From Promethearchaeota archaeon (lineage in GTDB: Archaea; Asgardarchaeota; Hermodarchaeia; Hermodarchaeales; Hermodarchaeaceae), in assembly GCA_048938295.1 (NCBI GenBank), contig JBHLMI010000022.1:14643-46642 (forward strand): a stretch of DNA of 32,000 nucleotides. Reading direction: 5' to 3'. The notes beneath the pieces were generated by a model that made no database searches, had not been told where the DNA came from, and saw only the letters and a list, made by a program, of their open reading frames with translations. Shown here piece by piece: positions 1-32,000 of the stretch; position 1 is the first letter of the stretch, and each line of letters begins with the position of its first letter. Position numbers and translations under genes: made by a program.

Positions 1-226
1 TATCAATGACACTTCCCCCTCGAGCACGCCCCATAATTCCATACACATGTTTGACCATTTCTCGCAGATTTCGAATTTTTCCACGCGCTGTTACACCTTC
101 ACGTTGTAACTGATCAAAGACTGGACAGAACTTAACACATTCACCACAATCAACACAAGCATCCAGCTCCATCGCCTGCTTCCGCGTTAACTGTGGGAAA
201 CTAACCTTTTCCTTATTTGTGGTCAC
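1..226 (-). CDS. HdrD-like / (Fe-S)-binding oxidoreductase, N-terminal part (runs off the window edge)
   Basis: Manual translation from GTG at 226: MTTNKEKVSFPQLTRKQAMELDACVDCGECVKFCPVFDQLQREGVTARGKIRNLREM... It has a CxxCxxCxxxCP ferredoxin motif, overlaps the stop of the upstream NarI/HdrE-like gene and stays open to position 2. Absent from the ORF track because it is partial. Confidence 0.75.
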   Translation of the reverse strand, partial: MTTNKEKVSFPQLTRKQAMELDACVDCGECVKFCPVFDQLQREGVTARGKIRNLREMVKHVYGIMGRARGGSVID

Positions 227-941
227 TCTCATCAACTCCCGTAATTTCCCGGATATATTCCTCCTCCCACTTTTCTTCAATAGCACTGCGGACCATAATT
301 ATTGGTGCTGCAATGATATGCTGGAATTTTGAATAAAATAAAACTGCAATCATCGTCCAAATAATGAAACCGTGAATGATTCCATACCATCCTCGGATAC
401 CGATGACATACTCATATGAAAAAGCCATATGCCCTGATATTGCAATGGAAAGTAGTAGAATCAGTGGCAAGTAGTTATGGAGGTTTGTAACCGCCCGCCC
501 CTCTTTCGAACCAATGCGACTCCCAAAAGCCATTATTACACCGATTACAAGCAATATAGTCAATACATCATGAGCAATTATTCGCATTTCCAGTGTAGCC
601 CAAGGAAAGAGAATGGTTTCATTGAGCAAAATGAATCGAGGGATCCCATGGAAAAGAAGGAGACCCACAAATCCTACTATAATGAATCCATGTTTCACCC
701 ATCGATATACAGACTGACGTTTAATCGTTCCACCAAACGTCCAGTCAGAAATAACCGTGTTAATAAAAGCAGTGAGTTTGGTCCGAAAAGGTACATCAAT
801 AAGCCAACCAGCAGTATGCTCAGCAGGACCTTTATGCGGTTTCGTCCACCGGACAAGAATACGAATGAAACCAATCGTAAAAAGGGCTAGCGCAATCCAA
901 CGATAGAAAAATAGAATTTGATATGCTAGCTCTTGTTGCAT
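213..941 (-). CDS. NarI/HdrE/DsrM-like b-type cytochrome membrane subunit
   Basis: 242 aa with about 5 TM segments and several intramembrane His (RWVKHG, FHG, AHD, SGH, IIHG, FQH), including the C-terminal 'FYSKFQHII' typical of the nitrate reductase gamma family. Coupled to a downstream Fe-S gene. Confidence 0.8.
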   Translation of the reverse strand: MQQELAYQILFFYRWIALALFTIGFIRILVRWTKPHKGPAEHTAGWLIDVPFRTKLTAFINTVISDWTFGGTIKRQSVYRWVKHGFIIVGFVGLLLFHGIPRFILLNETILFPWATLEMRIIAHDVLTILLVIGVIMAFGSRIGSKEGRAVTNLHNYLPLILLLSIAISGHMAFSYEYVIGIRGWYGIIHGFIIWTMIAVLFYSKFQHIIAAPIIMVRSAIEEKWEEEYIREITGVDESDHK

Positions 942-1039
942 AGTATCTCGCCTTTACCTCTATTCAATTCCTTCAGATTTTCATCAAAAGACTTCCCAAT
1001 TTACTAATCACACTTCTTTTCAAGCAGTTTTGGAGCATG

Positions 1040-1094
1040 AAAAAGAAGGGGGAAATTGGAGGGCTTGACAATAAAATCAGTAGCCCTCCAATTT
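1040..1094 (-). terminator. Hairpin plus pyrimidine tract downstream of the doxD-like gene
   Basis: Perfect 13-bp inverted repeat aaattggagggct (1053-1065) / agccctccaattt (1082-1094). On the minus strand it is followed by CCCCCTTCTTTTT and begins 18 nt after the stop codon. Confidence 0.7.
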
Positions 1095-1112
1095 TATTCT
1101 GGTTTGGTAAAT

Positions 1113-1811
1113 CTATGTCCATAATCCTAAGAACCTTAGGAAGGCGTTTTTAGATTCCTGAAGCTTTGGACCGAGCCACCTGTCCACGCCTATGTATCGA
1201 CCGGCTTGATACATTCCTACAACGAGGAATGCTAAAGCACCAAGGAAGTTGATACCAAAGGTGGAGACGCTTAGCCATCCCAGTAGGAAGAGGAATGACC
1301 ATTGCATGAGAACTCCGCCCAATGAACCTAATCGAGTGAAGAACCCGAAGGTTATGGACAGCCCGACAAGAAGTTCACCTATAGCGATAAGCATCAGAAA
1401 AGCCGTTGGGTTCAATAGAATTACCGTATTAAAGAAACCTTGAATATAGGGACTGGGGGCAGTTGAGGCAGCGAGATTGAGAAGGCCATAATTTGTTGGG
1501 TAGGCAGGATCGAGTAATTTTTCTAATCCGCCATGAAGGAACTCATAACCTAACGCTAATCGCAATGGGAACAGAAATGCCAGCATTGGGAATTTATCTG
1601 GCCAGCCCCATCGCAAAAAGAAGAAGATAGGTACAAGAAGAATCGCTAGAATCACTAAGGGTGACAGAATTAAGCTGAGAGAGGGAACAAGGAGGCTGGG
1701 ATCTGGCACTATCCATTGAGGTCCCAAAGCCAGAGCGATGATTACACCGAGAATTATTGTGACAACTACTGTGAAAATAAGAGCAATCCATTGATTTCGA
1801 TTTATTTCCAT
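1113..1811 (-). CDS. DoxX/DoxD-family membrane protein (TQO small-subunit-like)
   Basis: Motifs LRLALGYEFLHGGLEKL, ELLVGLSITFGFFTRLGS and AGRYIGVD are typical of DoxX/DoxD. Start moved to ATG 1811, which has a GGAG RBS (232 aa). Confidence 0.8.
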   Translation of the reverse strand: MEINRNQWIALIFTVVVTIILGVIIALALGPQWIVPDPSLLVPSLSLILSPLVILAILLVPIFFFLRWGWPDKFPMLAFLFPLRLALGYEFLHGGLEKLLDPAYPTNYGLLNLAASTAPSPYIQGFFNTVILLNPTAFLMLIAIGELLVGLSITFGFFTRLGSLGGVLMQWSFLFLLGWLSVSTFGINFLGALAFLVVGMYQAGRYIGVDRWLGPKLQESKNAFLRFLGLWT

Positions 1812-1963
1812 TTTTATTTCTCCTTTAGAGGAAAGTGGTAAACGACAAATCAGATTTCCTTTTATATATTGCACTATTGTATTTGTGAAAAATTTAATAA
1901 ATAGACAAACATCGATTCAATTCTAGATAGTATACCAGTCGCTTTTTGTCAGCCTAACGGGAA

Positions 1964-2680
1964 TTATAAGTGAATTTCAAGCTGGCAGCCGTCATCCCCG
2001 TGTGACATGCAACTCACTCGCTCAACAGCACGAGCTGGTTTGTCACACATCAATGTGAAGAGAGTCGGATAATAAGAATTGTGGAAATGACACATCAGGC
2101 CTTCATACTTGTAGCTGACTTCTTGATACAAGCAATTGTGAGTTCGAATAATAATTCTGTTCTCGGTAAACGTAAGACTCGCATTATAACCGAGTCGGTG
2201 TAGTGCTTCGCTAAGCTTCTTTCGAAACGTGTTTATACTCATGGGAATGCGATGGTTTTGTTTCCATTGAGTGGCGGTGTCATGTGCCGATAGGGTACCC
2301 ATGTCTTTGAACAGTTCAATCGTGTTCTTTTCCCCATATTTCTGGAGCAGTGTTGAGATGAGGAGGTCAGCTAGTTGCCAATAACGTCGTGGAGGCGTGC
2401 TCGTGATAAGAGCTTTTTGGAGTCGGTATAACTGAGGGGGGCGTCCACGAGAGCGAGGCTTTTCATTGTCGCTATAACTTTCTGAAATTACCCCCAAGGC
2501 GAGGAGATCGATTAAGGCGTATCGGATGGCAGATTCACTGAGATTAGTACCACCGGCGATATCGCTCACAGCAGAATCGGGATGTGTGGCTATGAATTCA
2601 ATAATCCGAGTTGAAGCCTTTTGACTATTTAGGGAAATTTGAGATACAGTCTCATCATCTATTACGAATTTGCCAGGCAT
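1964..2680 (-). CDS. ArsR-like winged-helix transcriptional regulator with C-terminal V4R-like domain
   Basis: N-terminal HTH (VSDIAGGTNLSESAIRYALIDL...RGRPPQLY) and C-terminal HNC...MCHFH...CMSHGDDGC Cys/His pattern. Confidence 0.8.
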   Translation of the reverse strand: MPGKFVIDDETVSQISLNSQKASTRIIEFIATHPDSAVSDIAGGTNLSESAIRYALIDLLALGVISESYSDNEKPRSRGRPPQLYRLQKALITSTPPRRYWQLADLLISTLLQKYGEKNTIELFKDMGTLSAHDTATQWKQNHRIPMSINTFRKKLSEALHRLGYNASLTFTENRIIIRTHNCLYQEVSYKYEGLMCHFHNSYYPTLFTLMCDKPARAVERVSCMSHGDDGCQLEIHL

Positions 2681-2719
2681 ATTTCGTTCCTTACCAATGA
2701 TTTATTTCGTCGCCCTATT

Positions 2720-2904
2720 TCAAGAAGCATCCCTAGAAGTACCATGTAGGATTTGCCCATAGAGGACGCTACCTGAAACGTTTTTTCGCTGGGAGTTTTA
2801 GCTCGCTCCACAAGCATGACCTGTAAGCCAGCCTTTGCTAGTGAATACGCCGTGACATTCCCGGTTGCACCTAGGCCCGAAACACTAGCATCGAGAGATT
2901 CCAT
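2720..2904 (-). pseudogene. Truncated, frameshifted FixC/geranylgeranyl-reductase-like FAD oxidoreductase remnant
   Basis: Degenerate Rossmann start (SGLGATG...AKAGLQVMLVERAKTPSEK). Adding one A to the A6 run (plus-strand T6, 2781-2786) continues as NVSGSVLYGQIL, which resembles the FixC KNxSGGxLY motif, then stops at TGA 2720-2722. Confidence 0.6.
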
Positions 2905-3089
2905 GAACGTCTCACCAATTCAGAAGGAATGCATACTTAACCAAGAGTACATAAAAAAGTCTATGTTACCAGGTTCAGAAGGATAGGTTCATGACATGAC
3001 GTAATTATGTATCTACAAGAACCTGAGTATTGAAAATAGCGAGTCAGTAGCTCTTTATGTAGGATCAACGATATTTTCGTGTGGTCATC

Positions 3090-3464
3090 ATGAAAGATGA
3101 AGAGGCAAATCCCAACTATCGAAACGAAGCAGCGAAAATGCGAACAGCCCTCGCAACGGTCCGAACCCTTGAAGCCATCCGACGAACAAAACTTGCTGAA
3201 CTGCGAACTGGCATTTCTATTCTAGCTATTACTCTCTCCATTCTAACAATCCTAATTACAACATCAGCATTTTGGGATCCTAGCACAGTATTTTACCTAT
3301 TATTGATGGTGGCAGCCATGATTCTCTTTCTTCTTGGTATTGGTGCTTACTTCTTTTATCGTGGATTACATGGTATGCGAGAAATCGATAAGCGTCGAGA
3401 GCGTCTCAGTATTGATATTGACTCATTAGACGAAACATATCATAAGATTTTCAATGAAGCTTAA
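3090..3464 (+). CDS. DUF202/YidH-like small membrane protein
   Basis: Repeated 'RT.LA..RT' pattern (RTALATVRT, RTKLAELRTG) followed by two hydrophobic helices. ATG 3090 preferred over GTG 3081. Confidence 0.6.
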   Translation: MKDEEANPNYRNEAAKMRTALATVRTLEAIRRTKLAELRTGISILAITLSILTILITTSAFWDPSTVFYLLLMVAAMILFLLGIGAYFFYRGLHGMREIDKRRERLSIDIDSLDETYHKIFNEA

Positions 3465-3479
3465 ACGGGTAGTCTCAGA

Positions 3480-4772
3480 TTATTGTATACTCTTGGCATT
3501 AAAAGCCAGAAAAGGCGTTTCTAATTCGTCGATGGTAATTGAGCCATGATTTCCTTTGAGACTCATCCAAGGTAGAAGCCCTGAAGAGTCGAAGGTAAAT
3601 TCTTTCCGATCAACACTTAAGAGCACACCATCTCGACCAATCATCAGGAGGTCACCAAGTCGTTGAATAATCGCTCGGTTAATAGGCGTGGGGAGAAGTC
3701 CACTTTGATTAAGTTCCTTGGGATCTAGAAGGATTGCACGACCTTCGGTTCGGGTGTGCAGCCACTTCCTGAGTTTACGCCGTTTTTGGGAAGTTTTACA
3801 ATAAAAATGAGCCACTCTTCCTGAGTGTCCAGGAGGAACAATAACGGTGTCCCGTACTTCATCGAATTCCTCTTGGGGGATGACAACAGCCTGGTCTTCT
3901 TGGAACGAATTTTGTCCGTGATCGCTGCAAAGTACAATCGTGGTTTTCTTTGCTTCTGAGGAGGGAATGCTTTCGATGAAATCGCGAAGATGATGATAAA
4001 AGGCGTTACACCCAGCCCGATATTGCGGTGAAGTGATTCCATATTTGTGGGCAAGGGTATCAACGAGAGGAAAATAGATTGTGGCAAGGAGTGGAGGCGA
4101 AGGATATTCCTCTAACACCCTATGAACCATACCGAAACCATCAATGAACCCACTGTAAGGCACGACATCTTCTGGGAAGACATAAAACCGTCCGAGCCCG
4201 GTGCCTGGGATTTCACGGGGTAATCCTTGAGCATACACAAGATCAGAGTGTGTTTCTTTGAGAAGCTCTGAAATTCCTTTAGTCCACTGAAGTGCCCTTA
4301 CATTAACGCCTGCCTGGGCGATGGCATCACGAAATCGAGTATTTGCACCAGACATCCTGAGTGTATCGATTAGAGCCCCATATTCTTTGAAATAGATCAC
4401 ATGTCCAAGAATTCCATGAGCGCTTGGTGGGAGCCCCATGTAGATACTGGAAATAGCCGCGGAGGTAATCGAAGGAAAAGTACTGCTTAAACTGATGCCT
4501 TCGAGTTCTTCAAAGAAACTGGCGAGTCTGGTTCCCTGAATATTTTGTATGCCCAGGCTATCAACAATGCAGACAATGACCCGATGGGCATTTGTGGCGT
4601 TGTTTGCTTTAAGGTGTTTCAAAACTTCCTTACTTCCAAAGAGATCGTCCCGTGGAAGAGCCACCCCCATACATCGTAGGGCTGTAGGTAAGATGCGATA
4701 GATATTCTGTTTATAATCTGGTTGAAACAGATCGTTCGTTTTCTTCAGAGGGGCAAACTTCAATGACACCAA
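3480..4772 (-). CDS. Alkaline-phosphatase-superfamily nucleotide pyrophosphatase/phosphodiesterase
   Basis: Metal and catalytic motifs IVDSLG, STFPSITS (Thr nucleophile), DTLAH, SDHG and GNHGS. Confidence 0.85.
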   Translation of the reverse strand: MVSLKFAPLKKTNDLFQPDYKQNIYRILPTALRCMGVALPRDDLFGSKEVLKHLKANNATNAHRVIVCIVDSLGIQNIQGTRLASFFEELEGISLSSTFPSITSAAISSIYMGLPPSAHGILGHVIYFKEYGALIDTLRMSGANTRFRDAIAQAGVNVRALQWTKGISELLKETHSDLVYAQGLPREIPGTGLGRFYVFPEDVVPYSGFIDGFGMVHRVLEEYPSPPLLATIYFPLVDTLAHKYGITSPQYRAGCNAFYHHLRDFIESIPSSEAKKTTIVLCSDHGQNSFQEDQAVVIPQEEFDEVRDTVIVPPGHSGRVAHFYCKTSQKRRKLRKWLHTRTEGRAILLDPKELNQSGLLPTPINRAIIQRLGDLLMIGRDGVLLSVDRKEFTFDSSGLLPWMSLKGNHGSITIDELETPFLAFNAKSIQ

Positions 4773-4967
4773 GGAGCACCTCTTTCAATGAGTCTTACTC
4801 GGTAGCATCAAATTTAGTTGATATAAATCTACACCACAAGAATGAAATTTCCAGATTATGGGAAAATTGGGTTTCTCAGGCGTTCTATCCCGTGGGACGA
4901 AAGACTCTTTATTACAACCTGCACATGTGTCTAGAAAAGGAGTAAGCGGCTCAGGGGAAGACAGACC

Positions 4968-5867
4968 GTGATTAAAGGCTTCGCCGTCTTTCGCATGGAC
5001 CCAAAAATCGGACCCCAATATGTCTATCAAAGCGACACGATTGAGACGATAACTCATCAAGAGGTCCTTGCGATTTTTGCTACCCACAACTTGTTCCGTG
5101 AGGGTTTTCGTGGTGTCCATGTGAGTAACCGGACCTGGGCTACCTATGTGTTTCCACCCTGGATAATTGCGCTGTTTTTAGGTCCCGATGAACCCATTGG
5201 GCCACTCCGGGAACCCATGAAAAAAATCCTCAACGCGAGTAAGCTCTCAGAGGAGCCCAAGCCAGAAGAGTGGAAAAACCTCTACCACGAGCTCCTTGTT
5301 GAAATCCAGAGCTCTCCAGTTGCAGATTTGTTGACGTCAAAAAAGACCACGGATTTCCTCAAGGAGATGATTGAATTGGATATCCTGTATTTTGATCCCC
5401 ACTTCAACTTTGAAATCGGAACCACCTATCCTGCAGCTGACCATCTGACCGGTCTAAACAGCTATGATACACGATTGTTCTTAGAGAAGCTCACCTTAGC
5501 AGGCATTTTTACCAGTGAGCCCGTGATTGGTGTCACGCATTGTCCCATCTGTTTGGGGTTCAAGGTGGTAAGTCGCTTGGCTTGCCCGCAATGCAGCGTT
5601 ACAGCTCTTGATGTTGTCCGCTACCCAACCTCCAGGGAAGGAAGGTCACAAAAAGCGAATACCTCTGGCAAACCAATGGAACTTTTCTATTCGTGCCTGA
5701 CCTGCCAACACACTACTAGTGAACCTGTAGTAACGCTATTATGCACAGAGTGTGGGTCTCAGTTCCAACCAGATGAAGCAGCTTATCGAAATATGGATCG
5801 ACTAGTATTGAATCAACCCATCGCTGAGGGACTCATTAAGAAAGTTGAAGATGAGTCATCTGATTAG
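4968..5867 (+). CDS. Longin/uDENN-like N-terminal domain fused to a TackOD1-like winged-helix/Zn-ribbon domain
   Basis: N-terminus FAVFRMDPKIGPQYVYQ with a beta-beta-alpha-beta-beta-beta-alpha hydrophobicity pattern. C-terminal half has GTTYP...LEKL...GIF followed by four CxxC pairs (CPIC, CPQC, CLTC, CTEC). Assigned by eye. Confidence 0.55.
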   Translation: MIKGFAVFRMDPKIGPQYVYQSDTIETITHQEVLAIFATHNLFREGFRGVHVSNRTWATYVFPPWIIALFLGPDEPIGPLREPMKKILNASKLSEEPKPEEWKNLYHELLVEIQSSPVADLLTSKKTTDFLKEMIELDILYFDPHFNFEIGTTYPAADHLTGLNSYDTRLFLEKLTLAGIFTSEPVIGVTHCPICLGFKVVSRLACPQCSVTALDVVRYPTSREGRSQKANTSGKPMELFYSCLTCQHTTSEPVVTLLCTECGSQFQPDEAAYRNMDRLVLNQPIAEGLIKKVEDESSD

Positions 5868-5881
5868 CTATTCTTACTAAC

Positions 5882-6433
5882 CTAAATTTTATCCCAGGGT
5901 TTTCCAGCTTTCTCATATGAAGAATAAATTTTCTTTGCGAGGGATTCAAAAACATTGTTCACATGAAGGTCATCTTTTGCGCTTGTTTCAATGAAGTCCA
6001 TCTTCAATTGCTTTGCGGCCGTTTTAGCTGCCGATTCTTCTACGACACGTTGGTCTTTCAAATCAGTTTTGCAACCGACTAGGAGGAGTGGAATACCCTC
6101 ACACCGTTGATAGACCTGCTGCATCCAGTGATCAACCCGATCAAAAGATTGCTGATCAGTAACATCATAGGCGATGATTGCTCCTGCAGCGCCTTCAAAG
6201 TATAAACCACGAATGAAATCAAAGCGTTCTTGTCCGCCTGTATCGTAGATGACGAGTTTGATATTCGTGTCATCTTTGAGTTTGATCTGCTTGGTGAAAA
6301 AGTCGACGCCTAAGGTGAAGAGATAACTTTCATCAAATTGACCGGTGGTGTAACGGCGGGCAAGTGAGGTTTTACCGACCCCTGCGTCGCCGACAACTAT
6401 GACTTTGTAGACAACTTCAGCTAGTTCTTCCAT
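5882..6433 (-). CDS. Rab-like small GTPase (Ras superfamily)
   Basis: G1 GDAGVGKT, G2 TLGVDF, G3 DTGGQE, G4 CKTD, G5 ETSAK. RabF-like motifs LGVDF, KLVIY, YFEGA and IAYDVT. Confidence 0.95.
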   Translation of the reverse strand: MEELAEVVYKVIVVGDAGVGKTSLARRYTTGQFDESYLFTLGVDFFTKQIKLKDDTNIKLVIYDTGGQERFDFIRGLYFEGAAGAIIAYDVTDQQSFDRVDHWMQQVYQRCEGIPLLLVGCKTDLKDQRVVEESAAKTAAKQLKMDFIETSAKDDLHVNNVFESLAKKIYSSYEKAGKPWDKI

Positions 6434-6657
6434 CCAGTGTTCACCCTCTGGGTTTCTAATTTATCACTCCCTGACATGCCTTTAAGTGCTTCGTGTTGAA
6501 ATCGGGGCATGGGCTGAAGGTTAGGGTATCTACAATAAAAGTAGCTTGATAGCATGTAGCCTTGCTAAATCCTAAATTCCTAGTTGGAAGCGAAAGTCCT
6601 TTTGGGGAAAAGGTTGCAGTAGAAGGGTTACAATCCTAGAAGTTTTTGATGGCGGTT

Positions 6658-7971
6658 ATGATGCCTGAAATGATTAATCAATACAACTTACCTGTTGATC
6701 AATTACCTCGACGTTGGTACAATCTCGCAGCAGATTTACCTGAACCCTTACCACCTCCGATGGACCCGAAGGATGGGCCCTCGCGGTTAGAAATGCTTCC
6801 TAAATTTCTTTTGAAGTCAGTTTTGGAACAAGAGAATTCCACGGATAGATGGATAGACATACCCGCAGGAATTCGCGAACTCTACATTCAAGCCGGTCGT
6901 CCACGTCCGCTCATGCGCGCATTACGCTTAGAGAAAGCGTTGAAACTTCCTGAAAATATTCGTCTGTATTACAAACGTGAGGACCTTTCGCCCACAGGCT
7001 CACATAAAGTCAACACGGCATTAGCTCAAACCTACTATGCTGCAAAGGAAGGTTATTCAGAGGTTACTACCGAGACTGGCGCTGGCCAATGGGGATCAGC
7101 GTTATCTTATGCTGCTTCATTGAATGAGCTAAAATGTCGAGTTTTTTGGGTACGAGCAGCATATCGTTGGAAACCGGGTCGACGGACTCTCATGAATTTG
7201 TATGGCGCTGATGTCTTTGCTTCCCCCAGTAAAGAAACGGAGTTTGGGCGCAAGCTCCTTAGAGAGAATCCACAGCATGTCGGAAGTCTAGGCATTGCAA
7301 TCAGCGAAGGCATCGAAGACGCACTGAATCGGGATGGAAGTATCTATTGTTTGGGTAGCGTACTCAGTCATGTATTGTTGCACCAGACAGTCATCGGATT
7401 AGAAACCATTGAGCAATTTAAAATTGCAGAGGATACTCCCACACTCCTCGTTGGATGTTTTGGAGGCGGAAGCAATTTCGGTGGATTTAGCCTTCCCTTC
7501 ATCGGTGAAGTCCTCAAAGGGAAACGTGAATGTGCTTTCCTTGCTGCACAAAGTGAAGCATCACCAAACCTCGTCAAAGGCAAATACATGTATGACCACG
7601 GAGACCACGCAGGATTCACACCCCTGCTGAAAATGTATTCTTTGGGTCATGATGTTGAAATGCCAGAAATTTGGGCTGAAGGGATCCGATATTCTGCTGC
7701 GGCACCCATTATGAGTGCTGTGAGGAACCTTGGCATGCTTGACGCAATAGCCTATCCTGTTGATGAGGTTTATGTGTACAGCCAAGCGCGACGGTTTATT
7801 CAAACCGAAGGTTTCATCCCAGCACCAGAGTCTTCGTATGGTATCGCTGGAGCCATTGATAAGGCTCTCGAATTCAAGAAAAAAGGCGAAGATGCTGTGA
7901 TCGCCTTCAATGTTTCTGGACACGGCTTTTTGGATATGCAAGCTTATGCTAAACCATTGAAACTCGAATAA
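6658..7971 (+). CDS. trpB2: TrpB2, stand-alone tryptophan synthase beta-like PLP enzyme
   Basis: PRRWYN, GRPRPLMRA, SPTGSHKVN (PLP Lys), TTETGAGQWGSAL, GGGSNFG and SGHGFLD. Start uncertain (6646-6661). No trpA in the window. Confidence 0.93.
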   Translation: MMPEMINQYNLPVDQLPRRWYNLAADLPEPLPPPMDPKDGPSRLEMLPKFLLKSVLEQENSTDRWIDIPAGIRELYIQAGRPRPLMRALRLEKALKLPENIRLYYKREDLSPTGSHKVNTALAQTYYAAKEGYSEVTTETGAGQWGSALSYAASLNELKCRVFWVRAAYRWKPGRRTLMNLYGADVFASPSKETEFGRKLLRENPQHVGSLGIAISEGIEDALNRDGSIYCLGSVLSHVLLHQTVIGLETIEQFKIAEDTPTLLVGCFGGGSNFGGFSLPFIGEVLKGKRECAFLAAQSEASPNLVKGKYMYDHGDHAGFTPLLKMYSLGHDVEMPEIWAEGIRYSAAAPIMSAVRNLGMLDAIAYPVDEVYVYSQARRFIQTEGFIPAPESSYGIAGAIDKALEFKKKGEDAVIAFNVSGHGFLDMQAYAKPLKLE

Positions 7972-8033
7972 CAAGAGAGTAAATCTCTAATAAAGATGGC
8001 ACCACTACATAATCAGAGCTACTTAACCTAGAT

Positions 8034-8444
8034 TTAGCCTGATCGTTCAAGTTCTTTGATTAGAGACTTAATTTTTTTACCATACTCCTCAATCTGATAA
8101 CCCATATATTGGGCACGCGTGGGTAGTTCCATAAGCTGATCGCCTAGCTCTTTCAGGTCGAGATAATTCAACTCGTGAATACGAGTGGCCAGAGGATGGT
8201 TGCGTTTCTGAAGGGTGTCATCCATATCATCCATTCGTATCTGCACATCAAGCATAATCGAGGAAGCTTGCTTGGCAGCATTCTTTTGCCCTGAAAATTC
8301 GCCATAAGGAAAGAATAGCCGCCAAAATACATACCGGCTCTTTGGTCGATTAATTTCATCAAGTAGTTCGAGAATACGATTGAGCAAATCGATAATATGG
8401 CGTAATTGTTTAAGAATTGGGTCTTGTCCCAACGGGATGCACAA
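8034..8444 (-). CDS. Hypothetical alpha-helical protein
   Basis: 136-aa ORF with amphipathic helices, 20 nt downstream of and co-oriented with the ABC ATPase gene. TTG start uncertain. Confidence 0.55.
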   Translation of the reverse strand: MCIPLGQDPILKQLRHIIDLLNRILELLDEINRPKSRYVFWRLFFPYGEFSGQKNAAKQASSIMLDVQIRMDDMDDTLQKRNHPLATRIHELNYLDLKELGDQLMELPTRAQYMGYQIEEYGKKIKSLIKELERSG

Positions 8445-8464
8445 CCAGCTACAAATGCTGGCAA

Positions 8465-9520
8465 TTATGCTTTAGCCTTTTCCTTTAATACATCCGCAGG
8501 ATCAAATCCAAGATGCAAGGGAGGACGGGGGAACCAACAGGAAACCCAATGACCAGGTTCTAGCTCTTCTAGCGGAGGTTCTTCGCGACGGCACTTGTCC
8601 TGGGCAAATTCACAGCGTGGGGCAAAAAGACAGCCTGGTGGCGTGTTGATTGGGCTCCCAGGTTCACCAGGGAGTACTTTCCGTTTTCTTGACGTTGTTG
8701 GGTCCGGTGAGGGAACTGCGGAAATCAATGCTTGACTATAGGGATGAACAGAACTATGAATCACCTGCGTGATAGTCCCTTTCTCCATGATTTTACCTAG
8801 ATACATGATCGCGATGCGATCGCCGATATAGCTAGCTATTGACAGGTCATGGGTAACGTATACGTAAGCAATATGGAATTCTCGTCGGATTTTTTCAAGC
8901 AGATTGAGAATCTCAGAACGAATGGATACATCAAGCATAGAGACGGGTTCATCAGCAACGATGAATTCGGGGTTCACCACTATTGCGCGAGCGATTGCCA
9001 CGCGTTGTCGTTGTCCACCGCTGAGTTCATGGGGGTATCGGAAGGTAAAGTCTGCCGCTGGTACAAGTTGCACAGCTTCTAATGCACGAACCACCCTTTC
9101 TTCTTCGTCAGCAGTATCTTGAGCGATTTTGTTCAATCGAAGGGGTTCAGAAATGGTATCATAGAGACTCAGCCGTGGATTCAGTGAAGAATAGGGGTCT
9201 TGGAAAATCGTTTGCATCTTGGCCCTCAGATTTCGGAGGTGACGGCGGCTAACTTGGCCGATGTCCTCGCCACCAAATGTGACCTCACCCGCAGTGGGTT
9301 TTAAGAGTCCGATGAGGAGTCTTCCAGTCGTTGTCTTGCCGCATCCCGATTCGCCAGCAAGGCAGTAGAGTTCTTCAGGATAGATATCAAGGTCAACGCC
9401 GTCTACAGCTTTAAGATATGTTTCACCGCCAATGAGCTGAGAAAAGAATCCAGCACTGACAGAAAACCATTTTTTCAGACCACGACAAGATACAAGGGGT
9501 TGTTGCGATTTGCTCATCAT
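8465..9520 (-). CDS. Oligopeptide/dipeptide ABC transporter ATP-binding subunit (OppF/DppF-like)
   Basis: Walker A GESGCGKT, signature LSGGQRQR, Walker B VADEP and C-terminal oligo_HPY (HPYSQAL...GCLFAPRC). ATG 9520 overlaps the upstream TGA and has a GGAGG RBS. Confidence 0.95.
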   Translation of the reverse strand: MMSKSQQPLVSCRGLKKWFSVSAGFFSQLIGGETYLKAVDGVDLDIYPEELYCLAGESGCGKTTTGRLLIGLLKPTAGEVTFGGEDIGQVSRRHLRNLRAKMQTIFQDPYSSLNPRLSLYDTISEPLRLNKIAQDTADEEERVVRALEAVQLVPAADFTFRYPHELSGGQRQRVAIARAIVVNPEFIVADEPVSMLDVSIRSEILNLLEKIRREFHIAYVYVTHDLSIASYIGDRIAIMYLGKIMEKGTITQVIHSSVHPYSQALISAVPSPDPTTSRKRKVLPGEPGSPINTPPGCLFAPRCEFAQDKCRREEPPLEELEPGHWVSCWFPRPPLHLGFDPADVLKEKAKA

Positions 9521-10521
9521 TGTACCTCCTGTTTGCCCGGAGACCATTTATCATCTTTGATTCGACCACTCGCTAGATGACAAGCGGCTTTGTGTATTGG
9601 GCTAACCTCCAATAAAGGAGGATCTTCAACCGTGCAGAGATCTTGGGCATACATGCACCGAGGATGAAATCGGCAACCAGTCGGTGGATCTAGGAGGTTT
9701 GGAGGGGATCCAGGAATTGATGCCAGGGTCTGATTGCTGGATTTCTCAATGGAAGGAATTGAAGCGATGAGGCCTTGAGCATATGGATGCCAGGGTTTCT
9801 GAAAGATTTCTAGAACAGATCCAGTTTCTACGATTTTACCTGCATACATGATGATGACATGTTTGCAGGTTTCAGCCACGACGGAGAGGTCGTGGGTGAT
9901 TAGCATGAGTGTAATCCCCAATTCCTTGACGAGTCGTTTTAGCAATTGCATGATTTGAGCTTGTACAGTGACGTCTAGGGCAGTCGTGGGTTCATCAGCT
10001 ATAAGAAATTTGGGATCACAAGCCAGAGCCATTACGATCATGGCTCTTTGTTTCATGCCCCCACTGAATTCGAAAGGATAGTGGTCGATTCGGTCCGGAT
10101 CCATTCCCACGAGTTTAAAGAGTTCACGAGTTTTTTCTTTAGCCTCCTCTTTGTGGAGGGCATGATTATGTTTGAGCATCGCTTCACTGACTTGGTCGCT
10201 GACTCGGAGAATGGGATTGAGTGCATTCATGGCACCTTGGAAAACCATAGAAATATTTACCCAGCGGAAATCCCGCATCTCATCGACACTTAGCCTTGCT
10301 ATATCCTGACCATCGAAATAGATGTGCCCACTCATAATTTGTCCAGGTTCAGGAAGCATACGGAGAATGGCAAACGCAACCGTAGTTTTTCCGCATCCTG
10401 ATTCACCGACTAAACCAACGGAATCACCAGACTCAATCTCGAAGCTGATATCTTCGACAGCTCGACAATCACCCCGACGCATACAATAGTAAACTACGAG
10501 ATTTTCAACCTTTAATGACAT
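9517..10521 (-). CDS. Oligopeptide/dipeptide ABC transporter ATP-binding subunit (OppD/DppD-like)
   Basis: GESGCGKT, FSGGMKQR, IADEPTTALD and HPYAQGL...GCRFHPRC. Confidence 0.95.
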   Translation of the reverse strand: MSLKVENLVVYYCMRRGDCRAVEDISFEIESGDSVGLVGESGCGKTTVAFAILRMLPEPGQIMSGHIYFDGQDIARLSVDEMRDFRWVNISMVFQGAMNALNPILRVSDQVSEAMLKHNHALHKEEAKEKTRELFKLVGMDPDRIDHYPFEFSGGMKQRAMIVMALACDPKFLIADEPTTALDVTVQAQIMQLLKRLVKELGITLMLITHDLSVVAETCKHVIIMYAGKIVETGSVLEIFQKPWHPYAQGLIASIPSIEKSSNQTLASIPGSPPNLLDPPTGCRFHPRCMYAQDLCTVEDPPLLEVSPIHKAACHLASGRIKDDKWSPGKQEVQ

Positions 10522-10532
10522 TATGATTTCAC

Positions 10533-12044
10533 CTACAGTCTTCGAAGTCGTGGATTCAGTGCTTTATCCACTGCATACCCTATGAAGATAAAGCCCATGG
10601 AAAGCAAGGCAATACAGAGCCCAGGTGGGACAAAGAACCACCAAGCTGGAGGAATCTGTGTAAGGGCGGCTTGGTTATATGCTGCTTGTAACATACGACC
10701 CCAGGAGACAAGATTTTGCGGGGTGAGCCCGAGGAAGCTTAATCCGGCCTCTGCAAGGATTGCACCTGATACTCCTGTGGCGAGTTGTACAAATACGATA
10801 GTGAGGACGTTCGGAAAGACATGACGGAAGACTAAATAGACATCGCCTGCTCCTGCAGCTTTCGCTGCTTCGACATAGGCTTTCTCCTTTTCCACGAGGA
10901 CTTGAGAACGAATAATCCGAGCAGGACCTGGCCACGCAAATAGCGCTATTACAAACACCGTGATTCCTAGACTCGGATTCAGTATCGCGGATAATATCAT
11001 CATTACGGGAAGTGTTGGTATAATGATGAAGAAATCAGTCACCCGCATTGCCGCTTCATCAACTGCACCACCAAAATATCCTGCCGCAAGACCTAAAATT
11101 AAGCCCACTGCGACGCCAATGAAAGTGGCAATAATTCCGATATATAGAGAAACCTGTGCACCCCAGAACAGCTGCGCCATCACATCCTGACCGACATCGC
11201 TCGTTCCAAGAGGACCCCAGAAGTGGCTATAGCCTTGTAGCTGAATATCATCAGACCATAGTGATACAGTTCCAACTTGATCTTTTGATCCGGTTGGGGT
11301 GCGGAATTGCATCCAAACTCGAATCGTGACTTCCTCACCAGCTTGAAACGCGCGGTTCATCACCTGGCTTGTGAGGATGTTAGTATAAAGCCGCCAAGTG
11401 GATGGATACAGAGGATGCACAGTGAAGGTGTATTGGGACGGAGAAATTACACTAGTAAATAGTACATCATTTCGGATTTGGTAGTAGATTTGAACGGCAT
11501 TTTCAGTTAAATTCCCAGTTATTTCCACTTGGGTTCTAAAGTACAAATATGCAAGTGCTGGCGGTATATGTTCCCAGTTAAATGTTATGTCGGCATAAAC
11601 CGCTTCATCGTAGAACGTCTCATTATTGGAATTGTCAGTTAATTGTAATACGAGAGAGCGATTTCTTCCCGTAGTACTATGAGTGAAATTTGTGTAATCG
11701 TAGTAATATGAAGCCTGAGCAGATGAATCGTTTATAACCCAGCTATTATCAAAATCAAAAAAGGGGTCTGGATTAAAGTTTTGGTTAGGAGGATTTGCAA
11801 TATTATTACCTAAATCAGCAGGAGAAGTCCAAGACATCCACTGCGGGGCCGCGAAATCTGGTCCTGACCTTACCAATACTCCAGGGTAAATTGGAAACAA
11901 GGTGGGAGCTAAAACAGCCATTAAAAAAAACCAGATTACAACTATCAGGCCAAAAAGCCCTTGCTTTACTTCTCTATATCGACTCCAAACGCCCTTAGCC
12001 CGTTCAAAAATCGATAACCGATGTTTGTATTGTTTTTCGCTCAT
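10533..12044 (-). CDS. Oligopeptide ABC permease (OppC/DppC-like) with a large extracytoplasmic insertion
   Basis: LGTSDVGQDV...GAQVSL, EAA motif (YVEAAKAAGAG), SFLGL...WGRML. About 200 extra polar, beta-rich residues after TM1. Confidence 0.9.
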   Translation of the reverse strand: MSEKQYKHRLSIFERAKGVWSRYREVKQGLFGLIVVIWFFLMAVLAPTLFPIYPGVLVRSGPDFAAPQWMSWTSPADLGNNIANPPNQNFNPDPFFDFDNSWVINDSSAQASYYYDYTNFTHSTTGRNRSLVLQLTDNSNNETFYDEAVYADITFNWEHIPPALAYLYFRTQVEITGNLTENAVQIYYQIRNDVLFTSVISPSQYTFTVHPLYPSTWRLYTNILTSQVMNRAFQAGEEVTIRVWMQFRTPTGSKDQVGTVSLWSDDIQLQGYSHFWGPLGTSDVGQDVMAQLFWGAQVSLYIGIIATFIGVAVGLILGLAAGYFGGAVDEAAMRVTDFFIIIPTLPVMMILSAILNPSLGITVFVIALFAWPGPARIIRSQVLVEKEKAYVEAAKAAGAGDVYLVFRHVFPNVLTIVFVQLATGVSGAILAEAGLSFLGLTPQNLVSWGRMLQAAYNQAALTQIPPAWWFFVPPGLCIALLSMGFIFIGYAVDKALNPRLRRL

Positions 12045-12224
12045 AAGCTGATCACCCGGGAAGCCCCTGATGATGGGTACCGAAGATTTTTAATGACAAT
12101 AATCAGAGTCCGAACCTGCTTAAAAGTTATATTAAGTTGACGGTATGTGCAGGAAAACACCAAATGCCTTTATCGATGGGTTAAAACGATTTGAGTTTAT
12201 TCCAAAAACGAATGGAAAGATGAT

Positions 12225-12734
12225 GTGGATATGATACGACGGACTCGCAGTATAATTTTCCTTGCAATCATCATCGGATTTAGTTTCATCCTTAGCATCT
12301 CTGTGCTCTATGAGGGCGATACGTATCGAGCTTTCAGCTTCAATATGCAAATCACAGAGATTCATGTAGTCAAGAACGAAACTAGTGGACGGTTCCACCG
12401 AGTTGAAGTATCAGTTAATATCGATAATCCATCACTTAACACGCGGCTTCGATTTATTCACGCAGATACGCGGATTTGGTTAAATAACACACCCCTTAGG
12501 TATGGTTGGGGGGTTAAGGGTTCCTCATTTTATCTTCAGCCTGGTGAAAATCGAACTTTTAGCTTCTATTATCCCACTCCAGAAGATGACTGGGAACTGC
12601 TCCAGTGGGCTGAAGATACAAATACATGGAATTGGTTGTTATATCAAGAACCATTTGTGAATGCTGGCTTCTTGGGAAGTATCGAGGTAATACGCATCAA
12701 CACCTTTGAGGGTGTACAAATCATTCCTCCTTAA
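12225..12734 (+). CDS. Membrane-anchored beta-rich protein (LEA_2/Ig-like by inspection)
   Basis: One N-terminal TM, then alternating beta strands (VEVSVNIDNPS...IWLNN...LQPGENRTFSF). Confidence 0.6.
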   Translation: MDMIRRTRSIIFLAIIIGFSFILSISVLYEGDTYRAFSFNMQITEIHVVKNETSGRFHRVEVSVNIDNPSLNTRLRFIHADTRIWLNNTPLRYGWGVKGSSFYLQPGENRTFSFYYPTPEDDWELLQWAEDTNTWNWLLYQEPFVNAGFLGSIEVIRINTFEGVQIIPP

Positions 12735-12753
12735 GATAGGAACCAAACGGTTT

Positions 12754-13014
12754 TCAGAAAGAAGTAACCCGATCCATACTAGGTTGGATGAGAAGCTTAT
12801 CGGTTAGCCAAAGATAGAGCAGAATGATAAAAGAAAGTGCGATGAGGGCAATTCCAGCCCAGATAATGAATATTGCGAACGGACTTACAAAGGAAACCAA
12901 GACGCCAACTATGATTAAAATGATACCAATAACAATGAACCATTTTAACGTGGATCTTGTTTCAATCAGAGCACGAAACCCCATTTGCCCAGACATTGTA
13001 TTAGTCTCACCCAT
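12754..13014 (-). CDS. Small 2-TM membrane protein
   Basis: 86-aa ORF with two long hydrophobic helices that fills the gap between 12734 and the divergent permease. Confidence 0.55.
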   Translation of the reverse strand: MGETNTMSGQMGFRALIETRSTLKWFIVIGIILIIVGVLVSFVSPFAIFIIWAGIALIALSFIILLYLWLTDKLLIQPSMDRVTSF

Positions 13015-13029
13015 ATTCTATCTTATTCG

Positions 13030-13048
13030 TGTTCTAATCCATAGAACA
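13030..13048. promoter_or_regulatory. Palindrome TGTTCTA-N5-TAGAACA, possible operator
   Basis: Perfect 7-bp inverted repeat in the divergent intergenic region upstream of the DppB-like gene. Confidence 0.35.
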
Positions 13049-13131
13049 TACCTAACAAACTACCTCTTCAGTTAATTTTATTAGTCTTAGCATTTCAGAT
13101 TCCACGATAGAATCCAACCGAAGTGGTAATA

Positions 13132-14154
13132 ATGGGATTACGTACTTACCTGGTAAAAAGAATCCTTATCGCAATTGTCCTGTTCATCGCGATCGTCATC
13201 TTCAACTTTTTCTTATTCCGTTTGCCCATCTTCATATTTGGCATCGATCCAGCAATATTGTATATTCAACCAGGTATGGATATTCGAGCCATTGAACGGA
13301 TACGAGCATTATACCAGCTTCCACCTGCAAATGCGACTTGGTATGATTGGTGGCTGCATTTCCTTGCTTATGTTCGGAACATGTTTACGCTCCAATTTGG
13401 CCAAAGTTTCAGTTCAGGTAACCCCGTGGCTCAGGATATCATGGAGCGCTTACCCAATACCCTCCTCCTCATGGGCACTTCAACGATTCTAGCCGTAATC
13501 CTGGGTGTTGTCACCGGGATCATTGCCGCAAGCCGCCATGGTGGAGCACTCGACACTGGCCTCATTACAGTCAGTCTGACCCTTTACAGCGTGCCTGTCT
13601 TTTGGCTCGGAATGCTCTTTCTCCTACTCTTCTCTGTACTCCCTCAGCTTTACTTTGGATTTCCAATCTTCCCATTAGGTCACACCACTAGCGCACCAGG
13701 CCAAGTACCAAATGACCCAATATCATATTCCCTTGATGTGGCCTGGCACCTTGTCTTACCAGCATTGACTTTGACATTAGCATTCTTCGGCGGATACATG
13801 TTACTCATGCGGAACACGCTTGTCGATGTCTTAACAGAAGATTACATCACTACAGCCCGAGCAAAAGGGTTAGAAGAGCGGACCGTTTTATACAAGCATG
13901 GAGTTCGCAACGCCTTCCTGCCCCTAATCTCCCTCATTGCAATTAACTTCGCATTCATTATCAGCGGTGCAATCCTCACCGAAACTGTATTCATATGGCT
14001 CGGAATGGGACGACTTCTATATGCGTCGTTAACTTCAAATGATTGGCCCGTTGCACAAGGGATATTCTTCATGATAGCCGCAACCGTCATTGCAGCGAAT
14101 ATCATCGCAGATATTCTGTATGGTGTTCTCGACCCCCGGATAAAATATGGGTAG
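13132..14154 (+). CDS. Oligopeptide ABC permease (OppB/DppB-like)
   Basis: MGLRTYLVKR start, ERLPNTLLL, SVPVFWLG, EAA motif EDYITTARAKGL, ETVF.W.GMG and DILYGVLDPRI. Confidence 0.93.
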   Translation: MGLRTYLVKRILIAIVLFIAIVIFNFFLFRLPIFIFGIDPAILYIQPGMDIRAIERIRALYQLPPANATWYDWWLHFLAYVRNMFTLQFGQSFSSGNPVAQDIMERLPNTLLLMGTSTILAVILGVVTGIIAASRHGGALDTGLITVSLTLYSVPVFWLGMLFLLLFSVLPQLYFGFPIFPLGHTTSAPGQVPNDPISYSLDVAWHLVLPALTLTLAFFGGYMLLMRNTLVDVLTEDYITTARAKGLEERTVLYKHGVRNAFLPLISLIAINFAFIISGAILTETVFIWLGMGRLLYASLTSNDWPVAQGIFFMIAATVIAANIIADILYGVLDPRIKYG

Positions 14155-14189
14155 AAACCTTACTCCAAAATACATTAGAGGTTCTTACA

Positions 14190-14609
14190 GTGTCCTATAC
14201 AAAATACCGCATAGCATTCACAGCTTATGGTATAGCTGGTGCAGTAATCATCACAACGGCAATTCTTCATGCCACTTATACTAACCTTATTCCACCACTT
14301 ACCCAGTACGCGATTTTGCTCCTCGTCATCCCAGCATTTTTCCTCGGATTATTATGCATTGAATTCAAAGACGCAATCCTTGCGATGATAGCTACCATGC
14401 TTCTTTCAGTCTTTGCCACCGCCCTCAGCCGAGCTGCACCCGTTTTCCTGGGTATCGTCACCCAAGACGCAACTTTCTTCATCATCTCCCAGTTTGCGGT
14501 TTCTGTTCCACTTTTCTTTCCCTTGGTCATAACGTATTCCCTAGGAACTGTTGCAGGGCTTATCTTCAACGAATTCTTATTAGAACCCCGAACAAAGGAT
14601 TTAATTTAG
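14190..14609 (+). CDS. Hypothetical 4-TM membrane protein
   Basis: Hydrophobic 139-aa product from GTG 14190 (AGAGGT RBS). The upstream part of the track ORF overlaps dppB and is probably not translated. Confidence 0.6.
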   Translation: MSYTKYRIAFTAYGIAGAVIITTAILHATYTNLIPPLTQYAILLLVIPAFFLGLLCIEFKDAILAMIATMLLSVFATALSRAAPVFLGIVTQDATFFIISQFAVSVPLFFPLVITYSLGTVAGLIFNEFLLEPRTKDLI

Positions 14610-14655
14610 TCACCACCATTCTACTTGACTATTCACATCATTTAGGGACGAAAAC

Positions 14656-14940
14656 ATGACAGAGAAGCGTAAGGTTAAAGTCGTCTACCGGCGCTGGACG
14701 ATTCTAGTTCCCATTCTGTTAATGGTCATTGGATCTATACTCTTGTTTGTTTTTTGGATGAGTAATGCAGTTGTCGCCCTCTTGGGAGGTATGCTGATGC
14801 TTATTGGGGTTCTTGCACTTGGAATTCTGCTTGCGATGATAATATCCCTGGAGCTGGGTACACGAGCACTTCGAGCGCAACGCCCGGTTCCACCTCCATT
14901 AAGTGAAGATTTTGGGGAAGAGGATCAAGAAAATAGCTAG
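14656..14940 (+). CDS. Small 2-TM membrane protein with acidic tail
   Basis: Basic N-terminus, two hydrophobic helices, then a Pro/acidic C-terminus. Confidence 0.6.
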   Translation: MTEKRKVKVVYRRWTILVPILLMVIGSILLFVFWMSNAVVALLGGMLMLIGVLALGILLAMIISLELGTRALRAQRPVPPPLSEDFGEEDQENS

Positions 14941-15037
14941 AAAGACTGACTTCGTCGCGTAACTATTTACAGAATATGTCTATAAGCTGTCTGCCCTATT
15001 TGAATCGGAGCTTGGTATTGGTGTCAACGCCTCTACC

Positions 15038-15066
15038 AGAGTGTATATATATACCTCTTTATATTA
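15038..15066 (+). promoter_or_regulatory. TATA-box region with dyad symmetry upstream of the peptide-binding protein gene
   Basis: GTATATATATAC (15043-15054, self-complementary) flanked by AGAG/CTCT, then TTATATTA, about 75-85 nt before the ATG. Confidence 0.5.
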
Positions 15067-15128
15067 TGGACTCTGACCTTTAGCGGCAGTGCTAAACTGC
15101 AAGGCCGCAAGGGTAGTAAACGGAAGGA

Positions 15129-17078
15129 ATGAATTCCGAATTGTCAAAAATTAGAAAAATCTCTTTAGTGACTGCTATCGCACTAGTGGGCCTCTTCCTA
15201 TCTCTTGCGTACATCGCTCCCCAAAACGCTTCGGTCCGAGCTGATTGGACTTATCCAAGCGGTTACAATCCTCACGGTGGCTACGTTGATCGATTAACTT
15301 TCATCGTCTATCCATCGGAGGATATTGCAACAGCACTGCTTGCCCTTCAGTCTGGCGAAGTCTATTCTTATGACGAGCGAATCCCACACCAATCCGTCGC
15401 TGAGCTTGAGGCAAACCCAGCCATCACCGTCACCTCTATCGCAGGTGCTATCTATCGACAGTTAACCATGCAATGTTCACGATTCCCCACCAACATTTCC
15501 GGGTATCGTGTTGCTCTATCCTATGCGTTGGATAAAACAGTAGTTGTTGCCAATGCCCGGGGTGGATTTGCCCAACCCATGGACAACCCCATTCCCCTCC
15601 CCTACACATTCTGGACCTATGAGGACCAGATGAGTGAGCACTTCTACACCGAAGACATTACATCCGCGAACGCCACCCTCGATGCGTGGCATATTATCGA
15701 TGACCCAACTTATGCCGCAGATCCCGCTGTCCCCGATACTGAGGCTGGCTGGCGATTCTTTGATGTCAACGAGAACGGCGTCTACGACGACGGTGTTGAC
15801 AAGCGTGGTGACCTCGCTGCACCCGACGGAATGGCCATTGAACTATGGGCTTCCGCTGGTTATGACCCAGCTATCCAAGCTGTAACCGCCATGGTTGCCG
15901 GTATGGAGAAATGTGGTCTTCACGGTTCAGTTGTGGAAGTCGACTTTGATGCTCTTATTGCAGGCCTTGGTACTGGTGAATACAGCCTGGGTTGTTTCAG
16001 CTGGAACATCAATCCTCCAGGTGAACCATTCCTGCTCTATGACTTCTTCAACACTGCTGGTGACAACAACGCCTTCTTCTACCGCTACAACAACACTGAA
16101 TTCGATTACAACACCACAATGATGCTGGCAGCCCCCACCCGATTAGAGGCTCGGAACTGGGCGTGGAACGCTTGTGCGATACTCATGGAAGAAATGCCCA
16201 TGATTGTCTGCTACAACGACGAATACACGCACGCCTACCGAACTGACATCTGGGAAGGCTATGTACCACAAGTCGGTATCAACGTGATGGGTGGTCAACC
16301 GTACACATACGAGCAGGTTCGTCTGACGGCCGCAGCTGGTGGTCCCTTTGGTTGCTATCCAACCGATTACGTCACGGTGCTCTCAGAAGGTATGGACTTT
16401 ACCAACACCATCTTGAGTTCATCGGGCTACACCCAGACCATCATGGGACTCATCTACGACGCCCTATGGCGTGTCGATCCCTTGGATGAAGACTTAGGGA
16501 TTGCACCCGACCTCGCATACGATTGGACCATCACCCCCACCGTTGCTGCGGGTGATATTCAAGAAGGCTTGAAGTACACCTTCAGCCTATACGACAACAT
16601 CACCTGGCACGATGGAACACCCTTCACCTCTGAAGACGTCCAATACAGCTTGATGAACATTCACCGATGGGGTACCTACACCGCCGTCAACCTACTCAGT
16701 GTGTACCGGGTTGATATTCCAGATGACTACACTGTGGAAATCTATTCCAACAACAGTGGTTACATGGAGTTTACCCGTGCGACCAGTGTCCAGATTCTGC
16801 CCAAGCACATCTGGCAACCATATGAATCCAGTAACTTTACCTGGAGTCCTGCGACTCCCCTTGACATGAGTGGTACTGGTTCGTACAAGTGGGTTACTCG
16901 TGTGACTGAACAATACATTATTCTGGACCGGAACGCGGCATGGCACTTTGCCGTCCCGCAACCAGCCAGAACTCCGTGTCCACCCCCACCGAATCCGCTG
17001 CTCTGGGTAGGCATTGCCGTTGTGGTGATTGTCATCATCATCATCGCTGGTGTCTATTTCTTCAGAATCAGAAAGTAG
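15129..17078 (+). CDS. Family 5 (peptide/nickel) ABC substrate-binding protein with signal peptide and C-terminal TM anchor
   Basis: YRVALSYALDK, WHDGTPFTSEDVQYS and SGTGSYKW motifs. N-terminal hydrophobic signal, C-terminal PPPP linker, TM helix and RIRK tail. Confidence 0.92.
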   Translation: MNSELSKIRKISLVTAIALVGLFLSLAYIAPQNASVRADWTYPSGYNPHGGYVDRLTFIVYPSEDIATALLALQSGEVYSYDERIPHQSVAELEANPAITVTSIAGAIYRQLTMQCSRFPTNISGYRVALSYALDKTVVVANARGGFAQPMDNPIPLPYTFWTYEDQMSEHFYTEDITSANATLDAWHIIDDPTYAADPAVPDTEAGWRFFDVNENGVYDDGVDKRGDLAAPDGMAIELWASAGYDPAIQAVTAMVAGMEKCGLHGSVVEVDFDALIAGLGTGEYSLGCFSWNINPPGEPFLLYDFFNTAGDNNAFFYRYNNTEFDYNTTMMLAAPTRLEARNWAWNACAILMEEMPMIVCYNDEYTHAYRTDIWEGYVPQVGINVMGGQPYTYEQVRLTAAAGGPFGCYPTDYVTVLSEGMDFTNTILSSSGYTQTIMGLIYDALWRVDPLDEDLGIAPDLAYDWTITPTVAAGDIQEGLKYTFSLYDNITWHDGTPFTSEDVQYSLMNIHRWGTYTAVNLLSVYRVDIPDDYTVEIYSNNSGYMEFTRATSVQILPKHIWQPYESSNFTWSPATPLDMSGTGSYKWVTRVTEQYIILDRNAAWHFAVPQPARTPCPPPPNPLLWVGIAVVVIVIIIIAGVYFFRIRK

Positions 17079-17089
17079 CCTAAACATAT

Positions 17090-17125
17090 GTAGGGCTTCG
17101 GCCCTACCCCCTCTTTCTTTTTTTC
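17090..17125 (+). terminator. C(UUCG)G hairpin plus U-rich tract
   Basis: GTAGGGC-TTCG-GCCCTAC (17090-17107) followed by CCCCTCTTTCTTTTTTTC, 11 nt after the stop codon. Confidence 0.8.
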
Positions 17126-17136
17126 AGGTGAGTACA

Positions 17137-18000
17137 ATGAGAGTGCAGTTTGACAAGCATCGGTTTCTGACCATAGCAGCCCAAGTCACCATTGCAGCTC
17201 TTTTCGGAGGGTCCCTTGCTTTCATTCTCCTCACAACGACCGATCTTGAGTATTTGTCATTGACAGCTGTGTATCCTTTCCCAATGAATATTTACATGAT
17301 TCTTATCTATGCAGCTATTGGTTTGGGGATCGTTTTTATTTTAAACTTGTTTTTCCGATTCTCTAGTCTTCGACCTGACCGGCTTTTCGTCTCTGTCCTT
17401 CTATCCCCATTACTCTTCTTGGCCACTTTATTAGTCGGTCACATTATTTTGTTGTTCTTCTTACAAGGGGTTCAAAATCTCTTTCTCTACGCCATCGTGG
17501 CCTTTGCTTCGATTTACTTTTCTATGTTTGCTATCCTGTTCATTATCCTTGATATGCTCCCCAATTGGGGAAAACAAATCATGGTGGTCTGGTACGGCGG
17601 CAGTATCGGTGCTTTCCTAGGTGTAGCCATGCCCACTCTTCCTCTCTTTGTCCTCTTCTTAGCTCTAGCCGCCTTGGATATTTTTACGGCTCAGGCAGTG
17701 AAATCAGACTGGCGCGAGCGTGTCGATGGCATGGACTTCCTTGGAACCATGCTGGGCGGCACTTTCATGGGAGTTGGCGATATCGTTTCATATTCGGCCA
17801 TCGTAGCCCACTCCTTAGTTTATTTTGGCCTTGGCTTCGCACTGGCTTCAGGATTAATGCTCTTAGCTGGTGTCGCAGTCTTAGTCTTTCTCTTCTCACG
17901 CCGCATCGAGAAACCTATCCCAGGGCTCCTTGTGGTGCTATTTGGACTCATCCCATGGATCCCCGGCGTCATCCTCGAAGTTCTTGCTAGTATAGGCTAA
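17137..18000 (+). CDS. Presenilin/SPP-like GxGD intramembrane aspartic protease (A22-like)
   Basis: 287 aa with about 9 TM. First Asp in LAALD181IF, MGVGD215 and PIPGL (PAL-like) in the correct order. ATG 17137 with AGGTGA RBS. Confidence 0.8.
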   Translation: MRVQFDKHRFLTIAAQVTIAALFGGSLAFILLTTTDLEYLSLTAVYPFPMNIYMILIYAAIGLGIVFILNLFFRFSSLRPDRLFVSVLLSPLLFLATLLVGHIILLFFLQGVQNLFLYAIVAFASIYFSMFAILFIILDMLPNWGKQIMVVWYGGSIGAFLGVAMPTLPLFVLFLALAALDIFTAQAVKSDWRERVDGMDFLGTMLGGTFMGVGDIVSYSAIVAHSLVYFGLGFALASGLMLLAGVAVLVFLFSRRIEKPIPGLLVVLFGLIPWIPGVILEVLASIG

Positions 18001-18125
18001 TTAGAGAATGGCAACTGCCTAACCAATGGATGAACAACGAATTTCCGCTGTTTTTAAAATAACTGAAGTGTCATTTGCTGTTCAAGCATAGCGTATCGAT
18101 AGCAGCCTCAATAAAGTAAAGGTAC

Positions 18126-19358
18126 CTACCCGGTAGGCCAATGTTGCAGTGCTTCGGCGAGTTCAGAATGCGATGCGGCATACTCTTCCAGAGTCTGCCC
18201 TGCCAAGGTTGCATCCACTGCTTGGCGCATAGCAGTAGCGCCAACGCGGGTGCCCTTTGGATGCCCATGGATGCCACCACCAGCCTGAATAACGCAGTCT
18301 GTACCGAAAATGTCGATGAGTGCAGGGACATGGCGTGGATGAAGACCTCCAGAAGCTACTGGTAGGGTTGGTTCCAAGTCTCCAAGAGGTTCTTTGCATT
18401 TGCGAATATTAGTTTCTACTTCTTCGCGATCCTCAGACATCTTCCCCACGGCGGTACCCACATGAAGTTGGTCAATACCTAACAGGCGGGATGCGGTAAC
18501 AATCACGGGCATCGCAATCCCATGGTAGGAGAGCTTTGTAAACGCGGCATGCATGGCACGATGACCGTGTAAAATCAGTTTGAACCCCTGACTCCGAAGG
18601 GTGGATACTGCTGAATACCCACAGGTCAGAATATCAACCATCGCCACCCGCCCCCCATGATCTTCGATGAACTGGGCCCGGTGTAGCATCTCTTGGGTTT
18701 CCGCTGTAACGTTAATCAGATAGATCTTCTTGTCACCGGTTTCATCTTCAGCACGGTCCCGTTGGTCAAGGGTAGTGATGACGCGATCTTCAAAGGGGTT
18801 AAACGCCTGGCTGGACAGGTTTTCATCATCTTTCACAATGTCACAGCCTCCTGCCCAGGCCTCGTATGCCACTGCTGCGTGGTCTTTGGTGCGTAACCCG
18901 AGTTTAGGTTTCACAATGGTCCCAACAAGAGGACGTTTACTGACTTTGACGGTTGTTCGGATGCCCGAAATACCATATGCGGGTCCTAGAAAACTTTTCA
19001 CCAGCTCCTTAGGAAATTTGATGTCGAGCAAGCGAAGGTACCGAAGATCTCCAAGTCCAAAGACATTCCCAGCCACAGAACTCATGATATTTGGTAGATT
19101 GCCGGGTTCGAAGAGTTCGATGGGGTAGGCAATTTGAGCAATGTTCTCGGTGAGTTCGAAGACCGTAGCAGCTAGTTTCTTCATGTACGGCTTTTCGGTG
19201 GTCAATTCGGTCCAGGTGCCAATGGAACTTTCGGCTGCTACACCCCCAGCCAGCCATTTCATGCTGCGATTTGGATCCTGTGGTTCAATGCGAAACGTAC
19301 AGATGGTATCGGTGGCTGAGGGAGTGTACTTGGGATTGTAAAAATCCTCATACTTCAT
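18126..19358 (-). CDS. rbcL: Ribulose-1,5-bisphosphate carboxylase large subunit, form III
   Basis: ESSIGTW, AGNVFG, GTIVKPKLG, DIVKDDENL, HGHRAMH, DQLHVGTAVGKM, SGGLHP and QAGGGIHGHP are all present. ATG 19358 with GGAGG RBS (410 aa). Confidence 0.95.
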   Translation of the reverse strand: MKYEDFYNPKYTPSATDTICTFRIEPQDPNRSMKWLAGGVAAESSIGTWTELTTEKPYMKKLAATVFELTENIAQIAYPIELFEPGNLPNIMSSVAGNVFGLGDLRYLRLLDIKFPKELVKSFLGPAYGISGIRTTVKVSKRPLVGTIVKPKLGLRTKDHAAVAYEAWAGGCDIVKDDENLSSQAFNPFEDRVITTLDQRDRAEDETGDKKIYLINVTAETQEMLHRAQFIEDHGGRVAMVDILTCGYSAVSTLRSQGFKLILHGHRAMHAAFTKLSYHGIAMPVIVTASRLLGIDQLHVGTAVGKMSEDREEVETNIRKCKEPLGDLEPTLPVASGGLHPRHVPALIDIFGTDCVIQAGGGIHGHPKGTRVGATAMRQAVDATLAGQTLEEYAASHSELAEALQHWPTG

Positions 19359-19427
19359 CAGCGATCCTCCACGTGGTAGAATGGCGACAAGTTGACCTAA
19401 AAGCGTTCGCATTGTCGCGCTCCACCG

Positions 19428-19745
19428 TTAGGCAAGACCCTCGGTAATGGTGATGAGGATAATGCCAATGACACAGGCGATGATTGCTATCAAGGTTTTG
19501 AGATCAACGTGTTCTTCGAGGCTTCGCCATCCGATGAGGGCAGCAAACAGCGGAGTTAGCAGGAATATTTGAGGGAACAGGTTTAGAGTGAGGAACATGG
19601 TAACGAGGATAAGAAGCGGGAGTAAAACACGAATCAAATTAGCAGTAAGCGGTGATATATCCTTGGCACCTGTCTTATAGAAGGCAGCGCTAACTGCCCA
19701 GGAAAAGGCGGCAATTAGTGCGGCGACGACTCCAATCAGAAGCAT
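19428..19745 (-). pseudogene. EamA/DMT transporter with an apparent in-frame internal deletion
   Basis: The EamA-type start (AALIAAFSWAVS..FYK..AKDISPLTANLIR) is joined directly to an EamA-type end (LTPLFAALIGW..LEEHV...IIACVIGIILI). Only 105 aa and 4 TM. Confidence 0.55.
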
Positions 19746-19846
19746 CGAAGGTCGGCTTCTCTCCAGTATTCTGCCATTTTACCTTTCCCATCGACCACAC
19801 AGACTTTTAACGAAGCACGCACCCAACCCACCAGTGTGGTGATTTA

Positions 19847-20269
19847 TTGCCCACCTATTCCGGTACAATCCAGTTGGAAACACAAGGAGAACCCGACATC
19901 ATCGACATTACCCAACAGGTCAAAACCCATGTCAAGAAAAGCAAAATCCAGTCTGGTTTGATTACTGTTTTCTGTACGGGGTCAACGGCAGCATTGACTA
20001 CAATTGAATATGAGTCGGGACTTCTCCATGATTTACTAGCGGCCATGGAGCGGTTCGCGCCTCGAGATGCCGTCTATGAGCATCATCTGCGTTGGCAGGA
20101 CGGGAACGGACACAGCCATGTCCGGGCAGCAATTATTGGTCCAAGCCTCACAATTCCTATCCTGAACGGGAAGATGCCCTTGGGCACCTGGCAGCAAATC
20201 GCATTCTTAGACTTAGACGTTCGACCACGCACACGACAACTCATCGTGCAAGCTGTCGGAGATACCTAA
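19847..20269 (+). CDS. yjbQ: YjbQ/UPF0047 family (secondary thiamine-phosphate synthase-like)
   Basis: IIDIT, GSTAALTTIE, DGNGHSHVRA and LGTWQQI..LDLD motifs. TTG start after GTGGTGA. Confidence 0.9.
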   Translation: MPTYSGTIQLETQGEPDIIDITQQVKTHVKKSKIQSGLITVFCTGSTAALTTIEYESGLLHDLLAAMERFAPRDAVYEHHLRWQDGNGHSHVRAAIIGPSLTIPILNGKMPLGTWQQIAFLDLDVRPRTRQLIVQAVGDT

Positions 20270-20276
20270 TAAGCGG

Positions 20277-21050
20277 TTACTTCTGTCCCTTTCTAAGGTA
20301 GATACCCTGAGGATCTAGGGCACGAAGCTTCTCCAATTCCTGTTCCGTTGGTTCTGCAGTAGTGGGGATATCTTTGGGAACAATTAAGTCAAACATGACG
20401 TTCTCTTTCACCCATTCTGAGGTCACTCCAGGATGGACAGATTTTAGTCGAATCCGTTTGGTCTTCGGATCGAAATCCATCTGACACTTATCTGTGACAA
20501 CCAACGCTGGACCCCCGCCAATGAGTCCCAGTTTTTCCCGACTTCCCGGACCCGAAAGATGGCCAGGGCTAGTCAGATAATCAAGTTTTTTCACAAACTT
20601 ACGGGCATCATGAGTGAACATGAGGATAATGCGTCCTGCTGAACTTGCGATATCATTCCCTCCACCGCTACCAGGTAACCTAACCTTGGGATTTTCGAAT
20701 TCACCGATGTAGGAGGTGTTGATGTTGCCATATTCGTCGATTTGTGCAGCGCCAAGAAAGCCCACATCAACACGTCCACCCATCATCAAGAATCCGAGGG
20801 TTTCGATAAGCCCAATGGATGATGCTGCACGGAAACCCAATCGTGAATCGGCCACCGATAAGGCAAGGTCTTTGTTTTGTGTATCGACGTTGCCCCCTTC
20901 ATAAATGATGATTGCATTGGGGGCGTGGGTCACCTTTGCTAGCATGGCTCCAAGCACGGGAAGCCCTGTTCCTGCAAAGACGCGCTCACCATCTTTGACT
21001 GCATGCGCACCACAAACCGCCATCATTTCTGTCGAGGTATACTCTGTCAT
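20277..21050 (-). CDS. CoA-transferase beta subunit (glutaconate CoA-transferase GctB-like)
   Basis: VFAGTGLP, catalytic Glu candidate IIYE51GG, GFLGAAQIDEYGNINT, RLPGSGGGNDI and FVKKLDYLTSPG. Confidence 0.92.
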   Translation of the reverse strand: MTEYTSTEMMAVCGAHAVKDGERVFAGTGLPVLGAMLAKVTHAPNAIIIYEGGNVDTQNKDLALSVADSRLGFRAASSIGLIETLGFLMMGGRVDVGFLGAAQIDEYGNINTSYIGEFENPKVRLPGSGGGNDIASSAGRIILMFTHDARKFVKKLDYLTSPGHLSGPGSREKLGLIGGGPALVVTDKCQMDFDPKTKRIRLKSVHPGVTSEWVKENVMFDLIVPKDIPTTAEPTEQELEKLRALDPQGIYLRKGQK

Positions 21051-21065
21051 CTGGACCAGGTCCTC

Positions 21066-22009
21066 CTAATACCCATATCTGGGGTCTGCACGCAACTCCC
21101 TCATACGTTTTTCACCGATTTTTTTCAGCAGCCCCTCATGGCTTTCCACGCTAAGAATCCACTCATCCAAGTATTTCTGCCAGCCCTCCTCGGTGCTACA
21201 TTCTTTTACGTAATATTGTAAGTGGGGCAAATCATAGTCGTACACCCCATACACCTGCATGGGCCAACTCCCGAAGGGCAGTTCAACGACATAATCCACA
21301 TAGAGGCTGGGAATCATCGTCATATCTGGATTCTGTCGAATCTCCTTATTCGAAATGATTTCTTCAACGAACACAATCGACTTTTTCGCACATCGAGCGA
21401 TTTCGTTATCTTCACCTTTAATCCCAAAAATCTGGATGTTCCCTGCCTGATCAGCTTTCTGAGCACAAATCACTCCGAAATCTGCTTGAATTGAAGGCAA
21501 CAATGTAATCGGCATTCCCGTGAACGGACAGCTAATTACCTTGACTTTGTCCTTCCGAAGCCGATATTTTTCCATCATGTCTGTGCCAATCATATGGCGA
21601 ATCGGCATAAATGGCACATTCAAGGCCCCTCCGAGAAAACGGAGAGCCATCGCTAGGTTTGAGTAGTCTTCAAACTTAACCTTACCTTCTTTTGTACGCC
21701 GACGAAGATTTGGAGCAAGACCTAAGGCTTCGATAGCAAAGAAAGCCACTTCAAACTCTAAACACACCTCGGCTCCGACCAGGATTTCTTGACTATTAAG
21801 AAGACATCTTAATAATTATCAAGGTCATGTTCCGAGCCACATGTCATGATTCTAAGGTTGCGCTTGTTCTGGCGGATGAGTTCCATGGCGAAGGCTTCGG
21901 GTGGGCGTTGGTAGCCGAAGCCGCCCCAGGCGATGTGAGCTCCGTCGGGAACCAGTTTCGCTGCTTCTGTGAGCGTGATGCGTTTGTCTTCGATTGCGGG
22001 TTCACCCAT
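21066..22009 (-). CDS. CoA-transferase alpha subunit (GctA-like), two exons: 22009-21818 and 21785-21066, 303 aa after splicing
   Basis: Exon 1 (ATG 22009, GGTGA RBS) encodes MGEPAIEDK...DGAHIAWGGFGYQRPPEAFAMELIRQ...SEHDLD. Exon 2 continues ILVGAEVCLEFEVAFFAIEALGLAPNLRR...YSN...RFLGGALNVPFMP...HAQ-like CAQKADQAGN. The joined sequence HDLDILVGA is family-like. Confidence 0.88.
21786..21817 (-). other. 32-nt bulge-helix-bulge (BHB) intron in an mRNA
   Basis: Minus strand reads GAC CTTG ATA ATTATTAAGA TGTCT TCTTAATAGT CAAG AAA TCCTG: a 4-bp central helix CTTG/CAAG, 3-nt bulges ATA and AAA, and a 10-bp intron stem. Cutting after the 2nd nt of each bulge removes exactly 32 nt and restores the frame. 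Confidence 0.8.
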
Positions 22010-22277
22010 TTTTATCACCAAAGATAAGAGGTATAGTCCAAGGTGTGGGAAGTTCATATAAGGCTTGCTTCTGCATTATTACGGGTCGCGAGCCTTTTCT
22101 CGACTTTATTCTTCTTGTATTTGTCAGTAGGAGGAGCAATGATAGCCCATCGAATGGTATCATCTATGGTTTTGGTCAATATCCTTTTTGGAGACATACC
22201 GGACCAGATTCTGGATAGTAATTCAATCCTATTGTTATTTCAGTCATCCTTATTCCAAGATCCTCCCTTCTCAACGA

Positions 22278-22853
22278 CTATTTTTGACCATATCTTTCAT
22301 AGTGAATGAATTCTTCGAGCTGTTTCCGGGGACGGGATTTCTCTTGGGAAGTTGTGTGTCCCAAAGGGATAATGGCGATTGGCCTAATTGTGGGGGGTAA
22401 TTTGATGACCTTGCTTAGGGCGTCTTCCCGGTACATGCCAACCCAACATGCACCAAGCCCCCTATTGGCGGCTGCAAGGAGAAGATTCATGGTGGTGATA
22501 GCGGAGTCTTGGATACAAAACCTGTCAGCAAAGATGTTACTCTGTTTGCCTTTGTAAGCTTGGGTATCCGTGCAAACAACTATGATTACTGGAGCTTTTT
22601 TGATGAAGTTTTGGGGAGTCACTGTAATTGAACGATGTGATGAGATGGGTACCTTTATCCCCGTGGTCGTTTCCCAGATTCGTTCAATGGTCTCTGGTTC
22701 TCGTACAATGATAAACCGCCACGGTTGATTGTTGCCTGCGGAAGGAGCCCATCGAGCTGCTTCTAATATATGAGAGATATCTTCATTTGAGACAGGTTCA
22801 TCCGTGAAATAATGAATACTTCGGCGCTTCTTTACTAATTCATCAAACTCCAA
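22278..22853 (-). CDS. Nitroreductase family protein
   Basis: RRSIHYF, AARWAPSAGNNQPWRF, LAAANRGLGACWVG and IIPLGH...RPRK. TTG start with GGAGG RBS. Confidence 0.92.
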   Translation of the reverse strand: MEFDELVKKRRSIHYFTDEPVSNEDISHILEAARWAPSAGNNQPWRFIIVREPETIERIWETTTGIKVPISSHRSITVTPQNFIKKAPVIIVVCTDTQAYKGKQSNIFADRFCIQDSAITTMNLLLAAANRGLGACWVGMYREDALSKVIKLPPTIRPIAIIPLGHTTSQEKSRPRKQLEEFIHYERYGQK

Positions 22854-22914
22854 TAAGACAACCTCCTCTCGCTATACCTATGAGGAAATCTTTCTTAATC
22901 CGCTTTTTGGCAGA

Positions 22915-24348
22915 CTAGAGTACTTTTGCTTCAAGAACATCTTTGACGGTAAGCACTTCAAGGACGTTCGTTTTGCCTGGCACCAAAGCAGAGGCACGAA
23001 CAACCACAATACGGTCCTTTGGCTTTACGATGCCTTCGGTATGAAGGCGTTTGATGGCCAGTTGTAATAATTCGTCCACATTATCACAATGTTGAATGAG
23101 GAGACTTTCAGTGCCCCAGAGAAGCTTTAGTTGTCGTTGCACGCGAAGATGGGGAGTACTGGCGATTATCCGAACAAAGGGGCGATATTTGGATACCATA
23201 CGGGCGGTATATCCAGCCATGGTGAACACTAGAATCGTCTGGACATCCAAGTTCCTTACGATGGAAACCACTGAGCGACCAAGTTCTTCGGCAATCAAAT
23301 GCTGCCCGGAATCATAGTAGGTCAAATCCCGTTGGGGGAAAGAAGGAATGACTTGTCGTCCAATTGTTTCCATGACCTTCACTGCTGCAACAGGATGACG
23401 ACCAACAGCGGTTTCTGCAGAAAGCATAACGGCATCAGATCCATCTAAGATAGCGTTAGCTACATCACTAGTTTCTGCCCGCGTGGGGCGCGAGTTACGC
23501 ACCATGGACTCAAGCATTTGGGTAGCAACGATAACAGGTTTTCCCGCTTGATTGCACTTGTGGATGATTTTCTTTTGAAGAAGAGGCACTTGTTCAGGAG
23601 GGATTTCAACACCTAAATCGCCCCGAGCCACCATGATGCCATAACTGGCATCGAGGATTGCGTCAAAGTTTTCAATGGCTTTGGTATGCTCGATTTTAGA
23701 GATGAGGGGTATATCGGTTCCTTCATTTCGAAGGAATCCTTGAACTTTTTCAACCTCGCTTCTCTGTTTGACCGCTGAAATCGCCACATACTCAGGACTG
23801 AGTTCTGATATGAACTTGAGGTGTTCGATGTCTTGCGGTGTCGGCACCGCCATTCCGAGATCGACACCAGGAACATTTACACCCTTGTTAGTACTGAGTT
23901 CCCCTCCTGTAACGACGGAGCTGTGGATTTCTGAACCCTCTATGTTATCAACCCGAAGTTCGACAATACCGTCGTTGATGAAGATGCTTTGACCAGTTTC
24001 AATTAGTGTGGGAAGCGTCTTCAACGATACACTAACTCGAGCAGCATCACCCTCAATGTCTTCAGTAGTTAGGGTAATATGGTTACCTTCTTCCAAGTCG
24101 AAGGCTTCTTTGACTTGTCCGATTCGCACCCGGGGTCCTTCAAGGTCCATGAGAATCGGATGATTTGGCAGATGCTTTCGAATTCGGTCAAATCGGGCTC
24201 GATGATCAGCAATTGTGCCATGTGACAGGTTTAAGCGGAGAACATCCATTCCAGCCTTCGCCATCGCGATGAGTGTCTCTTTACTTTCACAGGCGGGTCC
24301 AATGGTGCAGACTATTTTAGAACGGGTGGGAATCGTTTTTTGCTTCAC
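22915..24348 (-). CDS. pyk: Pyruvate kinase
   Basis: KIVCTIGPA, RLNLSHG, MDLEGPRVR, SKIEH, GIMVARGDLGVE, ATQMLESM and DAVMLSAETAVG. Confidence 0.97.
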   Translation of the reverse strand: MKQKTIPTRSKIVCTIGPACESKETLIAMAKAGMDVLRLNLSHGTIADHRARFDRIRKHLPNHPILMDLEGPRVRIGQVKEAFDLEEGNHITLTTEDIEGDAARVSVSLKTLPTLIETGQSIFINDGIVELRVDNIEGSEIHSSVVTGGELSTNKGVNVPGVDLGMAVPTPQDIEHLKFISELSPEYVAISAVKQRSEVEKVQGFLRNEGTDIPLISKIEHTKAIENFDAILDASYGIMVARGDLGVEIPPEQVPLLQKKIIHKCNQAGKPVIVATQMLESMVRNSRPTRAETSDVANAILDGSDAVMLSAETAVGRHPVAAVKVMETIGRQVIPSFPQRDLTYYDSGQHLIAEELGRSVVSIVRNLDVQTILVFTMAGYTARMVSKYRPFVRIIASTPHLRVQRQLKLLWGTESLLIQHCDNVDELLQLAIKRLHTEGIVKPKDRIVVVRASALVPGKTNVLEVLTVKDVLEAKVL

Positions 24349-24504
24349 CTTTCCACCACACTCATGGTCTAGCTGAACACCATTTCTGAGAACCTAATTA
24401 GTGTTACTACTAACCTGCTATTTCGGCTACACAACCCGGGAAAAACCCTAGAATCATCGTGACTTTTATAACCCATATAATCGCAGTGGAACAGCTGAGC
24501 CAGC

Positions 24505-24789
24505 ATGTATGTCACGATTCGATACCTGAGTGTCATCCGTGAAATTACGGGCACCCGTGAAGAGGTCATCGAAGTTGACAATGGCGCAACAATAGAAGGC
24601 GTCCTTAAGATACTGACAAAAAAATATGGTAAATCCTTTCATCACATGATTCGTTCTGGTCGTGACATTCGAGGATTGCAAATCATATATTTTATTGATG
24701 GAAAAAACATCGCGAATTTAGACGGGTTCAAAACCACTGTTCATAATGAAAGTGAACTCGTGATTATCCCACCAGTAGCTGGTGGCTAA
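24505..24789 (+). CDS. MoaD/ThiS/SAMP-family ubiquitin-like protein
   Basis: 94-aa beta-grasp pattern ending in IIPPVAGG (di-Gly). Confidence 0.9.
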   Translation: MYVTIRYLSVIREITGTREEVIEVDNGATIEGVLKILTKKYGKSFHHMIRSGRDIRGLQIIYFIDGKNIANLDGFKTTVHNESELVIIPPVAGG

Positions 24790-24795
24790 GCCTGC

Positions 24796-25740
24796 CTAGA
24801 CAAGATTGGCTGGATCATTGTAGTGATTTGGGTTAGGATGAATCTTTCTGATTAAGCTGGTGTCAAATACCTCAGCTTCTGAGAGACCTCGTTTGATGTA
24901 TCCCATCTCTCTAAGTACAGGAACAAAAGCAAGAGTGGATTCGATGTACTCGCGAGGCAGACTAGCGCAGTATTTAGGTGATACACGAAAGACCTGCTGC
25001 AGAAAGGGTTCATCCACGATTCCGATCTCTTTTGCGGCTATTGCTGCAGCTTTTTCCGGTTTTTCGCGCATCAGGTTGCACGCGGCTTCATGGATTTCTA
25101 AGAAGCCCTTTACAAGGTCAGCTGATTCTGAAATCATCTGTGTCGTTGCCACAATGCCGTAACTGGGATTGTAAGGCCAGATAGCATTGGGCGGTAGGAC
25201 AAGTGTAGCTCCAAGATACTTGTTAGCGAGAACAGCAAGTGGAGGCGTTCCGCATCCACCGGCGACATCTCCATCTTCCATAGCTTCCAGAATAAAATCT
25301 GCCCAAGTGAAGTTTTTGATTGTAACAGACATTGCTAGTCCAGCATCTGCAATGAGTTTACGAATTATGACATCATGAATCGACCCTTGCGATGGTGTCC
25401 CGATCTTTTTTCCCTTGAATTGTTGTAAGGTTGCCTCCACGGATCCAGTTTCTTGCAGAGTCTTGTAACCTGCTAGCCCCGTTACCACGGTGCCTTCAAT
25501 ATGACCTCCTGCTACACAGAGAATATCTAACCCCTGTTCAATGCCAATCATAGCTGGAGGTAGACCGATATATCCGAGATCCAGATCTCCTTTTTTGAAG
25601 GATTGAACCATGGCGGGTCCCGTCGGAAAAAGCGTCCACTCGGATCTGATTCCCATTTTCTCTTCCACCCAATGTGACCCCATCAAAACAAAGGCAGTAT
25701 GGTAGGCGGTTGAAAGATGGCCGATACGAAGAGTAGTCAT
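24796..25740 (-). CDS. NMT1/SsuA/NitT-TauT-type periplasmic-binding-fold protein without a signal peptide
   Basis: LRIGHLST, FPTGPAMVQSF..GDLDLGYIGLPPA, KIGTPSQGSIHD and NPSYGIV. No N-terminal hydrophobic segment. Confidence 0.8.
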   Translation of the reverse strand: MTTLRIGHLSTAYHTAFVLMGSHWVEEKMGIRSEWTLFPTGPAMVQSFKKGDLDLGYIGLPPAMIGIEQGLDILCVAGGHIEGTVVTGLAGYKTLQETGSVEATLQQFKGKKIGTPSQGSIHDVIIRKLIADAGLAMSVTIKNFTWADFILEAMEDGDVAGGCGTPPLAVLANKYLGATLVLPPNAIWPYNPSYGIVATTQMISESADLVKGFLEIHEAACNLMREKPEKAAAIAAKEIGIVDEPFLQQVFRVSPKYCASLPREYIESTLAFVPVLREMGYIKRGLSEAEVFDTSLIRKIHPNPNHYNDPANLV

Positions 25741-25811
25741 GACATTGTTAGTTCCCGGGTTTGTGCCACTTAATTATTATCCACGCATAAAGTCTGCCTA
25801 CTCTCACCTCG

Positions 25812-26954
25812 CTAGAACGCCCATATTCCGAGTAGGGCAAATATCCATCGCCCGTCCAATGCGATGAAAAGGATGAGATAGGTTAGAGCAATATCCCAAT
25901 ACGATGAACGCTTTTTCCTGAATGGAAGCCAGAAATAGGCAAAGAGAACTGAGAGGCTAAGATAGCTGAAGGTAATTAATAGCCAGCCCCCAATTCCAAT
26001 TACTCGATAGAATCCTAATATCACGCCAAAAAAGACGATCCCATACAGATGATGCGCCACATAGGAAATGAGGGCAATTTGCCCGTTCATTTCAAAGAAC
26101 CGGCTGGCGGCATTCCACCATTTCCAAACATCGATGGTAGTAACCACACTGGCAACCGAAAGAAGCGCCATGCCAGTCGAAAGTAAAAAGAAGCCGTTGG
26201 TTAAAGGATATTGAGTAACAGGATCACCGAGAAGGAAAAATGGAATAACTAAGGAACACAACAAACCGCTCACGACCAACAGGTCGTACACGAGCCGACG
26301 TGGATTGGAAGGCTTTTCGATAAGCGCTTCCCCAATGAAGGTGCCAATAATGGGACAAGCAAGCCAGGGGAACAAGGGAGCTTTACCAGTTGCAATAACA
26401 GCTGAGAGATGATCTAGCCATGTTTGAGGGGGGGCATAGTGTATATTGCCCACAGTTCCCACGATGGCTTCATAATTCAACCAAACTCGGAGAAATGGAG
26501 CTAAAATGATAATTATGATTGGAAGGAGGAAACGATAGCGCTTCGGCAGATAAAGGGTGAGTTGGGCAACAATAAGTGACAGGCCAATAAGTTGAAGGAT
26601 ACTCCAGTCCAGAATCCAGATTGTCCCAAACATCACCACCGAAAACAGATAGCCCAAGCCCATGATGAGCAGGCCTCGTATGAACACCCATCGCCAAATG
26701 GATGATAGAGGAGTACCCTTCTGTTGGAAGCGCTTATTCACCAAAACAATACTAATCCCAGCAACAACATAGAATAATGGTGCAGGAATAATTCCAAAAA
26801 ACAGAATTAGCATGGCTGCGAGTGAATGGAAGCCTCCACCCACGAAGGTTTGTCCAAAATGGTTAATGACCATGAAAATGAGCGCAACTCCACGTAGTAC
26901 ATCCACGGAAGCCACGCGATTATCGTGTTCAACAAATGACTCCGCTTCTTCCAT
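25812..26954 (-). CDS. DUF1624 / HGSNAT-like multi-pass acyltransferase-family protein
   Basis: RVASVDVLRGVALIFMVINH, PAPLFYVVAGIS, WSILQLIGLS, PLFPWL and GQIALISYVAH. Start ATG 26954 inferred. Confidence 0.75.
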   Translation of the reverse strand: MEEAESFVEHDNRVASVDVLRGVALIFMVINHFGQTFVGGGFHSLAAMLILFFGIIPAPLFYVVAGISIVLVNKRFQQKGTPLSSIWRWVFIRGLLIMGLGYLFSVVMFGTIWILDWSILQLIGLSLIVAQLTLYLPKRYRFLLPIIIIILAPFLRVWLNYEAIVGTVGNIHYAPPQTWLDHLSAVIATGKAPLFPWLACPIIGTFIGEALIEKPSNPRRLVYDLLVVSGLLCSLVIPFFLLGDPVTQYPLTNGFFLLSTGMALLSVASVVTTIDVWKWWNAASRFFEMNGQIALISYVAHHLYGIVFFGVILGFYRVIGIGGWLLITFSYLSLSVLFAYFWLPFRKKRSSYWDIALTYLILFIALDGRWIFALLGIWAF

Positions 26955-27079
26955 GCATCCACAACCACGGTATCCAAGTAATCTTTCTAGGCAGGCTAGC
27001 GTTCTCTGCCCCATAAAAGAGATTCTCATGTAGGCTTAAGAATCTGCAAGTTAATCAAAAACTTCCCATAACTTAGCGC

Positions 27080-27397
27080 GTGAGCAAGGCGCTACTGGGA
27101 ATAAGTAGCAAATTATTGAACACCCTCTTTGGGTATGGTGAAGAACCATCACAACTGATTGCCTGGACCATGGTGACCATTCTCTTGACGGCGTTTGTTC
27201 TTTTCTTCTTCAATCCAACTCAAGGAGTACTAGGATTTCTAACTAATCTGGCAACTGCCATGGTGTCCTTTGCGGATGCTCCTCCCATCATGATTGAGCA
27301 AATCCCCCAATTTTGGTTCACAAGCGTAACCACTTTTGTGGGCATATTTTTTCTAGCACTCTCTGTGTTTATCCTCGGTCGAAAGGTTGAACGCTAG
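27080..27397 (+). CDS. Small membrane protein resembling the isolated C-terminal GYGExP membrane module of larger channel-like proteins (possible remnant)
   Basis: LFGYGEEP...W, two TM helices flanking a short helix, ending ALSVFILGRKVER. An in-frame TAG lies two codons upstream of the GTG. Confidence 0.45.
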   Translation: MSKALLGISSKLLNTLFGYGEEPSQLIAWTMVTILLTAFVLFFFNPTQGVLGFLTNLATAMVSFADAPPIMIEQIPQFWFTSVTTFVGIFFLALSVFILGRKVER

Positions 27398-28503
27398 TGT
27401 TCTAATGCTGGAAAGATATCCTCTGCGAGGATACGTGACACATCAAAGTAGGTAAAGGGTGCATTTCGTTTACTGACCCCATTGATTATTTCGAAACAGA
27501 GGCTCTGTGCGCCTGCCGAGATGTATGCTTGGATTGTCTTCCGAATATCTTCAAGGGATCCTACCAAAGTCGTGGATTTGACCGCGTCTTCAGGAATATC
27601 AGCAACAATTGGGAACAGTTTACTGAAGTCAAGGTTGATTACATCATCAGAATCATAGGTCAGTAGACTAATCCGATCTGGACGAAGTCCCTGATCCAGA
27701 TAAATCTGAGTATACTCGTCCCTCCAATAGCCTAAAGCATCCAAGACCTGCGGCTGTAAGACGAGTTGCGCCCGATAATCTCGTAGATATTGGGATATGC
27801 GCTCTGGGTCATCATGCATAAACACTCGTCCCCAGTACCCAGCCGTAACATCCGAAGGAGCACGGTCAAAACGTTTCATATGTTGGTGAATATCTTTCAG
27901 ATCATCCCGGTATAATTGTGGTAACGCGGCATGAGGAAGCCAGCCATCTGCGTGCTGAGCAGTTAGTTTCCGGGTTTGTGTACCATTTCCAGCAATCCAT
28001 AAGGGAGGATTTGGTTGCGACAGGGGTTTGGGTTCGAGAACAGCGTGTTTCAGGTGATAGAATCGACCTTGATAGCTAATTGGCTCAGTTTGGCCCCATA
28101 ATAACTTCATAACTTCGATGCATTCCTGTAAACGACTCACAGCATATTTCGAATCAAACCCATAGGCAGCTAGATTCATTTTTTCGCCAGCACCAACACC
28201 AAGGATGAACCGTCCACCAGATTGGTGATCCAAGGAGACGGCGTTTTGTGCTAAGATGGCTGGGTGCAAACGAATCGCATCAGTTACTGCGACTCCAAAA
28301 GACAGCTCTGAGGTTATTTCCGTGAAAGCGCCTAGCATTGTCCAGGGAGAGAGAAAGGTATCAATGCCAAAATTAGTCATTCCACGTAAATGATCAGGTA
28401 CCCAGCAAATGCTCCAGTTCTTTTGCGCAATCATTTGGGCAAGTTTGGTTTTCACCAAGTCCCAGGATTGTGAGTAAAAAAGCTGTTGTCCAAATTCAAT
28501 CAT
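27394..28503 (-). CDS. LLM-class (luciferase-like) flavin/F420-dependent oxidoreductase
   Basis: WVPDH, GVAVTD, LDHQSGGRFILGVGAGE and PPLWIAGNG...AQHADGW. Confidence 0.9.
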   Translation of the reverse strand: MIEFGQQLFYSQSWDLVKTKLAQMIAQKNWSICWVPDHLRGMTNFGIDTFLSPWTMLGAFTEITSELSFGVAVTDAIRLHPAILAQNAVSLDHQSGGRFILGVGAGEKMNLAAYGFDSKYAVSRLQECIEVMKLLWGQTEPISYQGRFYHLKHAVLEPKPLSQPNPPLWIAGNGTQTRKLTAQHADGWLPHAALPQLYRDDLKDIHQHMKRFDRAPSDVTAGYWGRVFMHDDPERISQYLRDYRAQLVLQPQVLDALGYWRDEYTQIYLDQGLRPDRISLLTYDSDDVINLDFSKLFPIVADIPEDAVKSTTLVGSLEDIRKTIQAYISAGAQSLCFEIINGVSKRNAPFTYFDVSRILAEDIFPALEH

Positions 28504-28573
28504 TCAGACCACGAGTCCAATTGAGGATGCAGATAAGCATTCACCACTTGGGCTTCTTATATCTGACTTTTCA

Positions 28574-28786
28574 CTAGCGAGGTCTGCGTCTGGATGAGAT
28601 GATGATGACAAGGAGTGACGCAATCACAACTCCAAAGACAACCCACCAAATCCAACCCACCCAAATAATGCTGCCATTGATTTCTGCCCAGCCACGAAAA
28701 ACTGCCATGTAACCGGAGACAGTGAGTATTACAAATGTCATGAAAGCGATACAGGCAATATCGATCTTTTCGAGCCCCGCCATCAT
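28574..28786 (-). CDS. Small 2-TM membrane protein
   Basis: 70 aa from ATG 28786 with GGTGA RBS. Two hydrophobic helices and a basic tail RRRPR. Confidence 0.55.
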   Translation of the reverse strand: MMAGLEKIDIACIAFMTFVILTVSGYMAVFRGWAEINGSIIWVGWIWWVVFGVVIASLLVIIISSRRRPR

Positions 28787-28997
28787 ATTTTCACCTTCTT
28801 GAAGCTTGCTGCAATATGTGTAGCCATTTCCACAAAATTCTGAGGCCAATCTGTCCAGATTATCCATAGAATACAATACTATAAGGTTGACGATTTCAGA
28901 GGATTACGTAACATTAAGCACACTTAAATGACCCCAGCCGCCAATGGAAACGGAAACCCTGTATAAAACCACTTTCATCCCTGGTTAGGTGAAATCC

Positions 28998-30056
28998 ATG
29001 ATTAAAACTAAACTCACCGAAATGCTCGGCTGCAAACACCCCATTATCCAAGCGGCAATGGGACCCTTCTACACCACTAAACTGTGTGCAGCCGTTTCCA
29101 ACGCAGGCGCCTTCGGTATCGTTTCACACACGAACCTACGCAATATGGACCCCATCAAGGAGATGGAAAACAACATCCTCGACGTGGTTGAAAATACCGA
29201 TCGGCCCTTCGGTGTCAACATTCGAACAGCTCGACTCCAAATCGATTATCCTGAGCTAATTAAACTCATCCCACGGCTCCGCAAGGAGAACAAAAAAGTT
29301 AGAGAGCAGCTCCACCTGGTTATCACTTCAGCAGGTGATCCCCGTCCTGGTGCTCACCACTTCAAAGAGGTCGACCCAGACCTTTTGGTCTTCCATGTGA
29401 TTCCTGCCAAATGGTTGGCAGTGAAAGCACTCAACCCAGATTGGTTCCAAAAGAAATTCCCAGGTACTAAAGGTCATCTTGATGGAATCATAGCCACCGG
29501 CTACGAAGGTGGCGGTCACAACTCGTATGAAAAAGTTGCAACCACTGTTCTCACCGCTGAAATGGTTGAAATGGCTGGTGACCTGCCTGTCGTTTCTTGT
29601 GGTGGGTGGTTTGATGGCAAGGGTCTGGCTGGTGCTCTAGCCATGGGAGCCGCTGGCATTCAAATGGGTACCCGATTCATCGCTACGAAAGAAAGCGAAT
29701 TCCACGAAGACTACAAGGCTCTGATTCTTCCCGCAACTGACGAGGACACCCTCGTGACAACAGGTGCCTTCGGACCAATACGATTACTCAAGAACGAATA
29801 CTCCAAGACGCACGGTGTGCCTGTACCCGACCGCGATGCCCGCATGGCCGAAGAAGCCTCAATGACAGCAGACGACCTTCTCGACGAGATGGAACGCTAC
29901 GAACTCGTCTACAAGGGAGATGTCCAGAAAGGCCCTATCCTTGTCGGTCAAACCATTGGTGGCATTGATACCATTCCAACGGTCAAAGAAGTCGTCGACA
30001 GCATCGTCAAAGAAGCTGAAATGCGACTCAAAGCAGCTGGCAAGTTGGTTTACTAA
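28998..30056 (+). CDS. Nitronate monooxygenase / FabK-like FMN TIM-barrel oxidoreductase
   Basis: HPIIQAAM, AVSNAGAFG, PFGVNI, GYEGGGH, PVVSCGG..DGKGLAGALAMGAAGIQMGTRF. ATG 28998 with AGGTGA RBS. Confidence 0.92.
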   Translation: MIKTKLTEMLGCKHPIIQAAMGPFYTTKLCAAVSNAGAFGIVSHTNLRNMDPIKEMENNILDVVENTDRPFGVNIRTARLQIDYPELIKLIPRLRKENKKVREQLHLVITSAGDPRPGAHHFKEVDPDLLVFHVIPAKWLAVKALNPDWFQKKFPGTKGHLDGIIATGYEGGGHNSYEKVATTVLTAEMVEMAGDLPVVSCGGWFDGKGLAGALAMGAAGIQMGTRFIATKESEFHEDYKALILPATDEDTLVTTGAFGPIRLLKNEYSKTHGVPVPDRDARMAEEASMTADDLLDEMERYELVYKGDVQKGPILVGQTIGGIDTIPTVKEVVDSIVKEAEMRLKAAGKLVY

Positions 30057-30070
30057 GAAAATACTTATTT

Positions 30071-30112
30071 TACGAGGAGCTGTGAAATCGCTCCTCGTGT
30101 TACTTCTTTTTT
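30071..30112 (+). terminator. Hairpin plus T tract after the NMO/FabK-like gene
   Basis: ACGAGGAGC (30072-30080) / GCTCCTCGT (30090-30098) 9-bp stem followed by GTTACTTCTTTTTT. Confidence 0.75.
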
Positions 30113-30178
30113 CTGAGATTGGTCATCTCCTGGTTTGCAGAAGGATTAAGTGCTCTAGTGGATAGGAAACCAAGGGAT

Positions 30179-30967
30179 ATGAGAATGGCATCTGTTTCAA
30201 TGGTTGCAGCAAAGATTATTACCGAAGAAGTGCTGGGTCTCACTATCACTACAGTTGTAGATAATCAATCAGCTCGACCCGACTTGAGTAATGTTTGCGG
30301 ATTATCCTTGCACGTAGAGATTCAGTTTCCTGGACGGGCTGAGGCACTCCTGATGGATACGAGCGGAAGTGCCCAAGTATTCAGACATAACGCGCAAGTC
30401 TTGGGTCTTGATTTCACGAACCTTCGTGCCCTAGTGATCACCCACTTTCATCACGACCATTTTGGGGCCATTGAACCAGCATTAGAACTCTTCCGGCATA
30501 CTGATTTAGTTGCCTATTTACCTACACATCACAACGAGCTGGAAATGACTTTGAGTCGTGCCAATATTCGCCGGAGTATCGCTGAAGAGGGTCAAATGAT
30601 TCGGTCAGGAGTAGCGACGACAGGCGCGCTTGGTCCAAAGAAGCTCAAAGAACACGCTGTCGCATTAAATGTTGAGGGTGTCGGTCTTGTCCTTTTAACA
30701 GGATGTGCCCACCCAAAGGTGGGGCGGTTGTTGCAGGCAGGGAAGAAGGTGTTCCCGAGTCGTCCTGTTCATACAGTAATTGGCGGATTCCATTTGAAGA
30801 CGGAAGAGGAAGGCTTTGAAGTCGGTACGCTGTTCAAGAAAGAACAGGTCAAGCTGGTTTCGCCCTGTCATTGTACGAAGAAGGTGGCAAAGGATGCACT
30901 TCGTCGAATTGTTGGTGAAGAGGTATACCGAGAAAACGGCAGTGGTACAATCTTCACCATTCCATGA
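30179..30967 (+). CDS. Metallo-beta-lactamase-fold hydrolase (archaeal MJ0448-like)
   Basis: LMDTS, ITHFHHDHFGA, LTGCAHP, IGGFHL and PCHCT. Start uncertain (30119-30200). Confidence 0.85.
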   Translation: MRMASVSMVAAKIITEEVLGLTITTVVDNQSARPDLSNVCGLSLHVEIQFPGRAEALLMDTSGSAQVFRHNAQVLGLDFTNLRALVITHFHHDHFGAIEPALELFRHTDLVAYLPTHHNELEMTLSRANIRRSIAEEGQMIRSGVATTGALGPKKLKEHAVALNVEGVGLVLLTGCAHPKVGRLLQAGKKVFPSRPVHTVIGGFHLKTEEEGFEVGTLFKKEQVKLVSPCHCTKKVAKDALRRIVGEEVYRENGSGTIFTIP

Positions 30968-31133
30968 CTAGCCTTAGAGCGTCAACAAACCTAAGGCTTA
31001 TTTGGCCAGATATCCAGACAGAAGCGATTTTTTCTATACGATCACTTTGAGGTCAATGGATTCTGACAATTGCTATGGTTTTTGGGTTTATTTTTTAGAG
31101 AGAAGCAGCTGAAGGGATAATGGTTGTTTGACG

Positions 31134-32000
31134 ATGCCTGAACAACTCATTTTTACAAGTGCGGTTTTTCCCAATAAAGAGTCAGAACTAAACACCCTTC
31201 TTCTCGTAGATAGTATCCGATCGTTTGCGGGCACCTTAGCCAAGAATCCTATATGGGTATTCACACCAGAATCCTCTGAGGGAATCGCTTCATCCACTAA
31301 GGAAACGTTAGCGGACCTTGGAGCAAAGGTTGTGTCTTTCATTATCGATGAATCTAAACTGCCGTTCTTCTTCGCGGATACAATTCAAGCGATTGCCTTT
31401 GCGGAATCGATGGCCGAACGAGACACAGAATTACTTGTCTGGTTGGATTCCAATACGCTAATTCTGAAGGAACCCAGCGAATTCTTATTACCTGACGAAA
31501 AAAGCCTGGGATATCGACCGGTACACCACACTTTAGTTGGCTCACGATTTGAAGACCCGCTTGATCCGTTTTGGACCGAAATCTATGAGTTCTGCCAGGT
31601 ACCACAAGACCGAGTCTTCCCCATGATAACCCATGTCGATGCTACAGAAATCCGACCCTATTTTAATGCCGGCTGTCTCATTACCCGTCCAACAAATCAT
31701 CTTTTCCGGATCTGGCATGACACCTTCTTTGAACTATACAGGAAACCCCGATGTGCAGCCTTCTATCAACAAGACAAACGCTATGAAATCTTCATCCACC
31801 AAGCAGCCCTCTCTGGTGTAATCCTCTCTATGTTTCCAACAGAAGAGCTTCAAGAACTCCCCAATACCTACAACTATCCACTTCACCTTTTCGGAGAGGA
31901 CATAACAAAAAACAAACCCGCAACACTAGAAGAGCTTGTAACAATACGCCATGAGGGATTCTATCAGGAGCCAAACTGGATAAAGAAAATCCCAGCTCAA
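31134..32000 (+). CDS. GT-A-fold (GT8-like) glycosyltransferase-like protein, partial at the window edge
   Basis: Manual translation MPEQLIFTSAVF...LVWLDSNTLIL...PYFNAGCL...HQAALS...YNYPLH is open for 289 codons to the window end. Absent from the ORF track because it has no stop. Confidence 0.65.
   Translation, partial: MPEQLIFTSAVFPNKESELNTLLLVDSIRSFAGTLAKNPIWVFTPESSEGIASSTKETLADLGAKVVSFIIDESKLPFFFADTIQAIAFAESMAERDTELLVWLDSNTLILKEPSEFLLPDEKSLGYRPVHHTLVGSRFEDPLDPFWTEIYEFCQVPQDRVFPMITHVDATEIRPYFNAGCLITRPTNHLFRIWHDTFFELYRKPRCAAFYQQDKRYEIFIHQAALSGVILSMFPTEELQELPNTYNYPLHLFGEDITKNKPATLEELVTIRHEGFYQEPNWIKKIPAQ

Follow-up and report, generated by a model that had tools for sequence, protein, structure and literature searches.

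Longin and roadblock platforms dock on small GTPases in all characterised cases (background summarised in Tran et al. 2024). One class of longins, found in FLCN, NPRL2, SMCR8 and C9orf72, has in common a Gly-Pro (GP) motif, which is placed in the loop between strands 1 and 2; adaptins, TRAPP subunits and DENND proteins lack it, and the residues quoted for C9orf72 are W33-D34 and G38-P39 (PMC12290439). The GP motif marks GAP longins, and it occurs also in a class of Asgard longins with unknown GTPase partners (PMC12290439). Which Asgard GTPases partner the GP-motif longins is a question posed by that 2025 study. Asgards are rich in NPRL2-like longins according to a preprint by Liu et al. (bioRxiv 10.1101/2020.10.19.343400), which reports fusions of such longins to two-component-related domains (Fig. 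5c therein) and states that most of these genes lie outside conserved neighbourhoods. The domain TackOD1 is defined by five CxxC motifs and one HxxC motif, and its function has been called obscure; the listed architectures are TackOD1, REC-TackOD1 and REC-wHTH-TackOD1 (Galperin et al. 2018, PMC5847659).

Asgards encode dozens of eukaryote-like small GTPases together with longin and roadblock proteins, and the pairing of regulators with GTPases is an open problem. In MK-D1, such genes are generally not in operons, and pairs are hard to predict (Tran et al. 2024). Both domains discussed here, fusions of NPRL2-like longins with two-component-type domains, and the presence of GP-motif longins in Asgards are already known. 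The present locus adds a reduced TackOD1 fusion that is paired, throughout the lineage, with one Rab-like GTPase, to which we infer it binds, and the observation that a GTPase gene adjoins every locus of this type of longin in the genome.

A longin-TackOD1 gene facing a Rab-like GTPase gene

The window is the whole stretch of DNA analysed, 32,000 nt from Promethearchaeota archaeon (GCA_048938295.1 JBHLMI010000022.1:14643-46642), and all coordinates are positions in it. The gene of a 299-aa longin-TackOD1 protein (P0001) occupies 4968..5867 on the plus strand, stop codon included, and that of a 183-aa Rab-like small GTPase (P0002; PF00071, 181.6 bits) occupies 5882..6433 on the minus strand. 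The two genes are convergent and do not form an operon. Their stop codons are separated by a 14-nt spacer (5868..5881) in our ORF list, so that the tail-to-tail arrangement claimed in an earlier note on this DNA was found exactly as described. This pair is the centre of a four-gene block. A gene of the type I phosphodiesterase/nucleotide pyrophosphatase family (PF01663; 3480..4772, minus strand) forms the left flank and is divergent from the longin-TackOD1 gene, while a gene for a PLP-dependent enzyme (PALP, PF00291; 6646..7971, plus strand) forms the right flank and is divergent from the GTPase gene.

The P0001 gene starts with GTG. We consider this start to be right because most orthologs in a 26-sequence alignment begin with ATG at the same position. 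A reverse ORF (4785..5120, 111 aa) overlaps the conserved start of the longin-TackOD1 gene and was taken as spurious. P0001 has 42 full-length relatives of about 285-305 aa with 44-100% identity, every one of them labelled hypothetical. They come from Asgard (Promethearchaeota) metagenome bins with various NCBI labels, and the mean column identity in the alignment of 26 relatives is 59%. The sequencing runs listed as containing the stretch are all DNA runs, from sediment, soil and mangrove, and no RNA run is among them.

The N-terminal longin domain

The string FAVFRMDPKIGPQYVYQ (residues 5-21 of P0001) had been flagged earlier as resembling the opening of longin or uDENN domains, for example of the NPRL2 type. 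We modelled the protein with AF2, both whole (pLDDT 81) and as the longin domain alone with 41 diverse relatives as input (pLDDT 91.5, pTM 0.85). DSSP of the two models assigns strands to residues 2-11, 15-21, 46-52, 55-62 and 65-71 and helices to residues 30-39, 78-90 and 99-115. The topology over residues 2-115 is strand-strand-helix-strand-strand-strand-helix-helix and has no N-terminal helix.

In a structural search against representatives of the whole PDB, the first match was a Lokiarchaeal longin (8yqg_B, Z 10.8, 119 aa, rmsd 3.0) and the second a 362-residue GATOR1 chain (8fw5_B, Z 10.4). These are followed, in the ranking for the whole model, by small and medium chains of AP-3, AP-2 and AP-5, Lst4, a chain of the FLCN complex, VAMP7 and synbindin, and each of the top 17 rows is a longin (17/17). 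When the domain-alone model was searched, GATOR1 chains of 362-370 residues took the first five places (Z 10.4-9.6), matched over their own residues 6-165 with 122-124 of 125 residues aligned; the best is 9v0j_A (Z 10.4, 122 aa). After them come adaptor chains of AP-3/AP-2 (Z 9.5-9.3), then Lst4 (Z 9.2) and chains of the FLCN complex (Z 9.0). The search output names no chain, and the length of the matched GATOR1 chains suggests that they are NPRL2. Ranked below the NPRL2-length chain are DENND1/DENND10 (Z 7.7-8.0) and chains of TRAPP and Mon1-Ccz1 (Z about 7-8); roadblock chains reach Z 7-7.9. Foldseek searches against the PDB gave weak E-values for both models (best 2.6e-3, none below 1e-3), with lists made up almost purely of longin and roadblock proteins, including all of the top 50 rows (50/50) obtained with the domain-alone model.

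The codons of Gly15-Pro16 (5010..5015, plus strand) place a GP motif at the end of the loop between strands 1 and 2, as in NPRL2 (GATOR1), FLCN, SMCR8 and C9orf72, with which P0001 also shares the longin topology. Gly15-Pro16 is invariant among the 26 orthologs, and Gly15 is also invariant among 41 distant relatives. The consensus of the wider Asgard longin family is W-D-x3-G-P, the same W-D...G-P spacing as in C9orf72; in the P0001 orthogroup, the Trp position is Met, Phe or Leu. By the AF2 models, the structural matches and the motif, residues 1-117 (4968..5318, plus strand) form a longin domain of the GP-motif class to which NPRL2, FLCN and C9orf72 belong. The GAP longins of this class are only 11-13% identical to P0001, in which no conserved arginine finger was found. 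Arg48 is invariant only within the P0001 orthogroup (26 orthologs), and the wider longin family, relatives in operons with GTPases included, has no conserved Arg. Nor is there a conserved Arg in the loop between strands 4 and 5, where topological reasoning, rather than coordinates, would put an NPRL2-type finger.

Pfam gave no family for residues 1-115 at E-values up to 10, no NPR2, Folliculin or DENN match for P0001, and no NPR2 or Folliculin match for ten distant relatives. A search of the whole protein against NCBIfam was of no use either. A profile built from 12 relatives and searched against all PDB sequences found only designed helical bundles, which we regard as noise. An ESM Atlas feature search, taken as a lead only, found Promethearchaeota hypothetical proteins with scores of 0.81-0.82, and one cluster found there has PF06218 (NPR2) in 19% of its members.

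The earlier note had made its reading depend on a longin-fold match at the N-terminus, and the structural search returned longins first; with the NPRL2-length chain among the best matches and an invariant GP motif, the proposed NPRL2-type opening is also borne out. Its uDENN label holds only insofar as uDENN is itself a longin, since P0001 lacks a DENN core and its matches to DENND1/DENND10 are poorer than those to the NPRL2-length chains. We rejected a DENN reading of the whole protein: residues 121-299 consist of a winged helix followed by zinc ribbons, and no DENN Pfam match exists for P0001. A roadblock/MglB reading was likewise rejected on topology and on its lower Z scores. The MglB-MglA and roadblock platforms resemble P0001 in being small alpha/beta platforms of the same superfamily, encoded beside a Ras-like GTPase, but a roadblock has an N-terminal helix, whereas the P0001 longin has a strand first and two helices last.

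A C-terminal TackOD1 with one metal site fewer

The C-terminal part of P0001 scores 46.1 bits against TackOD1 (PF18551; cut-off 32) in the context of the whole protein, and 48.2 bits when residues 116-299 are searched alone. The top five rows of an atlas fold search are TackOD1 families. The domain begins with an acidic winged helix (residues 121-190; 5328..5537, plus strand). Residues 121-299 match winged helices of the MarR/ArsR/SmtB type with Z 7.2-7.9, a range that the search tool rates as middling. No stretch of P0001 is better conserved than the third helix of the winged helix (165-177), in which residues 165-175 are all invariant. Two zinc ribbons follow on the plus strand: the first has CxxC motifs at residues 192-195 and 206-209 (5541..5594; TackOD1 profile positions 35-98), and the second at residues 243-246 and 259-262 (5694..5753; profile positions 143-184). 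All eight Cys residues of these four CxxC pairs are invariant among the 26 aligned relatives. The winged helix and the four CxxC pairs, which had been called TackOD1-like before, can thus be assigned to this family.

Profile positions 99-142, between the two matched stretches, are unmatched in P0001. In a paralog from the same genome, P0100, which keeps the full set, this part of the profile contains an HxxC (HFTC) and one CxxC (CPQC). Residues about 214-236 of P0001 take the place of this part, HFTC and CPQC falling opposite residues about 216-236 in a pairwise alignment, and they include a variable low-complexity linker (residues 221-236; 5628..5675, plus strand), whose length and sequence vary among orthologs and whose pLDDT falls below 50 at residues 223-235. 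The third metal site (HxxC and CxxC) is replaced by this disordered linker in all aligned relatives (26/26), which agrees with the previous suggestion that one ribbon had given way to a low-complexity linker. P0001 has only four CxxC motifs left out of the five CxxC and one HxxC (eleven conserved Cys) of the definition and is a reduced variant of TackOD1. Because the stretch opposite the missing motifs is of low complexity, variable in length and poorly modelled, while P0100 keeps the full set, one metal site was evidently lost in the ancestor of the P0001 orthogroup.

The winged-helix stretch has a net charge of -5 and a pI of 4.6, and the zinc part is near neutral. This acidity mildly argues against DNA binding by the TackOD1 copy of P0001. 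TackOD1 is found behind a REC domain also in row 5 of the atlas fold search, and one copy in the same genome precedes an AsnC-type HTH. Like the REC-TackOD1 regulators of Thaumarchaeota (PMC5847659), P0001 carries TackOD1 as a presumed C-terminal output behind an N-terminal domain that would read a switch. Unlike them, its input is a longin instead of a phospho-receiver, and it has 4 CxxC as opposed to 5 CxxC and HxxC. The order of a longin followed by a winged-helix-type module, in a gene adjoining a small-GTPase gene, is a likeness to NPRL2 and the other GP-motif GAP longins, but the eukaryotic proteins lack TackOD1.

The neighbouring GTPase

P0002 is a Ras-family G domain, and its 60 best solved relatives are Rabs without exception (60/60), led by Rab23, Rab11 and Ypt1/Rab1 with E-values of about 1e-40. 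The Rab-like nature proposed for this neighbour is therefore well founded. The alignment shows a P-loop (GDAGVGKT), a switch II with the catalytic Gln (DTGGQE) and an ETSAK motif. In place of the NKxD of G4, P0002 has CKTD, and its orthologs have CK or TK. P0002 ends in GKPWDKI and lacks the C-terminal Cys prenylation motif of eukaryotic Rabs; the absence of a C-terminal Cys is usual for archaeal Rab-like proteins.

Linkage of longin genes to GTPase genes

The convergent GTPase gene is kept in 17/17 orthologs with enough flanking sequence, all from the same Asgard family, down to 44-50% identity. The family that holds the source genome has 18 further genomes in 2 genera, and every one contains a P0001 ortholog. 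The family has 17 loci among L018-L036; 14 of these, as well as L001-L005, keep the convergent GTPase gene, and the other three are cut by contig ends. In the orthologous loci L001, L003 and L005, the annotated longin-TackOD1 and GTPase genes are 8-50 nt apart. The conserved unit is the four-gene block of phosphodiesterase, longin-TackOD1, GTPase and PALP genes (the flanks are present in the same three loci), and the genes outside it differ. Because the whole block is syntenic in related genomes, the 17/17 count is not made up of independent cases and could reflect inherited gene order.

The source genome itself (2.52 Mb, 33 GTPase ORFs) contains four genes, at three loci, that match a profile of the longin domain, and all of these loci (3/3) abut a small-GTPase gene. 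By a crude gene list, a GTPase gene is the immediate neighbour of 2.6% of the non-GTPase genes in this genome, so that the chance of 3/3 is about 2e-5 if the loci are independent. The second locus (L014) encodes P0100 (305 aa), which has the same longin domain and a full TackOD1 and is 24% identical to P0001 (E 1e-27). Its gene lies 32 nt downstream of the gene of another Ras-family GTPase (P0102) on the same strand. The third (L047, contig C38) is a run of genes for a 314-aa longin protein, a 323-aa protein in which a sigma-adaptin-like longin is fused to an Arf/Rag-like GTPase, and a 580-aa longin protein.

Outside this genome, the association varies. P0091, a longin-TackOD1 relative with 24% identity (about 14% between the longin domains), is encoded in an operon with a Ras-family GTPase, whose gene follows 6 nt downstream, in an unrelated neighbourhood with histidine-kinase and receiver genes. 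In two other families, genes for longin proteins of 360-400 aa are directly upstream of genes for Arf/Rag-like GTPases (5/5), which are extended at the N-terminus by about 125-135 residues. Some longin proteins of this size (L049, and L055 of a third family) show weak matches to winged helices of the ArsR/TrmB type. P0100 orthologs keep the GTPase in 3/7 loci. The P0045, P0049 and P0071 genes have other neighbours, that of P0049 facing a KaiC-like ATPase gene. No GTPase gene was found within 1.5-3.5 kb of the longin-TackOD1 genes of another large family (0/17) or adjoining the stand-alone longin genes of the largest family (0/8). Small GTPases accompany the longin domain family much more frequently than chance would give, though not always as adjacent genes. 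The conserved linkage on which the earlier note had staked its reading is present in one family, within a four-gene block, and absent from the longin-TackOD1 genes of another.

Proposed mechanism and alternatives

We lean, with modest confidence, towards P0001 being a two-module Asgard signalling protein, in which the longin domain contacts the Rab-like GTPase encoded beside it and TackOD1 acts as the output. The longin domain, probably a dimeric platform, would dock on the switch face of the GTPase encoded tail-to-tail with it, and TackOD1 would be an output module whose partner binding depends on the longin-GTPase contact. The longin would take the place of REC in the REC-TackOD1 response regulators, with a GTPase switch instead of a phosphorylation switch. 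A GAP-type role in GTP hydrolysis may be likelier than nucleotide exchange in view of the GP motif. We favour a GAP-type contact because of this motif and the NPRL2-first structural ranking; since the partner is Rab-like and no Arg is conserved family-wide, a role as a GEF or as a pure effector might also be considered. A complex prediction with two copies of residues 1-120 and the GTPase, for both of which alignments were supplied, reached a score of 0.01 where the mark was 0.32, and we count it neither for nor against binding. As for the reading of P0001 as a GTPase-regulator module in the earlier note, the joining of a longin input to the archaeal TackOD1 and the linkage to a GTPase gene are as it described, and regulation is a proposal from folds and linkage.

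P0001 might instead be a true GAP of the NPRL2/FLCN/SMCR8 kind, whose longin domain supplies an arginine finger, possibly Arg48 or Arg54, and whose TackOD1 only localises or dimerises the protein. An NPRL2-length GATOR1 chain as the best structural match, an invariant GP motif that is reported to be specific to GAP longins (PMC12290439), and an Arg48 invariant in the 26 orthologs are consistent with this, and so is the catalytic Gln of DTGGQE in the GTPase, a residue that an enzyme stimulated by a GAP would be expected to retain. We nevertheless think it unlikely. The missing family-wide Arg speaks against it, and the known GAP longins are heterodimers acting on Rag or Arf GTPases, not Rabs (PMC12290439), whereas the four-gene block encodes no partner longin and the neighbour is Rab-like. 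Still less probable, in our view, is a nucleotide-exchange platform like the longin cores of TRAPP, Mon1-Ccz1 and Fuzzy-Inturned. The nearest solved relatives of the Rab-like partner (Rab23, Ypt1/Rab1) are activated by longin-based GEFs, and such GEFs do appear among the fold matches of the P0001 longin. But TRAPP and Mon1-Ccz1 chains rank below the NPRL2-length chain, and the GP motif is reported to be absent from non-GAP longins such as those of the TRAPP and DENND families (PMC12290439).

The GTPase could also be a mere syntenic neighbour of a one-component transcription factor, whose longin-like domain senses a ligand or protein and whose winged helix and zinc ribbons bind DNA. The MarR-like winged helix in TackOD1, the occurrence of TackOD1 with REC and AsnC-type HTH domains, and the many longin-TackOD1 genes with no GTPase gene nearby, as in the family with 0/17, would fit such a protein. 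The acidic winged-helix segment would, however, be unusual for a DNA-binding surface, one TackOD1 metal site has been lost, and a GTPase gene adjoins each of the three loci with this type of longin in the genome, where the background is 2.6%. We judge a transcription factor to be rather improbable.

A bolder version of the two-module reading, which we offer as a doubtful one, makes P0001 the cognate GAP-type regulator of the GTPase that it faces, with the nucleotide state relayed through the longin to a two-component-style TackOD1 output. If true, P0001 and its GTPase would be a first matched pair to show that small GTPases were under the control of GP-motif longins before there were eukaryotes. 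It would also mean that GP-motif longins act on Rab-like as well as Rag/Arf-like GTPases and are wired into prokaryotic signalling outputs.

Relation to described Asgard fusions

The NPRL2-like longin fusions of Asgards described by Liu et al. (bioRxiv 10.1101/2020.10.19.343400) share with P0001 the phylum, the longin class and the principle of a prokaryotic signalling output; the text of that preprint names no TackOD1 and reports no pairing with a Rab-like GTPase. Because both domains and the type of fusion have been described, the overall picture is unchanged, and the locus is a useful experimental handle and not a new kind of system. The P0001 locus, the paralog pair at L014 and the longin/longin-GTPase/longin operon at L047 provide small soluble candidate pairs that are directly expressible and assayable.

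Longin family of the phylum and its GTPase neighbours

We surveyed the NPRL2-like longin type of P0001, the longin-TackOD1 protein of the window, through two alignments of its relatives (A3 and A5) and the loci L034-L087. Of 400 genomes of the phylum, 306 encode the family, and a single genome has as many as 10 copies. Family members are stand-alone proteins of 125-145 aa, proteins with winged helices (360-400 aa), proteins with TackOD1 (300-330 aa) and longer forms. The family consensus is W-D-x3-G-P, and the same spacing separates W33-D34 from G38-P39, residues that are essential in C9orf72 (PMC12290439).

In two other Asgard families, genes for longin proteins of 360-400 aa, similar in length to NPRL2, lie directly upstream of GTPase genes or overlap them, an arrangement present in all five loci examined (L048-L052). 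These GTPases are Arf/Rag-like, 283-312 aa long, and extended at the N-terminus by about 125-135 residues. Weak ArsR/TrmB-type winged-helix matches were obtained for the longin protein at L049 and for that at L055, which belongs to a third family.

The source genome itself contains a three-gene run on the minus strand (L047:2843-6448, corresponding to G000:C38:87843-91448), which encodes, in gene order, a 314-aa longin protein, a 323-aa fusion protein and a 580-aa longin protein. Both outer proteins carry the same longin type as P0001; in the middle one, a sigma-adaptin-like longin (PF01217, E = 1e-4) is fused to an Arf/Roc/Rag-like GTPase. This layout is reminiscent of GATOR1 or FLCN-FNIP, in which two longin subunits are combined with a Rag-type GTPase.

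Longin-TackOD1 proteins and their gene neighbourhoods

A paralogous pair in operon order is found in the source genome (L014:3086-4569, contig G000:C50), where the gene for a Ras-family GTPase of 177 aa, with 33% identity to the GTPase P0002 of the window, lies 32 nt upstream of the gene for a longin-TackOD1 protein of 305 aa that retains the full set of five CxxC and one HxxC. The GTPase is kept beside the orthologs of this longin-TackOD1 protein in only three of seven loci. At L007/L008, the gene of another longin-TackOD1 relative, P0049, overlaps a KaiC-like ATPase gene (PF06745) tail-to-tail, in the position where a GTPase gene would otherwise lie. The distant longin-TackOD1/GTPase operon of P0091 (L012:1-6636) adjoins genes for a hybrid histidine kinase, a receiver protein and a PAS/GAF kinase, which is consistent with a link of the module to two-component signalling.

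Two further TackOD1 proteins are encoded in the source genome. In one (L015:3773-4996), whose gene adjoins that of a HEAT-repeat protein, TackOD1 precedes an AsnC-type HTH. The other (L016:3491-4846, 451 aa) combines a different, roadblock/longin-looking N-terminus with TackOD1 and a long proline-rich tail.

Guanine-specificity motif of P0002

In the alignment of P0002 orthologs, the guanine-specificity (G4) motif of P0002 (window 6062-6073, minus strand) reads CKTD instead of the usual NKxD. The change is conserved throughout the orthogroup, with either CKxD or TKxD replacing NKxD.

Follow-up and report, generated by a model that had tools for sequence, protein, structure and literature searches.

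The 32 nucleotides at 21817..21786 (minus strand) of the window, that is, of the whole 32,000-nt stretch of DNA analysed here (contig JBHLMI010000022.1 of a Promethearchaeota archaeon, positions 14,643 to 46,642), are very probably a genuine intron in the mRNA of a CoA-transferase alpha subunit, with a bulge-helix-bulge (BHB) fold that would be cut by the tRNA-splicing endonuclease EndA and sealed by the ligase RtcB. A preliminary description of this DNA, made from its letters, had proposed a functional intron; that reading now has the support of a junction that matches intronless orthologues, of covariation in the BHB, of dN/dS values of at most 0.05, and of EndA and RtcB genes in the host. 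We infer that the transcript is cleaved, ligated and, once spliced, translated. While the mechanism is known, novelty lies in the host gene, in the lineage and in the polymorphism of the intron within a genus.

The interrupted gene

The ORFs at 21809-22057 and 21066-21767 had been taken for the two halves of one GctA-like protein, and so they are by profile and structure matches. The exons lie collinearly on the CoA_trans profile PF01144, of which exon 1 covers positions 3-46 and exon 2 positions 78-216; the latter exon also aligns with residues 85-310 of glutaconate CoA-transferase subunit A (1POI_A, E = 2.6e-39). Exon 1 is 73-100% identical in amino acid sequence to its counterparts in 16 orthologues from genomes of the family, and 66-71% identical to those in two orthologues from another family. 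An intact beta-subunit gene of the same operon follows 15 nt downstream of the alpha gene. NCBIfam scores lie far below the equivalog cut-offs; these matches support, as the predicted product, a GctA-like alpha subunit of a family I CoA-transferase, an assignment that reaches the enzyme family and not the substrate. A distant paralogue lies on contig C2.

A TTATAT box at 22056-22061 (minus strand), ~50 nt upstream of the ATG at 22009, and a GGTGAT 8 nt before that ATG, both picked out by eye, look like the operon's promoter and ribosome-binding site; their placement would make ATG 22009, and not ATG 22057, the start of the protein. Elsewhere in the window a 428-aa ORF (18126-19412, minus strand) resembles, also as judged by eye, the large subunit of form III RuBisCO.

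The preliminary description had expected annotation pipelines to mistreat the gene, and public calls do split it, into a 63-74-aa ORF and a 238- or 245-aa product. Among the 23 closest protein clusters six have one or the other of these two lengths and the others are 301-303 aa long; on the contigs of the truncated proteins the short ORF lies directly upstream and the beta subunit comes after, and the truncated product is labelled 'glutaconate CoA-transferase subunit A'.

Table 1. Coordinates of the CoA-transferase gene and its predicted BHB, of further alleles, and of two other candidate introns in the same genome; features located by position numbers alone lie in the window, and an arrow marks a predicted cut.
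Feature	Location	Strand	Remarks
CoA-transferase alpha gene (GctA-like), exon 1	21818..22009	-	64 codons from ATG 22009
CoA-transferase alpha gene, exon 2	21066..21785	-	239 codons + stop
CoA-transferase beta subunit gene	20277..21050	-	PF01144 E = 3e-31; TIGR02428 subunit B family
Predicted BHB intron, 32 nt	21786..21817	-	phase 0, between D64 and I65; single copy in genome
Central helix, 5' strand CUUG	21820..21823	-	exon 1: Leu codon + G of Asp codon
Central helix, 3' strand CAAG	21788..21791	-	intron 3' end
5' bulge AU↓A	21817..21819	-	predicted cut after 21818
3' bulge AA↓A	21785..21787	-	predicted cut after 21786; opposite unpaired exon-1 nucleotide 21824
Inner hairpin	21792..21816	-	10-bp stem, 21816-21807 with 21801-21792; 5-nt loop 21806-21802
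Outer helix, 5' strand, exon 1	21825..21839	-	compensatory pair at columns 5-69
Outer helix, 3' strand, exon 2	21770..21784	-	pairs with 21839-21825; long imperfect helix
Partial fifth allele	L071:1-31 (metagenome contig Ga0209635_10111875)		contig starts inside insert; apical core as in G011
Sixth allele, 31 nt	L085:388-418 (Logan contig)		central helix CUCG/CGGG
Predicted dnaG BHB intron, 28 nt	G000:C35:27203-27230 (L041:1704-1731)	-	phase 1; found by strict scan
cbf5 insert, 40 nt	G000:C9:3456-3495 (L066:1419-1458)	+	between GIINLD and KPPGPTSHEV; read in the sequence

The insert and its predicted fold

With 7 G+C the insert is 22% GC; it carries an in-frame TAA (21811-21809), and its length (32 mod 3 = 2) puts what follows out of frame. 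Only 66 aa can be read from the unspliced frame; cuts placed by the EndA rule leave one of 303 aa, collinear with the intronless orthologues. The predicted junction has ...GACCTTGAT on its exon 1 side, where the exon ends ...CAT GAC CTT GAT, and ATCCTGGTC... on its exon 2 side, and would read GAU↓AUC, HDLD↓ILVGA, once spliced. There is no direct repeat at the flanks of the insert beyond a 1-nt A ambiguity, no second copy of the 32-mer in the window or in the 2.5-Mb genome, and no match in Rfam for 21600-22000 at E up to 1. The length, base composition, stop codon and frameshift originally described, together with the absence of a target-site duplication, are all as read in the sequence.

The 86-nt fold of the region has an energy of -29.7 kcal/mol (z = -4.3), and 0 of 200 shuffled sequences fold as well. 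The elements of the BHB first drawn by inspection (CUUG paired with CAAG, AUA and AAA bulges, 10-bp stem, 5-nt loop) were all found again, with one refinement that concerns the 3' side. The outer helix (12-13 pairs at 15 positions; the inner one has 10 bp) begins past one unpaired exon-1 nucleotide, and the 3' side is a 1x3 internal loop in which alleles with U at this place could shrink the bulge to 2 nt. Because the 3' bulge faces that unpaired nucleotide, the motif is slightly relaxed on its 3' side rather than strictly canonical; a slightly relaxed BHB of such a kind is accepted by (alpha-beta)2 EndA (PMC5829648). The minimum free energy (MFE) structure, in which the 5' bulge is slid by 2 nt, is favoured over the strict BHB form by 1.3 kcal/mol.

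Alleles in related genomes

Forty related genomes were searched with exon 2, both exons being placed by tblastn, and 18 orthologues were compared. In 4 of the 18, all of one genus, an insert lies exactly between D64 and I65: it measures 32 nt in the present genome (G000) and in G009, 34 nt in G004 and 35 nt in G011. The other 14, 12 from the family and two from another family, are uninterrupted and match the predicted spliced junction base for base, so that the EndA rule, applied to the fold, removes exactly 21817-21786, as had been claimed: its cut sites are the very boundaries that the intronless orthologues set. Two more alleles come from metagenome DNA (Table 1), the 31-nt one on a Logan contig picked for its truncated public protein, and the DNA behind one truncated public protein carries the same intron as G011. 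The complete inserts (31, 32, 32, 34 and 35 nt) differ greatly in sequence, none has a length that is a multiple of 3, and each of the four in the compared genomes contains an in-frame stop; with off-frame lengths and in-frame stops, none of them can be read through. In every complete allele, at 31, 32, 34 or 35 nt, the BHB cut rule restores the frame.

The preliminary description had called for an alignment of orthologues, in search of uninterrupted alleles and of compensatory changes that preserve the BHB, and the alignment has both. The central helix occurs as CUUG/CAAG, CUGG/CUAG, UUGG/CCAG and CUCG/CGGG, which implies that the synonymous Leu codon of exon 1 covaries with the 3' end of the intron; the third position of this codon takes part in four types of pair. 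In the alignment of the alleles (A1) 89% of cells are paired, vs 28-48% when the partners are slid against each other; its central and apical helices are 100% paired (the apical AGA/UCU stem in 4/4 complete alleles), and the outer, central and apical helices each have double-sided changes, among them a compensatory pair in the central helix at columns 19-53. One compensation in the outer helix links a Ser codon with a Gly codon. At the 15 outer-helix positions the four intron alleles have 12-13 pairs vs 7-10 in the 14 intronless ones, and for five alleles the BHB fold is at the MFE or within 1.6 kcal/mol of it. With five complete alleles and a partial one, all mutually related, the covariation rests on few events; in the sequences compared, these all point the same way.

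Splicing machinery of the host

The host, an Asgard archaeon of the Hermodarchaeota, has genes for two EndA paralogues (PF01974; G000:C1 and G000:C19) and one RtcB (PF01139), all scoring above cut-offs. One EndA paralogue resembles the catalytic alpha subunit of Aeropyrum pernix EndA (3P1Z_B, E = 2e-45); the second, a divergent one, has structural beta chains among its matches. By these PDB matches the pair would be one alpha-like and one beta-like chain, which fits an (alpha-beta)2 enzyme, and Asgard EndA has been reported as (alpha-beta)2 with a broad-specificity L1 loop (PMC5829648).

The genome is rich in tRNA introns: ARAGORN finds only 30 tRNAs and calls introns in 12 of them, and some of these 'introns' are implausibly long, at 432-1430 nt. 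These results suggest non-canonical interruption sites or large inserts in many tRNA genes; the counts agree with a recent preprint in which Asgard tRNA genes are heavily interrupted (10.64898/2026.10.13.758758).

Proposed splicing pathway and alternative readings

In the proposed pathway the CUUG of exon 1 would pair, in the pre-mRNA, with the CAAG at the 3' end of the intron, forming a 4-bp helix between two 3-nt bulges; this helix would sit between the hairpin of the intron and an imperfect helix of exon 1 with exon 2. A heterotetrameric (alpha-beta)2 EndA would cut after the second base of each bulge, RtcB would join the exons to ...GAU↓AUC..., opening the way to a 303-aa protein, and RtcB would probably also circularise the 32-mer. 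Ribosomes that enter the intron of an unspliced RNA would reach a stop after two codons of it. Since archaea couple translation to transcription, part of the message would be read before splicing and yield a 66-aa fragment. That the intron ties CoA-transferase output to tRNA-splicing capacity, as has also been proposed, is pure speculation.

Several readings dispense with productive splicing, and they are disfavoured because covariation, frame-restoring cuts across different lengths and purifying selection are left unexplained by them. The first does without splicing altogether: the gene would be expressed as a 66-aa N-terminal piece and a 233-aa C-terminal piece started at GTG 21767, or else ribosomes would bypass the insert as they do in gene 60 of phage T4. 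A purine-rich stretch does precede the GTG that opens the 233-aa ORF, but the GTG and the bases upstream of it are ordinary conserved coding sequence, present in intronless alleles too. The stable hairpin and the stop codon right after the break are as expected of translational bypass, but the take-off and landing codons do not match (GAU vs ...GAA AUC), and bypass was rejected on this ground and on that of the unexplained covariation. Neither version of this improbable reading accounts for the covariation of the Leu codon with the intron's 3' end, for the better exon-exon outer helix of the intron alleles, or for the restoration of the frame by the BHB cut rule at every length from 31 to 35 nt.

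The second possibility is that a hairpin-forming insertion inactivated the alpha gene and that the geometry of the BHB is coincidental. A frame that stops after 66 aa, gene callers that split the gene, a majority of relatives without the insert and a distant paralogue on contig C2 that could compensate for a loss are what one would expect of a pseudogene. Against this, the same-site inserts of six alleles differ in sequence and length and keep their 4-bp helix by compensation, the exons have neither stops nor indels and a dN/dS of at most 0.05, also between intron-bearing alleles, the beta gene downstream is intact, and the single-copy insert is not a MITE; inactivation is accordingly very improbable. 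Just as small a probability attaches to a real BHB that EndA cuts mainly as a switch for mRNA cleavage and decay, with little productive ligation. EndA does cut substrates other than tRNA (the 5' UTR of HVO_1309 in Haloferax is one; PMC7714728), and most relatives dispense with the intron, but the exact restoration of the frame in every complete allele is expected only if ligation matters, and purifying selection persists on exon 1. An artefact of assembly or binning, for which one might cite the short-read origin of this metagenome-assembled genome (MAG) and the AT-rich, palindromic insert, has a negligible probability: the check for it, called for at the outset, found that Logan contigs of three DNA runs (two may be from the source sample; the third contributes one 411-nt contig from another sample) span the 32 nt without a variant and include no joined, insert-less form, and that several independently assembled genomes and contigs are interrupted at the same site.

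Selection and history of the probable intron

The exons are free of stops and indels in their spliced frames. Between alleles dN is 0.05-0.14 and dS is at least 0.9 or saturated; dN/dS, where computable, is 0.02-0.05, and this range includes the comparison of G000 with G009, both of which bear the intron. Low dN/dS between intron-bearing alleles implies that the gene stayed functional while it carried the insert.

In a maximum-likelihood tree the intron alleles do not form one clade (AU p = 7.6e-5), and G004, with the intron, is sister to G003, without it, at 100% support; judged by this tree, members of the genus differ in whether they have the intron, a distribution that would take no fewer than three gains or losses. 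An apical core AGAUGnnUUCU, common to three alleles, is suggestive of one origin with precise losses thereafter; alternatively, the intron may have been gained or transferred repeatedly. Most relatives being without it, the intron is dispensable and could be mildly deleterious. A search for a recombination tract around the intron was uninformative: identity near the junction, compared with the rest of the gene, follows a weak trend only, which is compatible with structural constraint. An origin from a mobile repeat was rejected, since the apical motif UAGAUGnnUUCUA is not enriched (16 genome hits vs 11 for the reversed control) and each intron is single copy.

A more far-reaching notion, and a rather doubtful one, is that BHB introns still move in and out of Asgard protein-coding genes: the CoA-transferase intron would be polymorphic because it is young and belongs to a population that is still spreading, whose members could settle only where the end of an exon complements the intron's 3' end; such introns may also gate expression through splicing capacity. 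If this were true, the genus would be a natural system in which to watch introns come and go among the prokaryotes most closely related to eukaryotes.

Relation to known introns

The closest precedent is the intron of the crenarchaeal cbf5 pre-mRNA, the splicing of which has been shown experimentally (Watanabe et al. 2002; Yokobori et al. 2009, PMC2738675). Both are short BHB introns in protein-coding sequence that use tRNA-splicing endonuclease and ligase (as predicted, in the present case); the hosts of both have an (alpha-beta)2 EndA by type, the alpha paralogue here being closest to that of Aeropyrum pernix; and both have a patchy distribution that lineage-specific loss would account for and mislead gene prediction. 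They differ in that cbf5 encodes an RNA-modification enzyme, whereas the gene interrupted here encodes a subunit of a metabolic enzyme; in that the present host is an Asgard archaeon and not a crenarchaeote, with an intron that is polymorphic among the species of one genus; and in that splicing of the CoA-transferase intron is predicted from sequence. A full-text literature search found coding-sequence BHB introns only for crenarchaeal cbf5 (PMC2738675) and none for Asgard mRNAs, and cbf5 has been named the only other example of such an archaeal mRNA intron (PMC7714728).

With the BHB introns of pre-tRNA and pre-rRNA the CoA-transferase intron shares its 4-bp helix, its two 3-nt bulges, the predicted cuts at the second base, the predicted enzymes and a similar size range, but its substrate is an mRNA, open to translation even before it is spliced. 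On the exon side its helices must double as protein-coding sequence, so that covariation runs through synonymous codon positions. An mRNA has been shown to be a substrate of EndA, as is predicted here, in Haloferax volcanii, where the BHB intron in the 5' UTR of HVO_1309 is processed in vivo and in vitro (Schwarz et al. 2020, PMC7714728); that intron lies in a UTR and leaves the reading frame uninterrupted, and the EndA of its host is a homodimeric alpha'2 enzyme of strict specificity.

The intron also bears a likeness to those of HAC1 and XBP1, which eukaryotes splice unconventionally, in a stress-regulated manner, by IRE1 cleavage and ligation by RtcB in animals or Trl1 in yeast: the scheme is alike, with a small intron inside a reading frame, stem-loops where an endonuclease cuts, sealing by a tRNA ligase and a frame that splicing changes. 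IRE1 and its motif are different, however, and the CoA-transferase intron falls outside that system. What it would add is the extension of endonuclease-spliced coding introns to a gene of ordinary metabolism, in the archaeal group that stands nearest to eukaryotes; and closely related species that differ in the intron allow precise loss or gain, and structure-driven selection at synonymous sites, to be studied directly.

Other candidate introns in the genome

The whole genome was scanned for strict BHB motifs that, once removed, leave two frames of coding potential joined; among the 111 survivors the CoA-transferase site ranked first by structure, which speaks against a chance likeness. This strict scan also found a candidate intron in dnaG (Table 1), with a central helix GCCU/GGGU and a 9-bp stem; exon 1 of that gene corresponds to positions 1-30 of the DnaG model NF003108 and exon 2 to positions 32-419. 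The dnaG intron, 28-31 nt in length, is present in 18/18 genomes of the family and in 0/6 of the other-family genomes examined, and its alignment has 96.6% of cells paired and 3 compensatory pairs. That this genome would need mRNA splicing in another gene too favours the intron reading of the CoA-transferase insert. On the unspliced gene callers would start at the GTG at L041:1761 and lose the conserved 41-aa N-terminus; metabolic reconstructions of such MAGs may similarly mis-score split genes as broken.

The insert in cbf5 has boundaries (CUGG AU↓...CCAG AA↓) nearly those of the CoA-transferase intron; the strict scan missed it because the inner helix is mismatched at its second pair. A relaxed scan, with one inner-helix mismatch allowed and an exon 1 of at least 20 codons, returned 357 candidates, mostly gene junctions. 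Apart from one in a GNAT gene, the other candidates of the strict scan were set aside by eye as ordinary gene junctions: Mre11 with a Rad50-like gene, the beta and alpha subunits of succinyl-CoA synthetase, ribosomal proteins L4 and L23, or a formylmethanofuran-dehydrogenase-like gene and the one next to it. The candidate in the GNAT acetyltransferase gene (G000:C50:11185-11235, minus strand) was likewise rejected as an intron, the gene having instead an in-frame TAG within conserved coding sequence (between ...GYPSS and TWTFSFQAPEFY...), which could mark a pseudogene, a sequencing error or recoding.
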